Origin: Octopus bimaculoides
Lineage: Eukaryota
Reading direction: 5' to 3'
Length of the DNA stretch: 64,000 nt
NCBI RefSeq assembly: GCF_001194135.2
Contig: NC_069001.1
Coordinates: 27,200,246-27,264,245 of the forward strand
Shown here: positions 1-64,000 of the stretch, piece by piece
Position numbering within the stretch: position 1 is the first letter of the stretch
Layout of the letters: each line of letters starts with the position of its first letter
The notes under the pieces: generated by a model
Told to the model about the DNA's origin: nothing
Database searches by the model: none
The model's input: the letters and a program-made list of their open reading frames with translations, nothing else
Program-made: the position numbers and the translations under genes

Positions 1-89
1 ATATATATGTATATATATGTATATGTGTGTATATATATATATATAATATATATATATATATATGTATATACACATATTTTTATTATGCA

Positions 90-120
<31 letters not shown>

Positions 121-1802
121 TCAAATACAGATTGCCATGTTTTTTGACACGTGACTGTCGTATATAATTTTATTACAATTCGTAGTATTGCTCTGACCGG
201 CCAGACATAGCCCCTCCACCCAGCTAACATTTAATTGCCCGCGAACTTCTAGTTATCTTTACAATATTACATTGCCTCTTACATATCTTGCAGCTTCCCA
301 TCTACCACCTTTTAACATTTGACTGTTTTCCTGCTGACTTGTTACTAAATTTCTATCAGTATGTATTTGTATACACCCCCTCCCACACACAGATATTTAC
401 TTCATTTTTGGTACACACACATAAAATCACACAAACTTGAACACACGAACACATGAAAATGCAGAATACTTACAAACGTACACGCACACATATATACGTA
501 CGCACACACGCTGAACACAGATAGGACAAAATACGAAGTAGAGCTTTTCTTTTTGGGAAGAAGAAGAAGAAAAAAAGGGGGACGTCGAATATCGATCAAA
601 AGGGAGCGTAGAAAAAGGAGAAAAAAAAGGCCGATCACAGAAATGTTATAATGTAAAAAGGGGAAACAGATTAGGTTTACCCGTGGAAAGAAAAGCCTAC
701 GGAAAAGACCACGGTAACCTTGGGTAATAACTTGATTTTGATGTACCTGGGCAATTTGGACTTTCAGAGCTTCTTTAGTTTGTGACAGGCTGTTATTTCG
801 TGCATCACTCTGAACTTGAAGCATCCAAATTAGTCTTGTAGAACCCGCTTTATGGTGATGTAAGAAGAAAATGTCGTCACTCTTACATCGACAACTTGAT
901 TGTAGACACTGGTCTGTAATGTATCCACGATCGAGTTGCAGTAATGATGGATGGAGAAGTGTAGAGGTTAGACATTGTTGCTGCGGCTCGGGTTGGAAGC
1001 TGGCCGCAATAATAAAATGATTGCAGGGAAAGGGTTTCTGTCAGTAGTGTTTAATTAATAAAATGTCCTGTTTTTCTCCCTCTCATTTTCTTTCAACGTG
1101 CACATGTATTTCTTTTCATGCCCGCGCATGTTTGTTTGCATTCCGCGCCAGCAACTACTGTCGCGAAAACAGGCTACATGTCCAATTAGCCTTGTGAAAA
1201 CATCAGCGTCCGAACAGCTGCGCACATGAGTGTCATTATGTGAAATGTAAATGCTATTCTATACTTTTTATGCTATTGATGTGCACGAAAATTCGAAAGA
1301 TTTTCTCATCGGATAATTTCACAGTCTGTTGAACGCTTCTCAGATAAGATACACTCGTAATCTCTCGGCAATCAGTAATATAGAACATTCAGTTGGATTA
1401 TATCTTACGATAATTCTGCTTGTCATTGTGTTATTTAGCCCGTCGGTAAGGCTTTCACGTGATTAGTGAAAAGTGAGAGAGAGAAAATGCAGGAGAGAGA
1501 AAAAGAGGGAGAGAGAAGTACCCATGATGTGAGATAGAGGGAATGTACTTGTAACACTTTCACATGATTAGTTCAAGGATAAGAGAGAAGGGAAAAAAAG
1601 AGAAAGCGGATAAGTTGAAAAGTGAGACAGAAAGAGGGAGACAGAAAAAGAGGGATAGAGAAGCGTCCATGACGCGAGGAAGGGGAACGGAATATTTATT
1701 ACTTGGTTAAAAAAGTTAGTTGAATGTTGAGAAAGTTAAAAGTATAATTTTAGCAGAGGGATGATGTTCTGATGGTGAGGTTAAAGAAAGGCAGAGAGAG
1801 AA

Positions 1803-1839
<37 letters not shown>

Positions 1840-2095
1840 GAGTAAGGGAAAGGAGGGAAAGAACGGGGAAGAGAGATGATGATGTTGGTGGTGGTAGTGA
1901 TGTTGATAGAAGTAGTGGTGGAGGAGGTGCTGGTGATTGAATAATGAAAAGTTACTTTATAAAAAAATTGAAATGTTTCCTATATCATTTATCACTTAAT
2001 ACGTGCGCATAAGCATAATTTCGCGAAATATTCTCGCTCATTTACGTAGCAGATACCTGCAATTTAACGAAAGGTTGTATCGGATGTACGGCAAG

Positions 2096-2128
<33 letters not shown>

Positions 2129-2186
2129 GTTTATGTATTCGTTTTGCAAGATTCTTGATGTGAAATCATGTGTTGTAACAGATATT

Positions 2187-2417
2187 GTTGTATTTGGGGA
2201 TGGTCATGTTGCCAGTTTGACTGATCGTTAGTCAGGAAAGACACACAAATAAGAAAGAAGAAAGAAAAGGACCACTGATGAGGTCACATATGTGTGACGA
2301 AAGATCTCTGGCCGAAATACGATTAATGTAAAATAAAGCTGAAGCAAGCAAATTAACGCCAAATATATAGTGTGTTGTATTGGCTAAACTGGCAACATGA
2401 CCATCCCCGAATACAAC
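2187..2417 (+). mobile_element. 231-bp element with 32-bp terminal inverted repeats and an internal hammerhead fold (Penelope pLTR-like)
   Basis: 2187-2218 is the reverse complement of 2386-2417 (31/32 match). The 3' end abuts (TA)n and another (TA)n lies about 60 bp upstream. Confidence 0.7.
2272..2311 (+). ncRNA. Minimal type-I hammerhead ribozyme (canonical core)
   Basis: CCA-CUGAUGA-G-GUCACA[UAUG]UGUGAC-GAAA-GAUCU-C-UGG. Stem I is CCA/UGG, stem II is 6 bp, stem III is the palindrome AGAUCU, and the CUC cleavage triplet ends at 2308. Confidence 0.75.
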
Positions 2418-2689
2418 TATATATATATATATTGTTTTTGAGAAAATAAGAGTGAATATTTATTTAATGAGTGTTGTGTATTAAGTTAATAAAAGTGTAT
2501 ATATAAATTGCATTAAGTAATGATCGTACTCCAATTTCTTTCACTTTTCAATGAGTAGCAGATGAGCGATTATCTTTACATACAGACACAACAATCGTAC
2601 GCTTTCAGTTTTTTGGATAAAGTTTTCGGAAATAACCCAATAGGTTTACTATTAATTCCACTAGTATAAACTAAAAGGTGTCAAACTGA

Positions 2690-2893
2690 CAGGATCCTTA
2701 GTACGCCGGGCAAAATGCTGAACGGATTTCATTCATCCTCCTGTTCTGAGATCAAATTCCGCCAAGGTTGACTTTGCTCTTCATCCTTTCGTGGGTCAAT
2801 AAATTTAAATACCAATGAAACGCTGGGGTCGATATAATCGACTAGTCCCCTCCCGCCAAATTTCAGGCCTGGTACTTTTAGTGGAAAAGATTA
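2690..2893 (+). mobile_element. tRNA-derived SINE, family A (diverged)
   Basis: Shares GTTCTGAG.TCAAATTCCGCC.AGGT.GACTTTGC..TTCATCCTTTCG...CTGGGGTCGAT.TAATCGACT with the copies at 29974 and 54381. Confidence 0.8.
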
Positions 2894-3402
2894 TATACAA
2901 ACTAGAGTAGCACTGTAGTGATTTGTTTAATTAGCGATCTAAGATATTAGAGAGTATAAAAGAAAGAAACATAAAAGCTTGAATTATTTCAAAACTGTAA
3001 ATTAGTTTCTATATATAAGATTTTTCTAACATCATAAACCGTTTAATTTCGTGTAATATATTTGCCTCGGGTCATACCATGCTGATGATTTCAAATAAAG
3101 ATGAAGTGACGCCATACATGGCTACCAATGAACGGATATTTTAAGATATTTATAATGCAAGGTAAAAAAAAATGAAATATGAACAGAATATACTTCTTTG
3201 TACATCTTTATATTTTGACTTAAAATTGAAAATTCCTGTCTTGATTTAATCTTAATAGATTGCCTCTCCTCGGTACGTGTATATTCTATGCAAAATACAA
3301 CGTAAAATAAAAATAACAGTTGTAAATCATTTACAACAATGACTCACTGTGACGTATAATTATTTTAAATTTTTAATATTTAATTTTTAATTCTATTTGC
3401 AG

Positions 3403-3516
3403 ATCGGAACCTGGGATAGTACGAATGGTGTGAATATAACAGAGAGTAAAACAGAAACAAAACACGAGTTACAAAAGAAGCTAGCAAATTCAACTTTGAG
3501 AGTTGTTACAAAATTG
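3403..3516 (+). CDS. GRIK2-like: Kainate-type iGluR, internal exon A (ATD-LBD linker to start of S1)
   Basis: Acceptor TTTGCAG|ATC and donor TTG|GTGAGT, 114 nt, phase 0/0. Translates IGTWDSTNGVNITESKTETKHELQKKLANSTLRVVTKL, matching the GluK-type IGTW..G.N.TES...L.N.SL.V.T.L linker. Missing from the ORF track. Confidence 0.9.
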
Positions 3517-4593
3517 GTGAGTTACGATTGAGTATTTAGAGTATAACCCAGTAACTGAGTATTTCTTTCCCCCTTTTTCTTATTTATTTTCTTTTACTTA
3601 TGTAAGTCTTTATACTGCGGTCATGCTGGTGCACCGCCTGAATTTTTTTTACTCCAATGACTCGACACCAGTAATAGCTAGCTATATTCGTTAACGACTT
3701 GTAAAGTGTAACATTTGTTTATTCTAAGTGTATGTAACATTAAGAAACAAGAAACGTAACTGTCAGATAAAGACACTTCGAGTCAAACATATTCTATACG
3801 TCAACATAAATAATTTCCAATATAAAACTGGTTCTAACAAAGGAGCTAAGAACATCAGTGAAATCGACTGACTTAAATCTTTGTAAAAAATGGAAAATAC
3901 AAAGCTATCGATCTTGACTATAGAACCAGCTAATGGAAGCATCGTGCATGTTTCCTTATTATTGGATATCATTATCCAAGGCTATTTCAGCTTATGGTAG
4001 AGAATGAAAAAGAGGTATCACCTTTGATGTGCATCAATTAGAAACTTATCTTGTGAGTGTTGATTATTATCGGTGATGACGCTTCAACTTATTGTTTCCT
4101 GTAAACTGTCGCTCCTCTTACAAATTGCAGAAAATAATACTTATAAATGAATTATAATACATAGACATTTGAATTTTTTTTACAATCCAGCCGTCCTTTT
4201 ACACGGAATTTCGTCTGCCTTTAAACCAAAGCTCTGATGAGACTTATATAGGTGGACTGAATTATTTATAAATCATATAAGGAATAAAAATCTATAATAT
4301 ATAATGTATATAATATATATAAAGTATATAATGTATATAATGTATACAAGACAAATTACTAGCTCTTTTGGTATTTTAATAATCTGTTTTAATGTTATAT
4401 TATCTTATATTCATAGTATATTATGTTATATTATAATATAGATAAATTATTGGACTATTAATTGAATCTCTCTATCCAATTTATTGTTTGTAATTTGCAT
4501 TATACCCATATTTATGTGGTATCCAACTGATGTACAAGTGAACTGGATGTTTTACACACTACTTTGAAGGAATTCCTTTCCTTAGTTTGTTAC

Positions 4594-4632
<39 letters not shown>

Positions 4633-4950
4633 NNNNNNNNNNNNNNNNNNNNNNNNNNNNNNNNNNNNNNNNNNNNNNNNNNNNNNNNNNNNNNNNNNNN
4701 NNNNNNNNNNNNNNNNNNNNNNNNNNNNNNNNNNNNNNNNNNNNNNNNNNNNNNNNNNNNNNNNNNNNNNNNNNNNNNNNNNNNNNNNNNNNNNNNNNNN
4801 NNNNNNNNNNNNNNNNNNNNNNNNNNNNNNNNNNNNNNNNNNNNNNNNNNNNNNNNNNNNNNNNNNNNNNNNNNNNNNNNNNNNNNNNNNNNNNNNNNNN
4901 NNNNNNNNNNNNNNNNNNNNNNNNNNNNNNNNNNNNNNNNNNNNNNNNNN

Positions 4951-4993
<43 letters not shown>

Positions 4994-5260
4994 ATCAATT
5001 TATATACCTTCATTTCTGCTTGACTCGCCAGTATTATTTATATAGACACATTCATGTGATCACACACGCACATACGTACACACGCACAAGCACCAACACA
5101 CAAGCATACATACACACAACACAACACAACACACGCGCACGCACAAAATGGTTCAGCCTTCAAATAGAAATAATATGAATAAAATTATCACTATGAATAT
5201 AATATAATAATTACTATGAATATAATATGAATATAATAATTACTGTTTTTCTTTTTTAAG

Positions 5261-5458
5261 GAACTTCCGTATGTGGGTAACAAGACTGCCCCTGATGGCA
5301 CTGTTGAGTATGAAGGTTTTGCCATAGACCTGCTGAATGCTATTGCAGAGGAGCTTCATTTTAATTACACTATTTCCATCGTGAAGGATGGTCAATATGG
5401 TGGAGAAGACCCTTTGACCGGCAAATGGAACGGAATGGTCGGAGAGCTTATCGAGAGA
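5261..5458 (+). CDS. GRIK2-like: Kainate-type iGluR, exon B (S1 ligand-binding segment)
   Basis: Acceptor TTTTAAG|GAA and donor AGA|GTAAGT, 198 nt, phase 0/0. ELPYVGNKTAPDGTVEYEGFAIDLLNAIAEELHFNYTISIVKDGQYGGEDPLTGKWNGMVGELIER contains the iGluR motifs EGF.IDLL, DG.YG and WNGMVGEL. Confidence 0.97.
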
Positions 5459-5489
5459 GTAAGTGCCTGATGCAAATAATAATCTCTCT

Positions 5490-5502
5490 GTCTGTCTGCA
5501 TG

Positions 5503-5538
<36 letters not shown>

Positions 5539-5620
5539 CCTCTCTCCCTCTCTATCTATCTCTCTCTATCTCTCTATCTCTCTCTCTATCTCTATCTCTC
5601 TATCTCTCTCTCTATCTCTA

Positions 5621-5653
<33 letters not shown>

Positions 5654-5690
5654 CTGTCTATATCTAACTGTCTGTCTATATATCTGTTTA
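5490..5690. repeat. (CT)n/(CTAT)n compound microsatellite
   Basis: Directly visible in the intron between exons B and C. Confidence 0.95.
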
Positions 5691-5924
5691 TATATTTATC
5701 CGTCTATCATTTCTCTGTCGATGTATCGATCTAACTACCAAATGACACACACACACATATACAAAATATAAATATCTGTATGTGTTTGTATATATATATA
5801 AATATATATATATATATGCAGATATGTGTGTGTGTGTCTGTGTATACGCATATATCTTTTACATGCACGTATGTAAGTACAATTGCATATATGTAATATT
5901 TCGATCGAATTCATTACATTTCAG

Positions 5925-6252
5925 AAAGCTGACTTAGCTGTTGCTGGTATGTCCATTACATACAAACGCGAAAAAGTTATCGACTTCACTAAACCATTCT
6001 TGAACCTTGGCATTACCATATTATACAAGAAACCGATGAAAAAACCACCCAAGTTATTCTCGTTCCTCTCTCCTCTTACTTCGGAGGTATGGGTATATAT
6101 CATCGCCGCCTATCTTGTTGTCAGTTTTATGCTCTACATTATTGCGAGGCTAAGTCCCTACGAGTGGTATGAATCCGGATCGGATGAACTGGATAATCAA
6201 TTTACTGTTTTAAATAGTTTGTGGTTTACCATAGGTTGCCTTATGCAGCAAG
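5925..6252 (+). CDS. GRIK2-like: Kainate-type iGluR, exon C (end of S1, M1, M2 pore loop, Q/R site)
   Basis: Acceptor TTTCAG|AAA and donor CAAG|GTAAGC, 328 nt, phase 0/1. [37 protein letters not shown]...[36 protein letters not shown]...[19 protein letters not shown](G). ITY.REKVIDF and LFSFL.PL are kainate-type. Confidence 0.98.
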
Positions 6253-6814
6253 GTAAGCGTTCGACATTTTATTAACTTTGAGTTTTTGGTACCTTGATTC
6301 CCTTTTCCTTTATACATAATAATTTTGGTCATGTTTCAATTCAAAACGGCAGAGCCCTCCATCTAAAAATGAAGAGTTCGGGCCGAAATTGTATGCATAT
6401 TTCTTCTTATCACAGCACATTATATATATATTTTCCCTTTTAAAATTTATCTTCCTCTGTATTGGATTTTGTCAAAACTAACCACCAGTAGTTTTCTCTC
6501 CAATTCTATTAATAATATCATATTTGGTATGTCGTTAGTAGAACGCAAGTACTGTAAAGTCGAATGTAAGCTCCCTGAGGCATGTATTGACGACCGCTTT
6601 TCGTATCCTCGTTGTAGTAACTTCAACCTTATTACGTAGCTGTAATTAATTATCAAGGAATGCATAGCGTATATTCCAAACAATTTTCTTCCGACAGTAT
6701 TGTACCCCTGAACGATAAACAACTCTAATCTTAGTATTCTTGTGGCTGAATACATTAAATCAAGTACCTAAAATTGCTCGTTATTCCATTGTAATTTACA
6801 GCGTACAGCTAAAG

Positions 6815-7169
6815 CGGTGGTTCTCAACCGGAGTTCATATGACGCACGAGGGCCCATATAAGATTTTTAGGGGTCCACAGAACAAAATAGTAAATTGGAA
6901 ATGCACAGTAGTAATTTAAGTGCCCCTGAAAAAAATTCTTTTCTTTAGATGTATGTATTGGTATGTATTGCAAGAAACACAAGTTTTTTTTTCTCTCTCT
7001 AACATTTAACACAGTTAAATCTATACACATGACTGTGTGAAAAATTCAATAAGAATGTTAAAAGAAGTTTCTCTAAAACTAGTTTTTGAACATCGAATGG
7101 ATATGGAGGCCCACCGGAATAAAACAATAATCAGAGGGGCCCATAGGTAAAAATGGTTGAAAACCCCTG
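6815..7169. mobile_element. hAT-superfamily MITE (355 bp)
   Basis: Termini CGGTGGTTCTCAACC and GGTTGAAAACCCCTG (CAGNGGTTCTCAACC type). Flanking 8-mers AGCTAAAG and AGTTAATG match at 6/8, consistent with a decayed 8-bp TSD. Confidence 0.8.
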
Positions 7170-8312
7170 AGTTAATGCTTTATGATTGTGATGCAATTCT
7201 GTTCACATGTTGAAGCAAGTTGACATTACTTTAGTCCATGTGAAATATATGAACGTCACAATATTATTGTGTGCGGATAACGGCAAAGTTAATGAAATTA
7301 AGAAATTCGGGGCTCAGTCGCATGAGTCTGGAACTGGATTTCATAGCGTGCGCGGTTAGTAGACGGAAACTCTTTGAAAATCTGTCAGATGGGTCTTGTC
7401 CATACGTAGGTGATATATCTAATCTGTCACTCGGTTTAAAATCATTGTCTTGCAGTACATCGTTACTTTTGGTGGGTAAAACACCGTTGCAAGCATTCAG
7501 GTCAGGTCCCGTGGCCAAGGATATCTTACACCGTATTTCACACAAACGATAGGTGTTCTGAAATCAGTTACTTGTGCTGCACTTACAACTAAGACAAAAG
7601 TATTTTTAAATATATATTTTGTAAAATAAAACAAATTAGTTTTCTTTCGCCAAAAATCAATTTATCTTGAACCGTGTCAGAAAGACTTCATATTGTCAGA
7701 ATAACTTCATTGTTTTAACATACAGATACAAATTCATAAAACATATTAACACAACGAGGTTTCGAATCCCGATCGAAGACATTTCACTTTAACTCTCTTA
7801 CTAATCCTTTAAATTATGCATGAATGTCACTAATTCATATATTATATCCTTTGTCATCCTACTAATCGTTTTAAATATAAAGAAAAAGAAAAAACAACCA
7901 ACCTTTACATATTTGCTTGATTGCTTGCTTTTTTGTCTGTTTTTCATATACTTGTTCTGTATTCTCTCCTTTCTTTGTATGTTTTAAAAAATCAACAACA
8001 AAACATTTAGAAAATTTCAGGCTGCAAATTCATGAAAACAAAGGAATCGTATTTCAATTATTTCTTCACCATTTCTCTTTCTCTCTTTTTCATATATAAA
8101 TATATATTTAAGCTTGTGTGCATGTATGGATACATCACATTTCACTGCTACTGTAATTTCTCATGAATANNNNNNNNNNNNNNNNNNNNNNNNNNNNNNN
8201 NNNNNNNNNNNNNNNNNNNNNNNNNNNNNNNNNNNNNNNNNNNNNNNNNNNNNNNNNNNNNNNNNNNNNNNNNNNNNNNNNNNNNNNNNNNNNNNNNNNN
8301 NNNNNNNNNNNN

Positions 8313-8353
<41 letters not shown>

Positions 8354-8731
8354 CACATAGTGCATATGTTTGAAATTAATTGTTGTCCGAGTACACTCAC
8401 TTATAAGCCAGGCACAAGCACATCTTAAAGTGTTGCACCAATGAACAATGCAGATGCTCGGGTGAAGGAAGAACTGCAGGTATCTCTCTGCTAAATCTTG
8501 TGTTTGTGCTTGGAACCGAAGAAACTACGAAAGTAACGATAACCACCAACGTGATATCCGGATCGTCGAAATTACAAGGAATAGGTTTGAAAGGACGGTT
8601 GTGTATTTTTGGCTGGAAGAAGTTTCTGCGAGTGAAACTCAATAAAACGTGCACAATGTATTCACTTTTCAGATGACCAACACCTTTCCCCAACAATGAC
8701 CTAGTATTTGTTGTACCGAACAGAGATCAAA

Positions 8732-8772
<41 letters not shown>

Positions 8773-9012
8773 AGACTTACGTGACAGCAACAGCTTAGAG
8801 TTCGTCTACAAATTGTGATTTTATAGGGCGCTGATTTATTATCTCGAGGATGTCCATATGTATGTGAATATGTAAAACTCACTAATATACATAAAAGAGA
8901 AAACGATGATACTTGAAATTAGGTCATCAGCTTTCCTTCCAGGATTAGATGATGGAGTCTTCAAGTCTTCATTCTATTCCTTGCTTACATTTACATCCAA
9001 ACGCACACGCGC

Positions 9013-9282
9013 GTGTATATATATATATATATATATATCTGTGTGTGTATTATATATATATGTATATTATATATATATGTATATTATATATGTATATGTA
9101 TATTATATATGTATATGTATATTATATATGTATATGTATATTATATATGTATATTATATATATATATATGTATATTATATATGTATATTATATATATATA
9201 TGTATATTATATATGTATATTATATATATATATATATTATATATATATATATATTATATATATATGTATATTATATATATAT
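9013..9282. repeat. Degenerate (TA)n / TATGTATATTATA minisatellite running into a gap
   Basis: Directly visible. Confidence 0.9.
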
Positions 9283-9709
9283 NNNNNNNNNNNNNNNNNN
9301 NNNNNNNNNNNNNNNNNNNNNNNNNNNNNNNNNNNNNNNNNNNNNNNNNNNNNNNNNNNNNNNNNNNNNNNNNNNNNNNNNNNNNNNNNNNNNNNNNNNN
9401 NNNNNNNNNNNNNNNNNNNNNNNNNNNNNNNNNNNNNNNNNNNNNNNNNNNNNNNNNNNNNNNNNNNNNNNNNNNNNNNNNNNNNNNNNNNNNNNNNNNN
9501 NNNNNNNNNNNNNNNNNNNNNNNNNNNNNNNNNNNNNNNNNNNNNNNNNNNNNNNNNNNNNNNNNNNNNNNNNNNNNNNNNNNNNNNNNNNNNNNNNNNN
9601 NNNNNNNNNNNNNNNNNNNNNNNNNNNNNNNNNNNNNNNNNNNNNNNNNNNNNNNNNNNNNNNNNNNNNNNNNNNNNNNNNNNNNNNNNNNNNNNNNNNN
9701 NNNNNNNNN

Positions 9710-9743
<34 letters not shown>

Positions 9744-10707
9744 GATGGGTGTGTTTCTAAATTGTGGTATTTTACAAAAGTCTCTTTGAATTTCTTCGAA
9801 CACTTGATTTGTCTGAATTTCGTATTTCAACTATATTCCGCTCAGTCGTAAGGAAATATTGTTAATTACTTCTTCGTGAGTAATTTGCAATAAAATTATT
9901 CTTTGAAATTCATCATTACACGATATGTTCTCGTATGTGCATATATTCGCCTTTTGTCTTTATGTATATGTGCGCTAGTGCTTGTGAACCAACATATCGA
10001 CATACAGAAATTCGCGTAAATAATATGAAATTGCGTTCACTTTCCAATTTGTCACCATTTTAATATGGATAGATAGCAGGGAACAAGTACTGAGAACGTG
10101 TCTTTTGATGAAATTGTTAAGTGTGAAATATAATGAAATATGAATTATTAGAATTGCGAACTAAATTAAATATGCACCAAGCTTCACTTGAATAATAAAT
10201 ATGTTGATATTAGAACACTTATGACTATGAGAAATATATAAAAAAATAAGTGACATTTATGTTTGGGAAATGATTGTGATTATTATATACTGTCTAGCGG
10301 CGTTGGTTGAGCACAATAACACTGTATACCAGTTTGACCTCCATCTTCGGTTATATAAATTATAGAAAGACTAAGAGTCACTCCTCATAACAACTAAGTG
10401 AATGTCTTCAAGTATTTTTCAGTAGTTTCTCTCTAGATATACGGCACAAGTGAATGGACATAATTTCATCGCTATAAGTATTATTAAAGAATGATATAAA
10501 AGAAAAAAAAACACTTTTACTCAATTTATGAAATAATGTATAGAATAAAACGACAATGATAAATCTTTCCTTGAGTTATTAATGGTCACGTAGTTCGTAA
10601 AGTTTAACTGATGACTTAGTTGTATTAAACAGATGTAAAACAAATCTATCTTTACTGCATGGAATTATTTTAGAATTTCCAAAATACTGTCCGCCACATG
10701 AACATGG

Positions 10708-10920
10708 TGGTTTTAAATTTTGGTACAAGGCCAGTAATTTTGGGGGAGGGGTTAAGTCGATTACATCGACCCCAGTGCTCAACTGGTATTCATTTTATCG
10801 ACTCCGAAAGAATGAAAGGCAAAATCGATCTCGGCGGAATTTGAACTCAGAACGTAAAGACAGACAAAATAACGCTAAGCATTTTGCCCGGCGTGCCAAC
10901 GATTCTTGCAACTCGCCACT
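10708..10920 (-). mobile_element. tRNA-derived SINE, family A
   Basis: AAGTCGATTACATCGACCCCAGTG...CTCGGCGGAATTTGAACTCAGAACGTAA...GCATTTTGCCCGGCGTG, same family as the copy at 29974. Confidence 0.85.
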
Positions 10921-11585
10921 TTAGCAACAACAACAACAACAACAACATCCATATCGATTTTGGTAACGCCTTTACGTTACCAAAATGCCACTAAGTATTT
11001 TCCTCGACGTGCTAGTGATTCTGTCAGTTCACCGCCTGTCTACATGCAAGATTTTGAAACCAGAAAAGAAAAATATAATTTCCTGTTAGCTAAAATTTTT
11101 GAATTGGTTTCCAATTTAGACACAACACAAGCAATATTGACTGGTGTCGGGGTCTCAGTCCATTACAATTAGCCCAATAGTTGACTGGTTATCTATTTTA
11201 CCAATCTAGATAGCAGACAGCAAATTGATCTCGGCGAGATTTAAGTTATAACACATCTTATATATTTCCTGTATAAATACTAATTTAACATGTCTCACAT
11301 GAATGAACTGAAACAAATGCATATCGTTTCTTTCTTAACCTCTTTCTTTCTTTCTTTCTTTTTATTTAGAATGAAAACCTCAGATATATCAAAGGGTCAT
11401 AATTAAGTAAACACATCATAAAGCCATCAGTTCGAATCTCAATCATTGTTACATCTATAAGATGTTGCAACATTGCATAATTGAAAACACCTGCTAAAAG
11501 TAGACACTGTCTTAAGCATAAAGGAAATCAGCTGTGCTTCTGACACTGTAATTTATATAATCTATACTTACTGAGAGAGCTGAAA

Positions 11586-12676
11586 TTGTAGAGTTCATAT
11601 TTTCGGCTGTAGGGCAAACGTCTCGACTTTGCAGTTCATAAACAAGCAATAGTCTCACTAATTACCAAGTCCGCAATGATCATGTTTGTTCCTACACTCA
11701 TTCATGTATTTACATAAATATATGCAGACGTAAAAATAAATGCATATATATACCTATGCGCAAATATATAATGAAATACATACACATATACATAAATATA
11801 AAGGCTGGAGGCATCGCTGTGGATAGTAGCTTTTACCACAGTTCTTTTACAAATGCGTCTTGTATGTTACATACTGTGGGTGATTCTAGGAAATATTATG
11901 GGATAGAGACGTATTTCTTCAGCTCNNNNNNNNNNNNNNNNNNNNNNNNNNNNNNNNNNNNNNNNNNNNNNNNNNNNNNNNNNNNNNNNNNNNNNNNNNN
12001 NNNNNNNNNNNNNNNNNNNNNNNNNNNNNNNNNNNNNNNNNNNNNNNNNNNNNNNNNNNNNNNNNNNNNNNNNNNNNNNNNNNNNNNNNNNNNNNNNNNN
12101 NNNNNNNNNNNNNNNNNNNNNNNNNNNNNNNNNNNNNNNNNNNNNNNNNNNNNNNNNNNNNNNNNNNNNNNNNNNNNNNNNNNNNNNNNNNNNNNNNNNN
12201 NNNNNNNNNNNNNNNNNNNNNNNNNNNNNNNNNNNNNNNNNNNNNNNNNNNNNNNNNNNNNNNNNNNNNNNNNNNNNNNNNNNNNNNNNNNNNNNNNNNN
12301 NNNNNNNNNNNNNNNNNNNNNNNNCTTTCTAATGGTGAGCTGAAGAAATACGTCTCTATCCCATAATATTTCCTAGAATCACCCACAGTATGTAACATAC
12401 AAGACGCATTTGTAAAAGAACTGTGGTAAAAGCTACTATCCACAGCGATGCCTCCAGCCTTTATATTTATGTATATGTGTATGTATTTCATTATATATTT
12501 GCGCATAGGTATATATATGCATTTATTTTTACGTCTGCATATATTTATGTAAATACACGTATGAGTGTAGGAACAAACATGATCATTGCGGACTTGGTAA
12601 TTAGTGAGACTATTGCTTGTTTATGAACTGCAAAGTCGAGACGTTTGCCCTACAGCCGAAAATATGAACTCTACAA
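11586..12676. repeat. 340-bp near-perfect inverted repeat flanking an N-gap
   Basis: 11586-11925 is the reverse complement of 12337-12676 with 2 mismatches seen. This explains the mirror-image ORFs 11756+ and 12506-. Confidence 0.9.
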
Positions 12677-13194
12677 AAGATTATCTTGATGACTGGAAGC
12701 TCAAGTTTCGCCTCACGACATATACACATATTCTACTAGTTGACTAAACTATAAGCGAGACTTGAATCACGAAACTTAGAATAGATTTGACTCTACACTC
12801 AACTTTGTCTTTGCGCCGCTGTAAATATTGTATAGCTTTAAAATGATTAACCTTAATTCATTATTTATATAGTCGTTCAATTTTTTTTTATATACGTCTG
12901 TGGCCATGGTGAGATATCGTCATGTCAGCCATCTTTTACTTTGCTATTAATGTACATTTTAAATGAGAGTTCCAAGCTGTCACCTTCGTCATTGTCACCT
13001 GCTGTGAAGTGGTCTCGTCAGCGATTAAACACAGTAGCTTGTTTACATATTTGCTGTACGCATTGACACAACACATCACATATGTGTGTGTACTGAAGTT
13101 TGTGTATTCAAATATATGCATGTGACCACGGGCGAGAACGCACACTTAACTCATACAGGCAGTCAGAAACACTCAAAAACTCGCATATGCGTGT

Positions 13195-13240
<46 letters not shown>

Positions 13241-13644
13241 AGTACATACTTGTATGTACAGAGTGTGGTGAATAAACTGCCGTCTAAATTATGCAAAAAT
13301 GAAAATAACACTNNNNNNNNNNNNNNNNNNNNNNNNNNNNNNNNNNNNNNNNNNNNNNNNNNNNNNNNNNNNNNNNNNNNNNNNNNNNNNNNNNNNNNNN
13401 NNNNNNNNNNNNNNNNNNNNNNNNNNNNNNNNNNNNNNNNNNNNNNNNNNNNNNNNNNNNNNNNNNNNNNNNNNNNNNNNNNNNNNNNNNNNNNNNNNNN
13501 NNNNNNNNNNNNNNNNNNNNNNNNNNNNNNNNNNNNNNNNNNNNNNNNNNNNNNNNNNNNNNNNNNNNNNNNNNNNNNNNNNNNNNNNNNNNNNNNNNNN
13601 NNNNNNNNNNNNNNNNNNNNNNNNNNNNNNNNNNNNNNNNNNNN

Positions 13645-14140
13645 TAATCCTTGCCTTGAATTCATCTTTGGTGTTACAAGGGGTTTTGTTGGATTCTCGC
13701 TCAACTGCGCCCCACACATAATAATGAAGGGGGTTTCAGTCTGGGGGTTAGTTGCCGAGAGTTTAGGGGTGATATGGTCGCAGAAATTGTCTAACGGCTA
13801 TGACTGGGATCCCCTGCTTGTGTGACATGGTGTAGATATATGGTTTTCCAGCCGCCACCATCATGACCTACAGCAGCATTACCTCCTCCAGGCATTTGAT
13901 CTAAGTCTCCGTGTTGAGGGTGAGACCGTGTGGGTAGATGAATCGAGCCATAGCATCACCATCCCTAGTCATCACTCAAAACACCATGATATTGACTGGA
14001 TATTTGATTTTTATCACTCTTGTTACATGTCCTCATATAGCACTGTCATCAGATTGTCACCCAAACACTGAAATATTCGTATTGGAGCTTCCAGCGCGAA
14101 TGCCAAGCAGTTGAGTACGTCGTTTCCAAATTTGTGGCAT
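13645..14140 (-). pseudogene. Decayed Tc1/mariner-superfamily transposase (DD37D/maT-like), internally deleted
   Basis: Minus strand reads MPQIWKRRTQLLGIRAGSSNTNIS (14140-14069), then PVNIMVF*VMTRDGDAMARFIYPHGLTLNTET*IKCLEEV...PCHTSR...NFCDHITP...NPLHYYVWGAVERESNKTPCNTKDEFKARI (13999-13646), with stops and frameshifts. Confidence 0.88.
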
Positions 14141-15237
14141 TTATATTTATAGATATTTATTACACATTATTATATACATAGTACTGTAATTCAATTAACA
14201 ATATTAGTGTTTAATCCTTTCTAGAATTAAGACTGAATGAATGTCGTGATATATATGGTATGCTTATTCCTAAACAACACTTATGTTAGTAATGTTGACA
14301 CCGCCGGTTTGAATGGTACTGCCCCAGGTGTCAAAGCCGTAGTGATATCCGTGGGACAGCTGATGATTGAGGCCTGTTGGATTGTTTGTATGGCTGTGCC
14401 GAATAGATTTCTAAGATATCTATGTGATACATTTATACACTTGCACACATGCACAATATACACCATACCAACACATATGCACACATTTACACACACACAC
14501 ACATATATGTACATAGATATCTGAGTACAGAAGCGCACAAATATGGATCTGTAAGGGGATATGCCTGAGTATGTATGCGTCTGTGGTGTGTTAGAATATA
14601 TTCTAATCGATCTATATGCAGTTATACTCTTACATCTGTTGAAACTCATTCTTTTCTCCCTTGTCTTTAGAAATCAGTAACGGGTCCAGCAAATGAACCA
14701 TTGGTTTCCTGTAACTAAATACGCTACCATTCACTAATTACGATATAAAATATATTTAGAATAAAAATAAAATGGAAGAAACCTCTTTGATATCATCAAT
14801 ACTATTCTCAAAGATGCTGGTAGCCAAGCAAACTATTGTTCGTTATTTATCTAACACTCCTTAAGTCTAGTTCAAACGATCATGTCATATCTCTGAACAA
14901 TGCCCTTAACGGATGTTTCTGAAACACTAATAACATATTGAATTAAGAAGTTTGTTTATGTGGATTCCGCTGGAATTATGAGATTCAACCTTGTCATCAA
15001 TAAACAAAATTATGTACACAGAAATATTATAAAAGTTTTGACAAATAACAAATCGCCTACAGACATTCTCACAATCGTACTAAAGAGCACCACATGTTAT
15101 GTATTCTCATAAACGAGCAAACACGCGAACTATATAGTGTGTGTGTGTGCGCACACACACAAGCACATACAACACAGATAGGTCGCATACGCGCAATCAT
15201 GTCTTTGTAAGCTTGTAAATATTTAAGAATAAGTCAC

Positions 15238-15271
<34 letters not shown>

Positions 15272-15624
15272 NNNNNNNNNNNNNNNNNNNNNNNNNNNNN
15301 NNNNNNNNNNNNNNNNNNNNNNNNNNNNNNNNNNNNNNNNNNNNNNNNNNNNNNNNNNNNNNNNNNNNNNNNNNNNNNNNNNNNNNNNNNNNNNNNNNNN
15401 NNNNNNNNNNNNNNNNNNNNNNNNNNNNNNNNNNNNNNNNNNNNNNNNNNNNNNNNNNNNNNNNNNNNNNNNNNNNNNNNNNNNNNNNNNNNNNNNNNNN
15501 NNNNNNNNNNNNNNNNNNNNNNNNNNNNNNNNNNNNNNNNNNNNNNNNNNNNNNNNNNNNNNNNNNNNNNNNNNNNNNNNNNNNNNNNNNNNNNNNNNNN
15601 NNNNNNNNNNNNNNNNNNNNNNNN

Positions 15625-15679
<55 letters not shown>

Positions 15680-16060
15680 ATACATATCTATATATATGTA
15701 CGCACATACAAGCATATGTATGTATATGTGTGTTTCCCTTCAGTCGTCGTATCCTCGATAACATTACAAGTGATTGTCAAAACAAAACATGCATAAATAT
15801 GAATTATGATAGTTACAGTTGCACTGTAGCACGTATCATCTTTCTCTGTTCTGTATCTCCCCGAGTGAGATAATTGCAGTTTATATGTAAATCAACGGTT
15901 ATGTTGCTGAGTGATTGATTGTGGTAGGTTTATAATTTTACATCAAGTAGAAAGGAGATTCATAGAACAATAACACTGCAGCACAAACTCTCTCTCTTTC
16001 TCTCTATCTCTCTCTCTATATATCTCTCTCTTTATCTCTCTCTCTCTCTCNNNNNNNNNN

Positions 16061-16104
<44 letters not shown>

Positions 16105-16734
16105 ATATATAATCAAAATAAGCAACAAGGATATCCAGAGGTATATATGTAAAAGGTTGAAAAGGAACACACGAGTTGATATGTATAAGGAAAATAACGC
16201 AAGGTAGAAAATAATAAAATAATTTTATCATGAAGAACATTTTAGTAACGATTTCAGTCTTTACTAATTTTTCAACTTAGAGTAAAGCACAAAAACAATT
16301 AAATTGTGGAAAAATTAAATGAAATGACTTTTCAAAAAATATTTCCATAGTTTTCAAATGCAAGGGACATTTTACTTTTTTTTTGTCTGTCTTTGTCTCT
16401 TTTGTACTTTTCTGGGTTCTAGGTAGTTAGCAGCAGCTAGTTTGATATGAGTTCTTGCATTTGAATGTTTAAGCAGCAGTAGTAGTAGTAGAGAAACGAG
16501 GCGAAGAGGAAGAAGAATAATAATACAAATGCAGGAGTGGTATAACAGTAGCAGGATGTTGGTGGAATCTTCTTAAATGGTCATTTGATGTAAAAGTGAC
16601 CTGTTGTCGTTGTAATAGTAGTGATTGGAATTGTTCTGAATAAATTCATGGGCAGTGACTGATTTGAATATATAGTTTTTAATATTTGCGTGGGTGTTAT
16701 TCTAAGGCCCTGGTGATAGTGTCATTTGTGGTGG

Positions 16735-17220
16735 ATGCATTCAAAAGGCGTTTATATTTTGTGATAAAGAATGACTCTTTACTAATGAGCTGATTACAGG
16801 TTGTATCGTCCCTGAAATGATAGGGGGGGGGGAAATTCTGAAGCTGAGTTGTTTGTTATTGGCGCAAATGTCGATGTTTTCGCTGAATGCTATTTTTCTG
16901 TTTTCCGGAAATTTGATCTGGGATCTGTGCAGAGCCATCCTTTAACGTAGACTGTTTTTTGGTTTGGCCTATGTATTGCTCTCGACACCCAGAGCAGGTT
17001 AATACACATATCAGGTTCTCCGAAGCATATGCGAAGTTGCTTTTCACTGTGAAACGTTGACTCTGTTTATCACCTCTGAACGGAAGCCTATTACCATTCT
17101 CTCCATTAATATCCGTTGTTTTGAAGAGATCTACTAGAATGGATCCCTCTAGCGCATGATCCGCGCTGTCTGAGGAGTAAAACCTTTCAGTGAGCATTTT
17201 GCACCATCGCTTTGTCACAA
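16735..17220 (-). pseudogene. Penelope-like element, GIY-YIG endonuclease remnant
   Basis: SENLICVLTCSGCREQYIGQTK, then after a frameshift HRSQIKFPENRKIAFSENIDIC, then after another KESFFITKYKRLLN. These correspond to the N.IY...C..C...YIG.T, H and E..FI....LN motifs of PLE endonucleases. Confidence 0.85.
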
Positions 17221-18116
17221 AGGGCGTTATTGAGTCACCATATAGATATTCCTGCGCTGTCTTGCGTTTACCTAGCTATCTGCTGTTTAAAACCTAGTTT
17301 TATTGATAATTCTTTCAGAATTCCTGTTTTGTTATTCACTCATTAACAAAACGCTTCTTGCAATAAATACGTCTGAATTAAAAACTTTTTTATTGGTCCT
17401 TAATATACAACTGCGGATCTCTAATTTACTATATTTCTTGCGTAGACCCTTCCCCTCTCACAAAAAGAACAACAACCTTACATGGAACCGCTACGGTTAT
17501 ATGGAATTCAATTCAGAACCACTAAAGTAGTCGCTTCATATTCTGGCAATCAACAGGAAAGTCAACATATTTGTGTCATAAACGCTGCTTATGTTATACG
17601 TTGCTTCGAAGCGTTCTGAAAGAACGTATCAGTGGTTTGGGAATTGTTACACTCTATCCTTGGCTTATTGAATGTTAGACAGCTATTTGTATTTGCAAAT
17701 ATAAATTTCAGTTGATGCAAGCACTTATTCAATCGCATGTGTTGTATTCAGATAATAGATGGAAAAATAACTCTAAGATTAGGCTATAGCACGCATGCGA
17801 AATAAACAGAATGGGAAGATTATTTGCAATATATGAAGTGAATGCTGTTTAACATTACTAACGCTGAAATGCATTGCTTTGATAAAAGTACTTTACACTG
17901 TTAAGATTGTACAGCAAGGAAACGGGAGAACGAAGTATCATACTGAAGGCCGGAAGCATGTTATCGATGTGTTATTATGAATGTTTTTCTTTCTCATCCT
18001 ACACCTGCTTTTAACCTCTTAACACACATTTTTTTTTTCAATTTCCATAAACAAATATATTTTTTTATTATATATTTTGAATCTTTAAATAAGGAAGAAT
18101 AAATACACAAGTTATT

Positions 18117-18942
18117 TGGATCTTTTCCCTTTGAACGGCAGATCGAGAAATTAATTTTTTGTAACTAAACATTTGCAAACTTCGGAAACTGGTAGAATGT
18201 GTCATATAAAATATCTTTTACTCTTAGTGTTGTCGAGAAAAGTTTATAGTTTCAAAGTTATTTCGTGTTAAAGTAGTCGTATTTCGGTAATTTCAACCAA
18301 TCAATGACGTGTGTTCAGCTGAATAAAATTACTGCCGTTGTTTTTCAGCAACAACTATCGGCGGTGTATATTTCGTTTGTCACTGTTATTTATGACATCG
18401 TTTGTGTCTTTGTACTGGTTTTAGCTTTAGAGTTTTATGGTTAGGGTTTTAGGGTTAGGGTTGGGGTGTTAGTGTTAGAGTTACGGAAAAAAGTGAAAAA
18501 TGAAGAAATTATAGGGGGAGGGAGGCAAAAAAGTATTTCCGAAAATAGTACCTGAACAAGAGGAAAAGAAAAACTAAAAGCAGTAGAAATGCATGAACGA
18601 TTGTGGTAAACATGCTCCAGATACACTCGTTTATTCATACAAACATAACTGAGATGAAATATGTCATAAATAACAGTGACAAACGAAATATACACCGCCG
18701 GAAGTTGTTTTTGACAAACAATAGCAGTAATTTTATTCAGCTCAATCGATGTCATTGATTGGTTGAAATTACCGAAGTCCGACAACTTTAACACGCAATA
18801 TATTTGAAAATGCAGAATTTTCTCAACAACGCCAAGAGTAAAAGATGTTTTATGTGACACATTCTACCAGTATACGAAGCTTGAAAGTGTTTATTTACAA
18901 AAAATTAAGTTTTCGATTTGCCGGTCAAAAGGTAAAGATCCA
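18117..18942. mobile_element. 826-bp foldback/MITE with about 282-bp inverted arms and a TTAGGG-like spacer
   Basis: 18117-18398 aligns end to end with the reverse complement of 18661-18942 (roughly 80-85% identity by eye). Termini are TGGATC...GATCCA. The spacer contains TTAGGGTTTTAGGGTTAGGGTTGGGG. Confidence 0.88.
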
Positions 18943-21277
18943 GTTATTTTCTATCAGTTATGATTTATTCGTAAGTTACTGTTTGTTAATGGTAGAAAAC
19001 AGGAATAACATCATGAATGAAGTATTTCGGGTTAGCAATAAGTGACACATGCCTCAGAGTACAGTGAGCGTATATTTTCGTTCATATATATATTAACTAG
19101 ACATTTCTGAACGAAAATATACGAGATAATATGTTAAGAGGTTAATTCTTCTCGGCCTCCCATCCAACCTTTTTATTCCTCTAACATGCCCTCACCCATT
19201 TCTTTTCCACTCCCCCCACTTTTCTTCTTTGTCTCTTATCCAATTTCTATTTCCTTGTACTTTCTGTCTGAGTGCAAAGGTCTCGTTGTCTTGCGTTCAT
19301 CATTTGCAGACAGTTTCTCAAACAAAGAATATGGCAAACTGCCGTTTTATTTTCATGTTTCTTTCTTGTAAATTTTAATATAGAAAAGGGGCTTTGACAG
19401 AAACGTTGGACATTTTACTCTACAATTTCACTCTTCTATCTCTATAGCGTTTCTAGAATCTTTAGAGCAATCTCTCTAACATGTTGTGTGAATTGACGTT
19501 GAAACAAGTGGATGTTACCGTTCATAGATGCAAGATTAATATGTATTACAACGACATACATTTGCAAGACCACGAATAATTTCTTCCGAGTGCGTAAATA
19601 TTTTAAATGGTGTAGCAATCCTAGTATAATTTTGGTTAAGTTTTGCTTTTATTGAATACGTAAGACGGAAGAGTGAAACAGATACATGCACAATCGTTGG
19701 TGATAAAGATAATTGAATTGGTTGCGGTTATTGGTGAGCAAACAATTTGAATATTAGCAGTTATATACACTAATTACGACTAGAATTTATTTTATGTATA
19801 TGTGTAGGTGGGGGGGGGAAATTTCTAAATGTTTATGAAAATAATAATATGAGTTTGGCTTACTAGAAGATTTATCTCGGGCAGATATTTAGCTGTATCG
19901 CATCACTTAACTCGTATGTTTTTTGGTGAATTGAAAAAATATTATAATAATATTAAAATGCGTGAGAGAATGTATGTATCAGACATCTATTTTCAGTCGC
20001 CACGTCTCTCCTTTTAAGTGTTGATGTATGGAACATACTCAGATTTGTATGTACCCTAACAATCAGGCTGACAAATATATAAGTATTTGGTAATCTGTGT
20101 ACATATCTGGTCATACACATACATGCATACAAGCACGAACCCAGTAACTTAAAGATAACACAATTAGCAGTTTCACAAGGGCTTTGAATATGGTCATTAT
20201 TTAGTGCCATGTGAATAAACGAAGAGTCTAAATGAAAGATTAAATCAAATGAAATTTATAAGGATGCAATGAACAAGGAAAGGTATTTTCTGTAAGGTAA
20301 CCCTCTTAAACCTTCCCCTACCACCAGAAAAAGGAAAACAGTTCGAAAAGCGGTGTATGGTCCATATGGCTGGCCGCTGACAAATTTGTTCCGCAAAATA
20401 TGGATATTTTAACCGGTTCCTGCTGTTCTGTCAGCATTATCCTGCGTTTGAGAATAAATTATTTCCTTACCTGTATCTTTCATCTTTCAATACATCTCTG
20501 CGCTTCTAAATATGCAAACTTTGTTTGTTTACATTTATCGCAATTTGAATTTTATANNNNNNNNNNNNNNNNNNNNNNNNNNNNNNNNNNNNNNNNNNNN
20601 NNNNNNNNNNNNNNNNNTATATATATATTTTTTTTTTTCACACATACATAGTTTCAAACATGTATGCTGAAATGTATACCTATGTATCTATGCGCATATA
20701 TATGCGTGTATGCGGATGCTTGTGTACATACCCGTAAGCGTATGTATGTATAAAGGTGAGCCGTTCCGTGTCCACCACAAACGTTTTACTTTTTCTGATT
20801 TTGTATGTTGGGGACTACATTATGGAGTATAAGCTATATTGAAGATAGTAGGGAGTAGATTTCTTTGTTATTACTTTTTTGCTGAGGGATACAGGAAGAG
20901 AGAGAGAGAGAGAGTAGAAGCCAAATACAGAGCTTAACTCTTAATTATGGTGATGTCTAAAAGCATATTAATTTCTATAGACTGAATGCTGTGATGCTGA
21001 TTATGGCACTTTAATTTGAAGTGTTCGTAAATGAAAAGAATTAATGGACGTGTTTAATTGCAACTGAAATGAATTATGAAACTAATAATAGAATTAAAAT
21101 AAAGGTCGATGGAGACACAAAGAGAGAGAGAGGGGGAGAGGGGAAGATTAAAAGAGAAAAAGGGAGATAAATGCTGAGTGTTTATATTAGAGAACAATGC
21201 ATCAACGCTAAAGATGATATTCAACTTAGCGTTGTATTAGATTTTATTTTAAATACTTTTAATTTTTAATGATTCAT

Positions 21278-21435
21278 GAAGGCAGCGAGGTGGCTATGTC
21301 GTTCGCAAGCCGGACATGTCGACTCTGCCATTCATCCTTTCTGTATTGATGAAATAAGCACCGGATGAGTATTAAAGTCGATGTAATCGAATAGCCCACC
21401 CTCTCCAGCCAACATTTCGGGCCTTTTGCCTGTAA
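21278..21435 (+). mobile_element. SINE family A, internally deleted copy
   Basis: GGCAGCGAGGTGGC head joined to GTCGACTCTGCCATTCATCCTTTC...GTCGATGTAATCGAATAG. Confidence 0.65.
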
Positions 21436-21765
21436 GAGAAAGTTTACATTACTCATACATTTAAAAGATTATTTCTTCCTGTCAAGATGTAGATTTTGTT
21501 GTTTCGATTGACATCAGATATAGACAAAAGATATCAGAGAAAATCCATCTTTCAATACATGTTTTTTTTTTTACTTTTTTCGTCAGTATATATATAGATA
21601 TGTATAGTATTCTATGTGTCATTAACTTCTTAAGATGATACATTGATTAATGTTATCTCTGTTGTTAAACACCTATCATGCCATAGGGTGTATGTGACCA
21701 ACGGGAAGCTTTCCCTACAAATTAATAAATTTGATTTAAAGAACGTCATATATATATATATATAT

Positions 21766-21975
21766 TACGGAGATGTACTTGCATAGCAAGTGACCTGATC
21801 TGAGATCGTGTGCTAGAATGAAAACAATTGCAGCGTGGAAGGTGTTTATAAGCCATTTAAGAAACACACAAAAACCATTAGATTCACTTCAACATTTAAA
21901 TTTGATTTGTGTCAAAATATTTTCGTCGCTTTGACACCGCGACCTGTTCACTGAAAAAATTCTGTGCTGCATATC
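21766..21975 (-). mobile_element. About 210-bp (TA)n-abutting repeat carrying a hammerhead fold (Penelope pLTR-like)
   Basis: Same layout as the 2187-2417 element: a hammerhead, about 150 nt of tail, then (TA)n at about 21749-21765. Confidence 0.6.
21912..21954 (-). ncRNA. Minimal type-I hammerhead ribozyme, G3-C8 core variant
   Basis: UCA-GUGAACA-G-GUCGC[GGUGUCAAA]GCGAC-GAAA-AUAUU-U-UGA. Stem I is UCA/UGA, stem II is 5 bp, stem III is the palindrome AAUAUU. Confidence 0.65.
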
Positions 21976-22127
21976 TTTCTGTATATAAGTATATAGTTAT
22001 AAAAATATAACTATAATTAGATGCTACTGGAAATAACCAGCGCCTGTGCTAGAAGTAGATGTCAAATACCTACAATCCACTCTAAAATTTGTTCTCTATA
22101 TTCAACCACAGGTCGAATATAGAGAAC

Positions 22128-22713
22128 AAATTTAATTTTAATGTGACCTCATCACTCCACATAATCTTTGTTGGAAAGTGTGCATCTTCTACACATCGTG
22201 CTGAGTACTACTCGAAATACTATAGTCTTCGGTTTGGATCATCGTCATTAATAGTATGGACTAATCTTGAAATGTAAGTTTTCCCTTGACATTGCTTCAA
22301 AATGCGTTGGGTAGACGATTTTGAAATACCTATCTCATGACTCGCATGCTACACAGATTTTCTTGGATTTTGGTGGTACGTTTACAGCACTCCTTCTTGC
22401 TTTGTGGGGTTTGTCGGTTCGTGGTCTTCCGGAACGCTTCTTGTAGACATTCTGAACAGTTCCATCGGCTCTAAACTTATCTCTAATTCGAGTGATGGTA
22501 AGTCACTTTGGTGGATCTGTTTGGAACTCGCTCCTAAACTGTTTTTGCACATCAGCTGCGTTTTTACACTTCCAATAGCATTGTAGAATGAATTTTCTTT
22601 CTTCAAAGCCCAGTCTGCCATCATTAATTCCAAAGGGTTTAATATGGAAAGAAAAATGCATCAATTGAGTTATCAGCTGCTAAAGGGTGTATACATTTTT
22701 TTGGAACACCCTA
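22128..22713 (-). pseudogene. Second decayed Tc1/mariner-superfamily transposon (one terminus plus N-terminal half of the transposase)
   Basis: Minus strand reads CYWKCKNAADVQKQFRSEFQTDPPK*LTITRIRDKFRADGTVQNVYKKRSGRPRT, then after a frameshift [23 protein letters not shown]...[10 protein letters not shown]...[16 protein letters not shown] (HTH, GRPR-type motif, first catalytic D). The terminus is TA|TAGGGTGTTCCAAAAAAATGTATACACCC at 22713. Confidence 0.85.
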
Positions 22714-23590
22714 TATGTATATATGTGTGAGGGGGCTAAGTTTAGTCCAGCGGGTGAGGCTGTATATTTCAATTATCTAACTTTCAAGAGATGAAAATAA
22801 AACGCTAAACTGCAGAATATTAAAATGCGAGCTACATTGTAACCAGCAGAATAAACAGGAATGGTAAAATTTATCTTGTTTTCACTTGATGGGTGAAGGT
22901 ATCTTAAAAACCAAAATAAATATTTCAATAATACATAGAATTGCGTTTCAAGGAAGTGTTTAGTAAACCTGAACGCGGTTACCTTCACAGGGTGGCACCG
23001 TAGAAACTAAATAATCTTCTATGTAAAATATTAGATAACGACGTTTCTCATGAATGTATGAATGCATGAAATGCTATTATTCATGATAACTGCAACAGAA
23101 GAGTAGTTGAGAATTGTATTCAGACATCAGCTGCCACTGCTTTGAAATCCATTTTTCGTATCAATAACAATAATACTATGTGAAACGCTTCTGGTATTAC
23201 ATAGGTGAGTTTCAATTGGTTAGTTGCACATACGCATATATATATATATATATATATATAGGATTTAACAATAGAAATTTTCGAATATGAGAAAATATGT
23301 ATTCAAGACATATATTGGAAAATTGTTATATACGTTGATGGATTATCTAATGATGTCATGATGTAATGTTCTAATGTTGTAATGCATTGATGCATGCTAG
23401 TTGCATGTTTGATTCATGTTTGAATCATCCACATCATTATTACAAAACTAGGAATATGATTATTAAGTTACTGCTATTGATACTGACGATTATAAACATG
23501 CATATGAGATAATGATGACGAGAATAATATAAACATAATGCTCATACTATTCTCAACATTATTATCTCATAAACTTATAATAATAATAAT

Positions 23591-23990
23591 AATGGTTTCA
23601 AATTTTGGCATAAGGTCAGAAATTTCGAAATAGGGGTTAAGTCGATTACATCGAACTCAGTGTTGAACTGGTACTTATATTATCGACCATGAAGGAATGA
23701 AAGGCAAAGTCGACATCAGCGGAATTTGAACTCTGAACGTAGCGGCATGATAAAAACTGCTAAGCAGTTCGTCAATCGTGCTAAGGTTTCTGCGAGATCA
23801 CCAATATTAATAATAATGGTTTCAAATTTTGGCACAAGATAAACAGCTCTAGGTAAGGAGGAAAGCCGATTATATTGACCTCACTAAATTACAAATACAC
23901 TTCATTTATCGACCTGTATGGATGAAAGAGAACGTTGACATAGGCGTGGATTGAACTTTGAAAGGAAAGTGTCGAAACAACACAGAAAAA
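23591..23990 (-). mobile_element. Two adjacent SINE family A copies (second more diverged)
   Basis: ATGGTTTCAAATTTTGGCA occurs at about 23592 and 23816, each followed by family A body motifs. Confidence 0.75.
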
Positions 23991-24331
23991 CACATTTTAA
24001 AACAGACACACACAAACACACACACACTCACACACATACACATACACGCACGCATTCACACTTTCACATATGATTTGTGTCCAATGGGTTGCTGTCTGCC
24101 GCATTTACTCACCTGGAATTAGTACGGAAAAATAATTTATGTTCTGGAAATGAAATATATTCAAATGTCATGCACTATAAAGACAAATTTACAGCTATGT
24201 GCTATTATGGTGCCTGCGTGCAAGCGGTGAACGCACAAGTTTTGCATCATTTGATATTTGTGCTAAAAGCAACCAGAAGAGGTTCACTTCACATATAGAT
24301 ATAATAATTCTTTTCTAAAAAGCTACAGTGC

Positions 24332-24368
<37 letters not shown>

Positions 24369-24435
24369 GGGCTCCATGTTACCTATTACGAGTAGCACGC
24401 AAGACTGCTTCATTAACCATCTAATTTCCTATCTA

Positions 24436-24466
<31 letters not shown>

Positions 24467-25792
24467 TGTATATGTATATCAAGGGGTTATAAATGTATAC
24501 AACGCTGATAGTACTATTTCTCTGGATACTTCTAGAACAATTACAGAAAAAGAAAAGATATGTCCTAATGGTTGAAACGAGTAAAAGATTAAAGTAAGAC
24601 AATTCCCTCTGCCCTTGAGTCTCTTGAGCTAGGTTAGAAACCGGTTCTTTCTCTATTAGCAAGGAATCTTGAAATAAACTGAATAATGACATACATACAG
24701 AGAGAGATATATATATATGGAGTCTAGTGTTTGATAAAAAGATAAATAACTCCATATATAGAGCGATAGATAGATAGATAAATTTACACAATCAAACGCT
24801 GACATGTGAATACATGTACGTATAAAACATGCTGTTAAATAGGACTTCATTTCTGCTAACACGATAACAGATTCCAAACGTAAATCTTTCGCTCAATCCC
24901 ATTCATTACGTTCTAAAGCAGAAATCCTGAAACCGTCTCGAAATACAATCTTGAGAGTCTCTACAATTTGATTTTACTTCAATGTCAGACGATTTGGATG
25001 GATAGACTTCAATGGGCAAAGAAATACATGATTTATAGATATAACATAAATATTTAATGAAACTCTTTTCATAAAGCCCATCATAAAACATATTTAAAAC
25101 CAATGTAATAGCGTTTCATACTCATTTCAATGTTTTATTTTTTTTCGTTAGTTACGTTTCTTAAAACATAATTTCCATTGTTGATACTTATATTCAGTTT
25201 GATTTTCATTAAATGTTATTTTTACTATATCTACCTTCATATATATATATATATATATATANNNNNNNNNNGTAATAAAATACAATATTTCTCTGTTTTC
25301 TATCATTATTTTTTTTTCCTAAATACAAAATATATATGTTGAGTTTATTTTATCATATTAGTAACACATATTTATACACCATACACATACATGCACATAT
25401 ATGCATATATATACACACACACGTATGTAAACATATATTAATATATTGTATAAACTTTATTGCATGTTTTATGATATTTTATTATACCGTACGTATTTTA
25501 TTAGGTGTTTTGTTGCATTTTATATATTATATTTCTTTTATCGATTATATTACGGTTAGTTATTATCCATTATATTCATTTCATTTCTACTTCGCGACAA
25601 TGTATGGATGTATGTAAATTGTACATGTCTATATACGAGCGTAGAGCATTTGTGAAGTTGTGTAAGCATTTGTATATGCTTATACACACATAGATGTGTA
25701 CTGTCAAGTGGATGCATAATTGAACCGTCTGCATACAAAGTTGTAAGTTGATTATAAACACATACAAACACACATATAAGTATGCATATACA

Positions 25793-25870
<78 letters not shown>

Positions 25871-25921
25871 TAGATAGATATACATACATATATATGTTCA
25901 AACCCACACACACTTATACAC

Positions 25922-25979
25922 TGGTGCACCAGCATGACCGCAGCCACTTGGCTGAAACACATAAATAAATAAATAAATA
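25922..25979 (+). mobile_element. Isolated retroposon 3' end with (TAAA)n tail
   Basis: TGGTGCACCAGCATGACCGCAGCCACTTGGCTGAAACAC(ATAA)n, identical over 52 bp to the copy at 63146. Confidence 0.75.
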
Positions 25980-26026
25980 CAGATATATATATATAGATAT
26001 ACATATATATTCAAACCCACATATGC

Positions 26027-26089
<63 letters not shown>

Positions 26090-26433
26090 GAGGGTGAGTG
26101 AGAGAGTGGAAAGAGAGAGAGAAAAAGAGTGTCAGATGGAGAGAGAGACACAGACAAAAATATACTAGATATACAGATAATTTGTGTATGTATGCTTGTC
26201 TATGTATGTGTATGTAACGGTTTCTGATTTAAGCCTAAGGCCAGGAGTTCCATGGCTTGTGAGGGGAGAACCTAATACGTGGCTCGTACTTTCAGTCATC
26301 GATCTCCTCACAATGAAAGGCAAAAGTGTACTTGCGAGTATTTTATCTCAGAATGTAAACATTTGAGAAAAATACCGAAAACCATTTTGCCCATCGCTCT
26401 TTGGATTCCGTCAGCTCAGCAATATACCTACCT

Positions 26434-26850
26434 TAGCCACCTACACTGTTCTCTGCAAAATAAGAGTAGTTTATCCTGTTCAGGCTATATTATTAGCATT
26501 ATTCTACGATTGAGAATTTAAAAAGATCACTTCTTTAACTTTCTAAAGACATCTCAACGCTCCTGAAATCAAACTTCGTTTGTTTATTTACGTTTGTCGT
26601 AATTTGAATTTAACATATGAGAGTGTCTCATAAAGCGAGATCTATATATCTTAATTTGCAGAGGAATTTGTAGTGGGTAGTTTAGCTTAGTCGGTCAAAG
26701 CATCGTGACATGTAATCACGGGGATGTGAGTTCGGGTCCACAGCTAGCCACCTACACTTTTCTCTGCAAAATAGGGGTAGTTTATCCTGTTCAGGCTATA
26801 TTATTAGCATTATTCTGCGATTGAGAATTTTAAAAAATCACTTCTTTAAC
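26434..26850 (+). repeat. 106-bp direct repeat pair (26434-26539 and 26745-26850)
   Basis: TAGCCACCTACACT.TTCTCTGCAAAATA.G.GTAGTTTATCCTGTTCAGGCTATATTATTAGCATTATTCT.CGATTGAGAATTT occurs twice. Confidence 0.9.
26676..26749 (+). pseudogene. tRNA-like cloverleaf, Thr(UGU)-type, probably non-functional
   Basis: Acceptor GGTAGTT/AGCTAGC (1 mismatch), D-arm GCTT/AAGC, anticodon arm CGTGA[CATGTAA]TCACG, T-arm GTGAG[TTCGGGT]C-CAC. A/B-box-like motifs are present and TTTT lies about 8 nt downstream. U33 is replaced by A and the T-stem has a deletion. Confidence 0.55.
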
Positions 26851-26879
26851 ATACCTATGTATAAATATATACATGTGAG

Positions 26880-27090
26880 TGAGTGTGTGTGCGTGTGTTT
26901 GTGTTTGTCTCCCATACCGTTTGACAAACGTTTCTGTGTGTCTATATACCTCTAACTTAGCTGTTGGACTTAAGAAAATGATAGAAAATGTACAAGGCTT
27001 ATAAAAATTAAGTTCCGGGGTCGAATCATTCCTCAAGGCAGTGCTCCAGCATGGCCCCAGTCTTATAAACTGAAACGAGTAAGAGATAAG
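26880..27090 (+). mobile_element. SINE family B, 3' half
   Basis: GTGTTTGTCTCCC...GTTCCGGGGTCGA...GCAGTGCTCCAGCATGGCC...ACTGAAACGAGTAAGAG. Confidence 0.7.
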
Positions 27091-27689
27091 AACTAAAAGG
27101 TAATATTTACATCTTCTCTAACCTTATTTCATACGTCTATGAAGTGTGGTTAATATGATGTCAAATGGTGTAAGATATTTGCGTTCATACCATCAGTTCT
27201 GAGGTCTCATTTCTGCCGAAAATCCTAACCGGAAGGCAAAGATGCATTATTGTATAGTAATGCCCTTATATAAATTAAATTAGATAGATAGATAGAGCGA
27301 TGAAGTAACTTTAAAGTGTAAGTCACTAATTTATCAGACAGTTGTATATTTATGGAAAGCCAGTAAATAAAATGAACTAGCGTCATAAATGATGCAGATG
27401 CCATTTGACTATTTTCTTTGTCTTTTCTTGTGCAAACACAAACTGACTTTCAGAAACATATTTGTATATACATATACGTTTGGTGGTACAAGCAGGATAA
27501 ATAGATGCTATTACGCAAAAAAGTAGCCTATGCATATTTTATGATTCAGGTGTAAACATACAATGACAGAATAATAAAAATAATAATAATAATAGCAAAA
27601 GTATTAGTAGTAGTAGTAGTAGTAGTAGTAGTAATTTGGTTCTACGGTCACTTAAATGTTTGTGTACAATATATATATGTGTGTGTGTG

Positions 27690-27761
<72 letters not shown>

Positions 27762-28984
27762 CATATATGTATGTTCATATATACATGTATGTATGTTTAT
27801 ATATACATTTATACATATGCACATATATATACATCCTGTATACTTGTGTATATGTATGCACATATATACGTATGTTTGTGTATATATATATATATAGTAT
27901 ATACTATATATATGTATATACTATATATATATATATATATGTATATACTATATATATATATATATAGTATATACTATATATATACTATATAATATATATG
28001 TATATATATATATATACTGACATATCTATATAAATGTATATTCATAAATACTTATATATATAGTGTGCGTTTGATTTTGTATGTACGTATGTGTTTGTAA
28101 GCAGTTCGCAAGTGAGAAATTACCAAGAGAATTGAATATGTTGTTGGATATGAAAGATTGGTATTAAGATATTCCGTTAAAAATCAATATATTTATCATA
28201 TCTTCAGGTTTATCCATGGCAGTTTTTGAAATTCAATTTCTTGTCGCTACTTAATATTCTCTAACCGATTCGAGAATATATTACCATTCATAATACACAT
28301 TAACGGACACAGAAACTGAAGAAATAAAATTATGACGTATATTACCCAAGGATTTTTTATTGTTATTTTTCTCAGCTATCACTACGTTCTACATTTGTGG
28401 ATGCAGGAATGGCGAGTGGAAGTCTGTGTGCGTGTGGGGGAGAGAGAGAGACTGAGAGAGAGAAGGATAGAGATACATGAATATTCGCAGGAAAAAAATA
28501 CACTCATATATAAATATAACATATTCATATAATTCACTAAGTGGAACACACGACAAACCTTTCACTATATCATGTCTATCTTTGTTCAAATTTATTTCCG
28601 TAAGCAGAAAAGAAATACAAGTCACTAACTTATTCAAAATGTACCTAGAAAATCCCACCAAGCATTCGTAGAAAAGCTGCCTTCACAAGATGTCTGCTTC
28701 ACAGAATATTATTTCTCTTGCATGAATGAAGATGTGAATTGGTAAAATAGCTATAGCAAGCTTCGCCGTTAAAAAAAAAAATTGTTGGTATATTGCAGAA
28801 TTCTGGGCAAGACTCCTGTACTAAAGCACTGATCCGACTTACACATTGTGGGTGAATTTAGTTAACTGAAACTTTCCATAAATTCGTCTCGCACGCGCCT
28901 GTGTGTTTGTGAGTGTGTGAATGTACGTATGCATACATGTTTGCTTTCGAGTCTGGTCTCCCACCGCTTGGAAACAGGTCTTAA

Positions 28985-29180
28985 TTTGTTAGCGACTCCA
29001 TAATTTAACTGTTCGGCTAAAGAAACTTGCAGACAGTGAACAGCTCTTAAAATGAGTATTGGGTTCGATTCGTTTCGCTGACCTTACAAGATGGTACTTC
29101 AGTGTAGAGGCGGTCCAGCGTAGTAGAGGCACAAAACAGGACACACGCACTAATATACCTCCATCAATACACACTAAACT
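28985..29180 (-). pseudogene. CR1/L2-like LINE C-terminal remnant
   Basis: ...NTHFKSCSLSASFFSRTVKLW resembles the RT..F..SFF.RT...WN motif at the C-terminus of CR1/L2/Jockey-group ORF2. Confidence 0.45.
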
Positions 29181-29460
29181 AGAATTTTTATCCTCACTAT
29201 AGAGATTCATATGTTTACCTATGATATAAATGCACAGGTCTATACAGCAGTATATTTAAGCAAGAGCCTGTATATGATGGCATTTTCTGAATACGGATGA
29301 TATTAACTGACTCTCATTAACCAAATTCAGTCTGTTAGTTACAAATATGGAAAACCTTTCTAAAATTATCCAACTGAGATTGCTAAAAGATTATATAACT
29401 GATTTTGACTTTATTCTGACAGGATACACAGACATGATATTAAATATTTAAATATTCTCA

Positions 29461-29600
29461 ATGAAACATTTTTGCTGAAGATTTATTCAATGTGTTTGCC
29501 GCAAGCGTCCACGTTTCTGTGTCTCTGAAGATTCCAAACAGTCGAAGCGAGTGCTCTATCAAATATAAGACGCGTATTTCTATTATGTAGCCGGAAAAAA
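29461..29600 (-). pseudogene. Possible RTE-class ORF2 remnant
   Basis: IRVLY...TETWTL...K..FH echoes the RTE K.R.Y....LLYG.ETWTL....K...FH motif. The match is weak. Confidence 0.3.
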
Positions 29601-29973
29601 GAGCAAAGTACATATAACTTTCTGGACCTCTAAGAATAATGCAAGGGAGGGGATCTTTTCTCAACCCAGAGACCTCGTTAAAAGGTTTACAACAGAATAA
29701 TTTCTGCTAAAGTACCCATTAACCAGATGCTTGCATTTCAACGGGTGACAATTAAATTCAACGGTAATTAAAGGCAAGTGTTGGATTCGAAGGGGAAAAT
29801 TAAAAAAAAACAGACAAATATGCTTGTCCGATGCTTTGATCAGTCCAGTATCTTAGGCAGGTTATTTATCGACTGTGGAATTATGTAAGCAATGTAGATC
29901 CTAGTAGGAATTGAACTTGGAGCGTAAGAAACTGGAATGATTATCTTCAGGTATTTCGTCCGACGCTACAATG

Positions 29974-30211
29974 TTTCTTATTTCTTTATTGCCCACAAGG
30001 AGCTAAACATAGAGGGGACAAACAAAGACAGACAAAGGGATTAAGTCGATTACATCGACCCCAGTGCGTCACTGGTACTTAATTTATCGACCCCGAAAGG
30101 ATGAAAAGCAAAGTCGACCTCGGCGGAATTTGAACTCAGAACGTAACGGCAGACGAAACACCGCTAAGTATTTCGCCCGGTGTGCTAACGTTTCTGCCAG
30201 ATCACCGCCTT
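29974..30211 (-). mobile_element. SINE family A, near full length, young
   Basis: On the minus strand it starts AAGGCGGTGATCTGGCAGAAACGTTAGC, has the B-box-like GAGTTCAAATTCC, and ends CTTGTGGGCAATAAAGAAATAAGAAA. Highly similar to 54381-54622. Confidence 0.92.
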
Positions 30212-31285
30212 CGACGATTCAAAATTTCTAACAGTTCGGTAGCTTTATGACAAAGAAATTATGTTCACAAAGTTTTATGAGACATGAATAAATATATTAT
30301 TTGTCAATGCTAAATTATTCCTATTTGAATTACGTTGCATCCTATTATCTTAGCTTGCATTTTTCGTGTATTCATACTAACGACAATAGAAATCTATACA
30401 AGGCGTGATAATTCAATATGTAGACATATCATGACCGAGTTGCTTAGAAGTTATTTTCACACTCACAGAGACCCGTGTTCTATGCAATTTCCCGGCACCA
30501 ACATTTTTCTTTTTTTATCATAATTCCACGTCGACTTACGGCTACAAAATTGGTTGTATGGAATCTGTGTAGAACCCAATCGGGTAGATTGTAACCCTAA
30601 TTAAAATTTCTATACTTTTCACACATTGTACCGCGCTGATACTGCTTGAGGTTTAATAGAAGTCTATATTGACTTGGAATATTCAACCTATTATTGGCTG
30701 AAGCAATGAATAAGGCATTGAGTCAATGAAGTTAATAAATACACATCCTAGAAACAAACAAGGATGCATTTACCTTTTATATTACATGTCCCCTCCACAT
30801 ATAAATTGGGAAAACGTGATTTAGTGAAATGTTATTACAATTTATCACAGTTCGAGAGATCTCATGAAGGATCGAGTGTCGTATGCATGCTATAACTTTC
30901 AGGAATTTGTACATAGGTATGATTAGTGAAACTAATTTTGGAAGATTGTGGTTATAGGAGACAAAACAAGAAAGTGAAGTATCTGTAGGTTGTTTACTGT
31001 TATCATAAAATGTGGATTATATTATCAATAGGTTATCGTTTTTTACTTTTAAATAAATTCTGCAGAGAAATTCCGGCTGCAAACTTTCGCGATGTTGAGA
31101 GAAGATGAGTTTTCATGTTATGCAATACTGATATTTGGTTCCATCTCCAAGATAAAAAAAAAAAATTATTGCGACATCTAAATAAACAAATGTAAGCGCA
31201 ATACTGTCCGCGATTTCCCCCCCTTGATAAATTATTTGAATTTTCAATAATCTTTCAAATATAACTCCACACAATGGATGTTTAC

Positions 31286-31649
31286 TACTCTTTACTCTTT
31301 TACTTGTTTCAGTCATTTGACTGCGGCCATGCTGGAGCACCGCCTTTTGTCGAACAAATCGACCCCAGGACTTATTTTTTTAAGCCTAGTACTTATTCTA
31401 TCGGTCTCTTTTGCCGAACCGCTAAGTTACGGGGACGTAAACACACCAGCATCAGTTGTCAAGCGATGGTGTGGGGACAAACACAGACACACAAACACAC
31501 ATACATATATACAACGGGCTTCTTTCAGTTTCCGTCTACCAAATCGACTCACAAGACTTTGGTCGGCCTGAGGCTATAGTAGAAGACACTTGCCCAAGGT
31601 GCCACGCAGTGGGACTGAACCCAGAACCATGTAGTTGGTAAGCAAGCTA
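31286..31649 (-). mobile_element. SINE family B
   Basis: Near-identical to 48188-48600, with an (AGAGTAA)-type tail and an internal (CA/TA)n tract. Confidence 0.92.
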
Positions 31650-33270
31650 AATTTAGTGATAAGAATAGGTTTTATACTCGTGTCAGTTCTGCCCTCTCTA
31701 TGTTTCTTGCTATCCATCACTCTTTCTCTTTTTCTGTCTTTCTTACTCTGCGTATCTCTTTGACAGAAACTTACGGATATCAGTCACATAGGTGGCTGGA
31801 CTTCGTTACGTCTGAATGTCCTTTATCTCACTTTATGTTTCGACGCTATTCCTTGCAGCTTCAGCAGGTAAATCAAACATATGGGTGCATGGTGTAATCC
31901 TTCTTTCACCAAATTACCCGAAATTCACCAACAGGAGCCGGTGTAATCCGCACTGCAGACCATTGAACGAGTTGCTAATTTTGCTTTGTTATTGGTAGTC
32001 TATATTTCATTTTTGTATAATCATTATAACATCCAGTAGCATGGATTGTTACATAAGGCACGAAATACCTATGTCCACTTTGACAACACGTAATCATTCA
32101 CATTATCACCAGATCGATAACTGAGGTAGAGTCGCTCATTTCCTTATTTTCACTGAATACAGAATTCCTCGATAGAACCTTATGAAGAATCAAATGCATG
32201 TAGCAGGTATCGTAGGTGGAATTCAATTTAAAACTTCAGTGAATAAAGCAATGCTTTATTAGGGAATTGCAGCTGTACACGAGTATTACTTTTTGCATTA
32301 GAACATACAACGATATCAGAGAGCTACCTGTGAAGTATTTTATCCTTTATCTGTGGCACTTTTATTAGAAAGATGCAGCCTACAGCAGCATTAAAGTGCT
32401 CCTATGAAGTCTGCAGGACTTGTTCTGTAGTACATTTATATAACTATCTCATCGAAACAGTTTGAGAGACACTAGGAATCTGTCTGTAGAGGAAACAATA
32501 TAAAGACCGGTGATATGATATAAAACGCTACACTCTTGTTTCGCATTACCCAGAAAAGTGAAATGAAAGAATTACTAGATTTCCTCCTTTCTTTGTCTAT
32601 ATAACTTATTAACATAAAGCGATATGAAATATATCAAAACACGGAATTTAATATAGTTCTTGAATTTCACCTCGATCGAAACTTGCTTCAGCGAAAATAC
32701 AACATATTGTTACAAGAGAGGCAGTATTTGATCATAGTTATGAAACACACTTCAATTTATTTGCTTTTAGAACTTTGCTACTCTGCTACAAATAAGTTAA
32801 TATGTCCTTTTAAGATAATAAACGCCGCATTCAATATTATAAACAAACAAACAAATTACACCGTCCTAACATGCGATGTATAGTTTATAGATAAACAAGA
32901 AATGCTAAACAATTCATGATTTAAAGAATATTGGAACTGGAGATATCCGTGCATTTGTCTAGGAAAACTGAACTGAAATCATTCCTACTAAGGTATTATA
33001 ATACTTTCTCCTATACTTAAACATCGTTTATCATGACACGTTTGCGTATGTATTCATTTTTCTTTGTGCTTAGGGTTCCCGTTTGTATAAGGAGTACAAA
33101 GGTTCAGTATCTAATATTGCAATATTTGTTTATAACTTCCAAAAGTTTCTTAGTATCAGACTGTTTCAACCAGATATCGATGATGATTCTGAATTCCTAG
33201 TTAACTGAAAGTTATCCTTAGCTTAACTAATTCCCTGTAACATGCAAATTTATAAATAAGCTTTCAGTTA

Positions 33271-33478
33271 AACTGGTGAGCTGGCATAATCGTTAGTACG
33301 GCACATAAAATGCTTAACGGCATTTCTTTTATCTCTACGATCAAATTCTTCCGAGGTCGACTTTGCTTTCTTCCTTTAAGATCGATTAATTGACAGTCGA
33401 GCACTGGGATAGCAGAAGTCGACTAGCTCCCTCGCTCGAAATTTCAAGCTTTATTCCTATAATAGGAAGGGTTATTAA
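33271..33478 (+). mobile_element. SINE family A, diverged
   Basis: GGTGAGCTGGCATAATCGTTAG...CCGAGGTCGACTTTGC...GTCGACTAG. Confidence 0.75.
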
Positions 33479-34609
33479 ACTTACAGTTACTCTAAAGTGT
33501 ATTCTTGCGAAGAATACTTTTCTTGTACATAATCGTGTCTAGGGAGATAGTCAGACATCGGACAAGAGGCATTTACCATATTTAATACTGTCTTTCGATA
33601 TTCTGGAAACATAGACAAAATAGCTCCCACCTCTACATTCTTGAACATTTAAAATAAATACCAGTAAGTTGTTTGGGTTGATTTTAGTGAATCTATTTAT
33701 ACAGGAAGTTTTCAATTTCGAAAAGAAATTAATATTGAAAACAATAAACCGATATTAATAAAATTATGACCTTGTATATGTATTCATAGCTAGTGGATAC
33801 TTGAATAATCGTTTCAACAAGAAACCATACACACTTTATACGCTAAGCATTATAGAATATGTATGAAGATCAAATATGCATACACATATACATATAGTTA
33901 TTAAAATATTATAATAAATATACGCCTGTGTACTTCTGTGTGTATTTACTAGACGCCGGTATTCATAGAAAACACTGTTCTAGGAACCTAATTATACTGA
34001 GAATGATGTAAATTTTCGCTATATTTTATGTGTTCTCAATGAATATATTCTGAAGTTTTATATTCGGCAACTTATTGTAATTCCTACCAAATGAAATAAA
34101 GAATACACGATTGATATTAACATGCGACAAGAAACAATAACAATGGTGAATATAATATAATTCTGAAAAGTAATATCAGCATTTTGTAATATGTACCCCA
34201 TTCCTGGCAACTTGTACAGCCGATTGGTAAGGAAGACTAACATTCCGTCAGGAGATTGGTAGTTCTTATAATTTCACTTTCTCTATCTAGGGTATTTGGA
34301 TGTGATATTCAATTCAAATCTATATTATTCTACCGATTATATGTTAGCTAACATCTTCCTTGCAATATATGTCAGTAAAAGGAAAATCTCATTGTAAAAT
34401 GACGAATGGTTCGATATTATATTATTAAATCCCATTTGAATAAGTGACTCAAAATGCTACATCTTCAGAGGTTAGTATAATTAAAAGTGACTATCAATGA
34501 CCCCAAAAATGTATAACATCCTTACGCACATACACACACAAACAAACACACACACACACACACATGAATTGCGTCATGAATTGTGTGCCGTATATATTCT
34601 GCTCCGTTG

Positions 34610-34865
34610 GACGGGACGCCGGTTGCAGAATTTCTCACATTTGCCAACTCAGTGAAATGGAGCAACGTGAAATATTAGGTTGTCAATAAAGTTTTTGCGG
34701 TTTTTAACCTTTAAATTCAGATGCAGATATCTCGGCTCAAACAAAACTTTATTAATCGAAATAAACACCATCAGAATGGTGTTACTGACAACCTAATACA
34801 TTGTTTTTCTCAAGAACACAATGAATCATCTGGTGCAGGAATCGAAACTACGACCTTACGATCTC
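34610..34865 (-). mobile_element. SINE family C fragment (tRNA-like head on minus strand), interrupted
   Basis: GGAGCAACGTGAAAT...CTCAAGAACACAATG...GGAATCGAAAC...CTTACGATC is shared with 43165-43358. Confidence 0.5.
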
Positions 34866-36269
34866 AGTATTTCTATAAGATTTGTTTATTCTTCGGATTA
34901 TATTTGTAGGAGTTTTAAAAACGGCATAAAATTTAAAACCAAGAAAATGTTTACTATAAATGCTATAGTACCAAAGAAATATCTCGCATACATTAGTTAA
35001 GGATGCCTCGTTATCTTAAAGGTAATTACTATTCCAAATATAGAAATGTATCGTAATGACGGGAAAATATATCTAAAGAGATAGAGTCGGATCAAAACCA
35101 GATGCTCTTTCTGGCAAATGGCTACATTAAAAAAAATCGATCATGTCGCTTTGCTCAGGTGTGTAGGATGTGTTTTCTATGTCGAAAATTGAACTCAGGT
35201 CTGCCGTGTTACGTCTATAATACTCACTACTGTTATACTTAGAAACACTTTGTGATGAATATGCTTTTCTTTGCTAAAAGCCTTCTTCCATTAGCTTTAA
35301 GTATTTTCTGTAGTTCTGTATATATTTTCTTAATTCTAAGCTGTCAGAAAAACCAAATTCGTATTTTAGGAATACAAGCAAGACGAGGCTTATGGGATCT
35401 GTCAGAAATCTGAAGCAAGACCAAAGTACATTTATTTAATATTTTATCTTCGATAAACTCAATATAGTGACTTGGATTTATTACATACGATTACAGATGT
35501 AGACAAAATTTCTTGTTACCTCACTTTGTGACATTTTTAGCAAAATATATCCGGGTCTATGTTCTTAACTGTTTTACAATACAACCAATAATACATGATT
35601 TCTTATTGATATTTAACCACGTCATTTGTCATCGTTATATGAAAGAGGAAATTCCAGCTATGGCCATCCAGTTTTTTGCTTTTCTTTTTGTATAGATGGC
35701 TTCAGCTAATGTATCCTTTCATTAAAGATTTAGGGTGCGTTTATGTTATATTTGACTGTTTTTTGGAGTAGGTTGAGTCAGCCTCCCTTGTTTTAGCAGT
35801 ATATGAACGTAAATACAGACTACGATGTTTTTAAGCTCATGTATAAATTCTATTGCTTGTGGATGTTCCATAATTCTCAATGAAGAGCATTTATTATTTC
35901 TCGATCCACAGCATCCCTTACTCATAAACCTAGCGTAGAAACGAGTAAATATTGTATGAACACGTTTATCATTAAATAAAATCATTAGTCCAGATCGACG
36001 CAGTACATTGTGATATGGCTGTGCTTCTGGAGAGATGAACGGCATCAATATTAAAATGATACCTTATCAACCCCGGAAATTAATTGATAAACTGTGTTAC
36101 GTTTATACGAGCTGATAAATGAGTTAAAGCCACACTAATCTGTAGATAATCCAGTTATTTACACGTTAATTCCAGAAACAAGGAATATCAAACAACTGCA
36201 TACTCTTCGTCGAAACCGACGGAAACCGACATTAATTAATTTAATAGCCCACATTACTTCACAATACTG

Positions 36270-36455
36270 ATAACCCTTTCTGTTATAGGCATAAGGTCTG
36301 AGATTTGGGGGAGGGGGGGGGCCTATCAATCATGTTGACCCCAGTACTCAACTGGTACTTGTTTTAGCGACCCGAAATGATAAAAAGCAAAGTCGACGTC
36401 GGTGCAATCTGAACTCAAAACATTTCGTCCGGCGGGCTAACGATTCTGCTACCTT
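36270..36455 (-). mobile_element. SINE family A, diverged
   Basis: GACCCCAGTACTCAACTGGTAC...AAAGTCGACGTCGG...GAACTCA...GCTAACGATTCTG. Confidence 0.7.
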
Positions 36456-36794
36456 TTCAGCAATGCTGGCAATGCTGGTAATGCGATCATCTCTCTATAT
36501 CTCTCTCTATGCATCTGTAATCCAAATATCCAAGTTGTAACATTGAGTTGCGCTCTTCCACGACTTCTTTTAACGATAAAAGTGTGCAGACGTTTCTACA
36601 TTTAAATTACAGATTCAATTTGATTGCAAATTCATAACTTATTCGGTATATCATAGAAAATGAAAAGCTCGCCAACAACAAAATTTCAATATAAATTTAC
36701 GATTCTGTGTTTCATTCTGCCGCGTAATTTGTCTCTCAAACTCATGACAAATCATTGGACCATCCTGGGCTATAGCAGAAAATTCCTGCACAAT

Positions 36795-37085
36795 AGGCGC
36801 GGGAGTGGCTGTGTGGTAAGTAGCTTGCTTACCAGCCACATGGTTCTGGGTTCAGTCCCACTGCGAGGCACCTTGGGCAAGTTTCTTCTACTGTAGCCTC
36901 GGGCCGACCAAAGCCTTGAGAGTGGATTTGGTAGACGGAAACTGAAAGAAGCCCGTCGTATATATGTTTTTATATATATGTGCGTGTTTGTGTGTCTGTG
37001 TTTATCTCCCCAACATCGCTTGACAACCGATGCTGGTGTGTTTACGTCCCCGTAACTTAGTGGTTCGGCAAAAGAGACCGATAGA
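36795..37085 (+). mobile_element. SINE family B, truncated by a gap
   Basis: Head AGGCGCGGGAGTGGCTGTGTGGTAAG, B-box-like GGGTTCAGTCCC and family B body. Confidence 0.92.
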
Positions 37086-37462
37086 NNNNNNNNNNNNNNN
37101 NNNNNNNNNNNNNNNNNNNNNNNNNNNNNNNNNNNNNNNNNNNNNNNNNNNNNNNNNNNNNNNNNNNNNNNNNNNNNNNNNNNNNNNNNNNNNNNNNNNN
37201 NNNNNNNNNAAACCAGCACAGTTGACGAGATTTCTACAGATTCTCCTGTTTGTTAAAGTCCGTCATTTTCTGTTTCTCTCTAAGGAAAAGAAATGCTTCT
37301 ATATAACTACGCACTGCTGGAAAATGTTGAATTATAAAATCATTATAAACAACACGACAGTTTTACTTCTCTTGATGATAGTTTAGCTGGAATATATTTT
37401 TCTATTTAATATTTTTGATTATTCTTTTAAATCTGAATTTTACAAAATCATATTCTGTCAAA

Positions 37463-37500
<38 letters not shown>

Positions 37501-37874
37501 CTATGTGTCCTCCTTTGTGTTTCTGTATATCTTACTTGAAAAAAGAATTATCCTGGTGCTGTGTTCATGTTGTGTTTCTCAGAATGTAAATTAATTGTTT
37601 GAGAAATACTGAGGAATAAAAATCTGTACGAGACTAGAATAGTTCCTGCGACGTTATGCTTGGTAACAACTTCGGAGGAGGTAATCCAGCATGATTTGCT
37701 GACATAGAAGTGAAACTAATTATATAATAATAAAAACGATGAATTAAACTTCACAGTGAAATATATTTTGCTTCCCGTTTTGTATATTCACTCGTTCTGA
37801 GTTCAAATATTTAAAATTTGCCTTACAATATTCATACATTTATTATTTACTATGTTTGTCTGTTTACTTAATGT

Positions 37875-37917
<43 letters not shown>

Positions 37918-38356
37918 TGCTTGCTACTTTCAGCAGATTAACAAATCAGTGTTGAGTGATCTTGCCATGTAGTTGTGCCACGAAACTTTCTTTAGAAATT
38001 ACGTATAGATTTTGCATGAAGAAATTCAGATCCCCCACCCCTACTATCTGAGTAGTTCGATCGTTCACAGAATGTCGTTAACAACGTTTGTATTCAGGTG
38101 TTGTTACTCTGTATTGGCGATTGTCGTAAGTTCCAGTGTTAATATATGCACTACAAAGAGCCTGATGTATGCTCTCAAGCAGTATTTGGATAATGGTTAT
38201 ATACTTTTTTTAATGTCTGAATGTTGATAGATGTAATAAAACATTTTGCATATTACATTACATTACAAATCCGTCAACTAGAAAATGTCCATTAACGTAA
38301 GGACAAAATGCATAAAATTTATATTTCTGTACCAAATACAGAAATAAATGAATGAA

Positions 38357-38387
<31 letters not shown>

Positions 38388-38553
38388 ATACAAATGATAT
38401 AAAATCGATTTCCAACAATCTTCAAGAAAACGAGAATAAAATATACAACATTCAATGTATAAAGTGGTACAATCTTCATTTCATGTCATAAAATTATACA
38501 TACATAAGTGTGCGTGCGTGTGTGTATATACATACATACATACATACATACAT

Positions 38554-38598
<45 letters not shown>

Positions 38599-52724: not shown

Positions 52725-53227
52725 TTCATGGTTAGCAACTGAAGTTGTTGCATATGAGAATAAGCATTCAAAAATTAAGGAATGGAGTAGATAAAATTCA
52801 GGCTACATATATTTCATAGATAGCAAATTCTCAGATGTAAATTATCCAAACGAGGGTTAGACCGCAAGGACAATTTGATAACATGAAGTTAGCATCGTCG
52901 TTACGAGATCCCGCGTTAACTCGTTAGGAATTCGACCGAATCCCCAACGAGTTAACATGGCCGCAGTCTAATGACAGAAACAAGTAAAATTTAAAAAGAT
53001 AGAAAGCGAATATAATACGATCAGTATAAAAACAACACACACGCATGTATAGAGATTGGTGCAAGCTAGGTTGTGTGGGAAAAAGGTTGGTTCACAGCGA
53101 CGTGTCTCCAGTCTCAGACGCAGTTCATGTCTTTTGGGGTGTGTTTTGGGAGTTCTACATCTCTGGGCCGAGCAAAGCCTTTTTAGTGAAAATATTGGAT
53201 GAAAACTGATACAAGCCAGTCATGTAC

Positions 53228-53270
<43 letters not shown>

Positions 53271-53721
53271 GACGTTATTTTTGTGTTGGTGCGTACATTC
53301 TTGCGCTTGTGTGTGTGTGTCTATATATATATAGGTGTTGGTGTTTTAAACGAATTGGCAATGAAAAAGATTTCATTCTACTATACACATGAAATCACTA
53401 TCTATTTCCTCGCGNNNNNNNNNNNNNNNNNNNNNNNNNNNNNNNNNNNNNNNNNNNNNNNNNNNNNNNNNNNNNNNNNNNNNNNNNNNNNNNNNNNNNN
53501 NNNNNNNNNNNNNNNNNNNNNNNNNNNNNNNNNNNNNNNNNNNNNNNNNNNNNNNNNNNNNNNNNNNNNNNNNNNNNNNNNNNNNNNNNNNNNNNNNNNN
53601 NNNNNNNNNNNNNNNNNNNNNNNNNNNNNNNNNNNNNNNNNNNNNNNNNNNNNNNNNNNTATATATATACGTGTGTGTGTGATAGAGAAGGAGAGGAAGA
53701 AAGAAAATGTGTGTATGTATG

Positions 53722-53761
<40 letters not shown>

Positions 53762-54380
53762 TACTACAAGAGGGAAAGTGGGGATGAAAGTCATTTCTTA
53801 TCATTTTGCCATCCTCTTTGTTGTCACTATCCTATATGAATATAATGACGTGTTTTTATCTAGTCAGGCTATAAACAAAAACTAGCATTTAACAGTTTCA
53901 TTTTCTTCGAGAATGTCTCCTAGTCGTTTATTTTATCACTAAATACATACAAATACATTTGTATGAACAGTGTGCAATACAGACAGCGTCTTTTATTTCT
54001 TATCTTTTTAATGATATAGTGAGCTGTTATATTCCTTTCTAGAATATTACTATTTGATTATTCACTTATTTCTACTTAGACAATTTCTAAGATTTAGTAT
54101 TGTCAAAATATTTGGTTTTTTCCTCGATCTCCGTTTTTGGCAAATTTTGTGAGATGAAAATATATGAAATATATGCATATATTCCTAGTAGTGAAATATA
54201 TATATTTGCTGACTTAGTATGGAGACACCTGTGTTTGACAAGTGGGAATATATTTCTTTGTACAATAATTAGTAATGCACTCAGTTTAGAGTTTTAGAAA
54301 AGGAAGGATACAAGGAAAATTTTAAGTTTTAATTAAAAATAATTAGCTGAAAAAATAGGACGAGTTACCATCATTGTCAC

Positions 54381-54622
54381 TTCTTATTTCTTCATTGCCC
54401 ACAAGGGGCTAAACATAGAGGGGACAAACAAGGACAGGACAGACAAACTGATAAAGTCGATTATATCGACCCCAGTGCGTAAATGGTACTTCATTTATCG
54501 ACCACGAAAGGATGAAAGGCAAAGTCGACCCCAGCGGAATTTGAACTCAGAACGTAGCAGCAGACGAAATACCTAAAAGCATTTCGCCCGGCGTGCTAAC
54601 GTTTCTGCCAGCTCATCGCCTT
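54381..54622 (-). mobile_element. SINE family A, near full length
   Basis: Highly similar to 29974-30211. Confidence 0.92.
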
Positions 54623-54965
54623 AAAAGTGACATCCTTGTCATTTCTACGAGTATATAGCTACTGACTGTGGATAAGCTGGGGTCTGTATTGGAGGGAAGG
54701 CTCTTAATAAAAAAATATAAAGGGAAGCCTTTACGTTGTTAAAACTCTGAAGCATGTTTGTTGAAGGCAGACACATTCGGTGTATTTTTGTAAAGGCATT
54801 GACGTATTAGGTGTCATGAACGCTGTTTATTTCCTTTTCACGTACTGAGACAATAAATGATTCATTTACAAAACAAAATAAATTCGTATACCTCGTTCCT
54901 TTTTGGTGTCCAGAATTGTTATAAATAGAAATATACGACAGTGTTAGAATAACAAATAATGGTTC

Positions 54966-55150
54966 GGCAGTGAGCTGGCTGCACCGTTATCACACCGGTT
55001 AGAATGCTTAGCGGCGTTGACGTTCTGAGTTCAAATTCGACTGAGGACAATTTTACTTTTATCCATTTAGGGTCGGTAAAATAAATACTAGTTGAGAACT
55101 GGGATCGATGTAATCGACTTAACCCTCCCCTGCGCAAAAATTTGAAACCA
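54966..55150 (+). mobile_element. SINE family A, partly deleted
   Basis: GGCAGTGAGCTGGC...GTTCTGAGTTCAAATTCGAC...GTCGGTAAA...GATGTAATCGACTT. Confidence 0.8.
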
Positions 55151-55198
55151 ATGTTAAATAACGGTCTTTAATTATAGCTTTTATGTTTTCATGTACAT

Positions 55199-55364
55199 AG
55201 GCGTAGGAGTGGATGTGTGGTAAGTAAGTTGCTTACGAACCACATGGTTCCGGGTTCAGTCCCACAGCGTGGCACCTTGGGCAAATGTCTTCTACTATAG
55301 CCTCGGGCCGACCAAAGCCTTGTGAATGGATTTGGTAGACGGGAACTGAAAGAAGCCTGTCGTA

Positions 55365-55398
<34 letters not shown>

Positions 55399-55524
55399 NN
55401 NNNNNNNNNNNNNNNNNNNNNNNNNNNNNNNNNNNNNNNNNNNNNNNNNNNNNNNNNNNNNNNNNNNNNNNNNNNNNNNNNNNNNNNNNNNNNNNNNNNN
55501 NNNNTTTAGAAGAGTGGTATATAT

Positions 55525-55566
<42 letters not shown>

Positions 55567-55804
55567 TTAGAAGAGTGGTATATATACACACATATATATA
55601 TATGTGTGTGTGTGTTTGTGTTTGTGTGTCTGTTTGTCCTCCCCCCCCCAACATTGCTTGACAACCGATGTTGTTGTGTTTACGTCCCCGTAACTTAGCA
55701 GTTCGGCAAAATTGACCGATAGAATAAGTACTAGGGGTCGATTTGCTCTAATAAAGGCGGTGCTCTAGCATGGCTAGTCAAATGCCTGAAACAAGTAAAA
55801 AGAG
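55199..55804 (+). mobile_element. SINE family B with expanded internal microsatellite and a gap
   Basis: Head AGGCGTAGGAGTGG.TGTGTGGTAAG and tail GCGGTGCTCTAGCATGGC...CTGAAACAAGTAAAAAGAG. Confidence 0.9.
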
Positions 55805-56801
55805 TATATATATGCTTATAGATCTTTGGATGTGTGTGTACCCAAGTGACAATGAGTCCATGACCAATTTTGACAATGAGTATTCAATTACTTAGTTAAA
55901 TAAAAGATCTGTTGAATTGACATATGGAGGGCATGCGTATTCAAGACACTACCTCCTCGCACTATTTGCACGGATTCCCTTTACTCTCTGTTACCATCTT
56001 TTACTGGACATCATATTTAGTAGGTCACAAGTCTGCTACCTCTTTCTTTTGTAAGCTCTCACAAAAGAACTTCTCTAATGATTTCGTATTTACCTCTCTA
56101 GTAATGACTTGTTAATTCATGTTCTTTAGTGATGTATGATACTGAACGAAGGCTCCCATGAGGATACATACTGAAAATACCTCACGGAGTGAGAACCGTG
56201 CTCTACATAGTAACGGGTTGCCTTTTGGCAAGGCATAGCACCCATTTAGTAATCCTGCCAGGGATTCGGAGAAATCGTGGGACTACTGCATCACGGATTG
56301 TGAAGAGGCAGCGGAAGCGCTCAACTGAGCCAACGGTGCTCTTACATCGATGCTGAGCGGAGTGAGTAATGCTCGAAAATCAACGGTCAGGATCACAAAT
56401 CTCTATCAAGGGTGTCACTGAAACGCACCTATGGGGTCGCCGTCGATAGTTGTATGATCAGCTATTGAAAAATTTATTATGATTCGAGTTCTATTTTCAT
56501 ACACCAGTGAACGCTTAAAGTAATTCCCAGAGAGAAATGGAGATATATGGGTTGAAAGATTGACATTTTGAATTACATGTGTAATCGAACTTTAGGCCAT
56601 CCAAACAGTTTCCATCTAAACAATTTCTCTCTCGGCACTGAATTCTTCCGAGGCTACTGTAAAAACACTCGGCTCAATCATGAATTTCTTTTATCGGTCA
56701 TATAACGGCTAGAATGATCTATGAGCGTTCATCTTCTAAAAAGCTCTGCTTTTCTACCAAGAACTGTGACTCTTTCTGCTAAACCATATATGTTCTGTTG
56801 G

Positions 56802-56877
<76 letters not shown>
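56802..56877. repeat. (CT)n tract ending about 36 nt upstream of the exon E acceptor
   Basis: Directly visible. Confidence 0.95.
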
Positions 56878-56881
<4 letters not shown>

Positions 56882-56913
56882 TTATTGTACATTATTCAAA
56901 TATATTTTTTCAG

Positions 56914-57139
56914 GATTCTGATGTCCCAACATATAAAAAAATGGCAAACTTTATGCAAAGTACCACACCGTCTGTTTACGTCTCCTCTTCGCGAGAGGCA
57001 GTGCAGCGAGTTCTCAAAGAAAATTACGCTTATCTTGGAGAATCAACATCAATTGATTACCAGGTGCAAAGAAACTGCCAGCTTATGCAAGTTGGCGGTT
57101 TGCTGGATTCCAAAGGATACGGAATAGCCACTCCAAGGG
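56914..57139 (+). CDS. GRIK2-like: Kainate-type iGluR, exon E (S2)
   Basis: Acceptor TTTTTCAG|GAT and donor AGGG|GTAAGT, 226 nt, phase 0/1. DSDVPTYKKMANFMQSTTPSVYVSSSREAVQRVLKENYAYLGESTSIDYQVQRNCQLMQVGGLLDSKGYGIATPR(G). Confidence 0.97.
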
Positions 57140-57399
57140 GTAAGTTACACAGTTTCTGGTCTTACTTTACAAACTACTCTTCCTCTTCGCCTTCCATTTC
57201 TGTGTTAATAATAAAAACAGTAACGAGAATTGAGATTTAGACAAGTAAAGAACGACAGCAATTAGTGGACAGCGTAATCGCAGGCAAATTTATTTACATC
57301 ACTTTAGAATTCCTGTTTCTAACGCTATGAAATTGTACAATATTTAACTGTGGCTCATTTATACACGCACGAACACACACACATACTTACAAACATACA

Positions 57400-57755
57400 T
57401 TGTTGGCATTCCGTCGCTTACGACGACGAGGGTTCCAGTTGATCCGATCAACGGAACAGCCTGCTCGTGAAATTAACATGCAAGTGGCTGAGCACTCCAC
57501 AGACACGTGTACCCTTAACGTAGTTCTCGGGGATATTCAGCGTGACAGAGTGTGACAAGGTGGGCCCCTTTGAAATACAGGTACAACAGAAACAGGAAGA
57601 AAGAGTGAGAGAAAGGTGTGGCGAAAGAGTACAGCAGGGTTCGCCACCATCCCCTGCCGGAGCTTCGTGGAGCTCACAATGCCCGGTCTGGGAATCGAAA
57701 CCGCGATCCTATGACCACGTGTCCACTGCCCTATCCACTGGGCCATTGCGTCACC
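57400..57755 (-). mobile_element. tRNA-derived SINE, family D
   Basis: The minus-strand head GGTGACGCAATGGCCCAGTGGATAGGGCAGTGG...GCGGTTTCGATTCCCAGACCGGGC has A/B-box-like motifs. The body is GC-rich and differs from families A-C. Confidence 0.8.
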
Positions 57756-57760
57756 AACAA

Positions 57761-57793
<33 letters not shown>

Positions 57794-59263
57794 CTGCAAG
57801 TAGATACTTTATGCATCAGTTGATGTAAACCTCACTCACTGCAAACGAAGCGAAACTATCTAGAAAGGCTATAGCTACTCATTTGCTTCGTTTATACGAA
57901 AATCAGACGGATATTCACAAAGAACCGTTTTGGGTTTCCTGTCTTACGTCGTATCAAAGGTTATGGCCCTCAAGGAATTTCATCCAAATTAATCAAATAA
58001 GGTTGCCGTTTATTTAATTACATACCTGTTATTGCCAGCCAATTAGTATTTGAATTAACACAATTTTTATGAATAATTAAAGTGTTACAAAATTACATTA
58101 GCATATTGATTCAAAAATGAACAGAATAAAAATTAAAGAATATATAGGTAAATTAAAATATTAAACAATTACATTGCGGAGGAAATTTATTAGCAATTAG
58201 AAATACGTCACTGAATTGTGAAATATTTAATAGTAGTTTTGCAACCTTGTCACTGATGCAATTATACTGCATTTGAGATGGTTCGTTGAAGGATATTGTC
58301 CACGATGTAACAGCTGACATTTGTTACTTGCAACACTAACCCATAATACCAGCTTTGCATCTCCCTTCTTTAATCCTCAAATGGAAATAAAGTTTTATAT
58401 GACTTTCATTTAAGTTCGATGCAACGAATAGTTGATACAAAAATAAAATGAAAATTATGTCACTTTACTGTCTTTTTTGAGACGTCTTCGCTTTTGTAAT
58501 TCAACCCGTCTCAGTATAATAATAAGATATGGGAATCTAGCCAGTCATCTATACCACCTCTGAAACTATCCTACTATTTAATTAGTAAATATATTTATCT
58601 ATAAAATTATTATTTTCGGATTGCCCCAGGGACAAGTTTACGTCAGAGCGATAAAATATTCACTGTTCATATTAGACAATTGTAAAAAGAAACAATCATA
58701 TAGTCAATATAACATTTATTTCTGTTTCTTAAATGCGTAGATATGATATTTCTATTGTGAAATTTTAAAATTTCAATAAGGTCTCATTTCAAGTCACTTT
58801 CTAAAGAAGTATTTTTCCGATATATTTCTCTAATTCTAATTTACATAGATGTCAAAAAATATAATTAAAACAATAAATATATAGATTATAATTTACTATC
58901 ATATCTTTATATATACCTGCTTGTTCCTTTCTGTAATTACAATAAAAATTGGTGAAAGTAATCAATAAATAAAAGAATAATGGTATAAATTATCCTAATT
59001 TATCAGGTATTAATCATTTACGAATTTCTATTGTATTTAAAATTTTATTTCTTTCGAGACTATATACATTTCAGCACTTTCGACAGTAATCTCGCTCCAT
59101 CATTCTTGATGTAGTAAGCCTCCTTTAGATACAAACTCCTATTTTGGTGAAAAGTTGTCAGTTACGTTATTCTAGTGTATAATATAGTTTAGCCAAGATT
59201 AACGCTTTTGCTTTTGGTAGGTTGCTTAATAAGTATTTTTTTGTTTTGTTATATTTTAAATAG

Positions 59264-59529
59264 GATCTCCTTATCGGGATATGATCTCGGAGCAAATATT
59301 ACTACTCCAAGAAAGACAAGAAATTAGCAAGCTTTACACCAAATGGTGGAAAGAAAAAGCAGCTAATAAGTGTGATAATGAGTCCAAAGGGAAGCAAAAC
59401 GCGAACGAGCTAGGCCTTCAGAACGTTGGGGGTGTTTTCGTGGTGCTTATGGCCGGAGTGGTCGCTGGCACAATTATGGCAATTTTTGAATTCTTGTGGA
59501 AGTCATGGAGAAATTCCAGAATTGACAAG
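59264..59529 (+). CDS. GRIK2-like: Kainate-type iGluR, exon F (end of S2, M4, start of C-tail)
   Basis: Acceptor AAATAG|GA and donor AAG|GTAAGA, 266 nt, phase 1/0. (G)SPYRDMISEQILLLQERQEISKLYTKWWKEKAANKCDNESKGKQNANELGLQNVGGVFVVLMAGVVAGTIMAIFEFLWKSWRNSRIDK. GSPYRD and N.GG.F.VL are kainate-type. Confidence 0.97.
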
Positions 59530-59581
59530 GTAAGAGTTTGTTAAAGACTAATTAATTTTTTTGTGATGTTGATGATTACGA

Positions 59582-59641
<60 letters not shown>

Positions 59642-60115
59642 ATATCGTGGGGCTAGATTTTTGATTGACATTGTTACATTGAGTGACGGTATATGATCTC
59701 ATTCGCGGTTAACGTGGTGTATGTAGGAATATTAGTGTTAATAAAAGCATTACCTGCAATGGGAACCAATACTTTTGATAATTGATCAGAAATATTTATG
59801 AAATAACTAGTATAGAAAGAAAGGCAAATATCTCATTATTTACATATCACTGAATGCATATGTATTGTTAGAACATTCTACATAGCATATAAGGTACACG
59901 GTATATTTTCCTTATTTGTTTTCGTTTAAGTAACGAAAGGTGTATTATTGTAACTGGGATGTCACAAAAAATGTGAAACTTTAGTTTTCTAACGTAGCAC
60001 ATTACGTAGCACGTAGTCAAAATATAATAAGAGGGAAATAGGACGTATTTTCGTAAAACCCTGATGTTTGGTTGTAATAAATTTTTTCCTCACTTCTCTC
60101 GTCTTCTGCCTACAG

Positions 60116-60151
60116 TATTACAATCGCAAATCAGTTTGGTTTAGAGTGTAA
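60116..60151 (+). CDS. Candidate short terminal exon (YYNRKSVWFRV*)
   Basis: Strong polypyrimidine acceptor TTTTTTCCTCACTTCTCTCGTCTTCTGCCTACAG ending at 60115, in phase 0 with exon F. No homology support. Confidence 0.3.
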   Translation, partial: YYNRKSVWFRV

Positions 60152-60449
60152 CGTGAGGAGTTAAAATGCATGTTATATATTAGTGTGGGGGAACTCCGTT
60201 TTTAGCTTCTCCATAGGATACGAACGTTTCGTCCTGGCCACAGTCGTTACAATGTTAACCAGAGGATGCTACTGCAGAAGCCGACAGTTCAATAGCACAT
60301 TCAGGTTGCATATTAGTAACTATCAGCATACCTAAACTCAACTATGTTATAAATAGCTAAATATATAATACGTTTTTCTTCTAAATACATACGAACGTAT
60401 GCACAAACACGCATATACATATCTATATATGACTATATAGCTATATAAC

Positions 60450-60502
<53 letters not shown>

Positions 60503-61361
60503 NNNNNNNNNNNNNNNNNNNNNNNNNNNNNNNNNNNNNNNNNNNNNNNNNNNNNNNNNNNNNNNNNNNNNNNNNNNNNNNNNNNNNNNNNNNNNNNNNN
60601 NNNNNNNNNNNNNNNNNNNNNNNNNNNNNNNNNNNNNNNNNNNNNNNNNNNNNNNNNNNNNNNNNNNNNNNNNNNNNNNNNNNNNNNNNNNNNNNNNNNN
60701 NNNNNNNNNNNNNNNNNNNNNNNNNNNNNNNNNNNNNNNNNNNNNNNNNNNNNNNNNNNNNNNNNNNNNNNNNNNNNNNNNNNNNNNNNNNNNNNNNNNN
60801 NNNNNNNNNNNNNNNNNNNNNNNNNNNNNNNNNNNNNNNNNNNNNNNNNNNNNNNNNNNNNNNNNNNNNNNNNNNNNNNNNNNNNNNNNNNNNNNNNNNN
60901 NNNNNNNNNNNNNNNNNNNNNNNNNNNNNNNNNNNNNNNNNNNNNNNNNNNNNNNNNNNNNNNNNNNNNNNNNNNNNNNNNNNNNNNNNNNNNNNNNNNN
61001 NNNNNNNNNNNNNNNNNNNNNNNNNNNNNNNNNNNNNNNNNNNNNNNNNNNNNNNNNNNNNNNNNNNNNNNNNNNNNNNNNNNNNNNNNNNNNNNNNNNN
61101 NNNNNNNNNNNNNNNNNNNNNNNNNNNNNNNNNNNNNNNNNNNNNNNNNNNNNNNNNNNNNNNNNNNNNNNNNNNNNNNNNNNNNNNNNNNNNNNNNNNN
61201 NNNNNNNNNNNNNNNNNNNNNNNNNNNNNNNNNNATATATATATATATATACTATTGGGGTAAGCCGCTTTATGGGGCAACCCGGCCTATGGTACTATAA
61301 TATTAACTGCTTTACGTATTAGAGTGTGCTTTTCCTCCCGATTTATGTATTTCTACAACCG

Positions 61362-61401
<40 letters not shown>

Positions 61402-61462
61402 TGACATATCTAATGACTGACAAGGGAGGCATGTTCCCTACAGCAAGCGAGGCAGAGCCGGT

Positions 61463-61501
61463 TCATCGACGATTTCGGATTTGATTAATCCTCATCAGTG
61501 A
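61463..61501 (-). ncRNA. Degenerate hammerhead-like motif
   Basis: UCA-CUGAUGA-GGAUU[AAUCA]AAUCC-GAAA-UCGUCGA-UGA. Core, stem II and stem I are intact, but the stem III/NUH segment is not canonical. Confidence 0.4.
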
Positions 61502-62129
61502 CTCTCACTCAGTTGCCTAAGGTTAAAGCTAACTCACCTTGTCAGTTTATAGAGAATATCGTAGGGACCAACCTCTAATTCCTACGGTATTCTCTATATA
61601 TTGATATGTACATATATCTATATAAATATACACCAACATGCACGCGCGCACACGTACACACACATACACATATGCACACATGAATATATCAGGCTCGACG
61701 AAAAAGGGTGCCTGCTTCGACATTTATGTTCGTTCGTTACAACTGCATTTATCTTGTCAAGAATTTAACCAGCTGCTTTGTGTTAAGTGCCATTGAGAAT
61801 TTATCAGTTCATATTTCTGGGATGTTCTACGTTAGAATTTCTCTCATTCATATCATTTAAATTAAATATATATCTCATATGTAAGCACGTTATTCAGTAT
61901 CTACATTATCTGAATCCACTTTGCTAATCACTCTCAAGATTTATTTGCATAAAAAAATTCATGCGTACACAACTTATAATTGTAACCAAGCAATTAATTA
62001 CATTATCGAAAAGCACAATTATTTTACTATATAAGTTTTAAGAGATTGGCAAACAGCTTGCATGTCAAATGTAGTCAGTCGAAAATACCACACATGGAAC
62101 ACAAGTAGGTTTCAGGGATCATCAGGAGA

Positions 62130-62760
62130 GAATACACATCGTTTCGGGTGTCTCCACCCGACGACTTTACAGATGCACTGTCTCCTCATATCACAAATGT
62201 GAAACCCCTACCAACTAAATCGACTGATTTATTCAACCTTAAGTCCATATCGGATTATCACCAACATTCAAATTACGAAATCGTGCAAGTCTGATTTACT
62301 TTATAAGCAAACAGATGCATTACACCTATATATCACCGCTCGAGCCTGGTTTCACCACTAGTTTTCAGCCATACCGAATGGCTGGCTCGCTCAGCTATTA
62401 CCAAGATTTCTTTCAAGACAGCGTTTCCTTGACGATGATTAACACCAATTCATAGCAACCACGTACAGAGTGATACAATTAATATCATATTGAATAATAC
62501 AGAATTTCAATATCCTATTAGACTCCAAAATGTTATCATCAAATAATATCATATTGGAATTGTATCACAGATATATACCCGAGCTGTAAAATCGCTCCTG
62601 TATGAAACAACCTTTAATGGCGACTACCTGAGTTGTGCCCGAATCACTTGTAATAGTTGTAATACTTTGATACCAGTTTATGGTCATGACGATTGGGTTG
62701 ATTAACAGAAAAATATATTTTCCATAAGCATTCTGTATCGCTATTGATTGACTACACTTG
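62130..62760 (+). pseudogene. Possible highly decayed Penelope-like ORF
   Basis: Scattered motifs in the expected order: LHPT, DLLYKQTDA..Y, IP.G.A and C...C..C (SCARITCNSCNTLI). These are weak matches to PLE RT-thumb and Cys-linker motifs. Confidence 0.3.
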
Positions 62761-63145
62761 ATAATGAAGTTGGCAGTTAAATTCAATTGAATATATTTAA
62801 GGCTAACACAAAAAATTAGATGAGCTTAGGATAAAATCATCCAAGCAAAATTATTCAAATATTAATTTTAAATTTTGGCAATTTCGGGAGAAGGGACAAA
62901 TTGATTATATCGACACCAATGCTCAACCGGTAGCTATTTTACCAACTCTGAAAAATTAGTCAAATTTTAGTGTTATTTTGATAGAGGAATTTGTTTTGGT
63001 TCGATAAAACACAACAAATTGTAGGCTTCGTGTGCTTGCTGATGAAACAGAGCATTCTCAGTTTTTCTCGCAAAAAAGAAATAAAAAGTGTCCCTGAGAC
63101 ATTAGACTGCCCAGTTCTCATGGAGAATCAAAATACTGAACACGG

Positions 63146-63197
63146 TGGTGCACCAGCATGACCGCAGCCACTTGGCTGAAACACATAAATAAATAAA
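63146..63197 (+). mobile_element. Isolated retroposon 3' end with (TAAA)n tail
   Basis: Identical over 52 bp to the copy at 25922. Confidence 0.75.
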
Positions 63198-64000
63198 AAA
63201 CTCTACAAACAATCTCAGAGGTTAATTTTTATGGGGTGAGACTGGCTCCGACATAGTGAAAACACTATGTTGCTCCAAATAAAATAGTGAAGTTAGTGGG
63301 AAAACAGTTAATGCAGATATCGTAAAAAGCTAACTATAAAATATTATGGGCAATGTTTTTACACCATTTTCTACCATTTGAATATAGAAAACAGATTTTA
63401 GAATATAGCATATAATATACTTATGCAATATATATATGTATGTATGTATATATATATATATATATATATGCGTATAAGTATATATATGCGTGTGTGTGTG
63501 TATATATATATATATTTGTGTGTGTGTGTGTATACATACACGCGCGCACACACAGACTCACTCACTAACACTAACATACTCATATATTCTACATCTTCGA
63601 TTTTCTCATAAAACACAAACTGCGGTTATAGAATCCTTTCAAAGTCAGTATTTACTGGTGAATATATAACTAAGACTATCCATGATTGTTACTGGTGTGG
63701 CAGCGTGTCTGAGAGGTTCCTATATAGGGCCGAACCTACTACAAGACTACTTGGGAAAGTGCATTCTCTTATAGTTTATCTTTGACAGATAACGTACGAG
63801 GAAAATGATACTCACATACACAATTTCGGTGAAATATCGATAACTGATATAAATATTCCCAAAAATGCAGGATCAATGATCTACGAGAAATATCCCTGGA
63901 GATATTTGTTCTGTATCCATTTACATATAATTTTTTTTTGTATCTCGCACAGCATAAGATAAATGAATTGAATAGATAATCGTTACACATACATATATAC

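What the first reader, a model, noticed from the sequence alone, without database searches (positions are those of the whole stretch)
21766..21975. Natural G3-C8 core-swapped hammerhead in a second, unrelated repeat
Seen: on the minus strand the core reads GUGAACA instead of CUGANGA, so C3 and G8 are both changed, to G3 and C8. The rest of the architecture matches the 2272 ribozyme: short stem I, extra G before stem II, stem II closed GUC.../...GAC, GAAA, 6-nt palindromic stem III (AAUAUU), H17, stem I'. The primary sequence otherwise differs, and the tail again ends at (TA)n. Established: positions 3 and 8 form a Watson-Crick pair in the active hammerhead and the G3-C8 swap restores activity. 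Inference: a compensatory double change implies selection for catalysis. Standard CUGANGA searches would miss this family. Together with the other copies it suggests a little-described set of microsatellite-targeting, ribozyme-bearing short retroelements in octopus. The UUU cleavage triplet predicts slow cleavage.
Basis: partly seen in the sequence, partly recalled or inferred. Interest (0 to 1): 0.85.

Follow-up and report, generated by a model that had tools for sequence, protein, structure and literature searches.

The report
Hammerhead-like motif with swapped core pair
A single 43-base stretch in an intron of an octopus-like genome has every hallmark of the small hammerhead ribozymes carried by Penelope-like retrotransposons, except that its core C3-G8 pair is flipped to G3-C8; no natural example of this flip turned up in the literature searched, but one solitary copy cannot show that it works.

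Summary
The motif is there exactly as described, on the minus strand at 21954..21912. It reads UCA | GUGAACA | G | GUCGC-9 nt-GCGAC | GAAA | palindrome AAUAUU | U17 | UGA.

It shares all published hallmarks of Penelope-like-element (PLE) "minimal" type-I hammerheads with the canonical copy at 2275-2311. Chance is unlikely. The window holds only 4 scaffolds of this shape; one has the canonical core and one the G3-C8 core (expected 0.0007; 0.012 with a relaxed scaffold).

It is not decayed transposase coding sequence. The neighbouring mariner-like fragment ends at 22130.

- No second copy was found in the window, in a protein-space search, or in two contig collections, so "repeat" and "jointly fixed G3/C8" are untested.
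- No reverse transcriptase and no tandem partner lie nearby.
- Helices I and III are very weak, and a 9-bp competing hairpin takes 22-94% of the predicted ensemble.
- A (TA)n run within 200 nt occurs by chance 28% of the time here.

Published experiments show that C3G+G8C partly rescues hammerheads, including a PLE one. Natural U3-A8 covariants are already known.

Verdict: probably a solo relic of a PLE-type hammerhead lineage with a swapped core pair. It is a plausible new variant of a known kind; activity and selection are unproven.

The parts
21912..21954 (-). Hammerhead-like motif, type I, PLE 'minimal' architecture, with G3-C8 in place of C3-G8. Predicted cleavage is between 21915 and 21914.
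   Evidence: Read directly. It is one of two descriptor hits in the window. It scores 61.8 bits with the two-sequence covariance model, which was trained on it. Chance expectation is 0.0003-0.012.
21945..21951 (-). Core GUGAACA (G3 U4 G5 A6 A7 C8 A9).
   Evidence: It differs from CUGANGA only at positions 3 and 8.
21925..21944 (-). Unpaired G (21944), then helix II GUCGC/GCGAC closed by G10.1-C11.1, with the 9-nt loop GGUGUCAAA.
   Evidence: The probability of G10.1-C11.1 is 0.05-0.76, depending on the flanks folded.
21915..21924 (-). GAAA, the 6-nt palindrome AAUAUU (helix III only as a dimer), and U17.
   Evidence: The double-hammerhead dimer evaluates to -14.6 kcal/mol against a dimer MFE of -25.6.
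21909..21937 (-). Competing hairpin GUGUCAAAG / UUUUGACAC (arms 21937-21929 and 21917-21909). It is incompatible with helices I and II.
   Evidence: It is the MFE of the 56-nt segment at -10.6 kcal/mol, against -7.0 for the hammerhead fold, with P=0.94. P falls to 0.22-0.30 in longer contexts.
21766..21969 (-). Putative insertion unit carrying the motif near its 5' end. It has no unusual overall structure.
   Evidence: It lies between the TA-rich stretches. Fold z-score is +0.41. There is no other copy in the window and no translated relatives.
21748..21765 (.). (TA)9 run at the 3' side of the unit.
   Evidence: Such runs occur about every 744 nt in this window.
21971..22018 (.). Degenerate TA-rich stretch at the 5' side of the unit.
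2275..2311 (+). Canonical sibling: CUGAUGA-G-GUCACA/UGUGAC-GAAA-palindrome AGAUCU-C17-UGG, the same architecture.
   Evidence: Chance expectation is 0.0007 per window. Helix II P=0.997.

Best explanation
The motif is a solitary relic of a Penelope-like-element (PLE) type minimal type-I hammerhead. It was probably left by a 5'-truncated or non-autonomous PLE-derived insertion whose source already carried the core pair flipped from C3-G8 to G3-C8.

In such elements the hammerhead sits in the pseudo-LTR. Helix III is only a short palindrome, so two copies must pair. Helices I and III form between molecules, and helix II forms as a hairpin within each. The RNA is then cut 3' of H17, here U at 21915.

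The G3-C8 pair keeps the tertiary Watson-Crick contact that organises the U-turn, so partial activity is plausible.

This particular copy is probably inert today, for four reasons:
- It has no partner copy in 64 kb.
- Its helices are 3 bp (helix I) and all A-U (helix III).
- It has a strong competing hairpin.
- It lies antisense in an intron of a glutamate-receptor gene.

Shown: the sequence architecture, its improbability by chance, and its independence from the neighbouring transposon. Inferred: the PLE origin, the fixed swap in a source lineage, and any catalysis.
For: Architecture:
- The architecture is identical to the canonical copy at 2275-2311.
- All four features that Cervera and de la Pena list as hallmarks not included in their descriptors are present. 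These are a nucleotide between A9 and 10.1, G10.1-C11.1, palindromic 15.2-16.2, and a long helix II with a short helix I (PMC4209133).

Chance:
- There are only 4 scaffolds in the real window: one canonical, one G3-C8 and two with 4 mismatches.
- Expectation for G3-C8 is 0.0007 strict, 0.012 relaxed, and 0.0003 in 3000 shuffles.

Context:
- It is not transposase remains. Logan contig L001 aligns with 22702-22130 only, and nothing from its 3' half matches 21400-22130. No Pfam domain is found in any minus-strand frame of 21600-22100.

Biochemistry (literature):
- C3G+G8C is the one rescuing double mutant in the U-turn region (PMC9901934).
- It partly restores a PLE hammerhead (PMC11167929).
- Natural 3-8 covariation (U3-A8) exists in PLE and other hammerheads.
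- Most PLE hammerheads occur as solo motifs from truncated copies.

Inference: two independent neutral hits landing exactly on positions 3 and 8, with complementary bases, while the stems and the other nine core bases stay intact, is about 1 in 500 of two-hit core outcomes.
Against: - Only one copy exists in everything I could search.
- There is no reverse transcriptase on the minus strand between 21750 and 17000. The only PLE-like trace is a GIY-YIG fragment 4.8 kb away.
- There is no second hammerhead nearby for dimer formation.
- The competing hairpin has P=0.22-0.94.
- The hammerhead dimer is 11 kcal/mol above the dimer MFE.
- Helix I is 3 bp, helix III is A-U only, and the UUU triplet is a poor substrate (general knowledge of the NUH rule).
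- Rfam gives no hit, though it also misses the canonical copy.
- The descriptor was written after the fact. The number of windows the first stage read is unknown, and genome-wide about 15 chance G3-C8 hits would be expected at 0.0003 per 60 kb.
Confidence: 0.55

Rival explanations
1. Chance look-alike: an A/T-rich stretch next to a microsatellite that happens to contain a G+C hairpin, GAAA and a cheap AATATT palindrome. It has no ancestry in a ribozyme.
For: - It is a single copy.
- The whole unit has no special fold (z=+0.41).
- The strongest local structure is a different hairpin.
- Hits with any two core mismatches are expected 0.069 times per window.
- At 0.0003 per window, a 2-3 Gb genome would hold about 15 chance G3-C8 hits.
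- The descriptor is post hoc.
Against: - Only 4 scaffolds exist in the real window and two of them carry a working-type core.
- Expectation for GUGANCA is 0.0007-0.012.
- Features not needed for a generic hammerhead but typical of PLE hammerheads are shared with the canonical copy 19.7 kb away: the extra G and the GUC...GAC closure. Strict-feature hits occur 0.0007 times per shuffle.
Confidence: 0.2
2. Dead copy of a canonical PLE hammerhead that picked up C3G and G8C independently after insertion, without selection.
For: - Solo PLE hammerheads are mostly truncated, decaying copies (PMC4209133).
- This copy has no partner and sits antisense in an intron.
- The neighbouring transposon is heavily decayed (85% identity, many stops).
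Against: - This requires two transversions at exactly the two paired core positions, giving complementary bases. Meanwhile 5 bp of helix II, GAAA, the palindrome and the other core bases stay intact.
- By simple counting that is about 1/495 of two-hit core outcomes (inference).
- Only two hammerhead-like motifs exist in the window to draw from.
Confidence: 0.1
3. One reading: this locus is itself a working, selected ribozyme of an active microsatellite-targeting retroelement family.
For: - The 3-8 pair is kept.
- The swap is partly active in a PLE hammerhead.
- TA-rich sequence lies on both sides.
- PLEs of the Naiad and Neptune types favour microsatellites and occur in Octopus.
Against: - There is no partner for the obligate dimer, no tandem copy, no reverse transcriptase and no second family member.
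- The helices are weak and there is a competing hairpin.
- The (TA)n flank has P=0.28 by chance.
- PLE hammerhead cleavage is not needed for insertion in vitro.
Confidence: 0.1

Closest known systems
Minimal type-I hammerheads of Penelope-like elements (Cervera and de la Pena 2014, PMC4209133; Lunse, Weinberg and Breaker 2017, not readable here)
   Same: - Type I topology.
- Unpaired nucleotide between A9 and G10.1.
- G10.1-C11.1.
- Helix II longer than helix I.
- Helix III reduced to a palindrome, so that two copies must pair.
- Mostly solo copies scattered in invertebrate genomes.
   Different: - The core reads GUGAACA instead of CUGANGA.
- No family, pseudo-LTR or RT-EN reading frame could be tied to this copy.
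Natural U3-A8 core covariants (Perreault et al. 2011, PMC3088659; Cercyon PLE of Schistosoma mansoni, about 1300 hits, PMC4209133)
   Same: - A Watson-Crick pair is kept at positions 3 and 8 through a change on both sides.
- The variant is missed by CUGANGA descriptors.
   Different: - Those are C-G to U-A, and are seen in many copies.
- Here the pair is flipped to G-C and is seen once.
- I found no report of a natural G3-C8 hammerhead in the searchable literature.
Engineered C3G/G8C double mutants (Martick and Scott 2006 and Przybilski and Hammann 2007, both cited only via other papers; PMC9901934; Anolis Poseidon PLE, PMC11167929)
   Same: The core is identical, and it retains partial cleavage activity, including in a PLE hammerhead.
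   Different: Those are laboratory constructs in well-folded ribozymes. This is a genomic sequence with much weaker helices I and III and a UUU cleavage triplet.
Non-LTR retrozymes of animals (Cervera and de la Pena 2020, PMC7229834; Li et al. 2026 preprint, 10.64898/2026.07.22.740005)
   Same: A short non-coding unit of about 200 nt with a type I hammerhead, thought to be mobilised by PLEs.
   Different: - Retrozymes are tandem repeats that yield circular RNAs.
- This is a single unit with no tandem neighbour and no rod-like fold (z=+0.41).
Microsatellite-targeting PLEs (Naiad, Neptune; Craig et al. 2021)
   Same: TA-rich flanks. Naiads occur in Octopus and prefer (TA)n.
   Different: - Naiads were reported to lack hammerheads even with relaxed descriptors.
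- No Naiad or Neptune reading frame is linked to this copy.

Membership tests
Hammerhead ribozyme (any type) | Core C3 U4 G5 A6 N7 G8 A9 | tested here: not met
   The core is GUGAACA. Positions 3 and 8 both differ; U4 G5 A6 A9 are kept.
Hammerhead ribozyme (any type) | Watson-Crick pair between positions 3 and 8 (C-G, or a covarying pair such as natural U-A) | tested here: met
   G3-C8. The pair swap is tolerated experimentally.
Hammerhead ribozyme (any type) | G12 A13 A14, A15.1-U16.1, and H17 not G | tested here: met
   GAAA at 21924-21921, U16.1 at 21916, U17 at 21915.
Hammerhead ribozyme (any type) | Three helices around the core | tested here: inconclusive
   - Helix II is 5 bp, helix I only 3 bp, and helix III exists only as an intermolecular A-U palindrome.
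- The hammerhead fold is -7.0 against an MFE of -10.6 kcal/mol.
- Helix II probability is 0.05-0.76.
Hammerhead ribozyme (any type) | Match to the Rfam hammerhead covariance models | tested here: not met
   No hit at gathering score or at E<=10. The test is uninformative, because the canonical copy at 2275 also fails.
Hammerhead ribozyme (any type) | Site-specific self-cleavage | not testable with these tools
   This needs transcription of dimeric constructs, ideally with PLE protein.
PLE minimal hammerhead (min-HHR) | Unpaired nucleotide between A9 and 10.1, and G10.1-C11.1 | tested here: met
   G at 21944; G21943-C21925. The hallmarks are listed in PMC4209133.
PLE minimal hammerhead (min-HHR) | Palindromic 15.2-16.2 / loop 3 allowing a dimer | tested here: met
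   AAUAUU at 21921-21916.
PLE minimal hammerhead (min-HHR) | Many copies per genome forming consensus families with compensatory changes | tested here: inconclusive
   There is no other copy in 64 kb, in translated searches or in the metagenome and viral collections. The host genome itself was not available.
PLE minimal hammerhead (min-HHR) | Location in a pseudo-LTR next to an RT / GIY-YIG reading frame (at least for some copies) | tested here: not met
   No Pfam domain in three frames of 17000-21750 on the minus strand. There is a GIY-YIG fragment only at 16739-17080.
Non-LTR retrozyme | Tandem repeats of a 170-400 nt unit, each with a hammerhead | tested here: not met
   No tandem or dispersed second unit.
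Non-LTR retrozyme | Circular RNA products | not testable with these tools
   No transcriptome data were accessible.

The most novel reading that the evidence does not exclude
The copy is a member of a so far unreported natural hammerhead lineage in cephalopods in which the core tertiary pair is fixed as G3-C8. It would be carried by PLE-derived short elements and be invisible to CUGANGA-based descriptors and Rfam. It would be the first natural example of the flip that until now has only been made in the laboratory. A weaker extension is that such non-canonical cores explain why some (TA)n-targeting PLE clades appear to lack hammerheads.
Probability: 0.3. Interest if true: 0.6.

Novelty: new variant of a known kind. 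Interest (0 to 1): 0.4.

Why it matters
If a family with a fixed G3-C8 core exists, three things follow.
- The one double mutant that rescues the hammerhead U-turn in mutational scans would also have been found by evolution.
- It would add a second kind of natural 3-8 covariation to U3-A8.
- Surveys of ribozyme-bearing retroelements that anchor on CUGANGA would be undercounting.

It would not change how hammerheads or PLEs are thought to work. As a single unverified copy, it is a lead and not a result.

Tried and rejected
1. Rfam, at gathering score and at E<=10, finds no hammerhead. It also misses the canonical copy, so this is uninformative.
2. Decayed transposase coding sequence is rejected. 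The DUF4817/mariner-like fragment aligns with Logan contig L001 only down to 22130, and its 3' half has no match near the motif.
3. Looking for other copies failed everywhere:
   - self-BLAST
   - a covariance model of the two motifs, with filters off
   - a six-frame translation searched against 5.8 billion proteins
   - exact look-up of ten neighbouring ORFs
   - contig look-ups for P0006 and P0007
   - an exact pattern in the metagenome and viral contigs
4. A controlled pattern, with S at positions 3 and 8, run in the viral contigs gave four equal classes (37/32/27/24). I therefore did not spend the last metagenome scan on it.
5. A linked PLE was not found. There is no RT between the motif and the GIY-YIG fragment.
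6. tRNA/SINE head: none found.
7. The third CUGAUGAG...GAAA at 61498-61473 has no acceptable helix I or III in type I or type III register, and the descriptor and model do not pick it up.
8. Lunse et al. 2017 and Przybilski and Hammann 2007 could not be read.

Full report
**What is there**

On the minus strand the sequence reads 5'-UUUUCA GUGAACA G GUCGC GGUGUCAAA GCGAC GAAA AUAUU U UGAC-3'. In hammerhead numbering this is:
- helix I 5' strand UCA (21954-21952)
- G3 U4 G5 A6 A7 C8 A9 (21951-21945)
- one unpaired G (21944)
- helix II of 5 bp closed by G10.1-C11.1, with a 9-nt loop (21943-21925)
- G12 A13 A14 A15.1 (21924-21921)
- the palindrome AAUAUU (21921-21916)
- U17 (21915)
- helix I 3' strand UGA (21914-21912)

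A (TA)9 run follows at 21765-21748, and a degenerate TA-rich stretch precedes at 22018-21971. Outside the motif the two units share no similarity beyond shuffled controls.

**Is it more than chance?**

I wrote a descriptor with these requirements: helix I of at least 3 bp; a 7-nt core with up to 2 mismatches; 0-1 extra nucleotide; helix II of at least 4 bp; GAAA; a 4- or 6-nt palindrome starting at A15.1; and H17 not G. It finds exactly two sites in both strands of the window, the canonical one and this one.

In 3000 dinucleotide-preserving shuffles the hits per window are 0.0007 (no mismatch), 0.0057 (one mismatch), 0.069 (two mismatches) and 0.0003 for G3-C8.

A control that keeps the real sequence is more telling. 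With any 7-mer allowed at the core position, the window contains only 4 scaffolds. Their cores are canonical, G3-C8, and two with 4 mismatches. By composition the expectation for GUGANCA is 0.0007. With a much looser scaffold (68 sites) it is 0.012. The descriptor is post hoc, and I do not know how many windows were read upstream, so I do not treat these as formal P values. Even so, a pure coincidence is unlikely.

**What it is not**

Upstream on the same strand lies a decayed DUF4817/mariner-like transposase (Pfam E=3e-12). Its relatives include a Logan transcript contig, L001. L001 aligns at 85% with 22702-22130, and through its terminal inverted repeat with 22681-22722. The homology stops at 22130, and nothing from the 3' half of L001 matches 21400-22130, either as DNA or translated. 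The motif is therefore not eroded transposase coding sequence. No tRNA-like head is present.

**What it resembles**

Cervera and de la Pena (PMC4209133) describe the minimal hammerheads of Penelope-like elements. [quoted passage not shown] They keep a conserved G10.1-C11.1 and have a palindromic 15.2-16.2 / loop 3, so that two copies form the active double hammerhead. Activity in vitro is low, and most copies are solo motifs from truncated elements. Both window motifs meet all of these points.

The same paper, and Perreault et al. (PMC3088659), report natural covariation of the 3-8 pair to U3-A8. The flip to G3-C8 is known from experiments:
- In a complete pairwise mutational scan, C3G+G8C was the only rescuing double mutant in the U-turn region (PMC9901934).
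- In the Anolis Poseidon PLE hammerhead each single mutant was dead and the double mutant partly restored cleavage. That ribozyme needed the PLE protein, and cleavage was not required for insertion in vitro (PMC11167929).

I found no report of a natural G3-C8 hammerhead in three literature searches. The searchable library is incomplete and two key papers could not be opened.

**What could not be shown**

The central claim, a compensatory change fixed by selection in a repeat family, needs other copies, and none could be found:
- Self-BLAST finds nothing except TA-rich matches.
- A covariance model built from the two motifs, with the 3-8 pair modelled, finds only its two training sequences; the next best hit scores 13.7 bits.
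- A six-frame translation of the unit has no relative among 5.8 billion proteins.
- Neighbouring ORFs are not in the collection.
- An exact pattern of 23 specified bases has no match in the metagenome or viral contigs.

The host genome is not in any collection I could scan, so absence here says little about the genome.

Two other points weaken the reading. No reverse transcriptase lies between the motif and a GIY-YIG nuclease fragment at 17080-16739 on the same strand. The (TA)n flank is weak evidence, because the window has 80 (TA)>=5 runs, and a random position has one within 200 nt with P=0.28.

**Folding**

Loop II plus the first base of the helix II 3' strand (GUGUCAAAG, 21937-21929) is complementary to UUUUGACAC (21917-21909). 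That second arm covers 16.2, 16.1, the cleavage-site base and the 3' strand of helix I.

- In the 56-nt segment this hairpin is the MFE (-10.6 kcal/mol against -7.0 for the hammerhead fold), with probability 0.94 against 0.05 for helix II.
- With longer flanks helix II recovers to 0.35-0.76 and the competitor falls to 0.63-0.22.
- The double-hammerhead dimer is 11 kcal/mol above the dimer MFE.
- By contrast, helix II of the canonical copy has probability 0.997.
- The whole 210-nt unit folds no better than shuffles (z=+0.41). The 2272 unit has a 33-bp inverted repeat and z=-9.4.

Helix I (3 bp), helix III (A-U only) and a UUU triplet all predict poor cleavage.

**Most likely explanation**

This is a solo relic of a PLE-type hammerhead-bearing insertion whose source lineage already had G3-C8 (confidence 0.55). 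The argument for a pre-existing swap is an inference. Two neutral hits landing on exactly the two paired core positions with complementary bases, while helix II, GAAA, the palindrome and the other core bases stay intact, is roughly 1 in 500 of two-hit core outcomes. Only two hammerhead-like motifs exist in the window.

The copy itself is probably inactive. It has no partner for the obligate dimer and weak helices. It also lies antisense inside an intron of an ionotropic glutamate receptor gene (exon at 5883-6272 +, Pfam Lig_chan).

Rivals are a chance look-alike (0.2), a canonical copy that mutated twice after insertion (0.1), and a currently working, selected ribozyme at this locus (0.1).

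**Novelty and score**

PLE hammerheads that act as dimers, solo copies, natural 3-8 covariation and PLE microsatellite bias are all published. Only the G3-C8 form would be new, as a variant of a known kind. With one copy and no functional evidence I score interest at 0.4. The decisive step is a genome-wide search of the source assembly for relatives, with a count of the states at positions 3 and 8.

Noticed in passing
window 2128-2417 (+), flanks 2098-2127 and 2418-2432: The canonical minimal hammerhead (2275-2311) sits in a 290-nt unit inserted between two (TA)n runs. The unit is closed by a 33-35-bp inverted repeat (2184-2218 / 2386-2422) that makes it fold far better than shuffles (z=-9.4). 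A run on both sides within 200 nt is expected by chance only 5.6% of the time.
   Followed up: partly
window 61473-61498 (-): A third CUGAUGAG-hairpin-GAAA, flanked by (CA)n/(TA)n and short inverted repeats. No acceptable helix I or III exists in type I or type III register, and G would sit at position 17. My descriptor and the covariance model do not pick it up.
   Followed up: partly
window 22130-22722 (-): The 5' half of a decayed DUF4817/mariner-like transposon with its terminal inverted repeat. It is 85% identical to Logan contig SRR23076801_9639 and is truncated right after the 'WSDE..KLN' motif.
   Followed up: yes
window 22085-22133: A 23-nt-arm, 96% complementary hairpin with a 3-nt spacer starts exactly where the transposon homology ends. 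Its origin is unknown; it may be a breakpoint foldback or the end of another element.
   Followed up: no
window 16739-17080 (-): [quoted passage not shown] Its distant relatives carry PF01541. No reverse transcriptase was found next to it.
   Followed up: partly
window 5883-6272 (+) and probably 56941-57237 (+): An exon of an ionotropic glutamate receptor (Pfam Lig_chan, Lig_chan-Glu_bd). A second ORF has an iGluR-like sequence but no Pfam hit. If both belong to one gene, most of the window is intron, and the motif under study is antisense to the gene.
   Followed up: partly
whole window: There are eighteen runs of N (4479 bases), nearly all next to microsatellites. There are 80 (TA)>=5 runs, one per 744 nt. 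Repeat boundaries near gaps are therefore unreliable in this assembly.
   Followed up: partly
window 2268-2315 (+) and 21908-21958 (-): Rfam release 15 hammerhead models report neither motif even at E<=10, so PLE-type minimal hammerheads are outside what the curated models detect.
   Followed up: yes
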